The position numbers and the translations under genes were made by a program. A DNA stretch of 64,000 nt from a virus. Numbering within the stretch: the stretch's first letter is position 1; every line of letters begins with the position of its first letter. Location of the stretch: IMG/VR virus record IMGVR_UViG_3300050821_002279, positions 1 through 64,000 of that record; one strand, written 5' to 3'. This document shows positions 1 through 64,000 of this stretch, piece after piece. The notes below the pieces were generated by a model, which worked only from the letters and a program-made list of their open reading frames with translations, made no database searches and had not been told where the DNA came from.

Positions 1-107
1 ACCACACTTGCGACTCCACTTGCGACCCCACTTGCGACCACACTTGCGACCGCACTTGCGACTCCACTTGCGACCCCACTTGCGACCGCACTTGCGACCG
101 CACTTGC
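1..107 (-). repeat. 12-bp tandem repeat (about 9 copies, TCGCAAGTGnnG on minus strand) encoding SQV(R/G/E/W)
   Basis: Directly visible as cacttgcgac units on the plus strand. Confidence 0.95.
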
Positions 108-322
108 TTGTTAGAGAACAAGAGAACCCCAAGCCAGCAACCTAGCGGGCTGGAAAGATGCAGAACAACTCTCTCCTTTTTGAAAAAACATTTGTCCCAG
201 GCTCGCGCTAACTCATGCGCCTTTTTGATTTCAATCTGGGTTGTATTCAGCCCTCGCCGAATCCAATCCTTGGCAATGCGATCCAGTTCCTCTTCTTGAG
301 ATTTTGATAGCTTGGTAATCAT
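1..322 (-). CDS. DUF6745-like protein with SQVx tetrapeptide repeats (runs off left edge; not in ORF track)
   Basis: Manual translation from ATG at 322: MITKLSKSQEEELDRIAKDWIRRGLNTT...SSPLGCWLG...QVRSQVRSQVGSQVESQVRSQVW. ATGA overlap with the stop of 319-480. The N-terminus and QV repeat pattern resemble phage DUF6745 proteins. Confidence 0.75.
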   Translation of the reverse strand, partial: MITKLSKSQEEELDRIAKDWIRRGLNTTQIEIKKAHELARAWDKCFFKKERVVLHLSSPLGCWLGVLLFSNKQVRSQVRSQVGSQVESQVRSQVWSQVGSQVESQVW

Positions 323-480
323 GTTGCCGCCGCCTTTTCCGCTTCCTTGGCCTTCTTCACGCGGGTTTGCCACGAACGCTTTCCCCCGAGAGCTTTTTGC
401 TCACGAGTAAGCGCAGCATTGCCTTTCTTCCCGGCTTCGGAAAGTTTCTGGCGCAAGGAATCTGGGATTTGTTTCATCAT
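319..480 (-). CDS. small basic protein with KGG-like motifs
   Basis: LSEAGKKG...ALGGKRSW. Preceded by a TTGACA promoter and translationally coupled to the next gene. Confidence 0.6.
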   Translation of the reverse strand: MMKQIPDSLRQKLSEAGKKGNAALTREQKALGGKRSWQTRVKKAKEAEKAAAT

Positions 481-504
481 TGTGTTTTTTATCGCTGGCA
501 AAGA

Positions 505-533
505 ACCATAGAGGCAAAGAGGGAAAGTGTCAA
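505..533 (-). promoter_or_regulatory. sigma70-type promoter
   Basis: Minus strand TTGACA-N17-TATGGT upstream of the 319-480 gene. Confidence 0.6.
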
Positions 534-537
534 TGGG

Positions 538-1356
538 TTATTTGATTCTTTTGAATTGAAGTTTCCAGACCCAAGGACCGGAGAGGAACGATGACGGGTA
601 TTTGCCGTGGATTGAATCCCATAAAAGACGAAACGAAAGACGGTGTGGGTCTCCACTAAACGGCATAGTTGGGTAAGTTGTGCCTTCAGCTTTCGCGTCA
701 GCTTCGCTAATCTCGTTCACTCGCTGCGGAGTTGGATCGGCCATTAGCTCAAGCTCGATTCTAGCATATCGCCGGGGCATGAATATCGACGGCTTCCAAC
801 GTTTAATCAAAGACGGCGGGCACATTCCACCCCCATCTGCACGATAGCAGATCCACCCCACTCCGATGTTGGAAAACTTTCGCGCTCCACATCCTTTGTG
901 AACCCCAAATGTTTCCTTTGCCCACAGAACATCTCCCTTCTTCCACTTCGCAAACAACGCCTCCGTTCTCTGATTCCAACACGCCCCACCCATTGAGTAA
1001 AGGCACCAGCCAGATTTGACCTGTCCGGTAAATGGATTACCAAGGCTCAAACTTGACGCTGTAAGATTTAATCCAGGCTCAATAGGCACGAAGTCTGCCA
1101 GTCTCCGTGTCTGCCACTTGAAGGGCAACTCAGGATTAATCGGCTCCGCTGGCCAAGATCCAACTTTTGTGTTTAGCAGGGCAAGAATCATCTCGGCCCT
1201 AAAAAGTGCCCCGTGTTCTTTCATAAAATCTGAATCCGCCTTCTGCTGCTCGCGCATTCTTCGTTCTGCTGATTCGCGCTCGCCGTCCTGCGCCGTTTCG
1301 CTGGCCAGATTGAAAGCGTTCTCGGTGTTTGGTAATTCGAATTGAGGAATTTTCAT
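538..1356 (-). CDS. ASCH/PUA-like phage protein
   Basis: GDVLWAKETF, WKPSIFMPRRYARIELE, EISEADAKAEG, FRLLWDSIHG and PWVWKLQF motifs typical of the phage ASCH-like family. Confidence 0.75.
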   Translation of the reverse strand: MKIPQFELPNTENAFNLASETAQDGERESAERRMREQQKADSDFMKEHGALFRAEMILALLNTKVGSWPAEPINPELPFKWQTRRLADFVPIEPGLNLTASSLSLGNPFTGQVKSGWCLYSMGGACWNQRTEALFAKWKKGDVLWAKETFGVHKGCGARKFSNIGVGWICYRADGGGMCPPSLIKRWKPSIFMPRRYARIELELMADPTPQRVNEISEADAKAEGTTYPTMPFSGDPHRLSFRLLWDSIHGKYPSSFLSGPWVWKLQFKRIK

Positions 1357-1357
1357 A

Positions 1358-1696
1358 TCAGTTTGCCTCCGCGCAATCATCGCACTCCATAGCGTAATAA
1401 GGCCCGCTTTCATCCTGCCCGCTTTCTATAAAGGCACGAATGACTTGCGAGATTTCTTTTGTGGTTCCGGCGCTCAATGGAATTCGCATGGCGCAATACC
1501 CGTTATCGTCAGGCAGCAAATACCCGTGGTATTGCGTCACGGTATAAACGAAGTCGTCTGCCGTAAACGTAACGTGTGTTCTGAACGGCCCGGTTACTTC
1601 GATGCGCGGTACCAGATGCGTTTGCTTGCCATGCTTCACGAGGAGCATTTTGATCTCTTCGTCGTCTTCGCAGATTGCTACAGGAAGAGCGTTCAT
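1358..1696 (-). CDS. hypothetical protein
   Basis: ORF coupled to neighbours (ATGA overlap); GAGGAGGG RBS. Confidence 0.55.
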   Translation of the reverse strand: MNALPVAICEDDEEIKMLLVKHGKQTHLVPRIEVTGPFRTHVTFTADDFVYTVTQYHGYLLPDDNGYCAMRIPLSAGTTKEISQVIRAFIESGQDESGPYYAMECDDCAEAN

Positions 1697-1977
1697 CGCA
1701 ATTCCCTCCTCGCCAGTTCCAAAGCTGTGCCGCCTTCTGCGTCGGGATATTCGGCAAGGCGAGCGGTGACAAGGCGCAAAAGATTGCGAAGTCTTTGCCG
1801 TTCGATTGGCCACGCTTCAGGGGTGCTCTTCGTTGTGTCTTGAGGGGCGTTCTGGGGTTGCTGCCCGGGTGCCCGGGGTGCCTCGCCGTAAACGTATCCA
1901 CAGTCCGCGCATTTCCAAACGTGACTTGTGGCGTTTGAACCGTCATTTAAAACCATGTTGTTGTGCTGGCAATTCAT
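1693..1977 (-). CDS. small zinc-ribbon protein
   Basis: CQH...WKCADCG; coupled to the downstream gene. Confidence 0.5.
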   Translation of the reverse strand: MNCQHNNMVLNDGSNATSHVWKCADCGYVYGEAPRAPGQQPQNAPQDTTKSTPEAWPIERQRLRNLLRLVTARLAEYPDAEGGTALELARRELR

Positions 1978-1995
1978 AGGGAAAGAAAAAAGGGT

Positions 1996-2032
1996 TAAAA
2001 AGTCCCCGGGCTTAGTCACCCCGCCCGGGGTT
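1996..2032 (-). terminator. intrinsic terminator after the DUF3150-like gene
   Basis: Minus strand CCCCGGGC-loop-GCCCGGGG followed by ACTTTTT. Confidence 0.7.
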
Positions 2033-2047
2033 CCGAGTCAAGGATCA

Positions 2048-3091
2048 TCAATCCTCGGAAAGATCGAACCGGCGCGAGGGTTGCTTGGTGATCATCGTGT
2101 CAATCTGAGCCTTGATCGCGTCGAACTGTTCCCGGGTTGCCTCTCTCACGTTCGCATACTTTCGCAGGCGATCCGGTTGTAATCCGGTCAAGACTTGCTT
2201 GGCTTGGCCCACCAGGGAAGCAAGCTCTTGATCGTTCATCAGGTTTCGAGACTCGAACACACTGCAAAACTGCTGTATGTTCCCGATCATGCTGTCTCTG
2301 AAGACTGGCGATTTTTCGCCGGGTGCGGCGGGTTTCAACTTTTCGCTGGCATGGCTGATAAGGTCCGCAAAGCTTTCCCGCAATGCGTTTTTAACCTCCT
2401 CTGCCGCCTCTGTAAACTGTCGTTCGAGCTTCTCTGCCGCCTCTTGTCGTAATGCTGCCGGTAGATCATCGGGCACCCCCAGTGCGAGCCATTGCCATTC
2501 CAGCCCAAAGCAAGCTAAGAATTCCGACATCGGGGGATAATCTGCCTCACGGTAAAGCGGACCTAACCCGCCTTGTTTAACTGGGGTTGTCTTGGCCCGT
2601 TCCTTTGACATCGGGTATTCATCGCGCACAAGCGGGATATAATCGTTTTGGAGCTTGGTTAAAGTCGCCTGTAGTTCATCCTCGAATTCCTGTACGAGAT
2701 CCTTGCGGACAACAAAAAGCCCCTCTTTGATCTTGCTTGGCAAGGCTCGCCCAAATCGCCCGGTAAGCTTCTCCTTTGCCTCATTGAGAAAGGCGCACGT
2801 ATTGACGTAGGGATCGGGCTCCGGGTCTTCCTTGGTAGGTTTGCGGCCCAGCAATAGGCGTTTAGTGATCTTCACCGTGTCGCCGTTGCCCTTGAAATTC
2901 TTGGGCAAGTCCACTGCCGGGGTTGATCCGGTGTCATCACCGTTTGCATTGTCGGCATGCAACAGGGTTAAGTATTGCTCCAATGCAGATAAATCTCGAA
3001 CTTTTGCGCGATTCCCAGGCTTCCTTACAGTTAGGCTAAAGAATACACATTCTCTAAACTGCTCAATATCTACAGTGTTTACAGTTTGCAT
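2048..3091 (-). CDS. DUF3150-like protein
   Basis: 347 aa, helical, C-terminal FRDSMIGNIQQFCSVFESRNLMNDQELASLV. Position downstream of AAA/DUF1257/DUF2997 fits this family. Confidence 0.6.
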   Translation of the reverse strand: MQTVNTVDIEQFRECVFFSLTVRKPGNRAKVRDLSALEQYLTLLHADNANGDDTGSTPAVDLPKNFKGNGDTVKITKRLLLGRKPTKEDPEPDPYVNTCAFLNEAKEKLTGRFGRALPSKIKEGLFVVRKDLVQEFEDELQATLTKLQNDYIPLVRDEYPMSKERAKTTPVKQGGLGPLYREADYPPMSEFLACFGLEWQWLALGVPDDLPAALRQEAAEKLERQFTEAAEEVKNALRESFADLISHASEKLKPAAPGEKSPVFRDSMIGNIQQFCSVFESRNLMNDQELASLVGQAKQVLTGLQPDRLRKYANVREATREQFDAIKAQIDTMITKQPSRRFDLSED

Positions 3092-3182
3092 TTTATTTGA
3101 TCCTTTTGGTTGTGTGTTTACTGCTCTGCGGTGTTGTCCGCATTCTACCCGGGCACATTGCCAACTATGCCCGGGTGAATGA

Positions 3183-3434
3183 TTACAGCCCCAAAATCCG
3201 CTTGTTTAGCTGCGACACTTCCCAATCAAGACAGGCTTTACGGCTGGCATGCTGAAAGACAACCTTGCCCGGTTTATTCGCCCAGCACACTTCCCATACT
3301 TGCTTTGCGTGATTGAACTCGATCTGACTTGCCCGGGTAACAACGAGAGACCCTATCTCGTTTAATGGTATTGTATCCGTTGCGAGACAGACCCCGGACC
3401 CATCGGGCTTGAACTGGATTGCGCAGGCGATCAT
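3183..3434 (-). CDS. conserved small protein of the AAA/DUF1257/DUF2997 module
   Basis: RASQIEF...W...F..SRKACLDWE pattern; coupled to the DUF2997 gene. Confidence 0.65.
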   Translation of the reverse strand: MIACAIQFKPDGSGVCLATDTIPLNEIGSLVVTRASQIEFNHAKQVWEVCWANKPGKVVFQHASRKACLDWEVSQLNKRILGL

Positions 3435-3619
3435 TGCCCGACCTTTGCTTGCTGAGTGTTGCCCTGATAATACTCAGGTTTCTTGCTACGCTTGCCCGAC
3501 GTGCCCAAAGCTTGTTCGATTGCTTTGGTTGCTTTCTCACAGGAAGACCCTTTGAAGCCTACAGCCTCAATCGAGACTTCCCCATCTGGTGAAACAGTGA
3601 CGATTACTTGCTTGTTCAT
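3431..3619 (-). CDS. DUF2997 family protein
   Basis: VTVSPDGEVSIEAVGFKGSSCEKATKAIEQALG...KPEYY matches the DUF2997 pattern. Confidence 0.85.
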   Translation of the reverse strand: MNKQVIVTVSPDGEVSIEAVGFKGSSCEKATKAIEQALGTSGKRSKKPEYYQGNTQQAKVGQ

Positions 3620-4017
3620 TAGAATCGCCCCCCGGAAATAAGGACATTAATTGCGCCGGTTTTGGTGATTTGCCTAGTGACTGCGTGGCCTAATCTTCTG
3701 GCTGACATTTCAGCTTTATTTACGCCATACATTTGCACTAACCGCTTCCCGTTCTCCCCGATCTCTTTTGCGACCGATCCGGCCCAGAAGTCTGTCTGCA
3801 TTTTGTAAGTGCCCTTTGGCTCCCTGGTGAGAATGACATCGTACGGCCCGTCGAGCTTCACGTACGCATCGCAGTCAACCATTGTCCCGCCATAGGTGCG
3901 GCCCTGTACTTTCTGCCCCATTGGAGCGCGAACAAGTTGCTTGTGAAGATCCCGACACGCCAGGGACAGCGCATCAAGATCCCTGATTTCGCATTTGATT
4001 TCAACTAAATGGCTCAA
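3619..4017 (-). CDS. DUF1257 (Ycf35-like) protein
   Basis: TTG start after an AGAAAGGATCAAA RBS gives (M)SHLVEIKCEIRDLDAL..AC...DFW...L.QMY, the DUF1257 pattern. Confidence 0.8.
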   Translation of the reverse strand: MSHLVEIKCEIRDLDALSLACRDLHKQLVRAPMGQKVQGRTYGGTMVDCDAYVKLDGPYDVILTREPKGTYKMQTDFWAGSVAKEIGENGKRLVQMYGVNKAEMSARRLGHAVTRQITKTGAINVLISGGRF

Positions 4018-4493
4018 TTTGATCCTTTCTTTTTGTATTGTAAACCGCTTGGCCTGCGCCATCCATTAGCGCGACGGCCTGCGATTAATTCTTGTCTGTG
4101 TGTTGCAATGTGATGTTTTCGGCAAAGCGTTTGGAGATTATCCAAAACGTTGTTCGGGTTGTCTTTCCCGCGTCCATTGCCGTCTTTGTGATGGACTGTA
4201 AGCTTTTCAGTTGTGCCGCAAACGACACACTTGTAATCATCGCGCTCAAGCGCAGCTTGGCGCATTCCGCCATAATGAATCTGCTCCCGCTGAACCTTTG
4301 CCCAGCTTTTCCCGCCTGCCTTAGAATACCATTTGCGCTTGTGCGCTTTGATTTTGGCAAGATTGGCGGGAACATATTCAGCAAAGTAGCACGGTTGACA
4401 CTGGCCCCTTGAGAAGTAAGGCCGATCCACCGTGCCGCATTTGACGCATCGATCATAATTAAGCGACCATTGCCCGGGTTGTTTTCGACTCAT
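4014..4493 (-). CDS. HNH endonuclease
   Basis: ALERDDYKCVVCG...LTVHHKDGN...NNVLDNLQTLCRKHH; N-terminal CxxC...CxxC. Confidence 0.9.
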   Translation of the reverse strand: MSRKQPGQWSLNYDRCVKCGTVDRPYFSRGQCQPCYFAEYVPANLAKIKAHKRKWYSKAGGKSWAKVQREQIHYGGMRQAALERDDYKCVVCGTTEKLTVHHKDGNGRGKDNPNNVLDNLQTLCRKHHIATHRQELIAGRRANGWRRPSGLQYKKKGSN

Positions 4494-4529
4494 CCCGACA
4501 ATCTAAAACCGAGCGAAAAGCTTTTCAAC

Positions 4530-6098
4530 TCAAATCTGAATCTGCCGCTTGCCCGCTTCTTTCGTGGGGGCAAGGGAAGGATCTTGATAGCGATAAACCC
4601 CAGGCGCGCTTGCGCTCAAAAAGCGATTGTTAGCCATGCGACACAATTCCGCAATTTGTTCGGGTGCGCTTTTAACAATTGGGACGATATATTTTGATGC
4701 CTCTTTCAACGACAATTCGGTTCTATAGGCAACATCGCAGCACGCTTTGATTTCAGCCCCGGTAAATCCGTCATCATCCGGCAACGCTTGGCGTTTTTGC
4801 AATTCGTAGTAATCGATCCAGTGTGGCCAAATTGCCGCTCTTTCCTCTTTATCGGGAAGCGGAAAAAACCAAGTGCCTAGCGTGCATCGTCTCCGAAATT
4901 CCGGGGGAATACCCGCGAGCTTATTGCAAGTCATGATCATGATGAGCTTGCCCGCACTCACAGAGACGGCAACTTCTAGTGCTGCTCTGATTTGCTCCTC
5001 CGACTGGCCAACAAGAGATCCTTTCATTGCGCCCATATCCATCCCAAGCACAGGACGGCCCGCAATATTCCCGGTAGCTTTAGCGATTGCCGACTTGCCC
5101 GTTCCCGGGTGCCCTAAAAGCAGCATTGCCGGTATGTTGAAGTCCTGCAAAAAACGAAGCAAAGCCCCGAGTTGATCTTGACTTGTGCCGCTCATGTCGC
5201 CTTGCGCTCCCGCAATCTGTTTTTCCACTTCATCGGCCCAGAGCACGCAATCAACAGGGGTTTTGCCGCTTGTGACGATGCGCGTTAAGTAGTCTTTGAT
5301 CGCCCATAACCCGCCAAGCATTTCAAAGGTTTCACCACCGCGCCAAACAGATAAACCCTTGGTTTGCTCGATCATCTTCTTTTGTCGGTTCCAAAGGGTA
5401 TCACGGTTAATCCCATCTTTAGTCACCGACATTGCCAGGATTTGTTTTGCGCCGAAAGCCGAAGTCCCCGACATCGTATCGATCACGATATCACGATCCC
5501 CGATCTTTTCCTCGGTTAGCTGCGCATCATCAGCGATATGGTCAAGGATCTTCCCTAGCTCCTCATGCCCGGGCAATGGCTCGGAGATGATCACAACATC
5601 ATTTTTAAGCTCTACAGGCAGCTTGATTGACGGCCCAATGAGCACAAGGGTAAACCCAATAGGCTCAAATGCGTCCCGGGCATTCCAAACAGCTTGCATG
5701 CATTCGGTGTCTTCCAACCACCTATTCGAGTGAACCATATACAAGATCCCCGCGACGGCCCGCCGCTTGTCCTCTGGTTTTTCAAGCTCGCTTTCTGGCA
5801 TCACAGAGAGCTTGTCCGATTTTGAAACAAGGGTTGCAAGGCAGTTTGCTGGACTGTTTAACGGCAGTTCATCAGCGAAATGCGAGAGAACGTGGCCGCC
5901 CAAAGTATTGAGCGCGATCAATCCACGCACGATGTCCCATCGAATTTGTGGGGTTGAATCATGCGACCCGTTTAGAGCTTTGGCGCATTGAACGATTGTT
6001 GCTGCCGGGTCTGCGGACTCGATAGCGACAATCGGCACCCCAGCCCTGCGAGCAGAGCGGAATGGATTAGGCGCGGCTTGTGTGGTTTTAGGTGCCAT
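4530..6098 (-). CDS. Ycf46-like AAA+ ATPase
   Basis: Walker A GHPGTGKS, MKGSLVGQSE, TCN..GIPPEFRRR, FTGAEI; degenerate N-terminal AAA-like half. Confidence 0.85.
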   Translation of the reverse strand: MAPKTTQAAPNPFRSARRAGVPIVAIESADPAATIVQCAKALNGSHDSTPQIRWDIVRGLIALNTLGGHVLSHFADELPLNSPANCLATLVSKSDKLSVMPESELEKPEDKRRAVAGILYMVHSNRWLEDTECMQAVWNARDAFEPIGFTLVLIGPSIKLPVELKNDVVIISEPLPGHEELGKILDHIADDAQLTEEKIGDRDIVIDTMSGTSAFGAKQILAMSVTKDGINRDTLWNRQKKMIEQTKGLSVWRGGETFEMLGGLWAIKDYLTRIVTSGKTPVDCVLWADEVEKQIAGAQGDMSGTSQDQLGALLRFLQDFNIPAMLLLGHPGTGKSAIAKATGNIAGRPVLGMDMGAMKGSLVGQSEEQIRAALEVAVSVSAGKLIMIMTCNKLAGIPPEFRRRCTLGTWFFPLPDKEERAAIWPHWIDYYELQKRQALPDDDGFTGAEIKACCDVAYRTELSLKEASKYIVPIVKSAPEQIAELCRMANNRFLSASAPGVYRYQDPSLAPTKEAGKRQIQI

Positions 6099-6100
6099 AA

Positions 6101-6268
6101 TCAATCCCCGATTTGAACCGTGATTTTGATCTGTTTGGCGGAATTAATTTCCGCAACGTCACGCGATACGTAAACATTAGTGATCGCGGCTTTCGGGTCT
6201 GGGGCAGCAAAGCGGACACTGCCTTTGCATTCTTTATCCCGGGTTAACGTGATTTCAATAGACTTCAT
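6101..6268 (-). CDS. 55-aa hypothetical protein (not in ORF track)
   Basis: AGAAAGGATCAA-ATG; MKSIEITLTRDKECKGSVRFAAPDPKAAITNVYVSRD...; stop abuts the AAA start. Confidence 0.65.
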   Translation of the reverse strand: MKSIEITLTRDKECKGSVRFAAPDPKAAITNVYVSRDVAEINSAKQIKITVQIGD

Positions 6269-6336
6269 TTGATCCTTTCTGTTCTGGCGTGATTGCCAGC
6301 CTTGCCCGAGGGTTTAAACTCAGGCAACGCTGAAAA

Positions 6337-6603
6337 TCAATCCCCCAAATCCCCCGCATTAATCACGGTGTATTCCGGCACAACCTGCCGCACCAAAACC
6401 GGGAACGAGACCTCTGTAGCGAACTCCGCACAGACAGAGCAAATTGCCGGTTCATCCCCCGAGATAACCCGCCCGCAAGATAGACAGATATTCTCTTGAT
6501 CGCCTGTAGCCCGAATCAACACAGGGTTTGAATACAGGAGAACGACAAGGCCCACAATCACGGAGAATGAAAACCAGAGGAGGAGGAATGAGAGGGTTGT
6601 CAT
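6337..6603 (-). CDS. small membrane protein with zinc ribbon
   Basis: N-terminal hydrophobic helix, then CLSC...CSVC. Confidence 0.5.
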   Translation of the reverse strand: MTTLSFLLLWFSFSVIVGLVVLLYSNPVLIRATGDQENICLSCGRVISGDEPAICSVCAEFATEVSFPVLVRQVVPEYTVINAGDLGD

Positions 6604-6609
6604 TGTGGA

Positions 6610-6834
6610 TTACTGTGTAACGGTTACGTCATAAAAGCTTTGAGCAGCCAAAATCACAGCTTGCTCTTCCGTGAGATTGTCCCCGACGTGGAAAGTCTTG
6701 GACCCCACATCAATCGTGATCGCGCCCCGGACCTTGATCACCTCATAACGACACGGCAACTCTACTTCTTCAGTGGCGAACCCCTCACATAATCGAACGC
6801 GAGACAGCGTAACGCTAACTTGTGCTTTTCTCAC
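6610..6834 (-). CDS. hypothetical protein
   Basis: GTG start after a GGAAAGGATCAAA RBS. Confidence 0.6.
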   Translation of the reverse strand: MRKAQVSVTLSRVRLCEGFATEEVELPCRYEVIKVRGAITIDVGSKTFHVGDNLTEEQAVILAAQSFYDVTVTQ

Positions 6835-7303
6835 TTGTTTTGATCCTTTCCTTCACTCTGCATTCAACGGGCTTGTGACCGTTCACCCGGAACGATACCG
6901 GGCAAGCTGCATTACGGCCCTTATGCTCCCAGGTTCGGGAACTACGGGCTTAGGGTACACTTAAGCCATCCTCCGATCATCGCGCTATAGTTGCCTTGCG
7001 CCATCGGGGAGAACAGCAATCGCTCCCAAGTCTCACTGAGCTTGCATCAGGCAGAAGCCCGATAGCTACCTTACGAGTGCGGATTCAACATCAAACACCC
7101 GGGCCATTCTCCCCGGCACCAGGGATGCCAGCTTTCGCTTGGCACTGCGGACCTCACACAGCGAACATGCTGCGCGGTTCCCCGCTTCACCGACAATCCA
7201 ACCTCCGAGAGAGACAATGAACTATCACAGTCAAACAGTCAAGCATCGAAGCAAAGATTGTTGAAAACAACCACGGGGATAAAATGAGCTTTCCTTGCTT
7301 GTT

Positions 7304-7319
7304 TGGCACCTTGCTTGCT
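7304..7319 (+). promoter_or_regulatory. sigma54-type (-24/-12) promoter consensus
   Basis: TGGCAC-CTTGC-TTGCT matches TGGCAC-N5-TTGCW exactly; intergenic and facing the TerS-like gene. Confidence 0.55.
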
Positions 7320-7660
7320 ATGCGACGACAAATCATTGCAACGATATACACTTAGAACAAATGCCCGTAATCGAGCGGAAACAGGGTTTTAAGCGTTCAG
7401 ACCCCCGATCCGCTGTCATCATATTGCCTTGAGACTGTCTGCCTGATTGCCTCTGAAATATTGCATTGCATATCAGTGACTTAGCTGCGGTTTGAAAAAG
7501 ATTGGCACGATTAATGGGGTGAGACAACAGAATGCCCTATAAACGATTTTAGAGCGTTTCGAGCCTAAGCTGGCAATCGACGGGCAAAAACAGGATTGAA
7601 CGGCCCCGGGGAACTGGCGACAAGGCAAAGCCGATCAACACACAGCGCATTCAACCCAGG

Positions 7661-8392
7661 ATGACGATCAACCCCAGGAAGAGAAACAAGCTTGACCGGA
7701 CACCGGGAGGCATGCGATTGACATTGAGTATGGCTGATTCAATCATTGAGTGCGAACCGCTAACAGTTGAGGCTTGCGACCCAAAACCGACTCAAAAACG
7801 CATCTCCCCCAGGAAGCTAAGGATCTCGGATGATATCAGGGAACACGCTAAAAACCTATGGGTGCGAGGGGTTAAGATAGCTGTAATCTCGGTTGAGACC
7901 GGACTACCAAAGAGCACAATCAAGAATTGGGCTGCGCGTTATGGCTGGATTCAATTGACACGCAATACCACCAAGATCCTAGAGGCGCGCCAAGCAAGCC
8001 TTGTAACACCTGAGGGTAACGCTATACGTAATGCCCTACGGAGAGAGGCGACCCGGCAGATTGAAGTCTTGGAGAGTACCCCAATAAAAGGCTATGACGA
8101 CCTGCCAAACACCCCAGACAGACAGGGCAGAACTACAATGCTCAAGACCATGACTGAAACCGTCAGCATGATCGATGATTGGGAAAGCTCCAACAGGCCC
8201 GGGCTTATTCTGGCTGGTGCGCTATGCTCCGAGTCTCCTGTAGAGATTGCGGCCAGTGTTGAGACGGTCCAAGATCCCGCTTGTGGCATCGGACCCACTA
8301 CAGATAGTGCCCCGATCCAGATTGAAGATAACAGCATACCACAAGCGGAACAAGTCACTGATAGTCATAGCGATGCCAGTCAAGCGCATTGA
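7661..8392 (+). CDS. putative terminase small subunit (N-terminal HTH)
   Basis: AKNLWVRGVKIAVISVETGLPKSTIKNWAARYGW HTH, helical middle, disordered acidic tail, followed by a C-tract. Start may be 7730. Confidence 0.55.
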   Translation: MTINPRKRNKLDRTPGGMRLTLSMADSIIECEPLTVEACDPKPTQKRISPRKLRISDDIREHAKNLWVRGVKIAVISVETGLPKSTIKNWAARYGWIQLTRNTTKILEARQASLVTPEGNAIRNALRREATRQIEVLESTPIKGYDDLPNTPDRQGRTTMLKTMTETVSMIDDWESSNRPGLILAGALCSESPVEIAASVETVQDPACGIGPTTDSAPIQIEDNSIPQAEQVTDSHSDASQAH

Positions 8393-8640
8393 AGCTAAGT
8401 GATATTGTGCGATCGCTGGCCCCGGGGGACCGTGAAGCATGCTTGTTTGGCCCAGGTTCAGACCACCCCCCCCCCGCAGCCCCTTTTGGCCCCCGTCGAT
8501 AATTCACTCCCCCTCTCGCTAATTTCTGGAGTTTTACCAAACTTTATTTTTGTTGACGATGGCGTTTACGGGCTGATTCGTGGATAGCAGTTTGAATCCA
8601 CGCGGAAGGTCTTACTCTGTATCTGTATATGTCCTCATTC

Positions 8641-8697
8641 TGTCCACTGGGTGTCCACGCATATCCACTGTTGACATTTTTGAATCAGTGGTTTAAT
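8641..8697 (+). promoter_or_regulatory. sigma70 promoter with operator-like repeats
   Basis: TTGACA(8671)...TTTAAT; three T(G/A)TCCAC direct repeats; CCACTG...CAGTGG inverted repeat around the -35. Confidence 0.6.
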
Positions 8698-8708
8698 CTG
8701 TGTTGAGA

Positions 8709-9188
8709 ATGAACACTTGGACACCTCTTTTTTCGAAGATTGTTGATTCCTCAATTTGGGCTGAGCCGGATTACGTGGTGAAGATTTTTCTTACGATGTT
8801 GGCGCTAAAGGATGCCGATCAGGTTGTGCGCTACAACGCATTTGCGCTGGCTCAGAGGGCGCACAAGACAGAGAAGGAGGTGCTGGACGCGCTGAAGATT
8901 TTAAGTTCACCTGACAAGAAGCGATTGGAGCCACAACCGTTTGATGGGCGCAGGATAGAGCGTGTGGAAGACGGATGGAAGCTTCTCAACGGTCAATTTT
9001 ACGAAGACATGATGCGTGGCATAAACAGGAGGGCTTACAAAGCCAGCAAGCAACGCGAATACCGCGAGCGTAAAAAGACCGCGCAGCAGGTGAAAGCTGA
9101 GAATGATGCTCGCGAGGCGCGGTTTGTCAGGGCCGAAGGCGCGGGGGACTCGGCGGCAATGGATAGGATTGCGGCGGAAGGATTATGA
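8709..9188 (+). CDS. phage replisome-organiser-like winged-helix protein
   Basis: LFSKIVDSSIW.EP..V..IFLTMLALKD...LSSPD...FDGRRIERVEDGWKLLN..Y, followed by a KASKQREYRERK helix. Confidence 0.65.
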   Translation: MNTWTPLFSKIVDSSIWAEPDYVVKIFLTMLALKDADQVVRYNAFALAQRAHKTEKEVLDALKILSSPDKKRLEPQPFDGRRIERVEDGWKLLNGQFYEDMMRGINRRAYKASKQREYRERKKTAQQVKAENDAREARFVRAEGAGDSAAMDRIAAEGL

Positions 9189-9596
9189 TCCCGCCACCCC
9201 GCATTCAATCAGCGACACGATTGCCCCTCGTTTAATATTCAAGCACTCGGTCTCCAGGCCGTCCGCGCAGATTAATATCAGGGGGCCGTCGCAGCCTGCT
9301 GGAGCCGCCCAGAACTTGTCGCCGCGAAGGTTGAACAACTCCACGTCTTTGCCGTCCTTGTCCTTGATAATCTCTCCGTGTGTAGCCTCCCGAACGACTT
9401 GTAGAACCACCCGCACAGCGCCAGGGCGAGGACTGCGGATAAAAGGTTGAGGTTCATTGGCGTGACTTTACTTGCGTGATTGGGTGCTGGTGCGCGGCGT
9501 AAGGGCATCCCCTCGCATGACGGTAATCGTCTGGATGTTTGCGCTTTTGGCCTTTCTTGAGCATCGGACAACCGCAGAATTTACAAAGTTTATAGC

Positions 9597-9893
9597 TCAC
9601 TTCGCGCTCCCTTCCTGCCCTTGCCTCAAAATCGCTTCGCACTGGGCGAGGGCTTCGCGTGATTTAATTTCAAACACGCATTTATTGCAAACACAGTCAG
9701 AAGTATAGACCACATGTCCTGGTCGTGACCTCAACGCCTCTACCGCCTTTTCGAGCGCGGAGTGGAGTTGCTGACAGTCGGTGATTAGCTTTGCGTGTGA
9801 GGGCGACACTTCACCAAAGCCATCGCACTTGTCGCACCCTTTGCCGTAACACGATGGGCACGCGACTGGATAACCGGCCATGTCAGTTTTCAC
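9597..9893 (-). CDS. small zinc-binding protein
   Basis: CPSCYGKGCDKCDGFG (DnaJ-type zinc motif). Confidence 0.5.
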   Translation of the reverse strand: MKTDMAGYPVACPSCYGKGCDKCDGFGEVSPSHAKLITDCQQLHSALEKAVEALRSRPGHVVYTSDCVCNKCVFEIKSREALAQCEAILRQGQEGSAK

Positions 9894-10274
9894 GGCTGTT
9901 TTGTCTTTTTATGATTGTTCGTTTGTTGCCGCCGTCCAGACGGCGCGGAGCAGGGCGTTGAATCTCGGAGGCCTGGATTCAGGAGATGAAAGACTGAAAA
10001 GCTCTTTGCAGAGTCGGTTCCATGCCCGAGACGCTTCACAGCCCTCAAGTTTAGACGCTTGTTTCCACGTCCATTCAATTTTCTGCTTTCGGTCGCGCTT
10101 GATTGTTTTCACAGCTTCGTTTCCTCCAAGAATTTGTCGCGGTCTGTAAACCATTGTCCCACTTCACAAGTATGCATGTTTGCGTGAACTCGTTTCTTGA
10201 CCAGAAATCGTTCAATGGGTTTGGTGTTGGCGCTGGGACTTGATCTTTACCACTTGGGGATTCGTCAGAAGTTT

Positions 10275-10937
10275 TCATGTTGCATTGCCCTCCAGCCACT
10301 TCTGGCAGCGTTCAAACCATTCTCGATTTTCCTCATATCGGCAATTCTCCAACAGCCATTCCGCCTCCTCCATCCGAGCAAGGAACGCTTTGCCGCAGTC
10401 TCTGGAAAGTTGACAATCAAATAGTGTTTTGAACGCGGCATCAACATCGCTGCAAAACTGATTAAACGGAATATGGCCAACAGTGGCCGGGAATTGGAAG
10501 TTCATATACTCTTTCAGCCCTCGCCCGCTGAAACTTTCGCGTAATTGAGTTAACGCAATCATAATTTCGCTTCGCATCCCACCCGCCGCCGCTTCCAATT
10601 CCTTTAGAAGTTTCTCGAAATCTTCCCGTAGCTGGTGGTCTATATCGCGCTCTTTGGTCAGCCGCTCAATCGTCTCTTCTGCATCCTTTGAAATTCCGGA
10701 ACGCAGCCGGTCAAGCTGCTCCTTTGAAAACTCAAATGGCAATCCTTCAACAAACCACTTGTTTCGATTTGTGATGAAGCCGCCGTAGTCGCGGCCACGC
10801 ATCGAGTCTTGCGACGGCACAACCTGATTGAGGAGCAAAGCAGCCGCGTTGACCTTCTCTTTCAGCCGCTCAATCGTCTCGTTGGCCTGCGCTAGTTGTG
10901 GGTCGGGGGTCATAATTAGTATGTTGGCTCTCGCCAC
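10275..10937 (-). CDS. hypothetical coiled-coil protein
   Basis: 220-aa ORF in the leftward small-gene run; internal repeat ETIERL.KE. Confidence 0.55.
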   Translation of the reverse strand: MARANILIMTPDPQLAQANETIERLKEKVNAAALLLNQVVPSQDSMRGRDYGGFITNRNKWFVEGLPFEFSKEQLDRLRSGISKDAEETIERLTKERDIDHQLREDFEKLLKELEAAAGGMRSEIMIALTQLRESFSGRGLKEYMNFQFPATVGHIPFNQFCSDVDAAFKTLFDCQLSRDCGKAFLARMEEAEWLLENCRYEENREWFERCQKWLEGNAT

Positions 10938-11134
10938 GGTGGGTTGAGTGATTGTTCGTAAAGAGCGGTTTCAATTCTTCTAAGACGCTCTTCAACTGTT
11001 AAGCCGTCTAACTTTGAGAAATGTTCCCGCTTGGCTCTTGTTGCCTCTTTTGCAGAACACTCACCGCACTCACCGTTGTAATGACCAGTCGTCTTGCGGC
11101 ATTTGGTGCAGTATATTTGTCGAAACGCCACCAT
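10916..11134 (-). CDS. small zinc-finger protein
   Basis: CTKC...CGEC, LTVEERLRRIE. Confidence 0.6.
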   Translation of the reverse strand: MVAFRQIYCTKCRKTTGHYNGECGECSAKEATRAKREHFSKLDGLTVEERLRRIETALYEQSLNPPWREPTY

Positions 11135-11136
11135 AT

Positions 11137-11376
11137 TTATTCCCCATCCGATTCCTGATCGCGGTGTTTCGCGTCGATGGCGTCTCGCACTGTTTTGGAA
11201 CCAACGCTGTCATTGTGGAGCCTGAATCCCCTGCCGGTCGTTGAATGTCGAGCAATCCAACACCTTCCGTCAGACATCGAGTCGAGCCAGTCAAGTCGCG
11301 CTTTGTCTTCCAGCAGCCTCTCAATCTCCGTGCGCTGCTGGGAGATGATGCGCTGTAGTTTGTCGATTTCGTTCAT
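11137..11376 (-). CDS. hypothetical phage protein
   Basis: DKARLDWL...TVRDAIDA motif common in small phage proteins; AGGAGG RBS. Confidence 0.65.
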   Translation of the reverse strand: MNEIDKLQRIISQQRTEIERLLEDKARLDWLDSMSDGRCWIARHSTTGRGFRLHNDSVGSKTVRDAIDAKHRDQESDGE

Positions 11377-12296
11377 GACGCCCCTCCTAAACGTTCCTTG
11401 CGTGTCGCCTTCGTGTACCAATATTCCGGGGTATAACCAGATCCGACAAAGAAGCCTGTACCGGTTTGGCCTCTGTAGTGCTTAACGGCAACCTTGTTTC
11501 TTTCAATGTCGCCGAACGGGGTGAACGAAATATCTCGGACGTGAGTTGGCCTTAGCAGGTCCGTCATTGTGATCTTGATGGCTCTTTTTGCCTGCTGTTG
11601 AAACCGCGTAGTGCGATTGGCCAGCTCCCTCTTGTTCATCTTTGGCAATCTGACTTCAGGGTGGCGTTTTTTGATAAGTTCACTGAGCCACCAATCAAGC
11701 ATCTGTGCACCCTTCGGGATATTGCCCTTGCGCTTGATACTCACTGAGCGTTTCCAAAGCCCAAAACATCTATTTGAGTCTTTGGGGCAGTCGCAGAAAC
11801 GGTGAACCAATTCATCGCGATCGCCCTCTTTTAAGCCATATCCCCAGGCGTACAACTTGATTCCAGTTTTCCGCCACCAGTTCATGACGGCCTTTTCCCT
11901 TCGCCGAAAGAAGGCTGTCCGGCCAGGGTCGGCATTCAGCTTTTTTCCGACATCTCGGTTGTACCTGACAGCAAAATGAAGGTGACCGCCACCAAGGTAA
12001 GGGGTGACAGCCAAATACAAACCTCTAATGGGCGTAGTTAGCGTCCACGTGCAAAGTTTTTTATAATCATCGCTTCCAGAATTAGGCCATCCGAAACGGC
12101 GGAGCATATAGCAACAGAGCCACGCCCCGTCAATTTCATCTCCGAATAACTCCTCAGCCCAACTGCATGGATCTGCACCAGGGCCAGCCGCATAACCTCC
12201 TGTTATCGTTGCCTGATTTGACGAGGGCTTAGTCGTGAATTTCACACGCTGCGCGATCACGCGGTCCTTTTGGTCGAGAAGGTTGTGCTGGGTCAT
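11373..12296 (-). CDS. hypothetical protein (307 aa)
   Basis: Long ORF coupled to both neighbours. Confidence 0.65.
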   Translation of the reverse strand: MTQHNLLDQKDRVIAQRVKFTTKPSSNQATITGGYAAGPGADPCSWAEELFGDEIDGAWLCCYMLRRFGWPNSGSDDYKKLCTWTLTTPIRGLYLAVTPYLGGGHLHFAVRYNRDVGKKLNADPGRTAFFRRREKAVMNWWRKTGIKLYAWGYGLKEGDRDELVHRFCDCPKDSNRCFGLWKRSVSIKRKGNIPKGAQMLDWWLSELIKKRHPEVRLPKMNKRELANRTTRFQQQAKRAIKITMTDLLRPTHVRDISFTPFGDIERNKVAVKHYRGQTGTGFFVGSGYTPEYWYTKATRKERLGGAS

Positions 12297-12475
12297 TTCT
12301 TTCCTTTCCTGAAAATCCTCGCGTTGTAAAGATTTGAAACCATTCTTGGCATTCCAAGGGTAACAGCCTGATTCGCGAGCATTGTGAGAGACAGGTTGAG
12401 GCTGCACCTCTCCTTGATCGAGCAAAGCTTTTTGACGTTTTCTTTGCTGAGTTCGATTTGCGGTCGTAGCGCCAT
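12293..12475 (-). CDS. small DNA-binding (ribbon-helix-helix-like) protein
   Basis: MALRPQIELSKENVKKL...SLTMLANQAV; first gene after a TTGACA/GATAAT promoter. Confidence 0.5.
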   Translation of the reverse strand: MALRPQIELSKENVKKLCSIKERCSLNLSLTMLANQAVTLGMPRMVSNLYNARIFRKGKK

Positions 12476-12562
12476 ATCCACAATTATCCACACCGGCCCA
12501 AAATTGTCAACGAATTATTTTCAACTTTTTTATTGACGCGGGGAAAGGCAATACGGTATAAC
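12474..12562. promoter_or_regulatory. divergent sigma70 promoters with DnaA-box-like sites
   Basis: Minus: TTGACA(12510-12505)...TGGATAAT. Plus: TTGACG(12533)...TATAAC(12557). TTATCCACA at 12484-12492 and ATATCCACA at 12474-12482. Confidence 0.65.
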
Positions 12563-12725
12563 CCCCATGCTTGATTGAGCCGGGGCTTGGATAGCTCCGT
12601 AAGAAAAATGCGACATCGACACATTTTCAAAGTTCCGTGCCCGCTTCGATGCCAGAGGTTTCCCATGCCGCCAGGGTGGGTTTATCCTTTATCCACGTCG
12701 AAGCGCGGCACAGAGCCTTGAAACT

Positions 12726-13607
12726 GTGAAGCCCTGGTACCGAAACAGCACGCTCCAGATGGACGACCCGGAGATGGAGTGGCTACAATCCAAAGATCCA
12801 GCCTCTTGCGCAATTTGGGAATGGATCAAGGCCGACTGTCAAAAACGAGACACAGATCAACTCAGGACGCTTTCACCACAGGAGATGGAGTGCGTTTGTA
12901 GGCGGCTCGGGGTGAGTCTCCCCACTTTCTCCCAAGTCTCCCAAAACCTCCAACAGGTCGGGTGGGTGGTCGATGGAAGGGTTAAGGGCTGGAAAAAGTG
13001 GAACGACAGAAACCGGACGCCAGAGGAGGATGCGCTTCGAAAGCAGGTCGAATACTGGAAGCAAAAGGCTGATTCAAAAGACGTTGCAAAGTCGTCACAA
13101 CAACCTCCCCAATTTCTCCCAAATCCTCCCAGACCTCCCCAGTCAGAGGAGAGGAGAGGAGAGGAGAGTACAAATACAGTACCCCCTACCCCCTTAGAAG
13201 CTTTTGAAATCTTCTGGAGTGAATACCCCAGGAAGATGAAACGCGGGGATGCGGAACATGCTTTTGCAGAGGTTAACGCCCACAAGTTTATAAACGACAT
13301 CGTCGCTGCCATTCGCTCCCAAAAATCATCTGAGGGATGGCTTAAGGACTCTGGCAAATTTATCCCGTACCCGGCAAATTGGATTCGCGACAAGCAATGG
13401 TTGGATCAGGCGAACGGTCACGAAATTAAACTGGAAGAATTTTGTACAAAAAATGCGACCCGGTTCAGGGTGATTAGCAATAAAGGATACATTTACTGGA
13501 CTCGCACTGATGGGGGGCCAAGGCGCGAGCAGTGGGGGAACAATCAAGATCAGGAAAAGTCCTTTCAGGCGACTCGTCAGGCATACGACGACTGGGTAAA
13601 GCTGTAA
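12726..13607 (+). CDS. phage replication initiator
   Basis: N-terminal HTH-like region; C-terminal FEIFWSEYPRK...GWLKDSGKFIPYPANWIRDKQWLD; directly upstream of DnaB. Confidence 0.8.
   Translation: MKPWYRNSTLQMDDPEMEWLQSKDPASCAIWEWIKADCQKRDTDQLRTLSPQEMECVCRRLGVSLPTFSQVSQNLQQVGWVVDGRVKGWKKWNDRNRTPEEDALRKQVEYWKQKADSKDVAKSSQQPPQFLPNPPRPPQSEERRGEESTNTVPPTPLEAFEIFWSEYPRKMKRGDAEHAFAEVNAHKFINDIVAAIRSQKSSEGWLKDSGKFIPYPANWIRDKQWLDQANGHEIKLEEFCTKNATRFRVISNKGYIYWTRTDGGPRREQWGNNQDQEKSFQATRQAYDDWVKL
12917..13140 (+). repeat. CTCCC iteron-like clusters inside the initiator gene (putative origin)
   Basis: Two clusters (12917-12953 and 13103-13140) of about 4 CTCCC/CTCCA units at 8-11 bp spacing. Confidence 0.55.
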
Positions 13608-13612
13608 ATTTT

Positions 13613-15076
13613 ATGTCTGACCGATTTGAAGATACAAATTGTGAAAACAGGGAAAGTACAAGCTCGGCAGATCGCCTGCCCCCTCACGACGAGGGCGCTG
13701 AGCGGGCTGTGCTTGGGTCGATACTCATCGATCCGTCAGTTAACATTCACGAGGTTATTCTTCATCTAAAAAACGGCTCAGATGTTTTTTTTGATCACAG
13801 GCACCGGCTGATTTTCAACACGATGTTGGAACTATTTGATGATGATGTGCCAATCGACACGGTGACTCTTTATGAGCGCCTTAACATCTGGGGAAAATCA
13901 GAACAAGCCGGGGGAGTCTCTTATATTTCCACGCTGGCTGACGCAGTAACCTCAACGCAGAATCTTAAAACATGGATGCAAATAATTCTTGGGAAGTACA
14001 TCGTCAGGAACGTGCTTGCGTTCTGCACCGAAAGAGCCCAAGCAGCTTTCGGGGTCAACGGCAACTCAGAACAATTTTTAAGCCAGTTTGAACACGATGC
14101 TTTGGCAATACGCGGTTCAGCGGAATCGTGTGCATCAACAGTGGACGTTCACTCGTCGATATCGTCTCTGTTGGTTGATTACGAGAACGCCGCCAACAAT
14201 AGTGCGCCGGTCGGAATTCAAACCGGATTTATCGATCTCGACCGGCTTGGCGGTGGAATGATGGAGCAGGAATTAATCATCCTGGCTGGACTTAGGAGCA
14301 CCGGAAAAACAACGCTTGCACTCAACATCGCTTACAATGTGGCTATGGCCGGAATTGGCGTTGGAATAATTTCACTGGAGACCAGCGGCAAGAAATTAAT
14401 TCATCGGCTGGCGTGTTACTCTGGGGAAATTTCCGGTTCCGATTTAATGAGAGGCAGAAATCTAGATACGAATGCTCCAAAAGTTACTGCCGCATTTGGC
14501 CGCATAATTTCATTTCAGGAACGGCTATTGATTTGCGAGCGGGCCGATATGAGCACAACGGAACTGGGCGCATTGTGCCGTCGAATGCACCAAAGAGGGG
14601 CAAGACTGTTTATCATCGACTACCTTCAGCTTTTAAACACACAGGGAAAATCCGAGTACGAGAGGATCACTGCCGCTTCTAAGTTTGGGAAACGACTCGC
14701 GAAGTCGCTGAACGCTCCAGTTATCTTACTCTCGGCGCTCAACCGGGAATCTGAAAAGGGTAACAAACCAAGGAAGCCAAGACTTTCCGACTTGAGGGCC
14801 TCGGGACAAATTGAATACGACGCGGACAAGGCTTGGCTCCTTTACGATCCTGAGTTCAAAGAAGAGTTCAACAACGAAGAATCTCGCCACGTCGCTCTCG
14901 ACTTCGCAAAAAATAAAGACGGCCCGACTGGAACGGTCAACCTCACCTTTTTCCCAAAACAATTTCGCATGGCATCAGCGGCCAGTGTCAGCGATGATTA
15001 TGTTCCGCCGCACATTTACCACGAACCACAACAACAAGCAGGACTACCTTACGCCGATGACTCGGGCACAACTTAA
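13613..15076 (+). CDS. dnaB: replicative DNA helicase
   Basis: LPPHDEGAERAVLGSIL, TGFIDLD, GLRSTGKT, IIDYLQL, PRLSDLRASGQIEYDAD, AKNKDGPTG. Confidence 0.95.
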   Translation: MSDRFEDTNCENRESTSSADRLPPHDEGAERAVLGSILIDPSVNIHEVILHLKNGSDVFFDHRHRLIFNTMLELFDDDVPIDTVTLYERLNIWGKSEQAGGVSYISTLADAVTSTQNLKTWMQIILGKYIVRNVLAFCTERAQAAFGVNGNSEQFLSQFEHDALAIRGSAESCASTVDVHSSISSLLVDYENAANNSAPVGIQTGFIDLDRLGGGMMEQELIILAGLRSTGKTTLALNIAYNVAMAGIGVGIISLETSGKKLIHRLACYSGEISGSDLMRGRNLDTNAPKVTAAFGRIISFQERLLICERADMSTTELGALCRRMHQRGARLFIIDYLQLLNTQGKSEYERITAASKFGKRLAKSLNAPVILLSALNRESEKGNKPRKPRLSDLRASGQIEYDADKAWLLYDPEFKEEFNNEESRHVALDFAKNKDGPTGTVNLTFFPKQFRMASAASVSDDYVPPHIYHEPQQQAGLPYADDSGTT

Positions 15077-15247
15077 TTGCAGGACTGAGCAAATGGAGGC
15101 ATTCAGAAGAGATTTTGAAATCTTTTGGGCACCTGTAAGAGAGCGCATCATTAAGGAAGGCTATATGGAAAAACGCCACATCGCCATGCTCGAATTGTTC
15201 CTGTGGCGCGAATGGCTAAAGCGACACGATCACAAAACAAATAACCA

Positions 15248-15451
15248 ATGAACACAACGATTGACATACCCCCAAAAAACACCGGCTTATCCCAGAAGTG
15301 GCGGGACAAGATCCTTGCGACGAAGATCGGGGGACACTTCGACGTGGATACTGAGATGCACCGCAAATCCGTGATGAGTCATCGGCATGGAGCAAAACTT
15401 ACGTCGCGAAAGATCGTGGGGCTGGGATATAGGATTTGGAGACTCGCATGA
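15248..15451 (+). CDS. small basic protein
   Basis: IDIPPK...GYRIWRLA C-terminus typical of small phage DNA-binding proteins. Confidence 0.55.
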   Translation: MNTTIDIPPKNTGLSQKWRDKILATKIGGHFDVDTEMHRKSVMSHRHGAKLTSRKIVGLGYRIWRLA

Positions 15452-15741
15452 GTGTTTACGTTGACGATATGAAGGCCGGGTTCGGCAACATGATCATGTG
15501 CCACATGATTGCTGATACCACCGAAGAGCTTGTCGCAATGGCCGTCGCTATCGGAGTCAAAACCAAATGGATTCAGAAGCCCGGAACACACGCTGAGCAC
15601 TTCGATATTTGCCTCACGAAAAGAGCTTTAGCGATTATTCACGGAGCACTTCCAATTTCACAGATGGAGCTTGGCCGTAAGCTTCTCAAGCGAAGGCGCA
15701 ATAAAACGGCATTGCAGCTTGTCGTGGAAGATGCGTTGTGA
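15448..15741 (+). CDS. DUF4031 family protein
   Basis: MSVYVDD...MCHMIADTTEEL.AMA..IG...WIQ...HFDI...KRALAI..GA. Confidence 0.85.
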   Translation: MSVYVDDMKAGFGNMIMCHMIADTTEELVAMAVAIGVKTKWIQKPGTHAEHFDICLTKRALAIIHGALPISQMELGRKLLKRRRNKTALQLVVEDAL

Positions 15742-15901
15742 GTGCAACTTCTTTCCATCGCGGGAAGAGCGGCGTGTACGTTTCGCCGTTGGATATTCCA
15801 CGGCTGTTAAAATGGAAGCCAAGCAAGCGCCTCAAACGAAAGCTCGCGGAGCTTCAGACGATAACGATGACGGTGATACCGGATAACAACGTGAGAATTC
15901 G

Positions 15902-16147
15902 GTGAGCGAAGAAACGGAAATACTTTGGAGAAACAAACCCCACACCCACCAACCGCACAATGCGTGCAAGGGATGGAAGCATTACGACTACGTTTCGCAG
16001 AAGGACGCGGAATGGTTTATGAAGAATAGGGCGAGCTTCGACGAGCACTTTGAATACGCTATTGCGCGACCGGCTCGGGCCGAGAAAGCTCTTCCTTGTC
16101 CTCAGGTTGAGACGCCATCTGAGCCTTTGCCCGAAGGAAAAGCTTGA
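15902..16147 (+). CDS. hypothetical protein
   Basis: 81-aa ORF overlapping the 3' end of the convergent large gene. Confidence 0.4.
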   Translation: MSEETEILWRNKPHTHQPHNACKGWKHYDYVSQKDAEWFMKNRASFDEHFEYAIARPARAEKALPCPQVETPSEPLPEGKA

Positions 16148-19100
16148 ACATTGCTTTCTTCGATTGCTTCGCAGATTCAACGGTCTTTTTTTGATCGGCT
16201 GTCAGCGTCTTGATAAACTCCTTTTCATTATCAACGCCTCCCGCAAACGGACTGGTTGAATACTTTCTCCAATATTCATTAAGATGGAAGTTAGTGTTGC
16301 CCTTTTTATCCGCGTGCCACTTCGCATCTTTAAGCCTTTTGATTTCTTTCACAGCGCCAGCCTCGTCTCCATTCGCAAGGGCGAGCTTTAGTGGGCGCAA
16401 TGGATCTTTATCGCTGTCGTAAATAAACTCGCCCTTTTCTTGGATGCCGTGTTTGTCTTTCCACTTCTGCGCCATCTTATACGCCTGATCGGTGTCGGCA
16501 TAGCGTCTCGCGGTGACGCCAAACCCATTCCACAAAGATTCGACCAGGCTGCGTTCTCGGCTCGACCGCAGTGTAATCGGGGTAAGTGTTGTAACATCGT
16601 CCCATATTTGCTCCATCCAACTGCGCTTCCTCCCGAAGTAATCGCGCCCAGTAGCCATCTCAATAATCGGTCGAACAAGAATCGGATTCACGCGAGACAT
16701 CCAGAACTGGCGCTCATTGGAAAGCATGTGAAGCACGTCTCCCTGGACCGTGCGCAACCCGTAAGCCTTGCCTTTATAGATAATGCTGAAAGCATTTTCC
16801 GGCTCAAGGTGAGGCTGGCCGTTAAGGATTTGATTGCCGATCCTGGCAAGCGCGTACATAACCGATGCCCCAAGAAGCAAGGCCTGCCTTTGCTCATTGC
16901 TCGTAAGCGGGCCTCCACGCTTCCAATACTCAGCAGTTCGAATGTCACCAGCCCCCGGCTGGAAAGCCTGTCCAACGAACTTAGCGCGGGAAATTAAAAA
17001 GTCGGGCGCAAACATTATGATGCTTCGCAAGTCCTGCATCGTCTTGCTGTTTTCAAGGACAATTCGATTTTGGCCCCCAAAGGCTCCGTTGGCTTGATTC
17101 GCCGTCTTGTGGTACAAATCTTCCATCGAGACTTCGCCGCTGGCCAATTCGTTTTTATATCGCTGCACGTTTCTTTCGAGAGCGTGAGTCGCCATCGTCA
17201 TTTTAAGGCGTGGGATAAAGTCCTTGAAAAGATAGTTGTGATACCACTCCAAAAACCCGCCAAGATAGGGAATGTGTTTCGAAATGGAACGCCCCATCAA
17301 TCCCTCGCTCTGCATGATGTAATCGCCGCCGATAGTTAATCCACCTCGAAGCAATCCATCAACGTCAGGTTTTCCAAATTCGATCTTTTGATCGATTTTC
17401 CAAGGCAATACTCCGTGTTCGATTCCGTGAACTATTTCTTGAACTTGGTGAAACCCGGACAAATCCAACATTGTTTGCTTGGCGGTAGATCCAACCGACA
17501 ACACTGCTCTTGCGGCGGTGCGAAGACCCGGGCGCTCGGCATCGCGCAACCCGGACTTTCCAAGCAGGGCATCCACGCGATGAACGAAGTCTGGGTGAAT
17601 TGCGAGATCGCCCTTGACCCAAATCGGAACCGCCCCACCTTCGTCGGCATTGGCAACCCACTTCCAACCCTGTAACGCTGGATACTTTCTATCGGTTGCA
17701 TAATCCGTTCGTTCATTTTCCGGGTTCGACACCTTCTTGAGAAAAGCCTTGCGATTGATTTCGTCCTGAGTCAATGGACCCGGCTTATTATTCAACTGAC
17801 TTAATTCCGTTTTTTCATCGGAGGTCAATTCCCTGAAGCTCGGAAGGTAAGACGGGTTTATGAAATGAGCGGTAGCTGGAGCCCCATCAAATTCAGTAAG
17901 TTTTCTATCGCCACCGGCAACGGCGAAAACCGGCCTGCCGTCTGGAGCCTTTATGCCCGCATGCTTGACACCATTCGCATCCTTGTATCCAACCATTTTC
18001 GCGACGAACTCTCTCGCGGCAATCGCCTTGCTCAAAGATGACTCATAATGCGTGATGCGCGGAACAAAATCTTGAACAGGCTTATATCCCAATCGCTCCG
18101 CTTCCCAATCCATCTGGAAAACTCTCTTTCTAATCAATGACGGATTCCGAGAAAGAATTCCACTTTGAACGTACCCAATCATCTTGTTGGCCGCTTCCGG
18201 GTCGTGTTCAAAAATACGATGGATGAAATTTTCAACGCCGTGTTCGAGCACGCCAGCATCAATAGCCTCCTGCAAACGAGCCTCAAAATAATTGCGAATG
18301 TTTTGCGCTGCCGTCAAAGCATCTCCGCTCAAGTGCATCGCGTCGATGTAGGCTTGTCGATATTGCGGCTTTGTGTGATTAGCGCCCCACAACAAGTCTC
18401 CGGTTGATCCGCCAGCATCAACCCACTTTAAAACAGCCGCCCTTTCTGATTTGCTCTTTACGTTTTTAAGAACGGTATTTGCAAACTGAGTAACGCGATA
18501 CCCCCGCTCTTCAAGCGCCTTGGACAATTCGCCCTTCTCTCGAAGCATATCGTCGATATTATCAAAGCCTTTCCATGCTGCTTTGACATAATCGCCAGAG
18601 GCTTTCAGTCCCGCGACCGCTTTGGAAACGACATCGCTGCCTTTTGCAAGGTCTTGCCCGACTTGATAAACCGCCTTCACTTTATCGGAAATCGAACCGG
18701 GAGTTTGGATGGCATCCTTGAAATCTTTGTAAACCCTGACCGTGCCAGCGAACTCCTCGGCGGCACGCTGCCTTGCGGTTAGCTTCTTCCCCTTTATGTT
18801 CTGGAAGGATTCGGTTAATTGCTCGATCTGCGTTTTAGGATCTGGCCCTTGGAATATCGAAGGAGATCCCGGGCCTTTCAGTTTTTCTCGCCGCAACGCC
18901 TCTTTCTTTTCCCTGTTACTTTTAAACGACGAAGGATCAAGGCCAACTCGCCGAAGCTCATCATCCAGTTCTTTCTTGGACATTCCCTTTCCCTTGGCCT
19001 TTTCTTCGGGGGAACGCTCGCGAACTTCCTGCAACTGCGATTCGAGAACAACTTCTTCTTTCCCCGTCTTGTCGTTCTTGATTCGCACTGGCTGCTCACC

Positions 19101-21854
19101 ATTGGCGATTTCAACTTCCGTCGCGGGAAGATGCTCAATGACTGAGTAAGTCTGCGGGCCTTCGTTCTTCAAGCGCACCTTCCCGCGTTGTTTCGGTACT
19201 TCTGGCGGTGCGCCTGCGGGTTCTGGTTTAGCGCCCTCGGGCACTTCTCGCTTCTCCAGCAAATCGCCCTGTTGCTTCCGCTCAATCTCCCTTGCTTCCG
19301 CCGCAGTCTTTTCAGCCTTCGCTTTCTCAGCGGCAATGCGCTCCGAGTCGGAACCTTTTTCGCCAACAAGCGCAAATTCTTCATCGACGTTCTTGAGAAG
19401 ATCGCCGGTACCTTTTTCCATCGCGCCAAGCTTCGGAACTTCCGGTTTGGCTTCAGGCTTTATCGGCTCCGCTTCCGGTGCGGCGGGTTCCGGCGCAAAG
19501 GTTGCCTCGTCTTCCGGCGATGGCTCCCACTTCTCAACCCAGATACTTTCTCCTTCTGCTAATTTCTGAGTCCCGAATTTTCGACCGTCTTCCAAGATTA
19601 AATCGCCTGTGTCGTGATCGAGCTTCGTAATCTCAATGCGCTCCCCGCCAACTTCGAGCTGATCACCGACCTTTAATTGATTCCATGAAAGATGTTTCAC
19701 CCCTTCCTCGGTTGCTTTCAGCCAATCTGCGTTCTTCTTCGAAAACGAAACATGCTCTTCCTCTTCCTCCTTCCGAAACTTTTCCTCTCGCGCCTCGACT
19801 TCGAAAGCCTTCGACCGCGCCTTGCTCGCCTTATCCATTTTGGCGAAAAGTTCATTAACGGAAGGCTCTTTGAGAAGTCCAGCTTCGTACGCTGTTTGCG
19901 CCACAACATCCGGGGTAGATCCTTTCTCGCTGTAAACAAGGTTGTGATGTGCCCGTTGCAAAGTAACTGAGTCATCGTAGAGCGATTTGTTCTGCCGAAA
20001 CCATTCCCTGCCTTTTTTTAGACGCGCAGCCGACTTGCTCAGCATCTTCATGTTGTCGCGCATCCACGAGAGAATGTCGGGACCGTTTAGCTCGGTCTCT
20101 CGGTCAAAACGTTTTGTGGAGCTTAGGGCTTGCGCTACCCTTTGTTCCTTGGATGCTTCGGGTTTGGGTGCTTCTTGACCCCCTCGTGCGCCATCTTCCG
20201 GCTTTGCGCCTTCGACGGGCATTTCCCGTGCGCCTTCTCCGGGTTGTGGCTGCACAGTTCGAAGAAGTTGTGGGCTTTCTGGGTGTAAGGCATTCGGCTT
20301 TCCTTTCTCGTTTATGATTTCGTCAATCTGCTGCGCTTTGTCGGCAACAGCTTCCAAGTCTTCCTCACCGTGAATCTTCGTGGCGATATCCGTAGCGCGT
20401 TCTTTGCCCGATTCAAGATCCGCAATATCGGCATCGCTCAATCCAAGCGCCTTGAGCATTGTCCTCTTTTCAAACGGGATGGCGAACCACACCTCATCGG
20501 AATGCAGCTTCCCCCTTTGCGGCTCATTCAAAAGCTGACCGGACTTGCGAGCAATCTCTAAACTCTCATCCCGCGACACGTACCGCGTCTTGCCTGTTTG
20601 TGGATCTTGGACTTCGAAACCGTATTCGTCGCCGTGTCTCTCGGTCGGGATCTTCGGCGCTTCGACGTTTTGACCCTTCGCAGCCTCAATGTGATTCTTT
20701 CCTGTGGATGTTTCTCCGGTCTCGGGATGGGTAAAACTTGCCGCAGTGAGTTGCTCGGGAACGGCGCTAGAAGGCTGTTCTGCGTTCTCCGGTGCCTCTG
20801 TGGGTGGTTTTTCGGCCTCGGGTGGGGTGGAGACAGCGCCCAAATCGTCCTGGGGCTTTTTAACCTCAACCACACCCTGTTTCGGCTCTTGGGCCATCAG
20901 CCCTTCAAAAATCTTTTCTCCACTCGTTTTCGCAGATTCGAGAATTGCGGGTTGCTGAGCAACGGCAGCGGCAGTCATCGGCGCAACCGCTTCAGCGCCT
21001 TTTGCCGCATTCTGCAAAGCTACGTCGGCGGGTTTCTCTTGTGCGCGACGGGTCAGAGTTTTGATGAGATTGGAAATGACCGGCTTAACTGGAGGCTGTC
21101 CAAGGCCTGCCCTTCTGTCGTTAATCCTGTCAATAGCCGCGCTATGGGTTATCGCCCCGGCCATAACCGCAGTAGCCAAACCCTCGGTGATATCCTGTGG
21201 ATCTTTAGTGACCGAAGCTGTTCCAAGCTGTTGACCCGCTTCCTTGGCCATCAGACCGGCAAATATTCCCTTGAGGACTGGGCCGATAAACCTTGCAGGT
21301 AGGGTTTCAGGCGCAAGCATCGTCGCGATGCCAGATGGAGAAAGACCGAAGTTAACAGCGCCAGCGCCAGCATTGTACAACCCAGCCGCAACCTTTTCAG
21401 ACATACCGGCTTCCGGTGGAGTCCGAACAGTTGGAATCCCCATGCCTTCAACAGGCATTACCTTTGTGCCGCCGATGTCGATTGGCTTTTTGCTTACATC
21501 AGATGGAGCGGTAAGCATTCCCGCCTGTTCCCAGTTTCTTGCAGCACGTTCAAGAGCATTTCGCGGCGGTTGCCCTTCTTGGCCAATAGCGCGGAGAAAT
21601 GAGGATTCCTCACGTCCAGCCTGAGCAGCTTCCCCCGCAGCCGGATTTGAAAGAACGTCGATTAACGAGCTAACCCCTGATTGAACGGCCTTGATTGATC
21701 GATCCGCGACTACTCCCTGGAACTCGGTTTTGAACGCGGGATCGCTATCGAGATAGGCTGGATATTTTGAGCCAATTCGAAGCGTAAGCTCATCCTCTGG
21801 AACATCGGCATATTGAGGATACTTCTCGCGAACCTTGTCCAGAACTTCGCTCAT
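16059..21854 (-). CDS. large internal virion / DNA-ejection protein (1931 aa)
   Basis: Last gene of the tail block; N-terminal KYPQYADVPEDELTLRIGSKYP, long low-complexity acidic middle, C-terminal LPD38-like P..VRPIIEMATGRDYFGR. Confidence 0.75.
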   Translation of the reverse strand: MSEVLDKVREKYPQYADVPEDELTLRIGSKYPAYLDSDPAFKTEFQGVVADRSIKAVQSGVSSLIDVLSNPAAGEAAQAGREESSFLRAIGQEGQPPRNALERAARNWEQAGMLTAPSDVSKKPIDIGGTKVMPVEGMGIPTVRTPPEAGMSEKVAAGLYNAGAGAVNFGLSPSGIATMLAPETLPARFIGPVLKGIFAGLMAKEAGQQLGTASVTKDPQDITEGLATAVMAGAITHSAAIDRINDRRAGLGQPPVKPVISNLIKTLTRRAQEKPADVALQNAAKGAEAVAPMTAAAVAQQPAILESAKTSGEKIFEGLMAQEPKQGVVEVKKPQDDLGAVSTPPEAEKPPTEAPENAEQPSSAVPEQLTAASFTHPETGETSTGKNHIEAAKGQNVEAPKIPTERHGDEYGFEVQDPQTGKTRYVSRDESLEIARKSGQLLNEPQRGKLHSDEVWFAIPFEKRTMLKALGLSDADIADLESGKERATDIATKIHGEEDLEAVADKAQQIDEIINEKGKPNALHPESPQLLRTVQPQPGEGAREMPVEGAKPEDGARGGQEAPKPEASKEQRVAQALSSTKRFDRETELNGPDILSWMRDNMKMLSKSAARLKKGREWFRQNKSLYDDSVTLQRAHHNLVYSEKGSTPDVVAQTAYEAGLLKEPSVNELFAKMDKASKARSKAFEVEAREEKFRKEEEEEHVSFSKKNADWLKATEEGVKHLSWNQLKVGDQLEVGGERIEITKLDHDTGDLILEDGRKFGTQKLAEGESIWVEKWEPSPEDEATFAPEPAAPEAEPIKPEAKPEVPKLGAMEKGTGDLLKNVDEEFALVGEKGSDSERIAAEKAKAEKTAAEAREIERKQQGDLLEKREVPEGAKPEPAGAPPEVPKQRGKVRLKNEGPQTYSVIEHLPATEVEIANGEQPVRIKNDKTGKEEVVLESQLQEVRERSPEEKAKGKGMSKKELDDELRRVGLDPSSFKSNREKKEALRREKLKGPGSPSIFQGPDPKTQIEQLTESFQNIKGKKLTARQRAAEEFAGTVRVYKDFKDAIQTPGSISDKVKAVYQVGQDLAKGSDVVSKAVAGLKASGDYVKAAWKGFDNIDDMLREKGELSKALEERGYRVTQFANTVLKNVKSKSERAAVLKWVDAGGSTGDLLWGANHTKPQYRQAYIDAMHLSGDALTAAQNIRNYFEARLQEAIDAGVLEHGVENFIHRIFEHDPEAANKMIGYVQSGILSRNPSLIRKRVFQMDWEAERLGYKPVQDFVPRITHYESSLSKAIAAREFVAKMVGYKDANGVKHAGIKAPDGRPVFAVAGGDRKLTEFDGAPATAHFINPSYLPSFRELTSDEKTELSQLNNKPGPLTQDEINRKAFLKKVSNPENERTDYATDRKYPALQGWKWVANADEGGAVPIWVKGDLAIHPDFVHRVDALLGKSGLRDAERPGLRTAARAVLSVGSTAKQTMLDLSGFHQVQEIVHGIEHGVLPWKIDQKIEFGKPDVDGLLRGGLTIGGDYIMQSEGLMGRSISKHIPYLGGFLEWYHNYLFKDFIPRLKMTMATHALERNVQRYKNELASGEVSMEDLYHKTANQANGAFGGQNRIVLENSKTMQDLRSIIMFAPDFLISRAKFVGQAFQPGAGDIRTAEYWKRGGPLTSNEQRQALLLGASVMYALARIGNQILNGQPHLEPENAFSIIYKGKAYGLRTVQGDVLHMLSNERQFWMSRVNPILVRPIIEMATGRDYFGRKRSWMEQIWDDVTTLTPITLRSSRERSLVESLWNGFGVTARRYADTDQAYKMAQKWKDKHGIQEKGEFIYDSDKDPLRPLKLALANGDEAGAVKEIKRLKDAKWHADKKGNTNFHLNEYWRKYSTSPFAGGVDNEKEFIKTLTADQKKTVESAKQSKKAMFKLFLRAKAQMASQPEDKEELSRPEPVAQ

Positions 21855-22993
21855 TTGCTGAACAATCCAAGGGGATCTTTGTCGGATGCGGCTGGGGCTG
21901 GGGCGGCAGCAGGCGCGTTGGTCGAAGCATCCGGTTTTGGAGCTTCCACTTTGGGAGTCGGCGTCATCGACCGATAAACCCTGGCAAGAATCTGCCGCGT
22001 TTTCTGAGCAGATACGGCTTCCGTTTCAATGTTCCCAGCCGCGTCAACGGCAGGATTCTTTCGGAGAGAAGCGTACACCGTGTTGTAATGACGGTTGATA
22101 AAGTCGGTTTCGCCAATCGTGTTCCCCTTCGAATCCTTCCGCGAAAGCCCCCTGAGTTTCTCGATGTCAACGCGGCCCTCCTGCTTTATCTTTTCAAGCT
22201 CAATCCGATCTTCCTGCCGAATATCCTCTGTCTTTCTGGTCTCCTCACCGCGAGCTTTGGCGACATCGACTGGGGAAACATTGGCCTTTGTTATCGCATC
22301 GTCGTAAGCCTTCAATACCTCCGTTGGCGCTCCAGACTCAGCCGCCCTTTGCCGCTCAGCCTGAAGCTTCCCGATTGGCGATAAGGTTTGCTGAATACGC
22401 TCCGACTTATCCATGCCAAACGCGGAGTAACCCTCTCGCTTCCTGGCATTGTCCACGATGCCTAAAATGTCATCATCGGGGCCAATAGGCTTACCGTTAA
22501 CCATTCGCCAGCCGCGATCATTGAGCTTGCCCTGACTGTCCTGAATGATTTGCGCGATTTGCCCCTTCTCTGCGGGGTTAAGCAATCCAAAGCTTTTACC
22601 CCAGTCGCCGTATTCTTGAACACGCTGAATCTCTTGCTGGCCTTCCGCCGATTTCTGTTTGATGGTATCCGCGCCCATGAGGTTTTTACCAAGCTCCATC
22701 CAGTAAGGCTGAGTGCGCGGGCTCAGCAGGTACTCCGGGTGTTCCTGATTGACCTTGAGCCAAGCGGCGGTTGAATCCAAACCTTGCGCGTGTTCAATGA
22801 TCGGCTTTAGCTCATCCTTGGTTTTCTGGATCTCTTTTTCTTTCAGCGCCTCCTGCTGCTGTCGGGCATACGACGCCTGAAAAGCTTGATCGAACGACGC
22901 AGCATTGGCGCGGCCCTCTTGACCAAGGATCGCGTCTCTTTCCTCGGGGGCCATCCAGCGAGGTGTTGCGGTTCCGCCAAACAAGTCACTCAT
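21851..22993 (-). CDS. putative ejection (internal virion) protein
   Basis: Helical, Q/E/K-rich, C-terminal DPLGLF; upstream of the large ejection protein. Confidence 0.6.
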   Translation of the reverse strand: MSDLFGGTATPRWMAPEERDAILGQEGRANAASFDQAFQASYARQQQEALKEKEIQKTKDELKPIIEHAQGLDSTAAWLKVNQEHPEYLLSPRTQPYWMELGKNLMGADTIKQKSAEGQQEIQRVQEYGDWGKSFGLLNPAEKGQIAQIIQDSQGKLNDRGWRMVNGKPIGPDDDILGIVDNARKREGYSAFGMDKSERIQQTLSPIGKLQAERQRAAESGAPTEVLKAYDDAITKANVSPVDVAKARGEETRKTEDIRQEDRIELEKIKQEGRVDIEKLRGLSRKDSKGNTIGETDFINRHYNTVYASLRKNPAVDAAGNIETEAVSAQKTRQILARVYRSMTPTPKVEAPKPDASTNAPAAAPAPAASDKDPLGLFSK

Positions 22994-23005
22994 TCAGAAT
23001 TCCCT

Positions 23006-23470
23006 TCACGTCGGGTTATCATGTTTATCGTGCTGAAGCAAATAATCAGTCTCGCGAATCTTCGGGCTCAGGCTGCGCATGTGCTTCCAACCGCCACAGA
23101 TCGCGGCGACTACGAGCAACATTTCGTCTCCGCAACAGCGAAGCACGTCGGCAATCTTCCTTCGGTGAGGCTCTGGCGACCTCTCCCAGGCCACCGAGTC
23201 AGCGTAAAGATTTGTGACGGTTAACACTGGCGAGAACAGCTTGTCCCGATGCGCCACGTAAAAAGAGCAGTTGTAAAGAAGCGCGGCCATGACGAAGCAC
23301 TCAAGGATTTCTTCATTGCTAGTCGTCGGCCTGCCGTCCTCTTTGTTGTCGATGATATCATCAATGCGATGGCAGTAGGTGTACCAAAGGTGACAGAATT
23401 CCTCCGCTGCCTTGTTGCCCCGGCAAAGCTCAACGGTAAAAGCGTGTGCCGCTTTGGTTTCTTCACTCAT
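23006..23470 (-). CDS. isoprenoid-synthase-fold-like protein (DDxxD)
   Basis: All-helical 154 aa with HRIDDIIDNK. Confidence 0.55.
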   Translation of the reverse strand: MSEETKAAHAFTVELCRGNKAAEEFCHLWYTYCHRIDDIIDNKEDGRPTTSNEEILECFVMAALLYNCSFYVAHRDKLFSPVLTVTNLYADSVAWERSPEPHRRKIADVLRCCGDEMLLVVAAICGGWKHMRSLSPKIRETDYLLQHDKHDNPT

Positions 23471-23716
23471 CTAATCTTCCCACAAGGGATTCTTCTCGAT
23501 AATTTGGTATTGATGCGGCTGAAGGACTTTTCCGCCGTGGGCCATGTGTTTCTGAACTCTCATTCGCTTCGGCTTGCCTTCCGTTGTCGCGTCGATGCAG
23601 TTGCAAAGAAGTCTCTCTTTGAACTCTGGCGCGTAAACGATGTACCAAGACCCGATGCAATCAGGCTTGTAGATTGTCAGTGTTCCGCTTGGGGTTTCGC
23701 AGGTTACGGTGCTCAT
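23471..23716 (-). CDS. hypothetical protein
   Basis: ATG overlapping the upstream stop. Confidence 0.45.
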   Translation of the reverse strand: MSTVTCETPSGTLTIYKPDCIGSWYIVYAPEFKERLLCNCIDATTEGKPKRMRVQKHMAHGGKVLQPHQYQIIEKNPLWED

Positions 23717-24480
23717 ACGAGGTGGTTGTTGTAAAATTCCTCCTGACTTCGCCACGCGCCAATTCCCCAACTCGGATTGGACATGATGCATCGGCGGGCC
23801 TGTTCCATCTGCGAGGCTTCTTTCGCTGGTAATCGTGGAAGAACAATGTCGGGTATTGTTCCGAAGTTAAAATGGCAAAAGGCGCTCTTCTGTTCTTCTG
23901 TGAAGGCACGCCCCCCAACCGCGTGATAAAGCAGCGAGCCAGTGTCGTAAAAGTAAGGCTCGTTTTTGAACGGCAGGACAAGTGGGTAAAACAGGTTGAC
24001 CTTTGGCGTAAAAGGCGTCTCAGCTATCCTTGCTTCGTACGCCGTGATTTTCTCACGTAACAGCTTTGGATTAATCCGCAGCAAACTCGTGTGCAGCCTC
24101 GCCCTGGTTATTGCACCGGAAAACGAGTCGCGCCACTCTGGGATTCTCCATCCCGCCAAATGATCGGATGTAAACTCGGGATCGAACCGTTCGATGCTCT
24201 CGTAAAAAATAACGTCCGTGTCGCAGATCCAAAACGGTTCGTTGTTATTTTCAACGAGTCTTTCAATCCATTCGTGATGAATCGTCGGCGTTGTGAACTC
24301 GAACGAGCCCCGGATATTCGTCGCCTCGGATCGAACCGCATCCCTCGCATCCCACGAAAGACCATTGGCAAAGACCGTCAGATTAGCCTTCGGAAAACCG
24401 ACACGGAAAGTTTTGAACACCATCGTCGCCATGTTTAGCAACTCTGGCCTTCGGCATGTCGCGAGAATTAAGACGTTCAT
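23713..24480 (-). CDS. GT-A-fold glycosyltransferase-like protein
   Basis: N-terminal beta strand (NVLILAT), FWICDTDVIF DxD motif, later DTG and FCHF. Confidence 0.6.
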   Translation of the reverse strand: MNVLILATCRRPELLNMATMVFKTFRVGFPKANLTVFANGLSWDARDAVRSEATNIRGSFEFTTPTIHHEWIERLVENNNEPFWICDTDVIFYESIERFDPEFTSDHLAGWRIPEWRDSFSGAITRARLHTSLLRINPKLLREKITAYEARIAETPFTPKVNLFYPLVLPFKNEPYFYDTGSLLYHAVGGRAFTEEQKSAFCHFNFGTIPDIVLPRLPAKEASQMEQARRCIMSNPSWGIGAWRSQEEFYNNHLV

Positions 24481-25193
24481 AATCCGCCACCGCCCCCGCC
24501 GCCTCCACCAGCCGCACTTCCAGCTATCGACCCGATCATGGAATTCAACTGCGATGAATCAGTCTGAAGTTCATTGCCCGCGAGATAACCCAAGGATGAC
24601 TGCCAATCGATCTGATTTTGAGTCCAGTCATGTTGGAACTGCGCATTGCGCTCTGACGTATCGCTGGCTATCTGTTGCCCGGGAGTCACGAACATTGAAG
24701 AGAACAAAGCCTGTCCAGCGCCAAGAGCCGGTGCATAGAGCGCATCAGTTTTCTGCGTCCAATCCTCGAACGAGCTTAGCCCCTGCTGCGTTATGGCAAG
24801 ACTCGTCAACCCAAGGTCTCTGGCAACAAGAGCGCCATGAGCGCCACTCCCACCATAGCCGCCACCCAAGGCTTTAGCGGCAGCGGAGTCTTGAACCACG
24901 TTCTGATCCGCTTGCGGTATCTGCCCCGCCATTTCTTGCGAAATCGTGCTCCCAGCCTGCGCCTGCATCCCCTGAAAACCCGGAAGCGTCTGGTTCAACA
25001 TCTGGGTTATTTGATCCATGTTGAACTTGTTGATCCCGCCAACGAGATTCTCTATCCCAGGAAGCGCGGCCTGATTACCGGCGATGGCCTTCTGCTGTTC
25101 CTCTTGAACATTGATTGGGTTGAATCCCGGCAGGTTAGGCTTGCCGCGAAGAATTCCGCTAAGGATTCCCATCCCAGGGTCGAATAGTCCCAT
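24477..25193 (-). CDS. putative ejection/pilot protein
   Basis: G/A/Q-rich, ARDLGLTSL motif, C-terminal Gly tract. Confidence 0.55.
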   Translation of the reverse strand: MGLFDPGMGILSGILRGKPNLPGFNPINVQEEQQKAIAGNQAALPGIENLVGGINKFNMDQITQMLNQTLPGFQGMQAQAGSTISQEMAGQIPQADQNVVQDSAAAKALGGGYGGSGAHGALVARDLGLTSLAITQQGLSSFEDWTQKTDALYAPALGAGQALFSSMFVTPGQQIASDTSERNAQFQHDWTQNQIDWQSSLGYLAGNELQTDSSQLNSMIGSIAGSAAGGGGGGGGGL

Positions 25194-25196
25194 AAT

Positions 25197-26039
25197 TCAA
25201 AGATTTAAAAGTTTTTGGTCGATAAACTGAATCTCAGAAGGGAGTTTAGAACCTTTCTTGAGATTACACTTCGGGCACGATGCACAGAGATTCTCCGAAG
25301 CATGGTTGCCATCCTTCGATAGCGCAATTACATGATCGACGTGTACTTCTTTTCCAGAGAACCATTCCCCGCAATAATAACAACGGATGCGATCCTTGGA
25401 ACGAACGAATGTATAGAAAACTGTAGCCGTATCGTCTGTTAAAGCATTCTTGAGCCTCGCCCTTCTGCGATTAGACGCGGCTCGTACTTTTCCGGGATTT
25501 GCCCTAGCCCATTGTCGCTGGCACTCTCGGTATAATTCTGGATGCTCCCGCTTCCATTTACTCGCCGCTTGCGGATTCTTAAGATGATATTTTAGCTTAT
25601 AAGCTTTTACCAATTCGGGGTGAGATTTAGCCCAGCGAAGCGCAATATCGGGATTAGCCCTCGACCACTTTAATTTCGAAGCCTTAGCCAGTTCTGGGTT
25701 TTCATTCTGCCATTTGCGATTGATTTCTGGATGTGCCTTTGCATAGGCGCTGCTTCTCGCCCTGTTCCTTTGTTTTTGCTCGTCCGTCAAATTAAGCCTA
25801 TAATTGCGATCATAAGCGGCCTTTTTGTCCTTGTTGCTGTCGTACCACTTACGGAGTCGCTTGCCGATCTTCTCACTGTTTCTGCGGTAGTATTCTTTCT
25901 GTCTAGCTAAAATAATGGCTTTGTGTTTGTGGTACGATCGCCGCTTCATTTCCCTCACATCATTGCGGTGCTCTCGCTTCCACTTTCTAGCCAATTCCAA
26001 GCAACGCTCCCGATTTTCTTGGTACCAGAGCTTATCCAT
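25197..26039 (-). CDS. HNH endonuclease with repeated W..x(N/H)PE helices
   Basis: C-terminal CYYCG...HVDHVIALSKDGNH..ENL...CPKCNLKKG. Confidence 0.9.
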   Translation of the reverse strand: MDKLWYQENRERCLELARKWKREHRNDVREMKRRSYHKHKAIILARQKEYYRRNSEKIGKRLRKWYDSNKDKKAAYDRNYRLNLTDEQKQRNRARSSAYAKAHPEINRKWQNENPELAKASKLKWSRANPDIALRWAKSHPELVKAYKLKYHLKNPQAASKWKREHPELYRECQRQWARANPGKVRAASNRRRARLKNALTDDTATVFYTFVRSKDRIRCYYCGEWFSGKEVHVDHVIALSKDGNHASENLCASCPKCNLKKGSKLPSEIQFIDQKLLNL

Positions 26040-26040
26040 A

Positions 26041-27084
26041 TTAAAATAATGCCACAACAGGATCGTCTCCGTAGCCACTTCCTTGTATATCAATGCCGAT
26101 ATGCCTTCCGCTTCCAAGCATGTGTTCAAGCTCAAGATCCATTTCGTTTACAGCCCCGATAATTCCTTGCTTCGTCTTTGGATCTGTCCCGCCTTCCCAG
26201 AGAAGGGAGGCTTCTGGCCAATTACTTTCTTCTTCCGCTTTGATTGCACGGCACGCGAGCTTAACCGCCGCAAGATTGCCAACGCTCAGATAATCCGTTG
26301 GCTTGGCGACCGGGATGAAAGCGTTCTTGCCGACAAGCTGAATGGTGCTCACCGTTGAATTAAGGAATGGCACCTGATATCTTTGATAAAGTGGCGAGCT
26401 TTCGAACCACTGAAAATTAGAAAGCAGCGTGCCAGTCGCCACGGTTCCCGCATAGAGCCACGATTGCCCACTCTGCGGAGTGCCAGCAACCCCGATTTGG
26501 ATCGCGGTGATTTTCGAGAACGAGTTTAACGTGCTCGTGCCAGCACCTTGAGATAACAGAATGGTCTCTCCATCCTGCCAAACCCCGCCGACTAGAGTTC
26601 TAATCCAGTTTGGAGGCGTTGACCCATCGTAACCAAGGATCGTCATCGGACTGCCAACATCCGCCGCCACATCGCACTTCCCGGTTAACGTCGTAGCTGC
26701 GTTCGTTGATCCTGGCGGAATAACGTCAACAAAAGTCGGGAATACGCCAACCTGAAGAGCTTCCCAAACGCCGCTTCCATTCGGCGAGGTTTGATCGCGA
26801 GTGCCCCAACCCCCTTGCAGGTATTGATAGAGCATGTCGTGAATCGGAAGGATGGCATTTCCAAGAGATATACCTTCGACGGTATCGAGGTAAGGCGGCA
26901 GGCTGAAATACTGAGAGGTTAAAGCCACTGCGTAAGTCGATGTAGTACCCCAAAACTTGCCGCGTTTAAGCAGCCTTTCGCACGCTTCATTCACGAACTG
27001 AATAAGCCGCACATCCCCAGGCGGAATGTTCAAGAGTTGCGGAGTCCTCGAGTTCTGAACCATTGCGAAAGTAGTGCGATACAT
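26041..27084 (-). CDS. putative head-tail adaptor / tail tubular protein A
   Basis: FVNEACERLL..G.FWG, beta-rich middle, helical C-terminus; located in the tail block. Confidence 0.55.
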   Translation of the reverse strand: MYRTTFAMVQNSRTPQLLNIPPGDVRLIQFVNEACERLLKRGKFWGTTSTYAVALTSQYFSLPPYLDTVEGISLGNAILPIHDMLYQYLQGGWGTRDQTSPNGSGVWEALQVGVFPTFVDVIPPGSTNAATTLTGKCDVAADVGSPMTILGYDGSTPPNWIRTLVGGVWQDGETILLSQGAGTSTLNSFSKITAIQIGVAGTPQSGQSWLYAGTVATGTLLSNFQWFESSPLYQRYQVPFLNSTVSTIQLVGKNAFIPVAKPTDYLSVGNLAAVKLACRAIKAEEESNWPEASLLWEGGTDPKTKQGIIGAVNEMDLELEHMLGSGRHIGIDIQGSGYGDDPVVALF

Positions 27085-27085
27085 A

Positions 27086-27841
27086 TCACGTTCCCTGTAT
27101 CAAAGCCCTCGCCGTTCTCTGGATGAAGAAGCCGCCAAGGAAGGGCGGAAGATTCTGATGGCTCAGCGCAGTAACAGGGGGAGTTCCACTCGCCGGATTA
27201 CCGCCGCCTGAAACCGTATTTGCATCCGGTTGCCCATCGGTAGTCGATGCCTTAAATACCGCATTGTCGGCAGGCGCGTGACCGACTAATCCTTGATGCT
27301 GCAAGTGAACATGGGGCGCAAGTTCGGAGCTTATCAATATATGCCTCTCCTCGCCAGCCGCTCCAGAGCTTGTTACAGAAGCGCCTTGAGCAATCGAGTT
27401 CGCCGGATTGCCGTCATAAGGCACCGTGTTCGTCCCCGCTCCGATCACCATCTTGAAATCCATCGAATGATCGACCTGCCACATTGCGCCGGTCGTTGAA
27501 GTTGGTGGAGTAATTGTCGGGTTCGTTCCATCGCCACCGTCGAAAGCCCATACGGAAGCTTCGGTGTTGAACCAAATCTGACGCACGCTACTGCTCGCCG
27601 GAATTGGATGCGGACGAAACCAGCCGCCGTTATACTGATAAATGCCCTCCAAATACCCGCTTACAATCCTTGCCCACAACGCGCTTTGATTCGCCGGTCC
27701 AGGCGGGGCGGAAGAAATGATTATGCCGCTGTCAGGGACAGTGCCGGAAAGAATTGTGCCGAAGTCGATGGCGAATTGTTGCGCCCCGGACCAACAATAG
27801 TTCGCCGGAAGGTTCCCAATCGTGAATGTGACTGCTGCCAT
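27086..27841 (-). CDS. tail collar/fibre-type virion protein
   Basis: GEERHILISSELAPHVH...HQNLPPFLGGFFIQRT tail-collar-like motif. Confidence 0.7.
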   Translation of the reverse strand: MAAVTFTIGNLPANYCWSGAQQFAIDFGTILSGTVPDSGIIISSAPPGPANQSALWARIVSGYLEGIYQYNGGWFRPHPIPASSSVRQIWFNTEASVWAFDGGDGTNPTITPPTSTTGAMWQVDHSMDFKMVIGAGTNTVPYDGNPANSIAQGASVTSSGAAGEERHILISSELAPHVHLQHQGLVGHAPADNAVFKASTTDGQPDANTVSGGGNPASGTPPVTALSHQNLPPFLGGFFIQRTARALIQGT

Positions 27842-27846
27842 AGGTT

Positions 27847-28374
27847 TTAAGTTTTAACTATGTGATCGAAGTAACATGGAAACGCCCCAATGTTGCTATC
27901 GAGATTACAACGAAGCTCCACCCAAGTCGCCCCGGTTGCGGTTGTCGTCGTGACGTTGACCGGCCCAATCATTGTCCATGTTGCCGAAGGAGGCGCAAAG
28001 CTCTCGATATCAGCAAGGATACCAATCGCGGGATTCGCCCTAATTGCCAGCGACGGCCTGGGATTCAGGTTAACCGCTTGCATGACGTTAACTGAAATCG
28101 TGTGCTGTCCAACGGGCAACGCCCAGCGAAATTTCCAGATGCCATTCGCGTCAAGCCTGAGACAGGGTGCGGCGGGATTGCCTTGAATGAAATCCTCTCC
28201 ACCCATTACCATATATTCCGATTCGCGCATGATGCACCGCAAGCGAGCAGATATCCCGCCAAGGGCTAGGCTTGTCGCGGCATCGCCAAGGACAGCACCA
28301 GACAAAGCGGCAGCGGGCTGGCCCCCAATAGCGGAGTCAGTGGTGTTGCCGTCGTATATAAGATAGGCTGGCAT
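27847..28374 (-). CDS. virion-associated beta-sandwich protein
   Basis: Beta-rich, C-terminal CYFDHI; in the tail operon. Confidence 0.5.
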   Translation of the reverse strand: MPAYLIYDGNTTDSAIGGQPAAALSGAVLGDAATSLALGGISARLRCIMRESEYMVMGGEDFIQGNPAAPCLRLDANGIWKFRWALPVGQHTISVNVMQAVNLNPRPSLAIRANPAIGILADIESFAPPSATWTMIGPVNVTTTTATGATWVELRCNLDSNIGAFPCYFDHIVKT

Positions 28375-29297
28375 TAATTCGTTGGCAGTGTCGCTGAAGT
28401 CTCAATAATCAATGCGGCGATTTGCGTGTTGTCGGCGGCTGGCGTGAAAGCCATGAACGTCTTCCCGGCGAGCGTCCCGGTGCCGTTATACACCTGTAAA
28501 TTGTTCAAGCTCGTATTGGGGTGTAAGAAGTGCCAAATCCCCCTCATCTGCCCGCGAATGTTGTAAATCGGAGCCGTCGTTGGATCTGAAATCCAAATTG
28601 GAGAAAGGTAAAGCCCGCCATTCACAGGATCGGGAAACGGGATAACGCCGTTCATGAGCGCAGAGCTATTGGACTTAGCGGCGTCTCCGGTGCAAGCCAC
28701 ATTGATAGCGGTTCCTACTCCTGTGTATCCGCGAGGCATGTACGCGTTAGCTGAGGCCGTCTCGATGCTGTTGCTCAAGGCGGGGAATTTGTCGTAGTTA
28801 ACCCCGTTGTTGCTGCACTTGAGTAGCGTCCTATAGGCGTCGGACCCAAGGAATGAAAATATCTCCCCAAAGTAGAATGCGCCGTAGCCAGTAGCAACGG
28901 AGAAGGCTTTGCCGAGGATAACGATAACCGTTCGAGAATCCGCAAAGACGTGCCACTCGTTTGTTGCGGAACTTCCCTTGGATGTTTGGTTGTTCGTCGC
29001 GCCACTCGGGAATTGTCCAGTCCCAGTGTTGAATCCACTCATGGTCTCGAAGCCCCACATCGTAGCGATGGCCCCGATGTTGTCGTTGACCTGCCAATAA
29101 TGCTGAACGCCGCTCGGGGCGCGGTAAACTGCGATGTTTGTGCTGGTGAAAGGGCTCGTCCAGCCAGCGGCAACCTGAGTGCCGTAGCCGTTCACGAGGC
29201 AGGCATTGAGAACGCCGATTAGCGAGCCGACTGAGTTGAAATTTAGCACAGGAGCGGAGGCGTCCGTTGAAGCGTAGTGCGTGTATTGATTGCTCAT
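28374..29297 (-). CDS. tail-associated structural protein
   Basis: STDASAPVL...GSLIGVLNACLVNGYG...AAGW N-terminus known from phage tail proteins; RGQMRGIW. Confidence 0.65.
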   Translation of the reverse strand: MSNQYTHYASTDASAPVLNFNSVGSLIGVLNACLVNGYGTQVAAGWTSPFTSTNIAVYRAPSGVQHYWQVNDNIGAIATMWGFETMSGFNTGTGQFPSGATNNQTSKGSSATNEWHVFADSRTVIVILGKAFSVATGYGAFYFGEIFSFLGSDAYRTLLKCSNNGVNYDKFPALSNSIETASANAYMPRGYTGVGTAINVACTGDAAKSNSSALMNGVIPFPDPVNGGLYLSPIWISDPTTAPIYNIRGQMRGIWHFLHPNTSLNNLQVYNGTGTLAGKTFMAFTPAADNTQIAALIIETSATLPTN

Positions 29298-29303
29298 GAC
29301 ATT

Positions 29304-29591
29304 TCAATAAGTATCAGATTTTTCGACAAAAGGCGATCCTTCAAACCAAAGCCCGAAATCCTCATCCCCGGAAGAGCAGAGGACGGGAGCACCTTCCAAC
29401 CATACCCCAAAGTCGTTTAGAGTATTGCATGTCACCGTTGGCGGCGGTCCCGGGGGACTTGGAATGACGTTGAATAATCCCGGCTCGCAACACTCTTGGC
29501 TGTTGCAAGAATTGGCGCTAACAGCTTCTCTGTTTACGCTGCTAAACGGCGACGGCGCACAACATTCAAGCGATGGGCAAGGAAGGCTCAT
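29304..29591 (-). CDS. small Cys-rich virion protein
   Basis: MSLPCPSLECC...; C-terminal duplicated DFG(V/L)W(L/F)EG.P. Confidence 0.5.
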   Translation of the reverse strand: MSLPCPSLECCAPSPFSSVNREAVSANSCNSQECCEPGLFNVIPSPPGPPPTVTCNTLNDFGVWLEGAPVLCSSGDEDFGLWFEGSPFVEKSDTY

Positions 29592-31602
29592 GTTGCGTTC
29601 GGTTCTGGAGAGAGGCTCTCGGCCTCGTCCAAATTGTAAACTCGGAATTGCCGCATCCAACCATAGCCGGTAAATTCGATCCTTGGTTGCACCTCGTAGT
29701 TCGTGCGAAACTTCCTTCCTGCAATCGTATCGAAATCATCAGGCGGCATTCCAAGCTTGATCGGAGTGCGCTCTTGTTCACGGTACGTGTGCGGCCCCGT
29801 GCAATCAAAACCAGTGTAGGATACCGAAGCCCCGCTCGGCACGATTGTCCCAGGTGTCACCCCCGCCGTATTTTTCAAAGTTACCTGCGTCATCGAATTA
29901 ACAAGCGTGATCGTGAACGAGAATCCACCGATAACGACCGCACTGTTGAACGTGTTCATTCCGGCAGTCGTTGTCAATGTAACAACAACGGTTGCATTTA
30001 ATGCTGGCACGGTGAAAGGCCCGTTCGTTGTCGTTGTCTTCGGCCCGCCGCAATCCCGATACTTCGAGCAAACGGTACCAGATGACCAAAGCTGGTAGCA
30101 TGGGCTTTCGTCGGTGCGGTAGCGAACGGTGTAGGAAAGGCTTCCAACAAGATTCGAAACGATGATTCTGCCAGTTTCCAGACGCTTGAAAGCATCCGAG
30201 TCTCCGCAATTATAGCTCCTCAAGTCAACGCTCCACGAAATCGGCGAGCTTCCGTTGTCGAAGAGATCCCCGGTTGTAAGCTCCCAAAGCTCGATTTGAT
30301 TGCTCGCATTGAGGTTGTAGATGAAGCAACGCTCGCGACGATTGACGATGCCCTTGACGATTTTAAGAACGCGAAGACCGGACCAAATTCCCTCCCATGC
30401 CGGGGAACTGCTTCCACGAAGACTGCTGATAAGGTTGAAATCCAGAACCGCCAATCCGCGATGATAAACGCCATACGGAGAGTTTACCGGGCTGATCGTC
30501 ATCAAAAGGCGATTGTTGAACAACACCGCAGACCCGTACTCCAGAAGCTCCGGGGTATCGACGGAAATTTCATCGTCTATTTCGGAGCTTTGCGGCGTGT
30601 TGCCCTCGCTGCCGTTGAACTGCCTTTGAGCGGAGATATAGCTTCGAATGCCATCGATGGCTCGATACCAAATGTCTGAATTGACGAGCACCGTCGAATC
30701 CTGTCCCAACGCCCCATATATGGGATTCACCGTCTGAATCGGGTTCGCAAGATTCTTCCACGTCGTTCTGTCGAAAGGCAATTGTACCGTAAACACGGTG
30801 TAAGGCGTGAAAACAACAAGCGGACCCTGACCAAGAGCGGTGTCGCCTTGCGCACCAGACTTCATCGCGAGGATTGGCCCTACGGCGCTTGGGGCTCCAA
30901 AGACACGCGCCACGAAGTCTCCTCCCTCGTTGTAATAATTGTTCTCCGTGTAACGCAGCATCGCGTCACGATATTGGAGCGCGGGAGTGCCGGAAGATCC
31001 AAAGACAAGATCGCCAATGCGGAAGCTCTGACGGTCGGGCAGCGCAACTGTCAATCTGCCCTGGCAATAGCACATGACATTGCCAACGGGGACTTCGCTC
31101 AAAGATTGGTTTGATCTCCTTGCCAAGCTTCCGTTGAAGATTATCGGCAGGCTTTGGTTGTCTTGCAAAACAAAGTAGTTTTCGGCCTGAATGCCCCAGT
31201 TGATCGGAAGGATCGGGGAATTCACGTCCAAATTCCCACTCCCATCAGTTTTGAATGGGGTGATCTCCGTGACGGTGAAAGTGGTCAAATCCAGCATGAA
31301 CATCCGGCCACCTTGCGTTGAGACAAGGCACGGAACGTTAGCGCCGTCGTAAAAACCGGCTGATTGGAATGGACCTGAAGGGCTTTGGAATGGTGTTTGG
31401 ACGTTCGCGGCAAATGTTAAAGGCCGAAAACGATAACCCGGGCGAGGGGCAGCAGGACCGCCACGAAACGTGGTATTTACGGCAGCGGCTACTTGATCCG
31501 CCGCGATGTCGGATGCTGGCCGAGAGCCATCGACGCCGGAGACGAACGAGGCGTTTCCGTCCTTGCGCCAGTTTTTTGCGTCGGCTCGACTCGAAATAGC
31601 AT
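29588..31602 (-). CDS. tail nozzle / stabilisation protein (tail tubular B-like); start uncertain
   Basis: The 571-aa beta-rich ORF (29588-31303) extends in frame about 95 codons upstream (ADAKNWRKDGNASFVSGVDG...AVNTTFRGG..PRPG) with no in-frame ATG/GTG/TTG. The nearest ATG (31602) is out of frame across an A6 run. Confidence 0.65.
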
Positions 31603-31691
31603 TTGACGGATTACAAAGGTGGCACGCGCCACAACATCAGCGAATCCGATTGATTTATTGTCGCCTGCGAGCCTAAAGTCAATGAAAGATT

Positions 31692-32378
31692 GTGGCCACG
31701 ACACTTCCGCTACCATCCTCAGTACCGCAAACGACCTCTGCGATTGCTCAAAGCAATATCTTTCCAGGGGCAGCAATCTCGCAATCGGCGGATAAGGCTT
31801 CCTTGGCTGGAAACGGTGTCCTTGCAACGCACATCGTCAACCTTGGGGCTCGCGTCAAAGGCATTGCTTCGATTGTCGCTAGCGGGATCGTCTTCCTCGA
31901 TGATTGGACGTTGGCAACCGGAAAAAAGACGTTAGCAACCGGGGCTACGTACTATGCCGGGAGCGGCGGAATGCTGTCAACTTCAGGGTCTCAGCCAGTC
32001 GGGATTGCCATTTCGCCAACAAGCCTATCGGTTACGATACAGAATCAAGTTGCTCCCGTCGCACCGGCAAACACGAGCGGGTTTCAGTCTCAAATCGCGA
32101 GTTTGACTCAGCAACTCGCTTCTCTACAACTTTCGATACCGAAGATTTTCGCTGGAACATTCGCCATCGGAAGCGGGGTTAACTCCGGTACCGTGACCGG
32201 GCAAGCGGTACCTTTCACGCCTACTAGGGCAATCGCGGTGGTTCGCAAGCAAACCGGGGCTTTGAACATTTTCGCGACGGTAGTGGATACCACAATTACA
32301 ACGGATGGATTTGGATTTGTTCTCTCCTCGTTGACGGATACCGCGAACTACAAGCTGGATTTCATTATGTTGCCATGA
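31692..32378 (+). CDS. virion decoration/fibre-type protein
   Basis: LATGATYY....G.LST...Q.VGIAISPT cement-like motif, coiled coil, C-terminal beta domain paralogous to 58058-58441. Confidence 0.6.
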   Translation: MATTLPLPSSVPQTTSAIAQSNIFPGAAISQSADKASLAGNGVLATHIVNLGARVKGIASIVASGIVFLDDWTLATGKKTLATGATYYAGSGGMLSTSGSQPVGIAISPTSLSVTIQNQVAPVAPANTSGFQSQIASLTQQLASLQLSIPKIFAGTFAIGSGVNSGTVTGQAVPFTPTRAIAVVRKQTGALNIFATVVDTTITTDGFGFVLSSLTDTANYKLDFIMLP

Positions 32379-32701
32379 AAAAGATTGCCGTAGGTTTCGG
32401 TATTGGGATCGCCTTTTGCCTGCTTCTCGCGGCGGATCGGCTTGGTCTTTATCAAACTTTCCTGCAAAGCAATCTCGACGGCGGCGGGCAATCTGTAACG
32501 AACCTCAATAGCCTCACAGCGACAAATCTCACATCATCGTCAAATACCACCGCGCTTTTCTTCACTGTCAGCGGTGCAACGAATCAGGTTATTTTCGGAG
32601 CAACCAACACAGCGCCGGTCAATACGACGAACCCCGTGTATTGGATAAGCGTTCAAGTGGCTGGGTCGAACAACGTGCTGAGATTGCCTGTTTACCAATA
32701 A
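32375..32701 (+). CDS. signal-peptide-bearing TN-rich protein
   Basis: MKK plus hydrophobic stretch; LQSNLDGGGQSVTN; C-terminal W..V.V.G....LPVY fibre-tip-like end. Confidence 0.6.
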   Translation: MKKIAVGFGIGIAFCLLLAADRLGLYQTFLQSNLDGGGQSVTNLNSLTATNLTSSSNTTALFFTVSGATNQVIFGATNTAPVNTTNPVYWISVQVAGSNNVLRLPVYQ

Positions 32702-32839
32702 TGCCATTGACTTTTAACGTGAAATCAATCAAAGTATCACGAGCATTAAGACTGCTTAAAACATGGCTTACAAATTTCTCGCCCTTTCAGGAATTGCCGC
32801 TTTCCATGTGCGGGTCTTACTTTTTCTGTTGGGGCGAGC

Positions 32840-33370
32840 TTGCTTTTCAAAAACATGGACCCGATTCGTTGTTTAGATTGCGGAGAGCTTTACAGGAATT
32901 CCCCAGGCTGGAAATGTTGGTGTACCAGAAAATTGCACGTCCAAGAGAGAGTCCTAGAAAGAACCTACGTGGACGAAAATGGATGCTGGGTTTTCACCGG
33001 GGTAAAGATCGGAAGGGGATATCCTGCGATGGGTTGTGCTCGACACGGAGGGCAAATACATCAAGGCCATCGAGTATCATATTCGGCATTCATAGGAGAC
33101 ATACCGGAAGGCTGCCAATTAGATCACATGTGCGAAAACAAAGCCTGCATGAATCCGTGGCATCTGGAGCCGAAGACCGCGAAAATACACAAGCCGAGAC
33201 ATTATATCACTGTATGTCTGCGCGGCCATCCATACGATGAACAGAACACCAACATTTATGTTACAAAAAATGGATTCATTCACAGGACGTGCCGGACGTG
33301 CAATAGATTAAGGAGAACGCTGAGAACCATAAGGGATCGTGCCAAGAAAACCACCACCCAAACCACTTGA
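32840..33370 (+). CDS. HNH homing endonuclease
   Basis: GCWVFTG...GY...HRVSY..F.GDIPEG..LDHMC.NKAC.NPWHLE; C..GHPY...N...CRTC. Confidence 0.9.
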   Translation: MLFKNMDPIRCLDCGELYRNSPGWKCWCTRKLHVQERVLERTYVDENGCWVFTGVKIGRGYPAMGCARHGGQIHQGHRVSYSAFIGDIPEGCQLDHMCENKACMNPWHLEPKTAKIHKPRHYITVCLRGHPYDEQNTNIYVTKNGFIHRTCRTCNRLRRTLRTIRDRAKKTTTQTT

Positions 33371-35198
33371 TGTCGGGCTTGTAAAAACATACGGATGCCC
33401 GGTAAAGGTTGATTTAGTAAGATCCCAGCTTGGAAACAACACGCCTTTTTTTTATTGGCAGTGGGCATTTGCCCATCCAAAAGTTGCAAATGATAATGGT
33501 GCGCCTCCACGCGACGAGTTGTTTTGGAAAATAGCCGATGTCCTAACCCCTGGTTATTTCTGCCGCGATCCTTGGTCGGAGAGGATGATCAAAGCGTTGT
33601 GTTACAATAACTGGGTAGGAATTGCAGGATGCTCAAGCTCATCTAAAACTCACAATCTTACTGGATTTGCCGTAATATGGTGGCTTTGCTCGCCAAACGA
33701 ATCCAGCGTTATTTTCTGCTCCACTACCGCAAAATCGCTCCGAAAACGCAACTGGGCCAACGTTCAAAAAATCCGCTCGCTCATCCCGGGAATCCCGCAT
33801 GGAAATTTTGTAGATTCTCGGATGGTGTGGCAGACGAACAAGGGAGATGATCTTAACTCTATTTCTGGAATCGCCGTAGAAGAAGGCGACACCAAGGCTT
33901 CTGCTGATAAGATTAAAGGCACTCACACAAAGCGCCAGATGGTTGTCGCCAATGAAGCCAACTCGATTAACGGCGGCATCTGGGAAGCGTGCTACAACCT
34001 TTACTCGTACCCGGAGCAATGCGGCGGGGAATTCATTCTCGCAGCGGAAGCCAATCCTTCATCCTGGCATGACGAGTTTGGTAAATTCACAGAGCCCGAC
34101 AAAGGCATAACGAGCGTTTCGGTGGAGACCGAGGAATGGGACACAAGGCCGCAGTTGAACGGCAAGAATGGCATTTGCATACGCTTCGACGTTGAGCGTA
34201 CTCCAAACCTTGATTACCCTAGTGATAAGCCAATCAATAGGCATCTTCCCTCTCGTGAACGCGCAGAACGCTGTATGCGCTCAACGCAGAAAGACTCCGC
34301 TCTTTACTGGTCGAACGAACGCGGCTTTCCGCCTCCCGAAGGACTCAGTAAAAACGTCTTCTCAGAAGTCGCGCTTGAAATGGTCGGGGCCATGCAATCA
34401 CAGCGATTTACCGGGGAAGCGTTTCAAATCCTGGGAGCATTCGACCCGGCGAGAACTGGGGACAAGCCAACGCTGCGTTTTGCCGCTATGGGAAAGCTCG
34501 ACAACGGAAACATGGGCATCGAGTTGATGAAGCCCATCGAGCTTAGGGTGGACTTGAACAAAAGCGTTAATCAGAAAATCTCCATCGACTACCAGCTAAA
34601 AGACCAGCTTAAACGCGAGATGGAGAACGTTCAATATCGCGGGACAAAGACCGTGTGCCCTTGGAACAATCTGGGTATTGACGGTACCGGCGGCGGTGCG
34701 GACTTCTGCGACATCATCAATCAAACGTGTTCTTGGGACATCAAGCGCGTTGTGTTCTCAGAAGCGCCAAGTTCGGACGCGGTAAGCCATGAGGATCTTC
34801 GACCGGCAAACGAGAGGTACAGAAACCTGAGAGCGGAGATGTATTTTCGCGCACGGCAAGCCTTTGACACCGGGCAAATGAAGGGGCTCGACCCGGAGAC
34901 GAAGAAGGAGATGGCGACAATCACCTTTGATGATTCAAAGCCCTTGATCACGATTGTCTCAAAGGAAGATTACCGGCTCAAATACAAGTGTTCTCCCGAC
35001 AAGACAGATACCATCGTTATCCTGATTGAGGTCGCAAGGCGCAAGGGATTCAAGCTGGCAGTTGTCGGAGAGACGGTGAAGCGAGTTCAAGAGGTTGAGA
35101 AGGTATTCGAGCAATCTCAGGAAGTGTTCGCGGAGATTAATTATTCGCAAGACAACGAGGAATTTCAGGAGACGGATGCCAATTCGATTTACGCATGA
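33339..35198 (+). CDS. terL: terminase large subunit
   Basis: Walker A-like GCSSSSKT, Walker B-like MVVANEA, motif III ANP, nuclease residues in AFDPA, GIDGTG, NLRAEMY, SPDKTD; upstream of the portal. Confidence 0.85.
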   Translation: MPRKPPPKPLDVGLVKTYGCPVKVDLVRSQLGNNTPFFYWQWAFAHPKVANDNGAPPRDELFWKIADVLTPGYFCRDPWSERMIKALCYNNWVGIAGCSSSSKTHNLTGFAVIWWLCSPNESSVIFCSTTAKSLRKRNWANVQKIRSLIPGIPHGNFVDSRMVWQTNKGDDLNSISGIAVEEGDTKASADKIKGTHTKRQMVVANEANSINGGIWEACYNLYSYPEQCGGEFILAAEANPSSWHDEFGKFTEPDKGITSVSVETEEWDTRPQLNGKNGICIRFDVERTPNLDYPSDKPINRHLPSRERAERCMRSTQKDSALYWSNERGFPPPEGLSKNVFSEVALEMVGAMQSQRFTGEAFQILGAFDPARTGDKPTLRFAAMGKLDNGNMGIELMKPIELRVDLNKSVNQKISIDYQLKDQLKREMENVQYRGTKTVCPWNNLGIDGTGGGADFCDIINQTCSWDIKRVVFSEAPSSDAVSHEDLRPANERYRNLRAEMYFRARQAFDTGQMKGLDPETKKEMATITFDDSKPLITIVSKEDYRLKYKCSPDKTDTIVILIEVARRKGFKLAVVGETVKRVQEVEKVFEQSQEVFAEINYSQDNEEFQETDANSIYA

Positions 35199-35830
35199 AA
35201 ATGAAGCTTAGTCGCATTGGCGGCGTACCGTATGGTGGCCGATACGAAATCAACCGCCCCGATCTCGGAATGGTCGGCATGGGCACGGCGTTCGATATGC
35301 TTGAGACCAACGTGCGCAGATATCGTAAGGCCAACGGCATCCCAACCGGCCTTGGTTTTTCAGAAGAACTTGAGCAAGAAATTTGTAAGCTCTACCCCCA
35401 GGAATGTGAGCACGCCGATCCAAATCTGCCGTCAAATATCCGGCTCAGCTTTGAAGATGTCGTTCACGGCACGCAAGTGCTGGCATCGTTTAAACTCGCC
35501 GGATCTCCTTTAGTTCCCAAGCAAGAGGCGGAAAGACGCGCTTCGATTTGTTCTCAATGCAAGCTTCTTGTTCCATTTGCGCGGCCTTGCGGCGGGCTAT
35601 GCGGAGCATTGAAGACCGCCGTGGACGAACTCGTTGGCGGATACGAAATCGCTTTCGACAACGATTTGCGGGCGTGCGGTATCTGTCATTGCTTCGCCGC
35701 CTCACAGGTGAGGATACCATACGAACACCTCGAAAAAGGGCTCACCGAGCAGATGAAGGTGCAGTTTCAGGCGGCAAAGGCTGCGTGGGGGTGTTGGAAG
35801 GTGCAAGATTCTTCCACATCCGCCCCTTGA
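35195..35830 (+). CDS. Cys-rich conserved phage protein
   Basis: RASICSQC...CGGLC...LRACGICHC...CW. Confidence 0.7.
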   Translation: MKMKLSRIGGVPYGGRYEINRPDLGMVGMGTAFDMLETNVRRYRKANGIPTGLGFSEELEQEICKLYPQECEHADPNLPSNIRLSFEDVVHGTQVLASFKLAGSPLVPKQEAERRASICSQCKLLVPFARPCGGLCGALKTAVDELVGGYEIAFDNDLRACGICHCFAASQVRIPYEHLEKGLTEQMKVQFQAAKAAWGCWKVQDSSTSAP

Positions 35831-36437
35831 TAATATTGCGGATGGTCTCACGAAGAACTCCGCACTCCTTCGCCATGCCAGCCACAAGGCCCCATTTAGA
35901 TTTACTTGAATTGTAGCGCTGTCTTATTTTCAAAACTTGCTCCTCGGTAAACTTTGTAGTAACCGGGTGTTTCCTTGGTGGTTCGGTGAGAATTCGCTCG
36001 TCAGACCATCCTAGTTTCTTTCTTTGGTGGATTAGTTTTATAGATATGCCTGTTATTGTTTCCCATTCTTTGGCGTGGAGTGTTTGACCTTCGAACGTTA
36101 ACAAACTCCTCGGTCTCCGATTCAGCGCTTGTTCATTTGGATTTGCCCACCGGCAATTCATGGGCCAATTGTTAGCAATGCATTCAGGACACTGACCGCA
36201 CGAATAATGACCGTCATTATTTTTCCGATCTAACGATCTCCCTTCAGGACATGGCCCCATTATAGCCATGAAATTCAACTTGTCTTTAAAACCCTCACAC
36301 ATCTTAATTCCGCGACCTCCGTAGGCAAAATAATTCCAGCATTTCGGATTGCTGGTTCTTGCAAAGGCACTCCTTTGCGCGTGAAAAGCTCTAATTACTT
36401 CCTTGAAATGGACTACTTGGTTTTCAAACGGTTTCAT
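35742..36437 (-). CDS. HNH homing endonuclease (YGGRGI type)
   Basis: YGGRGIKMC...MGPCPEGRSLDRKNNDGHY...NCRWA..EQALNRR; C-terminal HTH. Confidence 0.9.
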   Translation of the reverse strand: MKPFENQVVHFKEVIRAFHAQRSAFARTSNPKCWNYFAYGGRGIKMCEGFKDKLNFMAIMGPCPEGRSLDRKNNDGHYSCGQCPECIANNWPMNCRWANPNEQALNRRPRSLLTFEGQTLHAKEWETITGISIKLIHQRKKLGWSDERILTEPPRKHPVTTKFTEEQVLKIRQRYNSSKSKWGLVAGMAKECGVLRETIRNIIKGRMWKNLAPSNTPTQPLPPETAPSSAR

Positions 36438-36594
36438 AACAAAACTCCGCGAAACAGGTTGTAACGTTCGGCCCATTTGAGGCAAAACACCCGAAACGCG
36501 GAGCTAAATTGTCTTGATTATTAAGGTAAAACGAACCAAACGTTACGGTGTGAGCATAAAACTTAACGCAAACCAAGTCAACCAAGGAGTTTAA

Positions 36595-38874
36595 ATGTCT
36601 TACGTCGGCGGAGAAGGTGATTACGGCTTGGAGAGTCTCCAGCTAAAAGAAAACGGAGGCGTTGCGGTTCCCGAGACGCGCATGAAGTCTGCGGCCCAGG
36701 TGCAAGACTTTGGCCGTCGCCTGTGGTTCAATGATGAGAAACGTTCCTTAAAAAGAGGCAAGGTAAATGGGCTCGTCGGTGGTTTTCCGCCGTACCGCAA
36801 TTCGAAGCTTCGGGATGCTGGGCTCGCGGCCAACTGTAACGCCAACTTCGGCACCGCTTCTGCCTACATGGAGAACGGTTCAGGAGCATACTACGATCTT
36901 TTCTCCGAAGCCCCCGGCACTGTTGGCATAAAAACCTCTCACGGCACGGATGAGCAAAGAGATGATTATTCCCGCATCATGTCGTCTGAAGCCGATAAGA
37001 TTTTCGCCAAAGACGATCTTTGGGATTACGAGATGCAAAGGAGTCAATGGGAAATGACGCTGCACGGTCCCGGGCCATTAATCTTCGAAGATGCTTTCAA
37101 AGTGCTTCCGCGTGCTGTCGGGGCTGGCGATTTCAAAGTGCCCGAACGAACCAAGGCTGATGCCGGGTATTACGAAATTGTTTGGGCTGATGTCGATTAT
37201 TACCCGCCAGAGCTGTACCAGTTTATCAAAAACGAGGCGGCGGCGGCTCAGGTTGGATGGGATGTCGATTACACTCAGCGTTGCATTGCAAACGCGATGG
37301 ATATTCGGCAACCAGAGCAGCGCGGGTACGACTGGGAATTTTACCAACAGGAAATCAAGAACAACAGTCTTAGCTATTACGACGATTCAAAGGTTATTCA
37401 CGTCGGCATTTGCTGGTGGAAAGAGTTCGATGGCAGGATTACCCAGGCAATCGTTGAGCGGGAGAGCACAACGGCAGAAGCTAGCACGGACGATTTGAGC
37501 AAGGGCGATGGGGGCGGGGTTAAATTCCTGTTCATCCACATAGGCCGGTACGCGAACTTTCGGGAAGCGGTTCATCCGATGTACTTCGACCGTGGCAACG
37601 GCGGGTACCATCATTCGGTCACGGGGCTTGGCTCGAAGATGTATTCGGCGATGGAATTCGAAAATCGTGGCCTTTGCCGCCTCTGGGACGGCGTATTCGC
37701 CCCCAAAGTCCTCTTCAAGCCGACAACCACGGAAGCCTCTCAGAAGATGCAGCTTGCCCACATGGGCAACTACGGCGTCATTCCCGCTGGATGGGAGGCA
37801 GAGGACATGCCGATTAATGGTTATATCAACGAGGGCTTGGCGATGTACCGGGCATCGTCGGACCTGATGCGCTCGAATCTTTCGAATTATCGGCAGCAAC
37901 CGGAGCCACAGAAACCCGGAAACCCGGAAACAAAGTTTGGTCGTCAACTCGATGCTGCCGCGCAATCCAGCCTTTCGAAAACCACGTTTAATCGGTACTA
38001 CCGACAGCTTGATTTGCTTTACGCCGAGATTGTTCGACGGCTTTGCAATCTCAACTCGACGGATAAACGCGCTCAAGAATTTCAGCAGCGTTGCATGGAT
38101 CAAGGCGTTCCAAAGGAATGCTTCGGTCGAATTGAAAGTGTGGAAGCAATTCGGGTCGTTGGCGAAGGCAGCGCGTTTCTTCGAAAATCTTCTCTTGGAG
38201 AGATGGGCAGTCTTGTGCCTGGATTACCAGAAGAAGGACAGCAAGCCTGGAAAGACGATATGATTGCCGCGACGTGCGGTCAACGCAGCGTCTCGCGGTA
38301 CAACCCAAGGAAGACGCCGGGGAAGATGCCGAATGACCAGCAATTCATGGCGCTCGAAGGCGTTTGCATGATGAAGAACGGCATTCCGCCGATTGTCACG
38401 TCATCGCAGAACGCGGTTACTTTTGCAGCCGCATATCTAAACGCTGGCGTGCAAGCCCTGCAAAGCGTCCAGAAGGGCGGAAACCCGGCAGAAGTATTGA
38501 AGTTCCTGGGACTGTGCGGACCCGCGATTCTGGCGCATCTAAAGCGATTTGCCAAAGATCCGTTGCGGCAGCAGGTTTTCAAGGCGATCTTAAAACAGTT
38601 TCAGCAGTTGGCTAAACTCACAGACCAATTGAAGAAAAAAGTTCAACAGATGCAGCAAAAGCAGAAGGAACAACAAGACAAGACGCAACAAGCGATGTCC
38701 GACCAGCAGATCGCCACTCAAAAGTTGAAGGGTGACGAAGCCAGAAAAAACGCGAAGCTTCAATTCCAAATCAAGAGGGATGCAATTAAAACGCGCTCTC
38801 AACTCGCCATTGCAGACGCCCAAGCGGCTTCACAGATTCATAGAAGTAATTCGTTAGCTGCTTTTCAAGAATAA
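36595..38874 (+). CDS. portal protein
   Basis: 759 aa after TerL, AAGGAG RBS, helical N-terminus, Q-rich coiled-coil C-terminal barrel typical of podovirus portals. Confidence 0.75.
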   Translation: MSYVGGEGDYGLESLQLKENGGVAVPETRMKSAAQVQDFGRRLWFNDEKRSLKRGKVNGLVGGFPPYRNSKLRDAGLAANCNANFGTASAYMENGSGAYYDLFSEAPGTVGIKTSHGTDEQRDDYSRIMSSEADKIFAKDDLWDYEMQRSQWEMTLHGPGPLIFEDAFKVLPRAVGAGDFKVPERTKADAGYYEIVWADVDYYPPELYQFIKNEAAAAQVGWDVDYTQRCIANAMDIRQPEQRGYDWEFYQQEIKNNSLSYYDDSKVIHVGICWWKEFDGRITQAIVERESTTAEASTDDLSKGDGGGVKFLFIHIGRYANFREAVHPMYFDRGNGGYHHSVTGLGSKMYSAMEFENRGLCRLWDGVFAPKVLFKPTTTEASQKMQLAHMGNYGVIPAGWEAEDMPINGYINEGLAMYRASSDLMRSNLSNYRQQPEPQKPGNPETKFGRQLDAAAQSSLSKTTFNRYYRQLDLLYAEIVRRLCNLNSTDKRAQEFQQRCMDQGVPKECFGRIESVEAIRVVGEGSAFLRKSSLGEMGSLVPGLPEEGQQAWKDDMIAATCGQRSVSRYNPRKTPGKMPNDQQFMALEGVCMMKNGIPPIVTSSQNAVTFAAAYLNAGVQALQSVQKGGNPAEVLKFLGLCGPAILAHLKRFAKDPLRQQVFKAILKQFQQLAKLTDQLKKKVQQMQQKQKEQQDKTQQAMSDQQIATQKLKGDEARKNAKLQFQIKRDAIKTRSQLAIADAQAASQIHRSNSLAAFQE

Positions 38875-38911
38875 AAAGAAAATGACTGCCCAAAAAATCA
38901 GGCAGTCATTT
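38872..38911 (-). terminator. intrinsic terminator closing the pentamer array (possibly bidirectional)
   Basis: Minus strand AAATGACTGCC-loop-GGCAGTCATTT followed by TCTTTT. Confidence 0.8.
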
Positions 38912-39320
38912 ATCTGACCACACCATGACTTTACTTACCAGAGATTAGCTCACCATAGCGCACTGCATCCTGCCAGTCCCGAACTTGCCAATCCTGATTG
39001 TTCCAAACCTTACCGGCTTTTCAGCCCGTGCCTTACCAAACCAAACCGGACCCGGCCTGAGAATGGAGAGCCACAACCCGCCAAGTCTCTCCATGCCATA
39101 TCATGCAACTCCACTACCTACCGCCCCACGCTCGACCTCTGCCAACCGGAACGCGCCTAAGCAGACCGGCCAAAAGGCCCGTACCAAACCTAACACTTCC
39201 GAACCACTCCGAAGCCAGCCTGACCGCACTCAACCATTCCAAACCATGCACGATCTCGCCGAAACCAGCCTTTGCTAACCGGACACGAGCCCACACTACC
39301 GCACCACTCCTGAGCGTGTC
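38910..39320 (-). ncRNA. downstream GGN-NN pentamer array (3 units: 29, 29 and 21 pentamers); putative guide RNAs
   Basis: Strict 5-nt register within each unit; 46 of 79 pentamers start with GG. Units are separated by GGCC-TTTT-GGCC and GGCT-GAAA-AGCC hairpins. Confidence 0.8.
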
Positions 39321-39322
39321 CG

Positions 39323-39955
39323 TCACAGATCGAGGATTTTGAAACCCACGATCTGAAATCTTCCGAAAGTTGGACGAAAATCCCCAACGCCGATTAACTT
39401 TCCGGCCTGCGTGATAACCTCGTTAAGCAAAGTTGGACTGACATACTCGGGAAGGTTGACCATTAATTGAATTTTGGCCGTCCACCCAGCTTTCATCGCC
39501 GGTCTCGTTCGAGTGATCGCATTTCGCTGGATCACAACCCGTCTTTTATCTTCGTAATCCCAATCCTTAACGCCAAGGCTTGCGAGGTTGGTAACGCTCA
39601 CAACCGCCGCCTTGAACAGATCCGCAGCAGACTTTCTCGGACTTCGCGGGTCTTGGCGAAACTTGGATGCGGCGATGATACTCATCCGTAGGTACTCACC
39701 GGGGATGGCAAGGTTGCCTTTCTCGTCACGATAAACATAACTTTCCAAGTTATCCGACTTCTTTGCAGCACTGCCCTTCTTGGCTTTGGCCTTTTCTTCA
39801 ACCGCTTCACAATTCCAACGGTGGAAAAGAAGATCCGCACTTCCCTGAATCTGAATTTCCGCAATGTACGGAATTTCCATTTCGATTGCATCTTTAGCAC
39901 CATTTGTGGGACAACGATCCCCGCCGAGTTCTGTGGTTTTTGTCGCTGATTTCAT
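39323..39955 (-). CDS. solitary Cas7/RAMP-like protein (210 aa)
   Basis: IQIQGSADLLFH first strand, NLAIPGEYLR (IPG motif), RRVVIQ..ITRTRP thumb, W.A...L strand, C-terminal G-rich loop AGKLIGVGDFRPTFGRF. Confidence 0.8.
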   Translation of the reverse strand: MKSATKTTELGGDRCPTNGAKDAIEMEIPYIAEIQIQGSADLLFHRWNCEAVEEKAKAKKGSAAKKSDNLESYVYRDEKGNLAIPGEYLRMSIIAASKFRQDPRSPRKSAADLFKAAVVSVTNLASLGVKDWDYEDKRRVVIQRNAITRTRPAMKAGWTAKIQLMVNLPEYVSPTLLNEVITQAGKLIGVGDFRPTFGRFQIVGFKILDL

Positions 39956-39958
39956 AAT

Positions 39959-40028
39959 TAACCATTCCACGCCGTAACACGCCGCGACTGGCCAAGGCAA
40001 TGACGGCACTGCCGCATCCAGCCCTGCC
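39959..40028 (-). ncRNA. upstream GGN-NN pentamer unit (14 pentamers)
   Basis: GGCAG GGCTG GATGC GGCAG TGCCG TCATT GCCTT GGCCA GTCGC GGCGT GTTAC GGCGT GGAAT GGTTA, ending 3 nt before the ATG. Confidence 0.7.
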
Positions 40029-40156
40029 GTGTTTCTGGCAACGCACCCGCCCGTCGATTGCTGTAACGCAGCAGTTGGGAACCGCTACCAAACGGCGAAC
40101 GAGTGCAAATTTGTTTTGGTTGTTTCATCCGGTTACAGTCGGACTTTACGCTTGCT

Positions 40157-40184
40157 ACTTTATCAAAAATGGCATTACTGTCAA
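40157..40184 (-). promoter_or_regulatory. sigma70 promoter of the Cas7-like unit
   Basis: TTGACA-N16-TAAAGT with extended -10 TG. Confidence 0.7.
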
Positions 40185-40534
40185 CTAGAATTTATGCCCG
40201 AAGGTTCCACCGATACCGACGATCAAGGTTTGCCAGAAGACGAGCCGGATGATTCTGATGAAGACGAGTGCGAAACTCCAGCCGATATTTTCCGCAGCCG
40301 CACCGAAGACTTAGGCGATAACCCGCAAACACGATAATGCCAGATAGAGAACAGGGTAAAATGCTTATGAGTGACTTCGGCTGGTGCCTGGAGTCGGATA
40401 AGCCTGAGCGCAAAGACCTTTTATGGGTGCCTACGGGGACGAAGGATATTTACGTTTGGCAAAGCGATGAAGACGGCTGGATAAAGATTCGACCGCCGCA
40501 GACGTTTCCGTGCAGAGAACTCAACCACGGTTAG

Positions 40535-41881
40535 ATGAGCGGCGACATTTCAGAAAAATCGTGTTGCGTCTTTGACCCGGGATACAACATCTCCCTCGCT
40601 CGCCGACTTGCCAGAGAGTTTGGGCGCGTAGATTTCTTCGCTGGTTGGAAAGACTCAGATCCCGAGACCCTAAAGCTCGCCATCGGAACAGGCTTTCCTG
40701 AAATAAACCGGGTGCGGCATTTCAGTGATGCGATAAGTCGCAACGACATTTTCATTTTCCCGAACATCTATCACGGCGATCTCCAGAGGGACTTGATCAA
40801 TCGCGGGAAGAGGGTTTGGGGAAGTCGCAAGGCGGAAAGGCTGGAGTACGATCGCCCGTTTTTCTATAAGACGCTTGAAAAGGTTGGGCTTCCAGTCCCC
40901 GAATACCACGTTTTACAAGGGCTTGATGAGCTTGAGGAATTCCTTCAGGAGAACGAAGGCTGGTGGGTGAAGCTGAATCTTCGCGGGGATGATGAAACGT
41001 GGAAGCATGAGACTTGGGAGTTAACCGAGCCAAAGTTTCGCTCGATGCGACAACGCTACGGCCCGGTCGGAAAGTTCATAACGTTCACACTCGTTAAGCA
41101 CATTGATTCGATTATTGAAGCTGCTTACGACGGTTTCATGGTGGCATCTCCTACCGGACTTCCGCAATTCCCGAAGATTGGATTTCTCGGGTACGAGGAC
41201 AAAGATCTCTCGCACATTGTTCACGCCATCCCGTACGACGATTTTGCCGATCCGGTTCGCGAAGTGAACGACCTGTTTGCTCCGGTCGCTGCAAGTTACT
41301 TCATGCGCAGTGGCTTCGGCACAGAGATAAAGATTGCGGAAGACGAGGAAACCAAGGAGCAGATCAATTACTTCTTGGACTTCACCGCGAGACAGCCAGA
41401 ACCGCCAGGGGCTATAATCATGGAGCAGGTAACAAATCTCGGAGCGTTCTTCTGGCATGGTTCGGAAGGCGAGCTTATCCCGCTCGAAATCGAAGAGGAA
41501 TTCGGCGTGCAAATCATCATGTACGCTGAGCCATCGCGCTCGAACGTTGTGCCGTTGCTTTACCCCAAAGAGCTAGATCAATGGGTGAAGCCGTCGCGTT
41601 GCTGCATGATCGATGGCACGGTGAACATCCTGCCAGATTTGCTCCTGCGACCGCGATCTGAGTCCACCGCGCCGATAGGCTCTGTAGTTGCTCTAGGCGA
41701 TTCAATCGAGGGCGCGATTGATAAAATCAAAGGGTATCTGGATGAGATTAAGTGCTCTGGCCTGGATGCTGAGGTTGAATCGCTGGCCGAAGTGCTGAAG
41801 AGAATCCAGAAAGGTGAAGAGGAAGAGATACCTTTTGCCGACGAAGTGCCAGCGCCAGAGGTTGTGACGAACGGAGAATGA
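40535..41881 (+). CDS. ATP-grasp ligase (PurD/GARS-like)
   Basis: VWGSRKAERLEYDR...LEKVGLPVP...WWVKLN...YFLDFTARQPEPP; C-terminal IGSVVALGDSIEGAI. Confidence 0.75.
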   Translation: MSGDISEKSCCVFDPGYNISLARRLAREFGRVDFFAGWKDSDPETLKLAIGTGFPEINRVRHFSDAISRNDIFIFPNIYHGDLQRDLINRGKRVWGSRKAERLEYDRPFFYKTLEKVGLPVPEYHVLQGLDELEEFLQENEGWWVKLNLRGDDETWKHETWELTEPKFRSMRQRYGPVGKFITFTLVKHIDSIIEAAYDGFMVASPTGLPQFPKIGFLGYEDKDLSHIVHAIPYDDFADPVREVNDLFAPVAASYFMRSGFGTEIKIAEDEETKEQINYFLDFTARQPEPPGAIIMEQVTNLGAFFWHGSEGELIPLEIEEEFGVQIIMYAEPSRSNVVPLLYPKELDQWVKPSRCCMIDGTVNILPDLLLRPRSESTAPIGSVVALGDSIEGAIDKIKGYLDEIKCSGLDAEVESLAEVLKRIQKGEEEEIPFADEVPAPEVVTNGE

Positions 41882-42187
41882 TTTATGGATGAATCAGCAT
41901 CGCCGGAAGGCCAGAGGATGCTCAACCAAGTAACGGAAGTGCTGGGGACTCCAATTCCGCCAAACGTCGAAGGCTGGCCGTTCCCAAGGAAGCCCGTTGG
42001 CCCCACCGCTCACCCGCAAAAGTTCAAATCCACATCCAGAGCGCCAAAAGGCCACTCTCGCCACAGCCGCTCACAGCGCGGTCACGTCAAAGGCAAAAAG
42101 AACATTTTTGCGGGCTGGGATTAGGCGCAGAAAATATTTCACTTTTCCGCTTGACCTTCTCAGCATAATCAATGAGTATGCTGAGCA

Positions 42188-42445
42188 TTGAACAGCGAAA
42201 TCCCAAAAGTTAAGTGCGAATCCTGCGACGGAACCGGGGAAGTAGAACTTGACCAAACGCTTCTCGAAACGCTGAAGATAGTTCGCAAGCTGGGCAGGGC
42301 AACCGCGTCAGAGGTTTATGCACACAAGGACTTCAAGGACAAGGTGGTTTTAACCGCCGTGAATAATCGCCTGGACGAACTTTTCAATCTTGGATTCTTG
42401 ACACGCAGCAAATGCTCTAGGCAGTGGATGTATTGCGAGAAATGA
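42188..42445 (+). CDS. zinc-knuckle plus winged-helix protein
   Basis: CESCDGTG, then TASEV...AVNNRLDELFNLGFLTR....WMY. Confidence 0.6.
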   Translation: MNSEIPKVKCESCDGTGEVELDQTLLETLKIVRKLGRATASEVYAHKDFKDKVVLTAVNNRLDELFNLGFLTRSKCSRQWMYCEK

Positions 42446-42825
42446 AAGACGAATCCGAAAAGCAAACACCCGACGTAATCGCGAGGCAGTGGTTGTATGC
42501 CTTCGAACGATGCGCCAGGGATCGAAATTACGATGAAGCCCTTTCTCTCCTGCACAAGAATTGCGTGTATTTCGGTCTTGCTGCGGATTCGCCCACGGCA
42601 GATTGGCTCGCGTGGTGGCCGCATCAGTTGAACTATACAGTGGACATGGCCGCAACGAAGTTCATCCCCGAGGGAAACTTGATCATGTTCTCTTGCGCTT
42701 GGCTCGCTAAGCCGGTTGTTATCGGCGCACCAGATAGAGTTGGCAATATGAGCGGGGCGCTCATGAGATTTGCGAACGAGAAGGTTTTGGCGGTAATGGT
42801 ACATATTTCTAGGAGGATGGAATAA
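42442..42825 (+). CDS. NTF2/SnoaL-like protein
   Basis: WLYAFERCARDRNYDEALSLLHKNCVYFG...MVHIS pattern. Confidence 0.5.
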   Translation: MKDESEKQTPDVIARQWLYAFERCARDRNYDEALSLLHKNCVYFGLAADSPTADWLAWWPHQLNYTVDMAATKFIPEGNLIMFSCAWLAKPVVIGAPDRVGNMSGALMRFANEKVLAVMVHISRRME

Positions 42826-42834
42826 ACACACAAC

Positions 42835-43746
42835 ATGAAAACCACAGTCATTCACCACAGCGCAGACTACGACGGCATTTTCTGCCGTGAAATTGCACGG
42901 AAGTTTTTGACTGAAGCTGAGTTGATCGGATGGGATTTTGCCGATCCGCCACTGCCGGTCCCTGAAGGAAACGTGCTTGTCATGGATCTGCCACTGGACG
43001 CAACGTTTGGTGGAAAGTCTGGACAGTTCAACATGGGAGTCGTAAACGCATGGGAGTCCAACCGCTTGATTTGGATTGATCATCATCAAAGCGCGATAAA
43101 AACGCACCCCCCTGAAGTTGGCGGCTATCAAATCGACGGCGTTGCAGCATGTCGGTTGGCGTGGCAATGGTTCACTCAGACCGGACCCGACAATCCCCCC
43201 AGCGATCCGGCGCTTGCTAAAAAGGAAGACTTCATAGAGCGCAGGGTTTCAGAGCCAATCGCTGTTCGCCTCGCCGGTGAATACGACATTTGGGACAAAC
43301 GCGATCCTAACGCTGAACTGTTTCAGCATGGATTGAGAAGCCAGGAGCTTTCGCGTAACGAATGGGAATGGTTGCTCAGCATGAATCCCGGGGCAGTTCA
43401 AGTAGTTGAAAAGCTACTCAATCAGGGCTCTGCGGTTCAATATGCTCAACGCAAGCAAGACGAGTTCATTGCCAAAAGCCGCTCATTCGACGTGGAATGG
43501 GAGGGCTTGAAGTTCATGGCGATTAACGCCGTGCGCTGCAACTCTCTGACGTTCGAGGCCGCAACCCGTGCAGACCACGACGCGCTTATGGGCTTCTACT
43601 GGAACGGCAAATTCTGGAACGTGAGCCTGTACCATGCGCCGCACCGGAAGGATTTGGACCTGTCGGCCATCGCAGTGAAGTACGGCGGCGGCGGTCACAG
43701 GGGAGCATGCGGTTTCAGGGCTGATAAACTTCCGTTTATTCCGTAG
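42835..43746 (+). CDS. DHH/DHHA1 phosphoesterase (NrnB-like)
   Basis: HHSADYDG, VMDL, WIDHH, YDIW, VSLY, GGGGHRGACGF. Confidence 0.9.
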   Translation: MKTTVIHHSADYDGIFCREIARKFLTEAELIGWDFADPPLPVPEGNVLVMDLPLDATFGGKSGQFNMGVVNAWESNRLIWIDHHQSAIKTHPPEVGGYQIDGVAACRLAWQWFTQTGPDNPPSDPALAKKEDFIERRVSEPIAVRLAGEYDIWDKRDPNAELFQHGLRSQELSRNEWEWLLSMNPGAVQVVEKLLNQGSAVQYAQRKQDEFIAKSRSFDVEWEGLKFMAINAVRCNSLTFEAATRADHDALMGFYWNGKFWNVSLYHAPHRKDLDLSAIAVKYGGGGHRGACGFRADKLPFIP

Positions 43747-43748
43747 TC

Positions 43749-45344
43749 GTGCTCCTCGCCCTCGCAACAAACCCGAAGGACGTTGATCGTGCCTCCGATC
43801 TAATCTCATGGATTGGCGAGCTTGGCTCTTACCCGAAACACTGGATGCTTCTCATCGGAGCATTTACGCTGGATGAAAGCATAATCTTTCAACTCGCGGC
43901 CCAGGCCAGAACGTGCGGTTTTAAGCAGGTTGTTTCGATTCGAGCGAAGACCGAGCCGGATAATCCTTGGCCGCAGGCTGCGAACCACATGTTCCATCTC
44001 GCGGCGGATTATGCGGCAAATCACGCCCGCGTCCCCTTTTTCTGGATAGAGCCGGATTGCGCACCCATGAGGGAAGGCTGGCTGGATGCTATCGAAGCTG
44101 AGTATCAAGCGATGCGCAAAGCCTTCATGGGCACAGTTTACGACCAGCCTTATCGCCACATGAACGGTGTAGGGTGCTATCCAGACAACATTCGCCGGTA
44201 TAACCCACTCATGTTTAATGCGGAGTTTGCCGGTCTGCCGTTCGATACCGTTCGCCCCGATCTGGTTCTCAACACGCGAAACGCCCACGTCACTCGCCTG
44301 ATTCACCGAAGCCTCGAAGATCCGGCGACGAACACGGCGCATCATTTCGCGACGATGGATGACCTTTCAATCATTCCGCGTGAATGCCTGCTTTTCCACG
44401 GATGCAAGGATGGCTCTCTCATCGCCCGTCTCCGCGAACAACGCAACGGATTATCCACCGTGATCAATCCGCCTCTTGAGACTGGACCGACTTTGAAAGA
44501 ACGATTCGTCCAAGGGATGAAGAAGCTGATTTCGTGGGATGGTGGGCCTTTCTATCATTCGGGGAACCTGGGCGATGTCGTTTACGGGTTGCCAGCGATC
44601 AAAGCTGTCGGCGGTGGGGATCTTATCATCGGCCCAGAGCAGCGAAAAACCGCTCTCTGCGCCGTCCCTATCGACAAGAAACAGTTCGAGATGTTCAAGC
44701 CCCTTCTGGATGCGCAATCGTATCTGAAGCACGTTGCTTACTCGGAGAAATATCCGCCGCAATGCAGGGATTTGAATCACTTCAGGACGATTTGGAACAC
44801 TCCCGCACTGCGAAAGAAGCACGATATTACCACCCTTTGCCAAGCTCATTTCCTTGAGCTTGGAGTGCTCGATAAATTCGACGCGCAAGAGCAGGCCGCG
44901 TGGCTCACATGCACAAAGCCGATGGAGACCGGGAAGCTCATCGTGCATCGTTCTCCCAGGTATAACGCGCCAGCGACCGGCAAAGATTCTTTTCCGTGGC
45001 AACGTGCCGTGGATAAATACCACGAGGATATGCTATTCGTTGGTCTGGAAAGCGAGCATGATGCCTTTTGTCGCAACTTCGGGAAGAAAGTCTCGTTTTG
45101 GAAGGTGAAAGACTTCATGGAAATGGCGAATATAATCGCTGGCGGCAAGGTTTGTCTCATGAACCAAAGCTTCCCGCTTTCTATCGCGATTGGGCTTGGT
45201 AAACGAGTGGTTTGTGAAGCCTTACCCCGAAGCCCGGATTGCAGGTTCTTCAGAAATTCATATACAGACCAGCTATTAGAGAAAGATCAAACATCCCTGT
45301 TGGATTTCATTGACAATCCGAAGCCGTTGGGTTTAATTGCATGA
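43749..45344 (+). CDS. two-domain glycosyltransferase (GT-A-like plus GT9-like)
   Basis: N-half FFWIEPDC...NG...Y...FD...LFHGCKDGS; C-half HSGNLGDVVYGLP...SPRY...FVG...EMANII.G....NQSFPLSIA.GLG. Confidence 0.7.
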   Translation: MLLALATNPKDVDRASDLISWIGELGSYPKHWMLLIGAFTLDESIIFQLAAQARTCGFKQVVSIRAKTEPDNPWPQAANHMFHLAADYAANHARVPFFWIEPDCAPMREGWLDAIEAEYQAMRKAFMGTVYDQPYRHMNGVGCYPDNIRRYNPLMFNAEFAGLPFDTVRPDLVLNTRNAHVTRLIHRSLEDPATNTAHHFATMDDLSIIPRECLLFHGCKDGSLIARLREQRNGLSTVINPPLETGPTLKERFVQGMKKLISWDGGPFYHSGNLGDVVYGLPAIKAVGGGDLIIGPEQRKTALCAVPIDKKQFEMFKPLLDAQSYLKHVAYSEKYPPQCRDLNHFRTIWNTPALRKKHDITTLCQAHFLELGVLDKFDAQEQAAWLTCTKPMETGKLIVHRSPRYNAPATGKDSFPWQRAVDKYHEDMLFVGLESEHDAFCRNFGKKVSFWKVKDFMEMANIIAGGKVCLMNQSFPLSIAIGLGKRVVCEALPRSPDCRFFRNSYTDQLLEKDQTSLLDFIDNPKPLGLIA

Positions 45345-45523
45345 ATGACTCAATCAGCAAGCTCGCAAGTCAATTTGGAAGGATGGGTGGATTATCTCGA
45401 TCTCCTGCCAAATCGCGTGCGGCAAAACGTAATGGAAGGCTTGGCGGGCGGCCAAAGCGTTGGAAGACCAGTTCGCCTGTTCAGCAGAGAGCATCTGCGC
45501 CAAAGGCTTCAAAAAAAGATTAA
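45341..45523 (+). CDS. small basic KGG/GGRP-motif protein overlapping the HNH ORF
   Basis: GRMGGLSRSPAKSRAAKRNGRLGGRPK; leaderless after TTGACA...TTTAAT. Confidence 0.5.
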   Translation: MNDSISKLASQFGRMGGLSRSPAKSRAAKRNGRLGGRPKRWKTSSPVQQRASAPKASKKD

Positions 45524-45956
45524 TGTTGACCTAGTATCAGGTTGCTGGAATTGGACTGGATACATAATGAAAAATGGATACGCAACAATAGGAGTCCATC
45601 ATGCTAAGATTTTGATTCATAGATTATCGTGGGTCTTATTTGTCGGCTCTATCCCGCTTGGACTATGCGTCCTTCATCACTGCGACAACCGCAAGTGTTG
45701 CAACTGGGAGCACCTTTTTACTGGAACTAATCAGGAAAACCAAGACGATTGCAGACAGAAAGGAAGACATCGCTGGCTGAGGGGTGAATTGCATCCAAAG
45801 CGTATCCTGACAGAGCTAGAAGTAATTGCAATAAAACAACGACACGCGAGCACTGGAGAATCTTTTACTAGCATCTCCCTAGATTACCCTTCTGTCCATA
45901 AAGATACAATTCGGGCGATTCTTAATAATAAATCTTGGGGTTGGCTGAATCCATGA
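45345..45956 (+). CDS. HNH homing endonuclease
   Basis: GCWNWTG...GY...HRLSW..F.G.IP.GL.VLHHCDNRKCCN..HLF.GTNQEN..D...KGR; C-terminal HTH. Confidence 0.85.
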   Translation: MTQSASSQVNLEGWVDYLDLLPNRVRQNVMEGLAGGQSVGRPVRLFSREHLRQRLQKKINVDLVSGCWNWTGYIMKNGYATIGVHHAKILIHRLSWVLFVGSIPLGLCVLHHCDNRKCCNWEHLFTGTNQENQDDCRQKGRHRWLRGELHPKRILTELEVIAIKQRHASTGESFTSISLDYPSVHKDTIRAILNNKSWGWLNP

Positions 45957-46768
45957 ACTACACCGAGCGCATCCCGTGTCCCGTCTGCAAATCCTCAGAG
46001 GCAAAAACCGCGAGGACTTCGCGGGACATTGTGCAATGCGACTCTTGCGGCATCGTTTACCTTCGCACGAGACCGCCCGTGAAGGAGTTGGAAGCGTGGT
46101 ACCAACGCTATGCGAGCAATCCAGGCTCACACATGAAGTGTCCCGAGACATTCGATCAAGTCCGAACAACGCCGCTTCGCCGCAACGATCTAATGTCGGA
46201 CTTGCTAGGCTTCGTCGGGCCAGAGCGGAGACAATTTATTGATTGCGGCTCAGGCTGGGGCGCTTTCCTTCATAATGCCCGTGAGCACGATTTCGCCGTG
46301 ACTGGGATCGAGATATGCAGGGAGATGGCCGACTTCGCAACGAGCATGCTTGGGATTTATACGCACCGTTGCCAGCTTGAGGAGACAGACCTTCTTTCTG
46401 ACGGCACGCAAGTCGTAAGCCTTTGCCACAGCTTAGAGCATCTTCCTGATACCGCTTCCGCTTTGGGCTACATTCATCGCATCCTTGAGCCAAACGGGAT
46501 TATTTGCGGCATCGTGCCTAACTTCGCCGGATGGGGCTCGATTACCATGCGCGAGAAATGGCCCTGGATCGACGCAGATTATCATTATACCCACTATTCA
46601 CCAGAGACGCTCAAGACAACGCTTTGGCGGTTTGGTTTCAATACCTTGAAGATGTACACAACTACCGGCGACTTTGACCGCAAACTTCTTCCAACCGGCG
46701 CATCCTTGGCAAGGCTTGAGGCGGATGGAAAGGGTGAGGAAATACATTGGATAGCGCAGAAGCTATGA
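45953..46768 (+). CDS. class I SAM-dependent methyltransferase with N-terminal zinc ribbon
   Basis: CPVC..CDSCG, IDCGSGWG, GIEI, HSLEHLPD, IVPN. Confidence 0.85.
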   Translation: MNYTERIPCPVCKSSEAKTARTSRDIVQCDSCGIVYLRTRPPVKELEAWYQRYASNPGSHMKCPETFDQVRTTPLRRNDLMSDLLGFVGPERRQFIDCGSGWGAFLHNAREHDFAVTGIEICREMADFATSMLGIYTHRCQLEETDLLSDGTQVVSLCHSLEHLPDTASALGYIHRILEPNGIICGIVPNFAGWGSITMREKWPWIDADYHYTHYSPETLKTTLWRFGFNTLKMYTTTGDFDRKLLPTGASLARLEADGKGEEIHWIAQKL

Positions 46769-46905
46769 AATCCGACATGACTGATTTTTGGAGTGGTTTA
46801 GGACTGGCCCTGATAATCCTAGCGTGCTTTCTTGGACTTGGCGGGTGCATTTATTTGGCCGAAAAAGGCGATCAAAGGCCCACACCAGCAGAATCGTCGA
46901 AATGA
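46765..46905 (+). CDS. small membrane protein (not in ORF track)
   Basis: MKSDMTDFWSGLGLALIILACFLGLGGCIYL...; overlaps both neighbours by ATGA. Confidence 0.55.
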   Translation: MKSDMTDFWSGLGLALIILACFLGLGGCIYLAEKGDQRPTPAESSK

Positions 46906-47906
46906 TTAAAATCTTTGCCACAACCCTAAACACCTTTGCCGGGAATAATCCCTATGGCGTCCATCCTGTTTGCCATTATGCTCTGGATACCCTCGTTTAT
47001 TATTGTCCAGAACAGTTTGAAAAGACATCGAGTTTGGCTGAATGTGACGCTGTTCTCACAAACGCCCCCGCCGCCCCGCCCTACTCCTTCGATTGGGTCA
47101 CGGCAGATTCGGTAATCGCGCTCAAAAAGCCAATCTTCATCTTGAACGATGCTGATGGCGCAATGCCTGACTGCGAGGGGCAAACACCAGACAAGGTGCG
47201 AAACTTCCAAAACTTCGTTCGCGGCGGAAACGGGATACGAGCTTACTTCTACCGCGAGTGGTTTGAAGGCTACGAACGCCCCGATCTCCCATTCCCGCTC
47301 CTGCCATTTGAACTCGTCGGTTATCTTTGGACGGCCCACCCCAAGGACCGCCAGGATTATCACACCAATGAAACGCTGGAGAACTTCAAATCGCGACAAT
47401 GGGACATCCTTTTCGCGCAATCCTTAAACTGCCAAGCCAGGATTGCTCTCCACAATGCCCTTCTTCGACTCCCAAGGACGGCTGTGCGCAATCTTTATAG
47501 CACTGGGAAGCTTCCAGCCGCGCAACACCTCTCAGACCAAGGCACGGCGCGAATAACGACCGCGATTGAAGGCTCAGGGATTAAATGCTGCTCAACCCAC
47601 GAAGCCTCGCTAAACTCCGTGATGGCGATGGGCGATATCGCGATGCATTGGACTTACCCCTGGATTGACGGCGAAAACTGCATACGGCTCGTTTACGAAA
47701 AGAACAAGGGGGAAGGCTCGCTGGTTCACAACTTTGGAAGGGGACTGCCTGACGTGGACAAATCGATCTTGAAGCTCCAAGCGCATTTGGATGCACCGGA
47801 AAGGCTGTACAACATCATGCAGGCCGGAATGGAGACGGCAAGGAAGTATTCGCTGCCGGAATATTACAAGAATCATCTTGGGGCAAACATCATCAAGTAT
47901 TTATGA
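46902..47906 (+). CDS. GT-B-like glycosyltransferase (paralogue 1)
   Basis: YFYRE, DILF, GSGIKC...EA, YPWIDGENCI, LYNIMQAG C-terminal GT-B-type pattern. Confidence 0.55.
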   Translation: MIKIFATTLNTFAGNNPYGVHPVCHYALDTLVYYCPEQFEKTSSLAECDAVLTNAPAAPPYSFDWVTADSVIALKKPIFILNDADGAMPDCEGQTPDKVRNFQNFVRGGNGIRAYFYREWFEGYERPDLPFPLLPFELVGYLWTAHPKDRQDYHTNETLENFKSRQWDILFAQSLNCQARIALHNALLRLPRTAVRNLYSTGKLPAAQHLSDQGTARITTAIEGSGIKCCSTHEASLNSVMAMGDIAMHWTYPWIDGENCIRLVYEKNKGEGSLVHNFGRGLPDVDKSILKLQAHLDAPERLYNIMQAGMETARKYSLPEYYKNHLGANIIKYL

Positions 47907-48129
47907 AAGCACACCTTCACGTCCACGACGGAGACGCGCAGCTTGAAATCATCGCGGAAACGGAGTTCGAGAAACGCGCTTTGGCAATGTGTCACGAAAA
48001 CTTCCCGATTCAATCGTTGCGGATCGTAATTGACGAGGGTGGCTATTTAGGACAAGCGCCAAGGACAGCTTGTGCCCTGATTGACTTCGAGCCAAAGCCG
48101 CAACCATTTAAAAGCGTGTCATTAAACCC

Positions 48130-48864
48130 ATGAACCTTACGCCCGAACTCCAAGCCTTCGTCGATCTCTGGCGCAACGAAGACGCGTACAATAACGACTT
48201 TCACGCCCGCTGCACGAAGATGGTCGATGAATCCAAGCTTCTCAAGGAGCACCGCGACTGGATCGAAGCGAATCAATTCGGTTTCGGCGACAGAGCCTTT
48301 CACTGTATTTGGCTGGCTCTCATGGCCCAAATGCCCCCGGACTTTTCCTTCCTCGAAATCGGCGTCTTCAAAGGGCAGGTCTTGAGCCTCGTCGGGCTCA
48401 TCGCAAAGACGATGGAAAAGAAGGCGCACATCTACGGCGTGACAACCTTAACGAATACTGAGGACGTTCGATGCCGGTATCCTGCTGGCGATTACAAGGG
48501 ATGGATAAATCAGATTCACGAACATTTTCAAGTGCAGAAACCGATCCTGATTGTCGGAAAATCGAGCAATCCAACGGTTGTTGAGCAATGCACCGGATTT
48601 GCGCCGTATGATTTGGTGTACGTGGACGGGTCTCACGACTATCCAGATGTCGTGTTCGACATTAAGACCTATGCGCCGATGACGAAGGCGGGCGGGTTTT
48701 TGGTGATGGACGATGCCAGCATCAACCGTCTCAACGTGGGAAGTTGCTGGAGTGGCCTCGAAGATGTCGCGCAGGCCGTTAAGGATCATTTGGACAATGA
48801 TCCGAGGTTCAAGTTTCTCCTAGCATGCGGCCACCTCAACCTGTTCCAGAGAGTTAAGGATTAA
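48130..48864 (+). CDS. Methyltransf_24-type SAM methyltransferase
   Basis: FLEIGVFKG...DLVYVDGSHDY..V..D.......GGFLVMDD. Confidence 0.85.
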   Translation: MNLTPELQAFVDLWRNEDAYNNDFHARCTKMVDESKLLKEHRDWIEANQFGFGDRAFHCIWLALMAQMPPDFSFLEIGVFKGQVLSLVGLIAKTMEKKAHIYGVTTLTNTEDVRCRYPAGDYKGWINQIHEHFQVQKPILIVGKSSNPTVVEQCTGFAPYDLVYVDGSHDYPDVVFDIKTYAPMTKAGGFLVMDDASINRLNVGSCWSGLEDVAQAVKDHLDNDPRFKFLLACGHLNLFQRVKD

Positions 48865-48921
48865 CCATGCCAATCCGTTACAAAGCTGAGCATTTCGAGT
48901 GGCTTATATAAAGAAGCACGC

Positions 48922-49644
48922 ATGACGACTCCTGTTGTAACTATTTCTAGCAGGACTCCAGATCGGATTAAAGAGCCCTATTACCACCTTGATGCTTTCA
49001 TTGAGAGCGCCAAGAGGCAAGGAATATCGCCTGTGTTTTTACCGGGTAAATATTTCGGCTTGATGAGTAAGCCACGATTGCTCCTCGACTGGATTCACAC
49101 CAACGGGGCGGCTTTTCAGCATTTGATCTGTTGCGATGCATGGGATGTCGCGCTAATCTGCGGAACCGAAGAAATCATTTACAATTACAAAGGCTTCGGC
49201 TTTCCAATCGTGATGAATGCAGAACGCAACTGTTTCCCTCTTGCTGACCTCGCAGACAAGTTTCCAGAATCTCCAACGCCCTATAAGTACGTTAATAGTG
49301 GCTTCTACGTTGGCGAGACTGCTGCGATCGTCTCCATGCTCGAAACCATGCGCGATACCTACGGCTTTCCAGACGACGTTCATAATCCCGATGGAAGTTG
49401 GACCGCGAGAAACGACCAGGGCGACTACAGCCTTTATTTTTTGGAGCATCAAAACATCATCAAGCTCGACACGACCGCGATCTTGGCCCAAACCCTTCAC
49501 GATGCCGATCCGCAAGAATTTGCCTATTTGCCAGATACTAAGCGCGTGATAAGTCTGCTTACTAAAAATCAACCCTGCGCGATCCACGGCAACGGCTCCG
49601 GCAAATCATGGTTAAAACGAATCATCGGATGGCTTGGACTATGA
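48922..49644 (+). CDS. PLOD/LH3-type glycosyltransferase domain protein
   Basis: DAWDV, AERNCFP, YKYVNSGFYVG, NDQ, IKLD....AQTL, IHGNG. Confidence 0.8.
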   Translation: MTTPVVTISSRTPDRIKEPYYHLDAFIESAKRQGISPVFLPGKYFGLMSKPRLLLDWIHTNGAAFQHLICCDAWDVALICGTEEIIYNYKGFGFPIVMNAERNCFPLADLADKFPESPTPYKYVNSGFYVGETAAIVSMLETMRDTYGFPDDVHNPDGSWTARNDQGDYSLYFLEHQNIIKLDTTAILAQTLHDADPQEFAYLPDTKRVISLLTKNQPCAIHGNGSGKSWLKRIIGWLGL

Positions 49645-49846
49645 GAGTTGTGAACGCATTCATCCTAGTTGTTGGGGTTTGCCTCTGGAGTTTTCTTATT
49701 TGCAAGACTCGCAGGAGACTGAGAATTCAACGCGATTTTGATCGCAATAATGAAGCCTTCTTTCGTGCCGCCCTTAATAGAAACACGACGGCCATGAAAT
49801 CTCACCACGAGCAATGCGAGGCCGCTTTGGAGGAGCTTAAAAAGCT

Positions 49847-50875
49847 GTGAGGGCTTTAATCACCTCCTTCAACCAAAAGCTCGGGCTGAATCCGATGGTC
49901 TCCCGCCTTCTCCACGCAATCCCCGGCTTCGAACCAGCAGGCGTACACGATTGCGATGTTGTGTTCCTGTCCTTTATCGCTCCCGAGCAAGACTTCGTTC
50001 CCGACAAGATGACGCTGGATGCGATCTCGCGGCGGAAGCTGCCGGTGATAATCTTTGACCATTCGGAAACGTTCAAGGAACCATTCATTTTAGGATTTTC
50101 GCCCGTTGAGCCTGGAGGCCAGTACGAGCTTGTTCACTCTATTCTGGCGCGGGAACTGAACACTAAGGCGTATTTTAAACGCGAGATGTCGCCAACTCCA
50201 CCAAGTCCGTTTAATCTAATATTCCCAGTCTATCCCCTCGACTGGACCCTCAACGCCCTTTCGCCAGCCCATGTTGATACCCGCGAGGAGTACAACGCTC
50301 GCCCCATCGACATTTTCTATAGCTGGGGATACTCAAACGAATCCCGTCCCCGCCTCATGGGGGAACTGCTCCGACAAGCTGGAAGATTCTGCGCTCACTT
50401 CTGTTTAACTGAGGAAGATTTGGACGTTGCTTTGAAAGAAGGGCGCGAGCGGATCTTCGCACTGCTCTTTACCCCGCACTTCAGGCGGATTCACTACAGC
50501 AAAATCTTCGAGTGGCAGGGCAAGGCGAAGGTGAGTATTTCGATGTTTGGGGCAGGGAAGAAGTGTTTTCGCTGCGCAGAGGCATCGTATAACGCGGTTA
50601 TGGCGCAACAAGCCCCGGATGAACTTCAGTGGTCTTACCCTTGGGTTGCGGGACGGAACTGTATTCAGCTTCCGACCGGAAGAAGGCTTGATAAGGATTC
50701 GTTTTGGCGCGAAGAGGAAGAAGTCGCCGTTGCATGGCTTTATAGTGGACTCCGCGAAACACAAGGCTCCCTTTACGACATCTACCTCAAAGGCATGGAA
50801 AACAATCAACGGTACCACAATGCGACGTACGCGAGGGATTATCTTGCACCGCGAATCATGGAGGCTTTGAAATGA
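49847..50875 (+). CDS. GT-B-like glycosyltransferase (paralogue 2)
   Basis: Shares YFKRE, DIFY, GAGKKC...EAS.N.VMA, WSYPW..G.NCI.L and LY.I...GME with 46902-47906. Confidence 0.55.
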   Translation: MRALITSFNQKLGLNPMVSRLLHAIPGFEPAGVHDCDVVFLSFIAPEQDFVPDKMTLDAISRRKLPVIIFDHSETFKEPFILGFSPVEPGGQYELVHSILARELNTKAYFKREMSPTPPSPFNLIFPVYPLDWTLNALSPAHVDTREEYNARPIDIFYSWGYSNESRPRLMGELLRQAGRFCAHFCLTEEDLDVALKEGRERIFALLFTPHFRRIHYSKIFEWQGKAKVSISMFGAGKKCFRCAEASYNAVMAQQAPDELQWSYPWVAGRNCIQLPTGRRLDKDSFWREEEEVAVAWLYSGLRETQGSLYDIYLKGMENNQRYHNATYARDYLAPRIMEALK

Positions 50876-52248
50876 GTCGGGAGGTGTCTAAGTCTGAACT
50901 GCTCGTGGAATGTTTAGAGCAGATGAAAATCACCTATCACATGCTTGAAAAACTCGAATCCGGTCATGATTACCAAGCGACGTTTCAGCATTTCAAAATG
51001 GCCGCTTTGACCGCCGCTAAGATAATGAACGAAAACGATGTCAATATCGCTGCGATGATAAAAGACAAATGAACAGTACTTGCTCACCAGAAACACCGTG
51101 GACGTGGCGCGATAAGTTATGCGCCAGAGTCTTCCCATTCACAATCTGCAACATCCCCGAAGCGCCAGCATCGTATCAGGACGTGATTGTTAGCAAATCA
51201 CGCTCAAGTCTTTGCTTTACCGATAGACTTCGTGTGCTGTTTACCGGCAAAGTGGAAGTCGAAACGAGAATCGTAACAGAGAACATGATCGGCTCCCACA
51301 GGACCAACAGCGTAATTCGGTGTGGGAGGTTCTTTGAATGAATGACATCCGAGAGCGCCTTCAGGAGACTGCGGCGATGATTCAAACACGCCTGCCTCCA
51401 AACACCATGTTCGTCTTACTTGCTGGCGATTTTGGCCCAGGGACGCTTGAGTATATCTCGAACGGTCGTCGGGAGGACGTGGTTAAGCTACTGAAAGAGT
51501 TCATAAAAAAGACTGAAGGCGAACGCTGGATGAGGCATTGCGACGAAGGCCCGCAAGCACCAACATGAAATGACCCCCAACCGACTACAAGCCCTCACCA
51601 CGAACCCCGATCTTGAGCTTACTGCCGAGGAAGTCAAAGAAGGCTGGCATTTCTGCTATAGTTACGAGAAGCTCGTTGGCCCTGGAATGCCAGAGTTCAC
51701 GACCTGTCAATGTGGAAATCGGCAACAAAGCGCGGAAGGCGAACCAGTGATACTGCCATGAAACAACCGTTGTGGAATCCCATTATTAACCAAAAGTGCT
51801 ACGTGATCCTCGACGAGCACGGCAACATGATTTGTGAACAACTGGCGGATTCAGAACACTTGGCTTTGAGGCAGGCGAAGGAAGAGCCTTACTCGAAGAA
51901 ATACGCGAGGACTGCGATCTTGAAAACCGAGCACGAACGCACGGAGAAGTTACAGGACAAGTGGATTAAGGCGGCGAAAAAGGCGGAAATGTGAACAGCA
52001 GATCCTTTTTCAAATCGCTCGCCATGCTTACTGCCGGTGCCGCAGTAGCACCCGGGATCTTCATTCCTAAGTTTGAGCCGGTGAAGTGGAAGCTGACTCG
52101 CGGAGGCTTGACCCAAGCTTATCTAGATGAAGTTGCGGCGGAACTCGAACCCAATCCCGCGTGGATCGATGCTGAGCCGATGTATTTCATTGTCCACCCA
52201 GACTTTAAGAAAGCTTACTACGGCGAATGGAAGTTTGAAACAAAATGA
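50872..52248 (+). CDS. run of six small hypothetical ORFs (50872-51072, 51069-51341, 51338-51568, 51570-51761, 51758-51994, 51991-52248)
   Basis: Consecutive overlapping start/stop codons on the same strand. Confidence 0.55.
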
Positions 52249-52607
52249 AGAGACTGCTTAACTTCTTCCGTCCCCAACCGCGCAAGCTGCTTCTCATACG
52301 AAGGCTTTCATCCCGCATCAGCATCGAGGAATGGCGCTCGAACGCGGATCTGGTCACGATGGCCAGAAAGTTTCTCAACGACCCAGATTTTCAAATCATG
52401 ATCGATGCCTTGGAAAACGCCGCGCCACACAACTATATCGCCTTGCGCGAAATGAGCATCGACGCCCGGGCAATGGAGCAATCGAAGTCGGAAGGGTACC
52501 AACTCGCCCTGAACAACCTTTTCGCGCTTGGATCGCCGCAAGTGCCGAAGGTGGACCTTGAAGCTGACTTTTCTCAGCCCGAAGAAGAATTGCCAGAACA
52601 TGCTTGA
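52245..52607 (+). CDS. conserved small protein upstream of scaffold
   Basis: Helical, EGYQLALNNL motif; position typical of the podovirus pre-scaffold gene. Confidence 0.6.
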   Translation: MKRLLNFFRPQPRKLLLIRRLSSRISIEEWRSNADLVTMARKFLNDPDFQIMIDALENAAPHNYIALREMSIDARAMEQSKSEGYQLALNNLFALGSPQVPKVDLEADFSQPEEELPEHA

Positions 52608-52645
52608 AATCCCACAAAGATAAGTGTTAGTTAAATAACTGCTTT

Positions 52646-54061
52646 ATGATATTGAACCACATCCTGCGCAGTCCCGCCGCTGTTGAAGGCACAACTGAAG
52701 CCAAATCCGCCGAAGACCTGCAACTTGGAATGGGCGAATGGGTCGAAGCCCTGCCGAATCTCGAAAACGACGGCCCGATTCAACCGAACGAACCACCACC
52801 GCCACAGCGAAAAAAGGAATCCGATGGCACAACTACTCCGCAACCTACAGGAGATCGAGGCACTGGATTGCCTGGGGCTGCTAAGCCTGCAAGCGAGTCC
52901 GCTGGCCAGCCTGCCGATGCCGCTCAAAAGCAGCGATTGGCCGATGAGTCTGCTAAAGCTGCGGCGGCTGATAAGGCGAAGGCTGAAGCTGAAGCTGCGG
53001 CTGCTAAAGCGGCTGAAGAAGCCAAGAAAGCCGAAGAAGCGGCGAAGAAGGTCGAACCGGGGCAGGAAAAGTGGCCTCGCAACTCAAGCGACTGGGACAA
53101 GTACAAGAAGGTTCACGCCGATAAGGAGGCAAAGCTTCAGGCCGAAATCGACGCCCGGGAAGCGAAGCTCAAGGACATGGAGACCCAGCTTAAAACCGTT
53201 CAAGAAACGGCTGCAAAGGCTGGAGAAGCATCACCGGAAGTCACGTCCAAGCTTCAACGCCTTGAAAAAGAGAACGAAGAGATGTCAAAACGTCTCCAAG
53301 TTCTCGACGTAACGCAGCATCCAAAGTTCCAGGCATACTTCGAAAACAAGGTCGCCGCGCAAAAAGAGCTTGGCAAGCGCATCGTCGGTGCGGAAAAAGG
53401 CCCAGCATTCGAAAAGCTGCTGGCACTCCCCGACTCCGATTACAAAAACCAGCAGATCGAGGAATTCGTTTCCGATCTCCCCATTCTCCAGCAATCACGT
53501 ATAGGGGCTGTCCTGAATGCCTTGGAAGGGATTAACCAAGAGAAGACGGCGGAAATCGCCAAAGCCGGGGAACACCGGACGCAGTTAACCGAGGAGCAGA
53601 AGGTTAAACAGGCGCAGAACGCAGCGGCGAAGGAGCGCGTCATCAACGAGGTTACAGCCCAGATAACTTCTGAAAAGGACGGCATGGCGATATTCCAGAA
53701 ACGCGCTGATGATGTCGCATGGAATCAGGCCGTGGATGAGCGCATTGCCACCGCCAAGAAGCTTTTGAGCGGGCAAGGACTCAAACCCGCCGACATTGTG
53801 AGAGCCGCCTTCCACGCGACGGCGGTACCCGCGATTCTCCAGGCGTACCAAAACGACATGAAGGAGAGCCAGGAAACGATTACTAAGCTCGAAGAGCAGG
53901 TGAAAGCTCTCACAGCGGCTCAACCTGGGGCCGGAAAAGGCGGGACGGGAAGCGCGGCTAATGGGGATACGACTCCGAGAGCGGATCTCAAGGCTGGAAT
54001 GAATCCGATGGAAGCAACGAACGCATGGACGAAGAATTTGCCGGGATGGGGAGAAAGTTAA
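52646..54061 (+). CDS. capsid scaffolding protein (putative)
   Basis: P/A/K/E-rich N-terminus and long coiled coils; upstream of the capsid gene. Confidence 0.7.
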   Translation: MILNHILRSPAAVEGTTEAKSAEDLQLGMGEWVEALPNLENDGPIQPNEPPPPQRKKESDGTTTPQPTGDRGTGLPGAAKPASESAGQPADAAQKQRLADESAKAAAADKAKAEAEAAAAKAAEEAKKAEEAAKKVEPGQEKWPRNSSDWDKYKKVHADKEAKLQAEIDAREAKLKDMETQLKTVQETAAKAGEASPEVTSKLQRLEKENEEMSKRLQVLDVTQHPKFQAYFENKVAAQKELGKRIVGAEKGPAFEKLLALPDSDYKNQQIEEFVSDLPILQQSRIGAVLNALEGINQEKTAEIAKAGEHRTQLTEEQKVKQAQNAAAKERVINEVTAQITSEKDGMAIFQKRADDVAWNQAVDERIATAKKLLSGQGLKPADIVRAAFHATAVPAILQAYQNDMKESQETITKLEEQVKALTAAQPGAGKGGTGSAANGDTTPRADLKAGMNPMEATNAWTKNLPGWGES

Positions 54062-54083
54062 ACAATCAATCATAGGAAAACAC

Positions 54084-54392
54084 ATGCATTACAAGAATGG
54101 TAGGGTAGCGAAAAACGGGGATAAGGTTGTTATCGTTACGACCGGACAAAGCGGCATCCTTTACAACGCGGTCGCCGGAAACGATTACTGCAATGGCAGG
54201 CTGGCGCAGATGAGGAATGATGACCCATGCCCAAATCTCAAGGAATGTCTGCATCTTGACGATGTTGCGGCGGCGGGAGTGCCCGATTCAACGCAAGCGC
54301 AACTTTCAGTTCTGAATACCCAAGGTGAAGCGGCGGCAGTACCGGCAACTACCGAAACAGTCGCCACTGAAGCGCCTCCCGCAGCAACGTAA
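54084..54392 (+). CDS. conserved hypothetical protein
   Basis: MHYKNGRVAKNGDKVV...GNDYCNG...ECLHLDD; AGGA RBS. Confidence 0.7.
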   Translation: MHYKNGRVAKNGDKVVIVTTGQSGILYNAVAGNDYCNGRLAQMRNDDPCPNLKECLHLDDVAAAGVPDSTQAQLSVLNTQGEAAAVPATTETVATEAPPAAT

Positions 54393-54418
54393 TTTCCCAA
54401 GCTCGCCACCGTTCCCAC

Positions 54419-54450
54419 AACTCCCGCTGAAGGACACGGCGGGAGTTTCT
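54419..54450 (+). terminator. intrinsic terminator
   Basis: AACTCCCGC-loop-GCGGGAGTT followed by TCTGTTT. Confidence 0.55.
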
Positions 54451-54591
54451 GTTTGACAAAATTGTTCTACGTGGTACTTTTGGGGCATTCGAGTAATACC
54501 GAATGAATCCAAACCAAAACAATTAGCCCTCGGCAGTGTCCCTTTCCGCACAGGATCGGGAGTATTACCACTGTCGGGGGCGATTGGTTTT

Positions 54592-55254
54592 ATGAACGAC
54601 CTGCCTTATAAAAACGATCTCAATGGTAAAATGTTCGGACAGCTTTACGTCAGGAAATTCGCTGGAAAAGGCGAGGATGGAATGAGCCTTTGGGAATGCC
54701 GATGCTATCGCTGTTTTCGAATCCTTAATGTACGAGCGCAATCGCTGGTTCGTGGTCAGTCTAAAACGTGCGGCTGTTCAAATATCACTCACGGGCTAAC
54801 TCGCGGGCCGGTTGGAACGGAAAAGCCTACCGAATACAAATCGTGGATTCATGCGAAAGGTAGATGTTTCGACCCCGAACATCAGGCATGGAACGATTAT
54901 GGAGGCAGGGGAATTACAATGTGTGCCGGATGGAAACACGATTACGCTCAATTTTACAAAGACCTTGGGCCAAAGCCGGAACGCACATCGTTAGATCGTC
55001 TAGATAACAACGGTCACTACTCCTGCGGCCATTGCGAGGAGTGTCTTTCAAAAGGATGGAAGGCGAATTGTGCTTGGAGGACGCCTAAAGAGCAATGCCG
55101 CAATCGACGCAGCACTACGTTTTACGAGGTCGATGGCAAGCGCCGGTCGCTCGCGGCATGGGCTGATGAGCTAAACGTTGATATTAAAGTTCTTTGGAAG
55201 AGATTGCGGACGCTCAGAATGCCAGCAGCTATCGCGCTTTCTAAAAGGGCTTGA
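54592..55254 (+). CDS. HNH homing endonuclease (YGGRGI type)
   Basis: DLNGKMFGQL.V, WECRC, SKTCGC, YGGRGITMC..W, SLDRLDNNGHY, NCAW...EQ..NRR. Confidence 0.9.
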   Translation: MNDLPYKNDLNGKMFGQLYVRKFAGKGEDGMSLWECRCYRCFRILNVRAQSLVRGQSKTCGCSNITHGLTRGPVGTEKPTEYKSWIHAKGRCFDPEHQAWNDYGGRGITMCAGWKHDYAQFYKDLGPKPERTSLDRLDNNGHYSCGHCEECLSKGWKANCAWRTPKEQCRNRRSTTFYEVDGKRRSLAAWADELNVDIKVLWKRLRTLRMPAAIALSKRA

Positions 55255-55552
55255 CAGGGTTCACAACATAAGATAGTTCTCTTCTCAGATTCGGTGATCG
55301 CATCCCGTGGACGCCAGGGGGCCGAAGCGAGACAAGATCGCGTGTCTGTAAGTTGCCTACGATTGGTTACAAGGCTGGGTGTGGCTAACACCTAACCAAA
55401 GGCAGCAGCAACAGAGCGCAGCATCCTGACAAGGTGCATGCCGCCAAAGTCGCCATCCCAGGCGACAGTCACCCCCCCCGATAAACGCAAGCGGTATGTA
55501 GTGTGCCTGTGTGGGCCACTCGAATCCGTAACAATCTTAAAGACAACAATTT

Positions 55553-57166
55553 ATGGCATGCACAACCCCCTTCGACGTACTACGGGCGAAGGTTGAAGAT
55601 TTGGGACCGATAAACTGATGTCGCCGCATTAGCGTAGCGCAAAAGTGCTTATGCGAGAAAATCTGGAAAATTCGGGGGAACTGCTTTGTGGCAATAGCGC
55701 ACCCAAAGGACAATCCCGAGCCGAGCCGAGTAATACCGGAAGGTGTAACGACTATGCCGCCAATCGAGAGGTTGGTAGCCGCCCCAGAGCCCGATCTACC
55801 GGGCATGATATAGTCTGAACCGGCAGGTAACTGCTGGAGCTTGGCAGAAATGACCAAGCCGCCCCGCAAGAGGTTGTAACACACTTGGTTACTCGTCCGC
55901 GCAAGCTGGAAAGATCCGTGGCTTAACCTCATTCCACGGGATAATTACCCCCAAGGTGCCGGGTACGTCCGTTCGCAGTTCACAATCGGTCGGTCGGAGC
56001 CTGCAACTGATGAGGAAACTTGGAATGCTATCGCGGCGATTGATTCCAATGCTAATCCCAACGGCGCTTGTAACCTGACCTACAATCAGACGTACGTGGG
56101 GCAGGTCGAAGCGCAGTACAAACCCGAGAACTTCGGCCTGATGGGTCCGCTCATCTGCCAAGACGACCTCGTGATGTATTGGAACTCCAAAGCGTTCTGG
56201 GAGCGGTATTTCCAAGCCCTTGAAAAACGCAATCGCAAGTCGATCATCAACCGGATCGGCAATGTGTACCGGCAATACTCCAGCAAAGCGGCGGCAAACG
56301 CGAGCTTTGCGTTCACTGCTGGCGACTTCACTACCCAGCCCGCGCCATCGTCTCCTAACGTGACTTCCCTGCAAGGCGGTAACGTTCCGACTTCCGAGCT
56401 TACCCAGGAAATGCTGGACAGCACGGCGGTCGAACTCGCTGAAGAGGGTGCGGACGAACCCAATTCGAACGGCTGGATCACGCAGGGGCCGGATGGTCCT
56501 GTTTATCCCCTGTATATCGGTCAGACGATGAGCCATCGCTTGCTGCTTAACAACAGCGAGTTGCGCTCTGACTTCAACCAGTCGTTCCAGGGCTGGGGCG
56601 ACACTAACCCGGTGATTAAACGCCTTGGCGCGTCTCGCATCATCAAGAACTTCCGGCACGTCATCAACCGCTTCCCGGCGCGTTGGACGATGCAGCAGGT
56701 TGACCTTACCGGCGCACAGGGACAGGGCGTTGGATTCGTTTACGGTGCCAATGACGGCATCCTGAAGCGTGTTCCGACGTGGCAGATGTCCACAGCGTCC
56801 ATCAACGCGACCAAGGGGCAGGTTGCCATTGTTAACCCCTCGTGGCGCAATCCGGCGCTGGCGCAGTACGAAAGCTGCGAAGTGCTCAATCCTTGGGTAA
56901 TGACTGAGGAAGTCCTGATGCCGATGAACTCGGCTCCCGGGATGAAGCTCAACGCGCAGAACTACTTCGGCGAATGGCACTTCGTTACCGGCAATGATGC
57001 CCTCCTTGGCATCGCAAGCTGCACGGGCGTCCAAGACCCGATGAAGAAGTACGGGCGACATTTCGCGGAATACCGTCATGCACTCCGTCCTATGTTCCCG
57101 TTGTACGGGCGCATGATCATGTTCGTTCGGTGTTCCTCGGCGTTCGATACAGTTACCTGCTCGTAA
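55553..57166 (+). CDS. major capsid protein, spliced: join(55553-55611, 55888-57166), 445 aa
   Basis: Exon 1 MACTTPFDVLRAKVEDLGP(M) joins in frame to LLVRASWKDPWLNLIPR..., continuous with ORF 56096-57166. Follows the scaffold and precedes a strong terminator. Confidence 0.8.
55612..55887 (+). mobile_element. group I self-splicing intron (no ORF) in the capsid gene
   Basis: P1 CGAT/GTCG with a U.G pair at the 5' splice site; core motifs AAATTCGGGGAA, ACAATCCCGAGCCGAG, AAGGTGTAACGACT (P7), GATATAGTCT (P7'); terminal G; removal restores the frame. Confidence 0.9.
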
Positions 57167-57227
57167 TTGACAGGCTTACAACATCTTCGGTTAGCGAATG
57201 ACCGGAGTTTGGTTAGTTGTGTGGTTG

Positions 57228-57260
57228 GGGTGGTTGGTGCAACGACCGGCCACCCTTTTT
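57228..57260 (+). terminator. intrinsic terminator after the capsid gene
   Basis: GGGTGGTTGGT-GCAACG-ACCGGCCACCC-TTTTT. Confidence 0.75.
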
Positions 57261-57271
57261 GAAAGGTCACT

Positions 57272-57826
57272 ATGAGCGAAAAAATCGAATTCACGCCGCC
57301 TAAAGGTTTCCATGCCCCAGAGAACGTCGAACCCGACAAGGATTTTGATCTGGTCTGTTCCTTTCGCGCCAAAGAAGGCGGGAAGCTTTGCATGACGAAG
57401 CTCGGCGATACCGATTGCCCTGGTTACGGCGACAAAAAGGAAGAGGGCGGCGAAGAGCGACAAGAGCACAAGCCGGATTACAGCGGTTACGCTCAGGAAC
57501 TCTCAACCAGCATGGGTGAAGGTGGAGCGCCTAACCCGAACAGTTACAACGGTTAAACAATCAACGGAAACAAATCAATTATGCCAAGAGTCATTCACAC
57601 GGTTAGACACGAGCGTTCCCTGTTCAACAAGATCGGGTTTGCTCAAGCTTACTGGCTGTCCAGTGGCGGCACAGCCACCACTCCGCGTATTAAGGCTGGG
57701 AGAACCGGCTACATTGGCGGTTGGGCAAGCGACGGATCGCGTACCGTAACTGCGGAGTCAGCAACCAATGTTGCCGTGGTTAAGGTGCCCGGTACCTTCA
57801 TGGCCCAGAATCGAACTGGCGAATAA
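57272..57826 (+). CDS. two small ORFs (57272-57556 and 57581-57826), hypothetical
   Basis: ATG starts, same strand, in the structural operon. Confidence 0.55.
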
Positions 57827-57835
57827 GGGCGCTTC

Positions 57836-58048
57836 ATGCCGACTGAAATCTGGTCGGGCGGAAAGCAGGAGCGTTATGGGAGCGGTGTAGTGCCGAAAAC
57901 TTCGGATACCCGCCGCATCCTTCTGGTAAAGCGCCTGCGTTCGCTCATCCAGAATAAAGGCGCAGTGAGTGCGGATCGTTATCCGATGTCGTCAGATACG
58001 CGGCGAGTCTTGTTGTTGAAAATTGACGCCGTTCAAAACGGCATTTGA
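57836..58048 (+). CDS. small protein with two P..SDTRR.LL.K motifs
   Basis: PKTSDTRRILLVK and PMSSDTRRVLLLK. Confidence 0.65.
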   Translation: MPTEIWSGGKQERYGSGVVPKTSDTRRILLVKRLRSLIQNKGAVSADRYPMSSDTRRVLLLKIDAVQNGI

Positions 58049-58057
58049 AAGGATACA

Positions 58058-58441
58058 ATGCCACCAACAGAGTTCTACGGTAGCGGGACAATTCCCAAAA
58101 CGGGCGATACGCGCCGGATCTTGCTCTTGAAAGAGCTTCAAGCCACCAACTCTGGCGGGGGCGGGGGTGGAGGTGGCGGCGGTATCCCCATAGGCAATCC
58201 AGGCTCATTCAAAGCGGGCGTCGTCAACCTGGGGAATAATGTTTCATCCGGTACCGTGACCGGCCTCGCCCTTCCTGGGACTCCGGTTTCCTTCCAACTC
58301 ACCGTTAAACAGCCAGCAAATGGGCTTGTCCTTGTCGCCAGCACGGTTTCAGGGTCGGAAACATCAGACGGTTATCAGTTCTCGATGAACGGCCACACCG
58401 ATAGCGCAAGCTACAAAATGGCGTGGCTCGCAGCCTTTTAA
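58058..58441 (+). CDS. virion accessory protein: DTRRILL motif, Gly linker, beta domain
   Basis: PKTGDTRRILLLK, poly-G linker, C-terminal domain paralogous to 31692-32378. Confidence 0.65.
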   Translation: MPPTEFYGSGTIPKTGDTRRILLLKELQATNSGGGGGGGGGGIPIGNPGSFKAGVVNLGNNVSSGTVTGLALPGTPVSFQLTVKQPANGLVLVASTVSGSETSDGYQFSMNGHTDSASYKMAWLAAF

Positions 58442-58447
58442 ACAACC

Positions 58448-61400
58448 ATGAAAAAGTTCCTATGGGGTGGATTCCTGACAGGGATCGCCATTCTTTGCAT
58501 TGCGGCAGTGTCCCATTTCCCGATTGTTAACGGGGTTCTGCAAGGTGATTTGGACGCGGGGGGCAATAGCATTACGAATGCGCAAAACCTCGTTGGCAAC
58601 TTCCATTACGGCGACGGGTCTAATCTTTCGAACGTTACAGCGGGAGTCACAGTGCAGACCAATGGCGTGCAGCTTGCGACTGGGCAGGGCACGTTAAACA
58701 TTAACGCGGGCGCAAACGTCACGGTCACGGGAAGCTCTGCTGGTTCGGTTGCCACAGTAACTATAGCCTCTACTGGCGCTGGAGGCGGCGGCATTGCCAC
58801 CGTGCAATCGAACGGGGTTAATCAGGTCACTAGCGCAACGGCTCTTAATTTCTGGAATACAGGCGACGTTCTTTTCGGGCCTTACACTAACGCGCCAGCG
58901 GGAACTGCGGATATTCCGGCCTTCCTGAAAAATACCGGGACGGCGGGAACCTACAGGAGTGTGACCTTCGATGCGCAAGGGCGAGAGACGAGCGGAAGCA
59001 ATCCGACAACTTTCGCGGGCTACGGCATCAGTGATACGGCTGCGAATCTCAAGGCCGCGCTGAGCACTTGGGATGGTAGCTTTTGGACGAACCTCACTGG
59101 TCCGAACATTGTGGGCGGGCCGATCACCAATGCCATCAATACGACCGGCAACGGAACTTTCGGCGGAAACCTATCGGTGACTGGATGGGAATTCGTGACT
59201 GGTGGCGAAACTAATGTGGGGAAACTTTACCTTTCTTCTATCAACATTTCCAACGCTGGAAGCGCGGCGGCAACGTGGATGCTGGGAGTGACGGCGGCTG
59301 GCGATGTCGTCACTAACGCCGTTCCAAGTGGAGGCACGGTGTCGGCTGGTGTGGATATCTTGGTGAGCGGCTCGCAAGTCAGTTTGAACACCAACATGAC
59401 CAATGTGGCCTCGATCACGTTTACCAATGGCGCAGTCATGCAAGGTTCATCCCCGGGAAGCTCCAACGCCGTCACATGGTCATCGAGCCAAAGCCAGCCA
59501 AACGGGTTGACGAATCAGGTTGCGGCAGTGGCCACCAACGGATTCGTTGACCTTGGAACCAACCATCAATTTCTTTTGGACACTTCTGGCAACGAGACGA
59601 TTAAGGGGACAATGACCGCGACGAGTTACAACGGGCTCGACACTTCATTGACCAATGCATCCGGGGTGACGCTTCCAATAGAACTCTCTCAAAAGGTTGC
59701 TACGAACGACAGCCGCACGGTTGCCTTGACTGGGCTATTCAGCGAAACAGCGCTTTCCACTTTCAGCGGCGGTCTTGTGGATAACTGGCAATTTGATTCT
59801 GGGCCATCAACAAACGTCGGCAAAACCTATCTCTCGTCTGTCAATATATCCAACGCAGGCAGTGCGGCGGCGGTGATGATGCTCGGCGTTACTGCCGCCG
59901 GAGATGTGGTTACCAACGGGATCCCCGGAGGCGGGGCCGGCCCAAACCCAACCAACAACGATCTGGTTCTGAGCAACAATCTCACGAGCCTGACGATCTA
60001 CGTCGCAACGAACGGCTCGAGCGGGAATTTCCCCGGCACGCCGCTGGCCCCAGTGGACGCGGCGACTGCCCAGGCCGCTGCGACCAACGGCAATACGATC
60101 ATCCTTCTGGATTATAACTATTTCACCGGTCCCTGGCAGTTCACTGGAGCTTGGGGAACTCCACAGCATCCGACAACGGTTAAATCTCAGCACAAGTGGA
60201 CGGCTGGAATCGTGAACTCGGTCAATGGTGGAATTCTGATGGTGGCGTCGCCCGTCATCACCAACTTCGTTTTGGATGGTTTGATCATCAGCAACTCGGC
60301 AGTGGACGGCCTCGGCGGCGGCGGACATGACAATACCTTTCGCAACCTCTGGATCGACCGATCTTCACAGCAGGGAGTCAACCTGACCGAAGTTAACTGC
60401 TCAAACAACATCGTGGAGTATTGCCTACTGACTCGCAACGGGACAACTAACGACACCACCGGGGCGCACTTCCACAATCTTTACGTGAACGGACGAAATA
60501 ACACGGTGCGCTTCACCGTGGGGCTCTTCCCAACCAATGGCTGCAATTTCCAGTTCTTCTCTGGCATCACTGGCGACACGATTACCGGGGACCGGATTTA
60601 CGGCAACTTCACCTATGGCGCGACCAACAATTACGGCTGCGTAGTGTGGGCGACTGATGGCGCGGCGGCCACGGCTGGCACGAACACGGTTTATAACAAT
60701 GACTTCCTTGACTCGATGGGCGTGCGATACGGGGCCATGTATCTCACGAATAACATCGTTCTCACCAATACCGTCCAGTCGATAACCGTGGCGATTTCAT
60801 TGGGCGTTGCGGGTGCGGCTCCGACTATCTTTGGCGACTATCAGCTTGGCACCATTGCGATGCCTGCCGGAGTTGCTGGGGCTCATGACGTGGTTTCGTC
60901 TTTCGCCAATATCGGATTCGTGAACTTCCCGGCGGGTGTCTTCTGGCTCAATGGCACCAATTCGACTGCTTATGGGAAGGGCCTCTCGACAACCTTTCCG
61001 ACGCAGGACATTTGGGGCAACCAGAAGCAGACCATCACAGACATCGGGGCGGCTCAGTTCGACACGATTGCGGCGGGCGACACGCGGACCTTCATCCCGA
61101 TTCAAAACACCGGTGACGACTACTTCACCAAGCCGACGATTTACAACACGATTAAGATGCCGACGATTTCAGCGATCAGCGGCATCACCGTGACTCCAAC
61201 GACGAGCGGTGACGGCTCAACAAACTATGGTCTGACGGTGAGTGGTGGAGGTTCGACAACCAACGGTTATCTCGCAAACACCAATTTTATCTCTGGGCAA
61301 CTTTATACCAACACGCTCGGAGGTCCGATCCACGTGAGTGTGAACGTAAACACGCACGTTTCCAATGTGAGCGGTCAGGCGGCTGTAGCTCTGTGGGTAT

Positions 61401-62320
61401 TTGGGAGCACCACTAATGCTGTTGGATACACTAGCTCGACCCTTGGATTTGCTGCCGACCAAACAAATCTGCTTAGCGGATGGGTGGCAAATGGGCTCGG
61501 TTACGTGTTTACAAACATCTTAGCCGGGGCCGGTGACACCGCCACGCTCTTCGGTGGACAGATCGCAATGCCAAGCGGAACAAACCTCACTGGAGTCCAG
61601 GGCATTACTGGCACCGCGAATCAGGTGACAGTAGGCGGGACAGCGGCCAACCCTATTCTTTCCACCCCGAGCACTTTTGTAGGGCCGGGAAGCGTGACGG
61701 CTACGACAGTGTTCAACGGCACTGCCGGGTCGGGACTAACAAATTTGAACGGTGGCGCAATTACCGGCGGCGTATGGCGCATCGACATCCCCGGATTTGC
61801 ACTTAACCCGGCGGATACTGGATCAATGTCTTACGTCACAAACACGCCTGGAGCCGCCTCTACGTCGATCCAGGGCGCTGGACCGTCCCGTCCTATGTGG
61901 CAGGTGACGGCAACGGGAACAAACATTTATGCAGTATTCCCGCTCCCTTACAACTACGACAGCACTCCGATCACTGCGGAGGCGTGGTTCGTGGGCGGCA
62001 CAAACTTCAACACGAAGACAACCAACGTAGTTACCGCCTCAGCGAGCACCTACGGCTCGGCTCTCGGGACTGCGGTCACGGTCACAAACCGGGTTGACAC
62101 GGTAGGCGTCTCGACGTTTTGGACTACCAATACGCAGTTGCCTGGGATTGTAATAGCCAATAGCACCGCCGCTCCTCTCCCCGGCAGGGCTGTGACGGTT
62201 CAATTCGCGGTGAATAACACAGCGCCGCAGTTCTCAATTTCAAATACCCTCTACCTTCACCATGTCTCGATATTTGGAACCGCGACCAACGTCGCCAGGG
62301 GCAGCATAACAATGCCGTGA
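58448..62320 (+). CDS. tail fibre/spike-like protein with beta-helix domain and N-terminal signal peptide (1290 aa)
   Basis: Fibre motif AGTYRSVTFDAQGR...NPTTFAGYGISD; pectate-lyase-like start IYVATNG...GT..AP; beta-helix repeats; DIWGN...DIGA end. Confidence 0.75.
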   Translation: MKKFLWGGFLTGIAILCIAAVSHFPIVNGVLQGDLDAGGNSITNAQNLVGNFHYGDGSNLSNVTAGVTVQTNGVQLATGQGTLNINAGANVTVTGSSAGSVATVTIASTGAGGGGIATVQSNGVNQVTSATALNFWNTGDVLFGPYTNAPAGTADIPAFLKNTGTAGTYRSVTFDAQGRETSGSNPTTFAGYGISDTAANLKAALSTWDGSFWTNLTGPNIVGGPITNAINTTGNGTFGGNLSVTGWEFVTGGETNVGKLYLSSINISNAGSAAATWMLGVTAAGDVVTNAVPSGGTVSAGVDILVSGSQVSLNTNMTNVASITFTNGAVMQGSSPGSSNAVTWSSSQSQPNGLTNQVAAVATNGFVDLGTNHQFLLDTSGNETIKGTMTATSYNGLDTSLTNASGVTLPIELSQKVATNDSRTVALTGLFSETALSTFSGGLVDNWQFDSGPSTNVGKTYLSSVNISNAGSAAAVMMLGVTAAGDVVTNGIPGGGAGPNPTNNDLVLSNNLTSLTIYVATNGSSGNFPGTPLAPVDAATAQAAATNGNTIILLDYNYFTGPWQFTGAWGTPQHPTTVKSQHKWTAGIVNSVNGGILMVASPVITNFVLDGLIISNSAVDGLGGGGHDNTFRNLWIDRSSQQGVNLTEVNCSNNIVEYCLLTRNGTTNDTTGAHFHNLYVNGRNNTVRFTVGLFPTNGCNFQFFSGITGDTITGDRIYGNFTYGATNNYGCVVWATDGAAATAGTNTVYNNDFLDSMGVRYGAMYLTNNIVLTNTVQSITVAISLGVAGAAPTIFGDYQLGTIAMPAGVAGAHDVVSSFANIGFVNFPAGVFWLNGTNSTAYGKGLSTTFPTQDIWGNQKQTITDIGAAQFDTIAAGDTRTFIPIQNTGDDYFTKPTIYNTIKMPTISAISGITVTPTTSGDGSTNYGLTVSGGGSTTNGYLANTNFISGQLYTNTLGGPIHVSVNVNTHVSNVSGQAAVALWVFGSTTNAVGYTSSTLGFAADQTNLLSGWVANGLGYVFTNILAGAGDTATLFGGQIAMPSGTNLTGVQGITGTANQVTVGGTAANPILSTPSTFVGPGSVTATTVFNGTAGSGLTNLNGGAITGGVWRIDIPGFALNPADTGSMSYVTNTPGAASTSIQGAGPSRPMWQVTATGTNIYAVFPLPYNYDSTPITAEAWFVGGTNFNTKTTNVVTASASTYGSALGTAVTVTNRVDTVGVSTFWTTNTQLPGIVIANSTAAPLPGRAVTVQFAVNNTAPQFSISNTLYLHHVSIFGTATNVARGSITMP

Positions 62321-63009
62321 GAAACATCCTGATATCATTGCTATTGGTTGTCGCGCAGTTGGCAAGCGGCCAAAGCGAGGTGATCTTTGCTCCTTGGAAT
62401 CAGTACGCCTCGACCGCTGCCGGTTGCAGCATCAACGCCGCTGACACCTTCCACCGTGCTAATGAGAACCCATTGAGCCAAGGCGGGAATTGGAAACTGG
62501 TATCAGGTCAAGGGGCCTTACAGGTCTCCGGAAATGTCTGCACTTGGACCAACTGCGCAAGTCCTAACGGTGAAATGTATTTCGACGGGGCGCTTGGGTG
62601 GACTAATTGCCCATCCCAAACCTCAAGCACTTGGGTAACTGGAGGTCCGAATACCGCTGCTGGCGGCGGGTGGGGGCCATTCGTTCGATGCAGTCCGACG
62701 GTGAGGACATATTACGAGGCTATCGTTTGGCAGGGCAACGTGAGGCTGGAAGAGCGTATATCTGGCGTCGGGAATACACAGCTTGCAGACATTACTGTTA
62801 CCTACGTCACAGGAGCAGAACTCACGCTATCTGTCACCGGGAGCGACCTCACGAACAATGTGAATCTGATCGTAACTTACAATAACGTCCAGTTGACCAA
62901 CATGCACCCGTTCCACGTCATCACTAATGGGTTTCCGGGGATTCGGTATAGTTCAGCGGATAGCACTTGCCTCATGGCCGTGACAAACTGGGTTGGAAGC
63001 TCGCCGTGA
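62317..63009 (+). CDS. signal-peptide-bearing lectin/jelly-roll-like protein
   Basis: MRNILISLLLVVAQLASG; DTFHRANENPL..GNW; beta-rich; G.PGI. Confidence 0.6.
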   Translation: MRNILISLLLVVAQLASGQSEVIFAPWNQYASTAAGCSINAADTFHRANENPLSQGGNWKLVSGQGALQVSGNVCTWTNCASPNGEMYFDGALGWTNCPSQTSSTWVTGGPNTAAGGGWGPFVRCSPTVRTYYEAIVWQGNVRLEERISGVGNTQLADITVTYVTGAELTLSVTGSDLTNNVNLIVTYNNVQLTNMHPFHVITNGFPGIRYSSADSTCLMAVTNWVGSSP

Positions 63010-64000
63010 GACTCGCACTCTCCATCCTGCTTTGCTGCCTGAGCGCGAACGCCGCGACGATTACGAGTGTCCTGCGCGCGTCCAGCAACCCCAATTACTT
63101 CACCGACGCAACAGGCAAGGGCGTCATTCTCGTTGGCTCTCAAACATGGAACGACTTTCTGGATCTCGGGTTAGCCTCTGGCGGCTCAGTAACCCCTCTC
63201 AACTTCGATCAATATGTGACGAACCTTGTTTTTTGGGGCCATTCCGCAACGATTGTTTGGCACAAAGACTTTCCGCAAATGTACAACTGGGGTGCAGCGG
63301 GCGGTAGCACTACATGGATTATGTCGCCGTATCAATGGGCGAGAAACGGCCCCGGTAACGCGACAGATGGGCTGCTCAAGTTCGATTTTACCGTGTTCGA
63401 CACGAATTACTTTGCCCGCCTGAGGAGTAGGGTGATCGAACTTCAGACAAACGGGATTTACGCAATCGTCCAACTTTTTGACGGCACCGGCTTGATTTTC
63501 TTTCGCGGTTCTGGGGACGGTTATCCATACACGGCAGCAAATAATATCAACGGCATTGATGACGGCGGCGGAAGCTCGCAAACCTCGATGACGATGGTGG
63601 CAACCAATGCAATTACTGACGTGCAGGATAAATACATTGCGCACGTCATCAGCCAGATTGGAGATTTGCCAAACATCCTTTGGGAGCCTTCTGAGGAAGC
63701 GCCGACAAACTCACAGTTTTGGCAGAATCATGTTATTAGTGTTATTCGAGCAGTGGAGGCAACCAACACTTTGCAGCATCCTATCATGTACGCCAGCCTC
63801 ACGACCCCGCCCCCTACCGACAGTGTGCTTTACAATTCTGCCGCCGATGCGGTTGCTCCTGGGACTAAGATTTCTACGTCCACAAGCTGCGGCACGAATA
63901 CCCCGACGTGCAAGGTCGTGCTGGCTGATAGTGATCACCTTTACTTCGGCATGTGGAATGATTCACAGCAGGTAAATCGCAACTGGATTTGGGAAGAAGT
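63006..64000 (+). CDS. signal-peptide-bearing glycoside-hydrolase-like TIM-barrel protein (DUF6298/DUF4038-like), truncated by window edge
   Basis: Manual translation from GTG 63006: MRLALSILLCCLSANA...NPNYFTDATGKGVILVGSQTW...KFDFTVFDTNYFARLRSRV...GIYAIVQLF...NILWEPSEE...DSDHL. Confidence 0.7.
   Translation, partial: MRLALSILLCCLSANAATITSVLRASSNPNYFTDATGKGVILVGSQTWNDFLDLGLASGGSVTPLNFDQYVTNLVFWGHSATIVWHKDFPQMYNWGAAGGSTTWIMSPYQWARNGPGNATDGLLKFDFTVFDTNYFARLRSRVIELQTNGIYAIVQLFDGTGLIFFRGSGDGYPYTAANNINGIDDGGGSSQTSMTMVATNAITDVQDKYIAHVISQIGDLPNILWEPSEEAPTNSQFWQNHVISVIRAVEATNTLQHPIMYASLTTPPPTDSVLYNSAADAVAPGTKISTSTSCGTNTPTCKVVLADSDHLYFGMWNDSQQVNRNWIWEE

What the first reader, a model, noticed from the sequence alone, without database searches (positions are those of the whole stretch)
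38872..40184. Solitary Cas7/RAMP-like gene with flanking 5-nt-periodic GGN-NN arrays: candidate RNA-guided system with a gapped code
Seen: a self-contained leftward unit inserted against the direction of its neighbours. It runs promoter (40184-40157), structured leader, 14 pentamers (40028-39959), a 210-aa gene, 79 more pentamers (39320-38910), terminator. 54 of 93 pentamers begin with GG and nearly all others keep a G at position 1 or 2, while positions 4-5 vary freely. On the plus strand this is visible as CC ending many 10-mers from 39180 to 39310. Established: the protein has RAMP/Cas7 hallmarks (IPG motif, thumb, C-terminal G-rich loop GVGDFRPTFGRF), and Cas7 polymerises along RNA with a fixed per-subunit footprint. 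No other cas gene or CRISPR repeat is in the window. Inference: each subunit binds the constant GGN triplet and displays the NN dinucleotide, so the array encodes a non-contiguous target. With no nuclease present, it may act by binding or silencing, e.g. against competing phages. From memory this resembles the recently reported viral GGY/NN 'VIPR' loci, which I cannot verify here, so novelty must be checked.
Basis: partly seen in the sequence, partly recalled or inferred. Interest (0 to 1): 0.97.

Follow-up and report, generated by a model that had tools for sequence, protein, structure and literature searches.

The report
Phage VIPR locus: Vipr plus GGYNN guides
This phage carries a compact VIPR system: one Cas7-like protein gene flanked by 5-base-periodic guide-RNA arrays. 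It is real and well formed, but the class was described in three 2026 preprints, so this is a new member and not a new kind.

Summary
A GGYNN hidden-Markov scan of the whole 76,955-nt phage genome finds only two tracts. Both lie on the minus strand and flank the 210-aa gene at 39955-39323: 40031-39961 and 39313-38914. Together they hold 91 full pentamers, of which 53 start GG. Positions 4-5 carry almost no information.

The protein matches one solved structure by sequence, the SUSP1 Vipr protein (profile E 6e-11). All published GGY-contact residues that I could align are kept. Its model folds like Csm3/Cas7.

Fourteen of 15 homologous phage loci carry same-strand GGYNN tracts next to the gene. 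No accessory (vap) gene is conserved among them.

The published read-2-skip-1 code works in this clade. A guide in one relative matches the G-loop codons of rival vipr genes: 20/20 in one relative and 19/20 in this window. The 0-skip and 2-skip controls give nothing.

I found no targets for the window's own guides.

VIPR systems were published in 2026 (bioRxiv 10.64898/2026.04.26.720920, .720927 and 2026.10.15.759431).

Variant features here are the lack of a vap gene, 20-31-unit register blocks punctuated by tetraloop hairpins, and a leader tract that abuts the start codon.

The parts
40157..40184 (-). Sigma-70-type promoter, TTGACA-16-TAAAGT with TG before the -10
   Evidence: The promoter and leader are alignable with relatives L002 and L004.
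40032..40150 (-). Conserved 5' leader of the vipr transcript
   Evidence: Alignable among the window, L002 and L004. The consensus fold rests on only 3 sequences and is weak.
40120..40139 (+). Site in the locus's own promoter-proximal DNA (about +11 to +30) that matches leader-tract units 6-12 at 13/14 under the NNx code
   Evidence: 0 of 500 unit-order shuffles reach this score. The match is not conserved in the closest relative, so it may be chance.
39961..40031 (-). Upstream GGYNN tract of 13 full units (candidate vrRNA U). It runs into the ribosome-binding region and start codon.
   Evidence: The homologous tract in L002 occupies the same place.
39323..39955 (-). vipr gene, 210 aa (P0001): a RAMP protein with G-loop GVGDFRPTFGRF
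39357..39385 (+). Predicted target site inside vipr (G-loop codons) for a rival phage's guide (L005:3597-3671). Match is 19/20 with the skipped base on codon wobble positions.
39176..39313 (-). Downstream array, register block A, 27 units
39168..39180 (-). Tetraloop hairpin 1, GGGCC-TTTT-GGCC, at the first register break
   Evidence: The same motif sits in the L002 array.
39018..39172 (-). Register block B, 31 units. It contains a possible internal end (GGCATGG) and the hairpin GGAGAG...CTCTCC at 39092-39065.
39015..39027 (-). Tetraloop hairpin 2, GGGCT-GAAA-AGCC, at the second register break. It carries a compensatory stem change relative to hairpin 1.
38915..39014 (-). Register block C, 20 units
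38880..38911 (-). Intrinsic terminator that closes the unit

Best explanation
This is a phage-borne VIPR (Viral Interference Programmable Repeat) system in its minimal form.

Proposed mechanism, by homology to SUSP1:
1. One promoter drives a leader, a 13-unit GGYNN tract, the vipr gene, and a 78-unit GGYNN array that ends at a terminator.
2. Vipr protomers polymerise along the transcript or its processed pieces, one protomer per pentamer. Each sequesters a GGY and presents the NN dinucleotide.
3. The filament then reads double-stranded DNA in a read-2-skip-1 register and blocks transcription of the bound gene.
4. The locus has no vap gene and no nuclease, so the expected outcome is silencing and not cleavage. 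The likely targets are competing phages or satellites in the same host.

What is shown here: the anatomy of the locus; protein homology and fold; conservation of the RNA-contact residues; the gene-array association across relatives; and a working NNx code in this clade.

What is inferred: transcription, processing at the two tetraloop hairpins, RNP formation, and the identity of the window's targets.
For: - Sequence homology: the only PDB sequence match is SUSP1 Vipr (36pp), E 1.5e-5 for the single sequence and 6.2e-11 for the profile, covering residues 5-188 of 202.
- Contact residues: the SUSP1 residues named in the cryo-EM paper align as H17->H45, K33->K60, E71->E87, R138->R151, D177->D192, W178->F193 and R179->R194. 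H45, K60, D192 and R194 are invariant and R151 and F193 nearly invariant in 11 homologues; E87 varies.
- Fold: the AF2 model has pLDDT 79. The top Foldseek hits are Csm3/Cas7 of type III-A and type VII complexes, E about 2e-6, probability 1.00.
- Tracts: the GGYNN tracts are unique in the genome and flank the gene on its own strand.
- Relatives: 14 of 15 homologous loci carry same-strand tracts beside the gene. The pooled logo is G 90%, G 80%, Y 91%, N, N.
- Specificity of the association: across about 640 kb of related phage records, tracts occur almost only next to vipr.
- Code: in all-against-all matching, the 1-nt-skip rule gives 20 hits of at least 18/20, and the 0-skip and 2-skip controls give none.
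- The anti-vipr guide: 19 of those 20 hits come from one 15-unit guide in L005, aimed at the G-loop codons of rival vipr genes with skips on wobble positions. Its match to its own vipr is lower, 18/20. This mirrors published behaviour in the SUSP1 family.
- No self-targeting by the window's guides over 10 units.
Against: - No target was found for any of the window's guides in relatives, IMG/VR, GTDB genomes or metagenomes.
- The window's units are more degenerate than those of most relatives: 58% start GG here, against about 80-90% G at positions 1 and 2 in the pooled relatives.
- There is no long invariant 3' tail or pseudoknot of the type II kind, only 13-nt hairpins with weak folding z-scores.
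- Register blocks of 20-31 units exceed the 9-16 repeats reported for type II, so the true vrRNA boundaries are unknown.
- One close relative (L004/G001, a complete genome) has vipr but no tract at all.
- There are no expression data.
Confidence: 0.9

Rival explanations
1. The locus is a decaying or inactive VIPR remnant. The gene is intact, but the arrays have drifted and no longer make functional guides.
For: Only 53 of 91 units start GG and 40 are full GGY, against a pooled 90%/80%/91% in relatives. No targets were found. Relative G001 keeps vipr with no arrays, which shows that arrays can be lost.
Against: The register is held without slips for 27, 31 and 20 units, which drift by indels would break. 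The promoter, terminator and contact residues are intact. The closest relative, L002, shows the same style of degeneracy. The VIPR paper reports frequent internal degeneracy in functional vrRNAs.
Confidence: 0.07
2. The tracts are mainly cis-regulatory binding sites for the protein on its own mRNA, with the 5'UTR tract overlapping the ribosome-binding site and the rest in the 3'UTR. On this reading the unit regulates itself instead of guiding DNA recognition in trans.
For: The leader tract runs to within 4 nt of the ATG, and its last units supply the only SD-like purines. Leader units 6-12 match the locus's own +11 to +30 DNA at 13/14 under the NNx code.
Against: A 400-nt, 78-unit downstream array with free NN positions is far more than autoregulation needs. 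In other relatives the upstream tracts are separated from the SD or are terminated before it. The self-match is absent at the homologous site in the closest relative. A relative's guide has clear trans targets.
Confidence: 0.03

Closest known systems
VIPR systems, especially type II SUSP1 and P. fulva (bioRxiv 10.64898/2026.04.26.720920, .720927 and 10.64898/2026.10.15.759431)
   Same: - A Vipr RAMP protein with detectable sequence homology and conserved GGY-contact residues.
- Same-strand GGY/NN pentamer arrays both upstream and downstream of vipr.
- Hypervariable NN positions.
- A phage host genome with no CRISPR array and no other cas genes.
- A working 1-nt-skip code in the clade, including anti-vipr guides with a lower score against self.
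   Different: - Distant in sequence: only 24-28% identity to the Pseudomonas phage homologues by tblastn.
- No vap gene.
- No long invariant pseudoknot tail. Instead there are 13-nt tetraloop hairpins at the only register breaks.
- Register blocks of 20-31 units, against 9-16 repeats in type II.
- The leader tract abuts the start codon.
- The type (I-VII) could not be assigned, because the paper's tree and tables are not held. Lack of vap suggests type I by elimination, which is my inference. No hammerhead ribozyme was found.
CRISPR-Cas Cas7 backbone subunits (Csm3 of type III-A; Cas7 of type VII)
   Same: The RRM/RAMP fold with thumb and G-rich loop (Foldseek E about 2e-6, TM about 0.5). Polymerisation along a guide RNA with a fixed footprint is established for Cas7 and for SUSP1 Vipr.
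   Different: There is no CRISPR repeat-spacer array, no Cas5, Cas6, Cas10 or large subunit, and no adaptation genes. The footprint is 5 nt with 3 bases sequestered, against 6 nt with 1 base flipped. The target is dsDNA read as a gapped code. Identity is 11-16%.

Membership tests
VIPR | Vipr protein homologous to a characterised Vipr | tested here: met
   phmmer E 1.5e-5 and profile E 6.2e-11 to PDB 36pp 'SUSP1 Vipr protein'. It is the only PDB match.
VIPR | RAMP fold: single RRM core, thumb and glycine-rich loop | tested here: met
   AF2 model with pLDDT 79. Csm3/Cas7 are the top hits at probability 1.00. The G-loop GVGDFRPTFGRF is conserved. The beta-hairpin at about 134-154 has a low-confidence tip, consistent with a thumb.
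VIPR | Residues that bind G1, G2 and Y3 and the target backbone in SUSP1 Vipr | tested here: met
   H45, K60, E87, R151, D192, F193 (Trp in SUSP1) and R194 align to H17, K33, E71, R138, D177, W178 and R179. This rests on alignment only.
VIPR | Tandem GGY/NN (YNNGG) pentamers, at least 4 units, flanking vipr on the same strand | tested here: met
   13 + 27 + 31 + 20 units. They are the only such tracts in the genome. 14 of 15 homologous loci carry them too.
VIPR | NN positions hypervariable while GGY is conserved | tested here: met
   Positions 4 and 5 carry 0.01 and 0.03 bits, against 1.22, 0.63 and 0.34 bits at positions 1-3. Positions 4-5 are also near-uniform in the pooled relatives.
VIPR | Conserved structured 3' tail capping each vrRNA (type II: pseudoknot) | tested here: inconclusive
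   Only short hairpins of the form GGGCY-NNNN-RGCC at the register breaks. Other subclades have 17-45-nt separators. The paper allows other architectures, including staggered arrays, ribozyme-interspersed arrays and single vrRNAs.
VIPR | Accessory vap gene (typical, not universal) | tested here: not met
   Apart from vipr itself, no ORF is shared beyond close relatives beside the gene. The window unit holds a single gene. The paper lists stand-alone vipr genes among VIPR systems, so this does not exclude membership.
VIPR | Noncontiguous 1-nt-skip (NNx) match of guides to natural targets | tested here: inconclusive
   Met for the clade: the L005 guide matches rival vipr genes at 18-20/20 only at skip 1. 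For the window's own guides no target was found.
VIPR | vrRNA expression, co-purification with Vipr, and programmable repression | not testable with these tools
   Needs sRNA-seq, pull-down and reporter assays.
CRISPR-Cas (class 1) | CRISPR repeat-spacer array and further cas genes next to the Cas7-like gene | tested here: not met
   No such repeat by TRF. PADLOC and NCBIfam do not recognise the protein. The neighbours are structural or other phage genes.

The most novel reading that the evidence does not exclude
The leader tract may be a self-directed, autoregulatory guide.

- It is part of the vipr 5'UTR and overlaps the ribosome-binding region.
- Its units 6-12 match the locus's own DNA at about +11 to +30 from the predicted start, 13/14 under the NNx code.
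- Vipr would therefore throttle its own promoter or its own translation.

Together with tetraloop-hairpin punctuation of unusually long (20-31-unit) register blocks, this would be a vap-less VIPR architecture that the preprint text I could read does not describe.
Probability: 0.15. Interest if true: 0.55.

Novelty: new member of a known kind. Interest (0 to 1): 0.35.

Why it matters
This locus gives an independent, purely computational confirmation that the VIPR gene-array association and the read-2-skip-1 code hold in a clade far from the characterised SUSP1 and P. fulva systems. That clade has about 150 clusters at 50% identity with E below 1e-30 and about 2,560 with E below 1e-3 in metagenomes.

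It also shows inter-phage anti-vipr targeting in this clade, and the window's own vipr is a predicted victim.

The locus is a compact one-gene system of about 1.3 kb. It could serve as a test case for three questions: minimal VIPR function without a vap gene, how long arrays are cut into guides, and possible autoregulation.

It does not open a new category.

Tried and rejected
- **Targets of the window's guides: none found.**
  - Own genome: best 16/20, the same as the controls.
  - 6-kb relative loci and full relative records: no hit above the controls.
  - IMG/VR exact seeds: the 10-unit seeds A14-23 and B2-11 gave 0 hits. The 8-unit seeds A3-10, C1-8 and U4-11 gave 1, 14 and 4 hits, and none extended beyond the seed.
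  - GTDB genomes, seed A14-22: 9 hits, none extended.
  - Metagenomes, seed C1-10: two homologous contigs at 20/20. The DNA is ORF-poor and 46% GC, the match does not extend, and no other guide converges on it. About this many chance hits are expected, so I treat it as chance.
- **Hammerhead or any other Rfam family in the arrays:** none, in the window or in 12 relatives.
- **Vipr fusion protein in L014/L015 (895-aa open frame):** rejected. The frame is antisense to a major head protein gene (phrog_777, E 1.5e-66). The real vipr starts at L014:2942.
- **Conserved vap gene:** none.
- **Coding reading of the arrays:** only short ORFs of 70 aa or fewer in all frames, and a 5-nt period is incompatible with a reading frame.
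- **Autoregulatory self-match:** present in the window but not at the homologous site in the closest relative.
- **Strongly structured array RNA:** z = -1.9 only, which fits a protein-bound single strand.
- **Supplementary tables of the VIPR paper:** not held, so type assignment and prior listing of this clade could not be checked.
Full report
**Observation.** The minus strand of 38880-40184 is a self-contained unit set against plus-strand neighbours (36595-38874, and 40197 onward). It has these parts:
- a good sigma-70 promoter at 40184-40157 (TTGACA-16-TAAAGT, 10/12) and an intrinsic terminator at 38911-38880;
- one real gene between them, ATG 39955 to stop 39323, 210 aa (P0001). The homologous start in relatives confirms this ATG over the upstream GTG.

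The 5-nt periodicity is real and highly specific.
- 24 of the 25 strongest period-5 windows in the 64 kb fall in 38891-39350 or at 39951.
- A 5-phase GGYNN hidden-Markov model run over both strands of the whole 76,955-nt genome returns exactly two tracts, 40031-39961 and 39313-38914. The window is bases 1-64000 of this single-contig virus record.
- Decoded, they give 13 + 27 + 31 + 20 = 91 full units. 53 begin GG, and 33 of the other 38 keep a G at position 1 or 2. Position 3 is a pyrimidine in 78%. Positions 4 and 5 carry 0.01 and 0.03 bits.
- Each block beats all 2000 shuffles and every other window in the genome.
- The register breaks only twice, at GGGCCTTTTGGCC (39180-39168) and GGGCTGAAAAGCC (39027-39015).

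**The protein.** Pfam, NCBIfam and PADLOC give nothing. PHROGs gives a family of unknown function, phrog_4652.
- Against all PDB sequences the only hit is 36pp, 'SUSP1 Vipr protein': E 1.5e-5 for the single sequence and 6.2e-11 for a profile of 11 homologues, covering residues 5-188 of 202.
- The cryo-EM paper names the SUSP1 contacts as H17 and D177 for G1, R138 and W178 for G2, E71/M72 and R179 for Y3, and K33 for the target backbone. By alignment these are H45, D192, R151, F193, E87/Y88, R194 and K60 here. H45, K60, D192 and R194 are invariant across the clade.
- An AlphaFold2 model (pLDDT 79, pTM 0.71) has an RRM-like core, a low-confidence hairpin tip where a thumb would sit, and the G-loop before the last strand.
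- Foldseek against the PDB puts Csm3/Cas7 of type III-A and type VII complexes on top (E about 2e-6, probability 1.00, TM about 0.5, 11-16% identity).

**Relatives.** tblastn finds phage DSL-LC04 (62% identity, annotated there as an HTH regulator) and distant Pseudomonas phage homologues (24-28%). IMG/VR gives 14 more loci at 56-85% identity.
- Fourteen of the 15 loci carry same-strand GGYNN tracts directly upstream and/or downstream of the gene. The pooled logo from 1,222 units is G 90%, G 80%, Y 91%, N, N.
- I fetched the full records, about 640 kb including G000. Tracts occur almost only beside vipr.
- The exception is L004/G001, a complete 58.6-kb genome that shares the adjacent 759/788-aa gene with the window. 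It keeps the promoter, leader and vipr but has no tract anywhere.
- No neighbouring ORF is conserved across the clade, so there is no vap gene.
- Array styles differ between subclades:
  - discrete 10-15-unit guides separated by T-rich spacers (L006);
  - guides separated by a conserved element of about 45 nt (L009, L010, L013);
  - very long uninterrupted arrays (L005, L008, L014);
  - hairpin-punctuated blocks in the window and its closest relative L002.
- A profile search of 1.84 billion cluster representatives finds 2,560 clusters at E <= 1e-3 and 151 at E <= 1e-30.

**Literature.** [quoted passage not shown] It describes the following:
- Vipr RAMPs, found mostly in phages;
- vrRNAs of 9-16 YNNGG repeats plus a tail;
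- a 1-nt-skip rule for dsDNA recognition, and programmable transcriptional silencing;
- natural targets in satellites, prophages and other VIPR systems;
- seven types with six vap families, and stand-alone vipr genes;
- staggered, ribozyme-interspersed and single-guide arrays, with frequent internal degeneracy.

10.64898/2026.04.26.720927 gives the structures. 10.64898/2026.10.15.759431 shows phage-satellite competition, and vrRNAs that target relatives' vipr genes while scoring lower against self.

**Testing the code in this clade.** I decoded the NN strings of every tract and scanned G000 plus all relatives with 10-unit windows.
- At skip 1 there are 20 hits of at least 18/20. At skip 0 and skip 2 there are none, with a maximum of 17.
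- Nineteen of the 20 come from one 15-unit guide. It sits between the vipr stop and a strong terminator in L005.
- Units 2-11 of that guide match the antisense strand of the GDFRPT[Y/F]GRF codons of rival vipr genes. The scores are L004 20/20; the window 19/20 (plus strand 39357-39385); L001, L002 and L006 19/20; and its own gene 18/20.
- Every skipped base falls on a codon wobble position.
- This reproduces the published logic in an unrelated clade, and it makes the window's vipr a predicted target of a rival phage.
- The twentieth hit, a G005 guide against G001:50688, has a core of only 9 units and is marginal.

**The window's own guides.** There is no self-target over 10 units and no target in relatives.
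- Exact-seed scans of IMG/VR, GTDB genomes and metagenomes gave only hits that do not extend beyond the seed.
- The one 20/20 hit (block C units 1-10) lies in ORF-poor DNA of 46% GC. No other guide converges on it, and about that many chance hits are expected.
- Targets therefore remain unknown. The exact-seed method would miss targets that carry mismatches.

Leader units 6-12 (TT TT CA GC GT AC GT) match the plus strand at 40120-40139, 13/14 under the NNx code. That site lies about +11 to +30 from the predicted start.
- I confirm the match. None of 500 unit-order shuffles reaches 13/14 within the 172-nt leader.
- At the homologous site of the closest relative the corresponding units match only 5/12, counted by hand. 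Its best local match is 11/14 on the other strand, reached by 15 of 200 shuffles.
- The tract also runs to within 4 nt of the ATG, so binding in cis could occlude the ribosome-binding site.
- Autoregulation is possible, but the match is post hoc and not conserved. I give it about 0.15.

**Verdict.** The locus is a new member of a known kind: a vap-less VIPR from a clade distant from SUSP1.

Its variant features are tetraloop-hairpin punctuation, register blocks of 20-31 units, and a leader tract fused to the start of the gene. These may or may not fall within the published 'staggered' or type I architectures. I could not assign a type because the figures and tables are not held.

Expression, processing, RNP formation and targets are inferred and not shown.

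Noticed in passing
L005:3597-3671 (IMGVR_UViG_3300043621_000102); target in window 39357-39385: A 15-unit guide in the 3'UTR of a relative's vipr matches the G-loop codons of rival vipr genes under the 1-nt-skip code: 20/20 in L004, 19/20 in the window, 18/20 in its own gene. Skipped bases fall on wobble positions. This is anti-VIPR warfare in the clade.
   Followed up: yes
L004 / G001 (IMGVR_UViG_3300005471_000003, complete 58.6 kb with terminal repeats): This genome shares the adjacent 759/788-aa gene with the window. It keeps the promoter, leader and a 70%-identical vipr but has no GGYNN tract anywhere. It is an 'orphan Vipr', and also the best target of the L005 guide.
   Followed up: partly
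L009, L010, L013 (e.g. L013:2695-2730, L010:1598-1637): In this subclade the guides are separated by a conserved element of about 45 nt (GGGCTGC-NAT-GCAGCGTACAG...CTTCTGTGCGATG). It is probably a tail or processing element. Rfam finds no ribozyme there.
   Followed up: partly
L001 = OR003939.1 22429-23046 (phage DSL-LC04, WJZ48083.1): This Vipr homologue (62% identity) is annotated in GenBank as a 'helix-turn-helix transcriptional regulator', which is a likely misannotation. GGYNN tracts lie upstream of it, and a 147-aa ORF overlaps its stop codon.
   Followed up: partly
window 40197-40339 (+): A small, extremely acidic ORF of 46 aa, rich in D and E, lies divergent from the vipr promoter. It has no family match. 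Its composition resembles a DNA mimic. Function unknown.
   Followed up: partly
window 1-107: A 12-nt tandem repeat (ACCCCACTTGCG, 8.9 copies, 90% matches) sits at the very start of the record. It may be a terminal or origin-type repeat.
   Followed up: no
L014:892-3579 (+) and L015: An 895-aa open frame ending in vipr looked like a fusion protein. It is the antisense frame of a major head protein gene (L014:919-2730, minus strand). The real vipr starts at L014:2942.
   Followed up: yes
window 35742-36485 (-) and 42835-43746 (+): The neighbourhood includes an HNH endonuclease (phrog_3377) and a DHH phosphoesterase (phrog_4771). The adjacent 759-aa and 448-aa proteins match no Pfam or PHROG family; the 448-aa one has only a sub-threshold NCBIfam purD hit (E 0.005).
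   Followed up: partly

Follow-up and report, generated by a model that had tools for sequence, protein, structure and literature searches.

What kind of element is the G/U-rich array that follows a short gene on the minus strand of this viral genome, and what do the two small hairpins that interrupt it contribute? The window examined here comprises 64,000 nt (positions 1 to 64,000 of IMG/VR record IMGVR_UViG_3300050821_002279). The locus at 38880-40184 (-) is a phage VIPR system. VIPR (Viral Interference Programmable Repeat) is a CRISPR-related RNA-guided DNA-silencing system that was first described in 2026 (10.64898/2026.04.26.720920). The Vipr protein polymerizes on a vrRNA composed of GGY-NN repeats with one protomer per repeat; pairing with DNA is made by the NN dinucleotides and passes over every third base of the target (10.64898/2026.04.26.720920; 10.64898/2026.04.26.720927). 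The class itself is already in print (bioRxiv 10.64898/2026.04.26.720920); the array form with tetraloop hairpins is a new variant.

The vipr gene (39323-39955, -) was recognized by homology and predicted fold and encodes a 210-aa Cas7-like RAMP protein. A profile built from 66 diverse Vipr homologs matches one solved structure, PDB 36pp_D, the 'SUSP1 Vipr protein' (E 1e-17, residues 32-206). As a single sequence, the window protein matches SUSP1 Vipr with an E value of 1.5e-5, and its G-loop GVGDFRPTFGRF is aligned to GVGDWRPRFGRF, which places D-F-R of the loop on D177-W178-R179 of SUSP1 Vipr. The AF2 model has a pLDDT of 93.9, and a Foldseek search with the AlphaFold model returned Csm3/Cas7 subunits as the best matches (E ~2e-7, probability 1.0). 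The protein thus combines the RRM core, glycine-rich loop and thumb of a minimal RAMP protein with homology to SUSP1 Vipr. Searches of the 210-aa ORF and its neighboring genes with Pfam and PADLOC gave no match, PHROGs assigned the ORF to an unnamed family only, and none of the more than 7,400 homologs of the window Vipr carries a Pfam domain. A TRAP- or CsrA-type protein sponge, a G-quadruplex array, an R-loop origin and an SSAP binding site had also been considered for the array; these candidates were dropped once the protein was found to be a Vipr homolog.

The genes that flank the VIPR unit lie on the opposite strand on both sides, and the array strand carries vipr as its sole gene-sized ORF between the promoter-like site and the terminator, with no vap accessory gene in this interval. 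A vap gene is 'typically' part of VIPR loci according to the published text and is hence not strictly defining (10.64898/2026.04.26.720920). The genomic surroundings of the gene vary. The window vipr sits in the head module, and relatives (numbered with the prefix L) in L005 (3347 onward) and L007 (2447 onward) sit in a recombination module, where vipr adjoins a Sak4-like ATPase or YqaJ-like exonuclease gene, as judged from N-terminal sequences only. In several relatives (L008-L012), a ~65-aa ORF follows vipr and precedes a conserved, apparently structured non-coding stretch of ~350 nt located ~200-600 nt downstream.

The VIPR unit is laid out as one transcription unit. A consensus scan of 38800-40400 detected a single promoter-like site, TTGACA-16 nt-TAAAGT (40157-40184, -), a candidate by consensus match only (10/12 positions), and no other site, internal or otherwise. 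A leader vrRNA tract of 14 pentamers (39959-40028, -) stops 3 nt short of the vipr start codon, and most hairpin-bearing relatives likewise have an upstream tract, of 10-18 pentamers. Downstream of vipr, the minus strand is G/U-rich and has a GG at 5-nt intervals between 39310 and 38915; the period-5 GG signal at the array (power 2.06 against a 99.9th percentile of 1.12) is the strongest on either strand of the 64-kb window. GGY-NN vrRNA tracts stand beside vipr on the same strand. By the GG-phase parse, unit 1 (39181-39310, -) contains 26 pentamers, unit 2 (39028-39167, -) contains 28, and unit 3 (38915-39014, -) contains ~20 and is followed by an intrinsic terminator with a 14-pair stem and a T run (38880-38911, -), which provides the last unit with a 3' hairpin. 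With just one promoter-like site and one terminator, all units belong to the same primary transcript.

The array register breaks at two places only. A dynamic-programming parse of the GG phase between 39310 and 38915 found exactly two register-shifting insertions, one per hairpin, in agreement with the initial annotation, which had placed the only breaks at two like elements (39185-39165 and 39032-39012). Hairpin module 1 (39165-39185, -) reads GGTACG-GGCC-TTTT-GGCC-GGT and consists of the handle GGTAC, a lone G, a GGCC/GGCC stem (39179-39176 paired with 39171-39168) that encloses a UUUU loop, and a closing GGT that starts unit 2. Hairpin module 2 (39012-39032, -) reads GGCACG-GGCT-GAAA-AGCC-GGT, with the handle GGCAC, a lone G, a GGCU/AGCC stem (39026-39023 paired with 39018-39015), the GNRA loop GAAA and a closing GGT that starts unit 3. 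The two hairpins lie 153 nt apart, and the fourth stem pair is C-G in module 1 and U-A in module 2, as first noticed. The folding energies are -10.5 kcal/mol (z -2.1) and -8.6 kcal/mol (z -2.3), respectively, and the minimum-energy structure of the naked RNA (448 nt) retains both hairpins. Module 1 is homologous to the first hairpin of the relative L088.

The proposed unit sizes hold less well. Counts of 29, 29 and 21 pentamers had been reported, and these values are only approximate because the tracts hold 26, 28 and 20-22. Unit 1 has 26 pentamers when counted from the first GG pentamer and 28-29 when the count starts at the stop codon or takes in the in-phase 5' arm of the stem; unit 2 has 28, or 29 with the stem arm. 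The equality of '29 and 29' depends on where the start of unit 1 is set. As a rule for the family, equal length fails: internal units in relatives range from 56 to 146 nt.

Two further hairpins in the locus stay in register. A 10-nt G-less stretch in unit 2 leaves the register intact, and the unit contains an internal hairpin, GGAGAGAC ... GGCTCTCC (39063-39094, -), with a folding energy of -12.1 kcal/mol (z -1.0), which is weak when taken alone. The C-rich 3' arm of this hairpin accounts for the only G-less pentamers in unit 2 (TCCAT TCTCA), and the hairpin overlaps the 3' end of a guide block, described below, that matches CBASS genes. In the leader, a 7-bp hairpin (GGCAGTG-CCGT-CATTGCC, 39993-40010, -) likewise has a C-rich 3' arm that explains the G-less pentamer TCATT. 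Neither internal hairpin was seen in relatives, and their folding z-scores are weak.

The boundary hairpins recur in related phages. The comparison set comprised 14 and then 80 IMG/VR loci with Vipr relatives at 56-85% identity. In nearly all of the 80 loci, GG-pentamer tracts lie directly upstream and/or downstream of the vipr homolog on the same strand. Some related arrays exceed 100 pentamers with few breaks and have unbroken runs of up to ~60 pentamers; L122, for example, has 100 pentamers with a single break, and the register elsewhere is kept for up to ~60 consecutive pentamers. Register breaks in the closer relatives are very often the same hairpin module, which recurs with covariation in 16 loci besides the window. 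In a distant Vipr clade (L108, L115, L129, L132 and L134), the breaks are mostly single-base insertions without hairpins and may correspond to the published 'staggered' arrays. Thirty copies of the module, from related phage arrays and the window, give the consensus GGWWC-G-[GG..stem]-tetraloop-[stem..CC]-GGY, with the handle observed as GG(T/A/C)(T/A/C)C. The trait is present in three separate Vipr subclades, and sister clades include hairpin-free arrays. Approximately two-thirds of the hairpin-bearing relatives have, as judged by eye, a terminator-like stem and T run within ~30 nt of the array end.

A covariance comparison across homologous arrays had been proposed as a check, and it revealed covariation in the stem. 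The eleven stem variants, from GGCC/GGCC to GGACUCU/AGAGUCC (4-7 bp), are all fully paired. GAAA makes up most of the loops, with GCAA, GUAA and UUCG among the others. In the alignment of 30 copies, C10 and G11 before the stem are invariant, as are the outer GG and CC; standard pairs account for 100%, and the two inner pairs of the stem show double-sided changes in 16 cells. The covariation score is 0.343 compared with 0.062 in shuffles and collapses once the partner column is slid. The 30 aligned copies were chosen with a pairing requirement, and a test anchored on the flanks alone (CGGG..CCGG in related arrays, pairing not required) is free of that bias: the inner positions are both paired in 16 of 18 cases, a result that none of 2000 shuffles reached. 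Such a distribution of stems and loops is what selection on a folded RNA typically produces. In 26 of the 29 scored copies, the length of the lone G plus the hairpin is 3, 2 or 4 modulo 5; this count omits the 30th aligned copy (L084), which came from an IMG/VR pattern scan. In that scan, a degenerate 21-nt hairpin pattern gave 71 matches, four in pentamer arrays and 67 by chance.

The guide code of these arrays can be read by comparison with candidate targets. When all arrays were compared with all loci of the set under the one-base-skip rule, 110 matches scored 15 or higher versus four for reversed-order decoys, and the skip code therefore operates in the Vipr clade of the window. The NN letters specify the DNA target, with one base skipped per repeat, usually at the wobble position, as in other VIPR systems. 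The target matches in related arrays are only 9-13 pentamers long and lie within longer tracts. In L004, the first vrRNA (3597-3690) has 15-19 pentamers with a 10-bp hairpin after them. This vrRNA agrees with the G-loop-coding 3' end of vipr genes in rivals (L003, L090, L100, L107 and L126) at 20/20 letters and with the window vipr at 39357-39386 (+) at 17/20 letters. VIPR-against-VIPR targeting has been described in the VIPR preprints. No self-target was found on the 76,955-bp contig with 10-pentamer windows at 17/20 letters or better.

Three guide blocks in the window are shared with other phages. Block A (39261-39305, -) forms the 5' end of unit 1, and its nine NN dinucleotides are identical to those of a block in L095; the GGY letters differ at 9 of 27 positions. 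Block B (39181-39225, -), also in unit 1, has nine NN dinucleotides identical to L088; the counted run of ten pentamers includes the in-phase stem arm, and 9 of its 30 GGY letters differ. Block C (39078-39127, -) comprises pentamers 9-18 of unit 2 and is common to L095, L092 and L101. Shared NN runs number 84 in the real lists and six with reversed-list decoys, and between phages with a Vipr identity of only ~65%, the shared blocks differ in their place within the array. Across the homologous blocks in L088, L095, L092 and L101, the NN letters are identical to those of the window and 27-45% of the GGY letters differ, often to a single G. Retention of the NN letters while the GGY letters change is a sequence signature of selection on the guide code. 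Because the GGY letters diverge between homologous blocks, the repeat scaffold tolerates more than the consensus suggests. Degenerate pentamers can also pair with targets, as TGCAT, GCAAA and GTCAA in L135 match L040.

The positions of the blocks bear on how many guides a unit contains. Block B ends at the handle of hairpin 1, and likewise in L088. Block A has no hairpin after it in the window; in L095, its copy has GGTTC-G-hairpin after it. Block C occupies the middle of unit 2 without an adjacent hairpin, such that only block B of the three abuts one. Because the shared blocks span 9-10 pentamers and the target matches 9-13, units of 26-28 pentamers can be read as two or three guides in a row; the hairpin-bounded tracts look like holders of two or three guides of ~9-10 pentamers, not one. 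The bimodal tract lengths (~12-15 and ~24-29 pentamers) would fit with a loss of intervening hairpins. The initial annotation had treated the hairpins as boundary elements that divide the array into individual guides. Covariation, stable tetraloops, recurrence and loss of register bear out the boundary elements; the composite units speak against one guide per unit.

Target searches differed among the blocks. The block A pattern gave no match, and the block B pattern gave one match (L175), which is off the wobble alignment and probably arose by chance. Scans with pentamers 14-21 of unit 1 and 18-25 of unit 2 returned chance matches only, without extension. The NN string of block C, read with one base skipped, matches the antisense strand of the P-I-S-I-I-I-T-T-L-A motif in CBASS CD-NTase genes. 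Its consensus has five exact matches in IMG/VR (L176-L180), all antisense of this motif, and PADLOC identifies these viral-contig targets as CBASS cyclases (Cyclase, E 1e-131 and 7e-124), with the Pfam domains SMODS and DncV-like NTase. The window copy agrees with the five at 19/20 letters. In bacterial genomes of many phyla, the 10-pentamer consensus has at least 120 exact matches (L181-L300) where approximately one is expected by chance, and the window's own variant has no exact match there. The skipped bases in the bacterial targets fall at wobble positions, where all four letters occur. Block C suggests, from these matches, that phages silence a CBASS defense gene with an RNA guide. CBASS as a VIPR target is not mentioned in the 2026 VIPR preprints examined.

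What, then, would the hairpins do? In the published systems, a tail on the vrRNA forms a cap at the 3' end and is required for complex formation (10.64898/2026.04.26.720927; 10.64898/2026.10.15.759431). We consider it reasonably probable that the window hairpins form a boundary module that interrupts the Vipr filament and, by extension from the published tail, serves as a minimal 3' tail that anchors or caps it. A single transcript would run from the promoter near 40184 through the leader tract, vipr and the three repeat tracts to the terminator at 38880. Judging from the published structures, each Vipr protomer would bind one GGY-NN pentamer and present its NN for gapped DNA pairing, and the hairpin module would interrupt the filament between tracts, each of which would carry two or three blocks of ~9-10 pentamers. 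Because the module lengths are off a multiple of five, a filament with one protomer per pentamer cannot stay in phase across them, which makes the modules real filament discontinuities. The module is read as a minimal tail because the tracts have 3' hairpins and the published pseudoknot tail caps the 3' end. By analogy, it may play the role of the ~40-nt type II pseudoknot tail in anchoring or capping the RNP, and it may protect the 3' end of the upstream tract, as the terminator hairpin would for the last one. As a counterpoint to the cap, the 4-bp stems of the window are short and would be weak barriers alone. Since blocks A and C are conserved without an adjacent hairpin, some guides can do without one, and the comparison with the tail may hold only in part.

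Several other explanations of the hairpins were weighed. An unlikely one takes them as endonucleolytic processing signals, cut by a Cas6-like activity of Vipr or by a host RNase, that release one guide per unit. The single primary transcript, the conserved module with its invariant C-G and GG flanks, and the hammerhead ribozymes that separate units in arrays of other VIPR types (10.64898/2026.04.26.720920) all agree with cleavage, as does the placement of block B and of block A in L095, each of which is separated from a following hairpin by exactly one handle pentamer. However, the 26-28-pentamer units hold two or three conserved blocks, two-thirds of the blocks lack an adjacent hairpin, and target matches in related arrays cover just 9-13 pentamers of longer tracts; the unit moreover encodes no nuclease, and Vipr is described without Cas6 elaborations (10.64898/2026.04.26.720920). 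More doubtful still is the reading of the module as a proto-CRISPR repeat, in which a ~30-nt unit, GGT-NN-GGTTC-G-hairpin-GGTAT, would do all three of stopping and anchoring the filament, marking cuts and swapping cassettes, with the array RNA possibly cut in a Cas6-like manner by Vipr itself. If true, the array would represent an extant stage between the continuous code of VIPR and the repeat-spacer organization of CRISPR, and the multi-guide cassettes swapped between phages would include a broad-spectrum anti-CBASS guide.

The tetraloop hairpins could also be general RNA stabilizers against 3'-to-5' exonucleases that shield the vipr mRNA and the array without relation to filament or guide boundaries. 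GNRA and UUCG hairpins are generic stabilizers, and the arrays also finish in terminator hairpins. This account is improbable in view of the invariant sequence around the hairpin, which is coupled to the pentamer code through its handle, its lone G, its GG...CC stem and the direct restart with GGY, the confinement of the module to arrays of certain Vipr clades, and the poor block that 4-bp stems present to exonucleases. We give still less weight to modules that act at the DNA level as homology patches or scars of guide-cassette exchange between co-infecting phages, with an incidental RNA hairpin. The same blocks do appear at different array positions beside divergent Vipr proteins (~65% identity), and three separate subclades share the trait, but compensatory stem changes and the preference for special tetraloops indicate selection on folded RNA, and the shared-block edges of A and C do not coincide with the window hairpins. 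A chance origin of the hairpins, as inverted repeats of G-rich DNA, is very hard to credit. GG...CC 4-bp stems are indeed more frequent inside arrays (7.7/kb) than outside (3.9/kb), and chance explains 67 of the 71 degenerate-pattern matches in IMG/VR; nevertheless, both hairpins lie at the only two register breaks, share their flanks and recur with covariation in 16 other loci. With 16 of 18 paired in the flank-anchored test against 0 of 2000 shuffles, the hairpin is no chance feature.

The boundary module, read as a minimal tail, has its closest counterpart in the type II VIPR systems. Type II vrRNAs comprise 9-16 repeats followed by a conserved ~40-nt pseudoknot tail and are represented by SUSP1 and a Pseudomonas fulva prophage (10.64898/2026.04.26.720920; 10.64898/2026.04.26.720927). 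As in Escherichia phage SUSP1, the vipr gene of the window is flanked by one upstream and several downstream GGY-NN tracts; recognition is gapped with one base skipped, and a structured conserved element follows each variable tract. The window nevertheless lacks this 9-16-repeat, pseudoknot-tailed form of vrRNA. Its tracts hold 20-28 pentamers, and in place of the pseudoknot tail the relatives and the window have a 13-19-nt tetraloop hairpin with a one-pentamer handle (the insertion in the window is 13 nt). In addition, the window unit has no vap gene, and its Vipr is only distantly related to SUSP1 Vipr.

Other VIPR architectures include arrays interspersed with hammerheads (types I and V), staggered arrays with a 1-nt overlap and single vrRNAs (VIPR preprints). 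The window array resembles the hammerhead-interspersed and staggered forms in having several guide units in one array with a recurring separator. However, its insertion is too short for a ribozyme core, and no hammerhead or other Rfam family was detected in 38800-40300, either at the gathering threshold or at E values up to 1. It also differs from staggered arrays in the absence of 1-nt register steps, although more distant relatives have 1-nt breaks. Tetraloop or stem-loop punctuation is not mentioned in the VIPR texts examined.

The array also recalls CRISPR arrays of types I and III, in which a short hairpin module stands between variable guide segments of one precursor and a RAMP-family gene adjoins. 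In contrast to CRISPR, the window has two non-identical modules with different stems and loops, variable spacing and several guides between modules; there are no cas1, cas2 or cas6 genes, and the guide is read discontinuously in 5-nt steps. Near-identical repeats of 23-50 nt, uniform spacers and nearby cas genes are all absent from the locus: Tandem Repeats Finder detected no CRISPR array, and PADLOC returned nothing for the neighboring genes.

VIPR was described only in 2026, and cataloguing of its array architectures continues. No smaller vrRNA boundary would be known than a 13-19-nt hairpin tail with a handle of one pentamer. Such a minimal boundary would be useful for engineering compact multi-guide arrays and bears on the proposed descent of CRISPR repeats from VIPR-like RNAs. 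If long tracts hold several guides, vrRNA calling and target prediction would change in a clade of more than 7,400 homologs. The guide that matches CBASS genes suggests that VIPR is used against defense genes of hosts or prophages, in addition to rival mobile elements.
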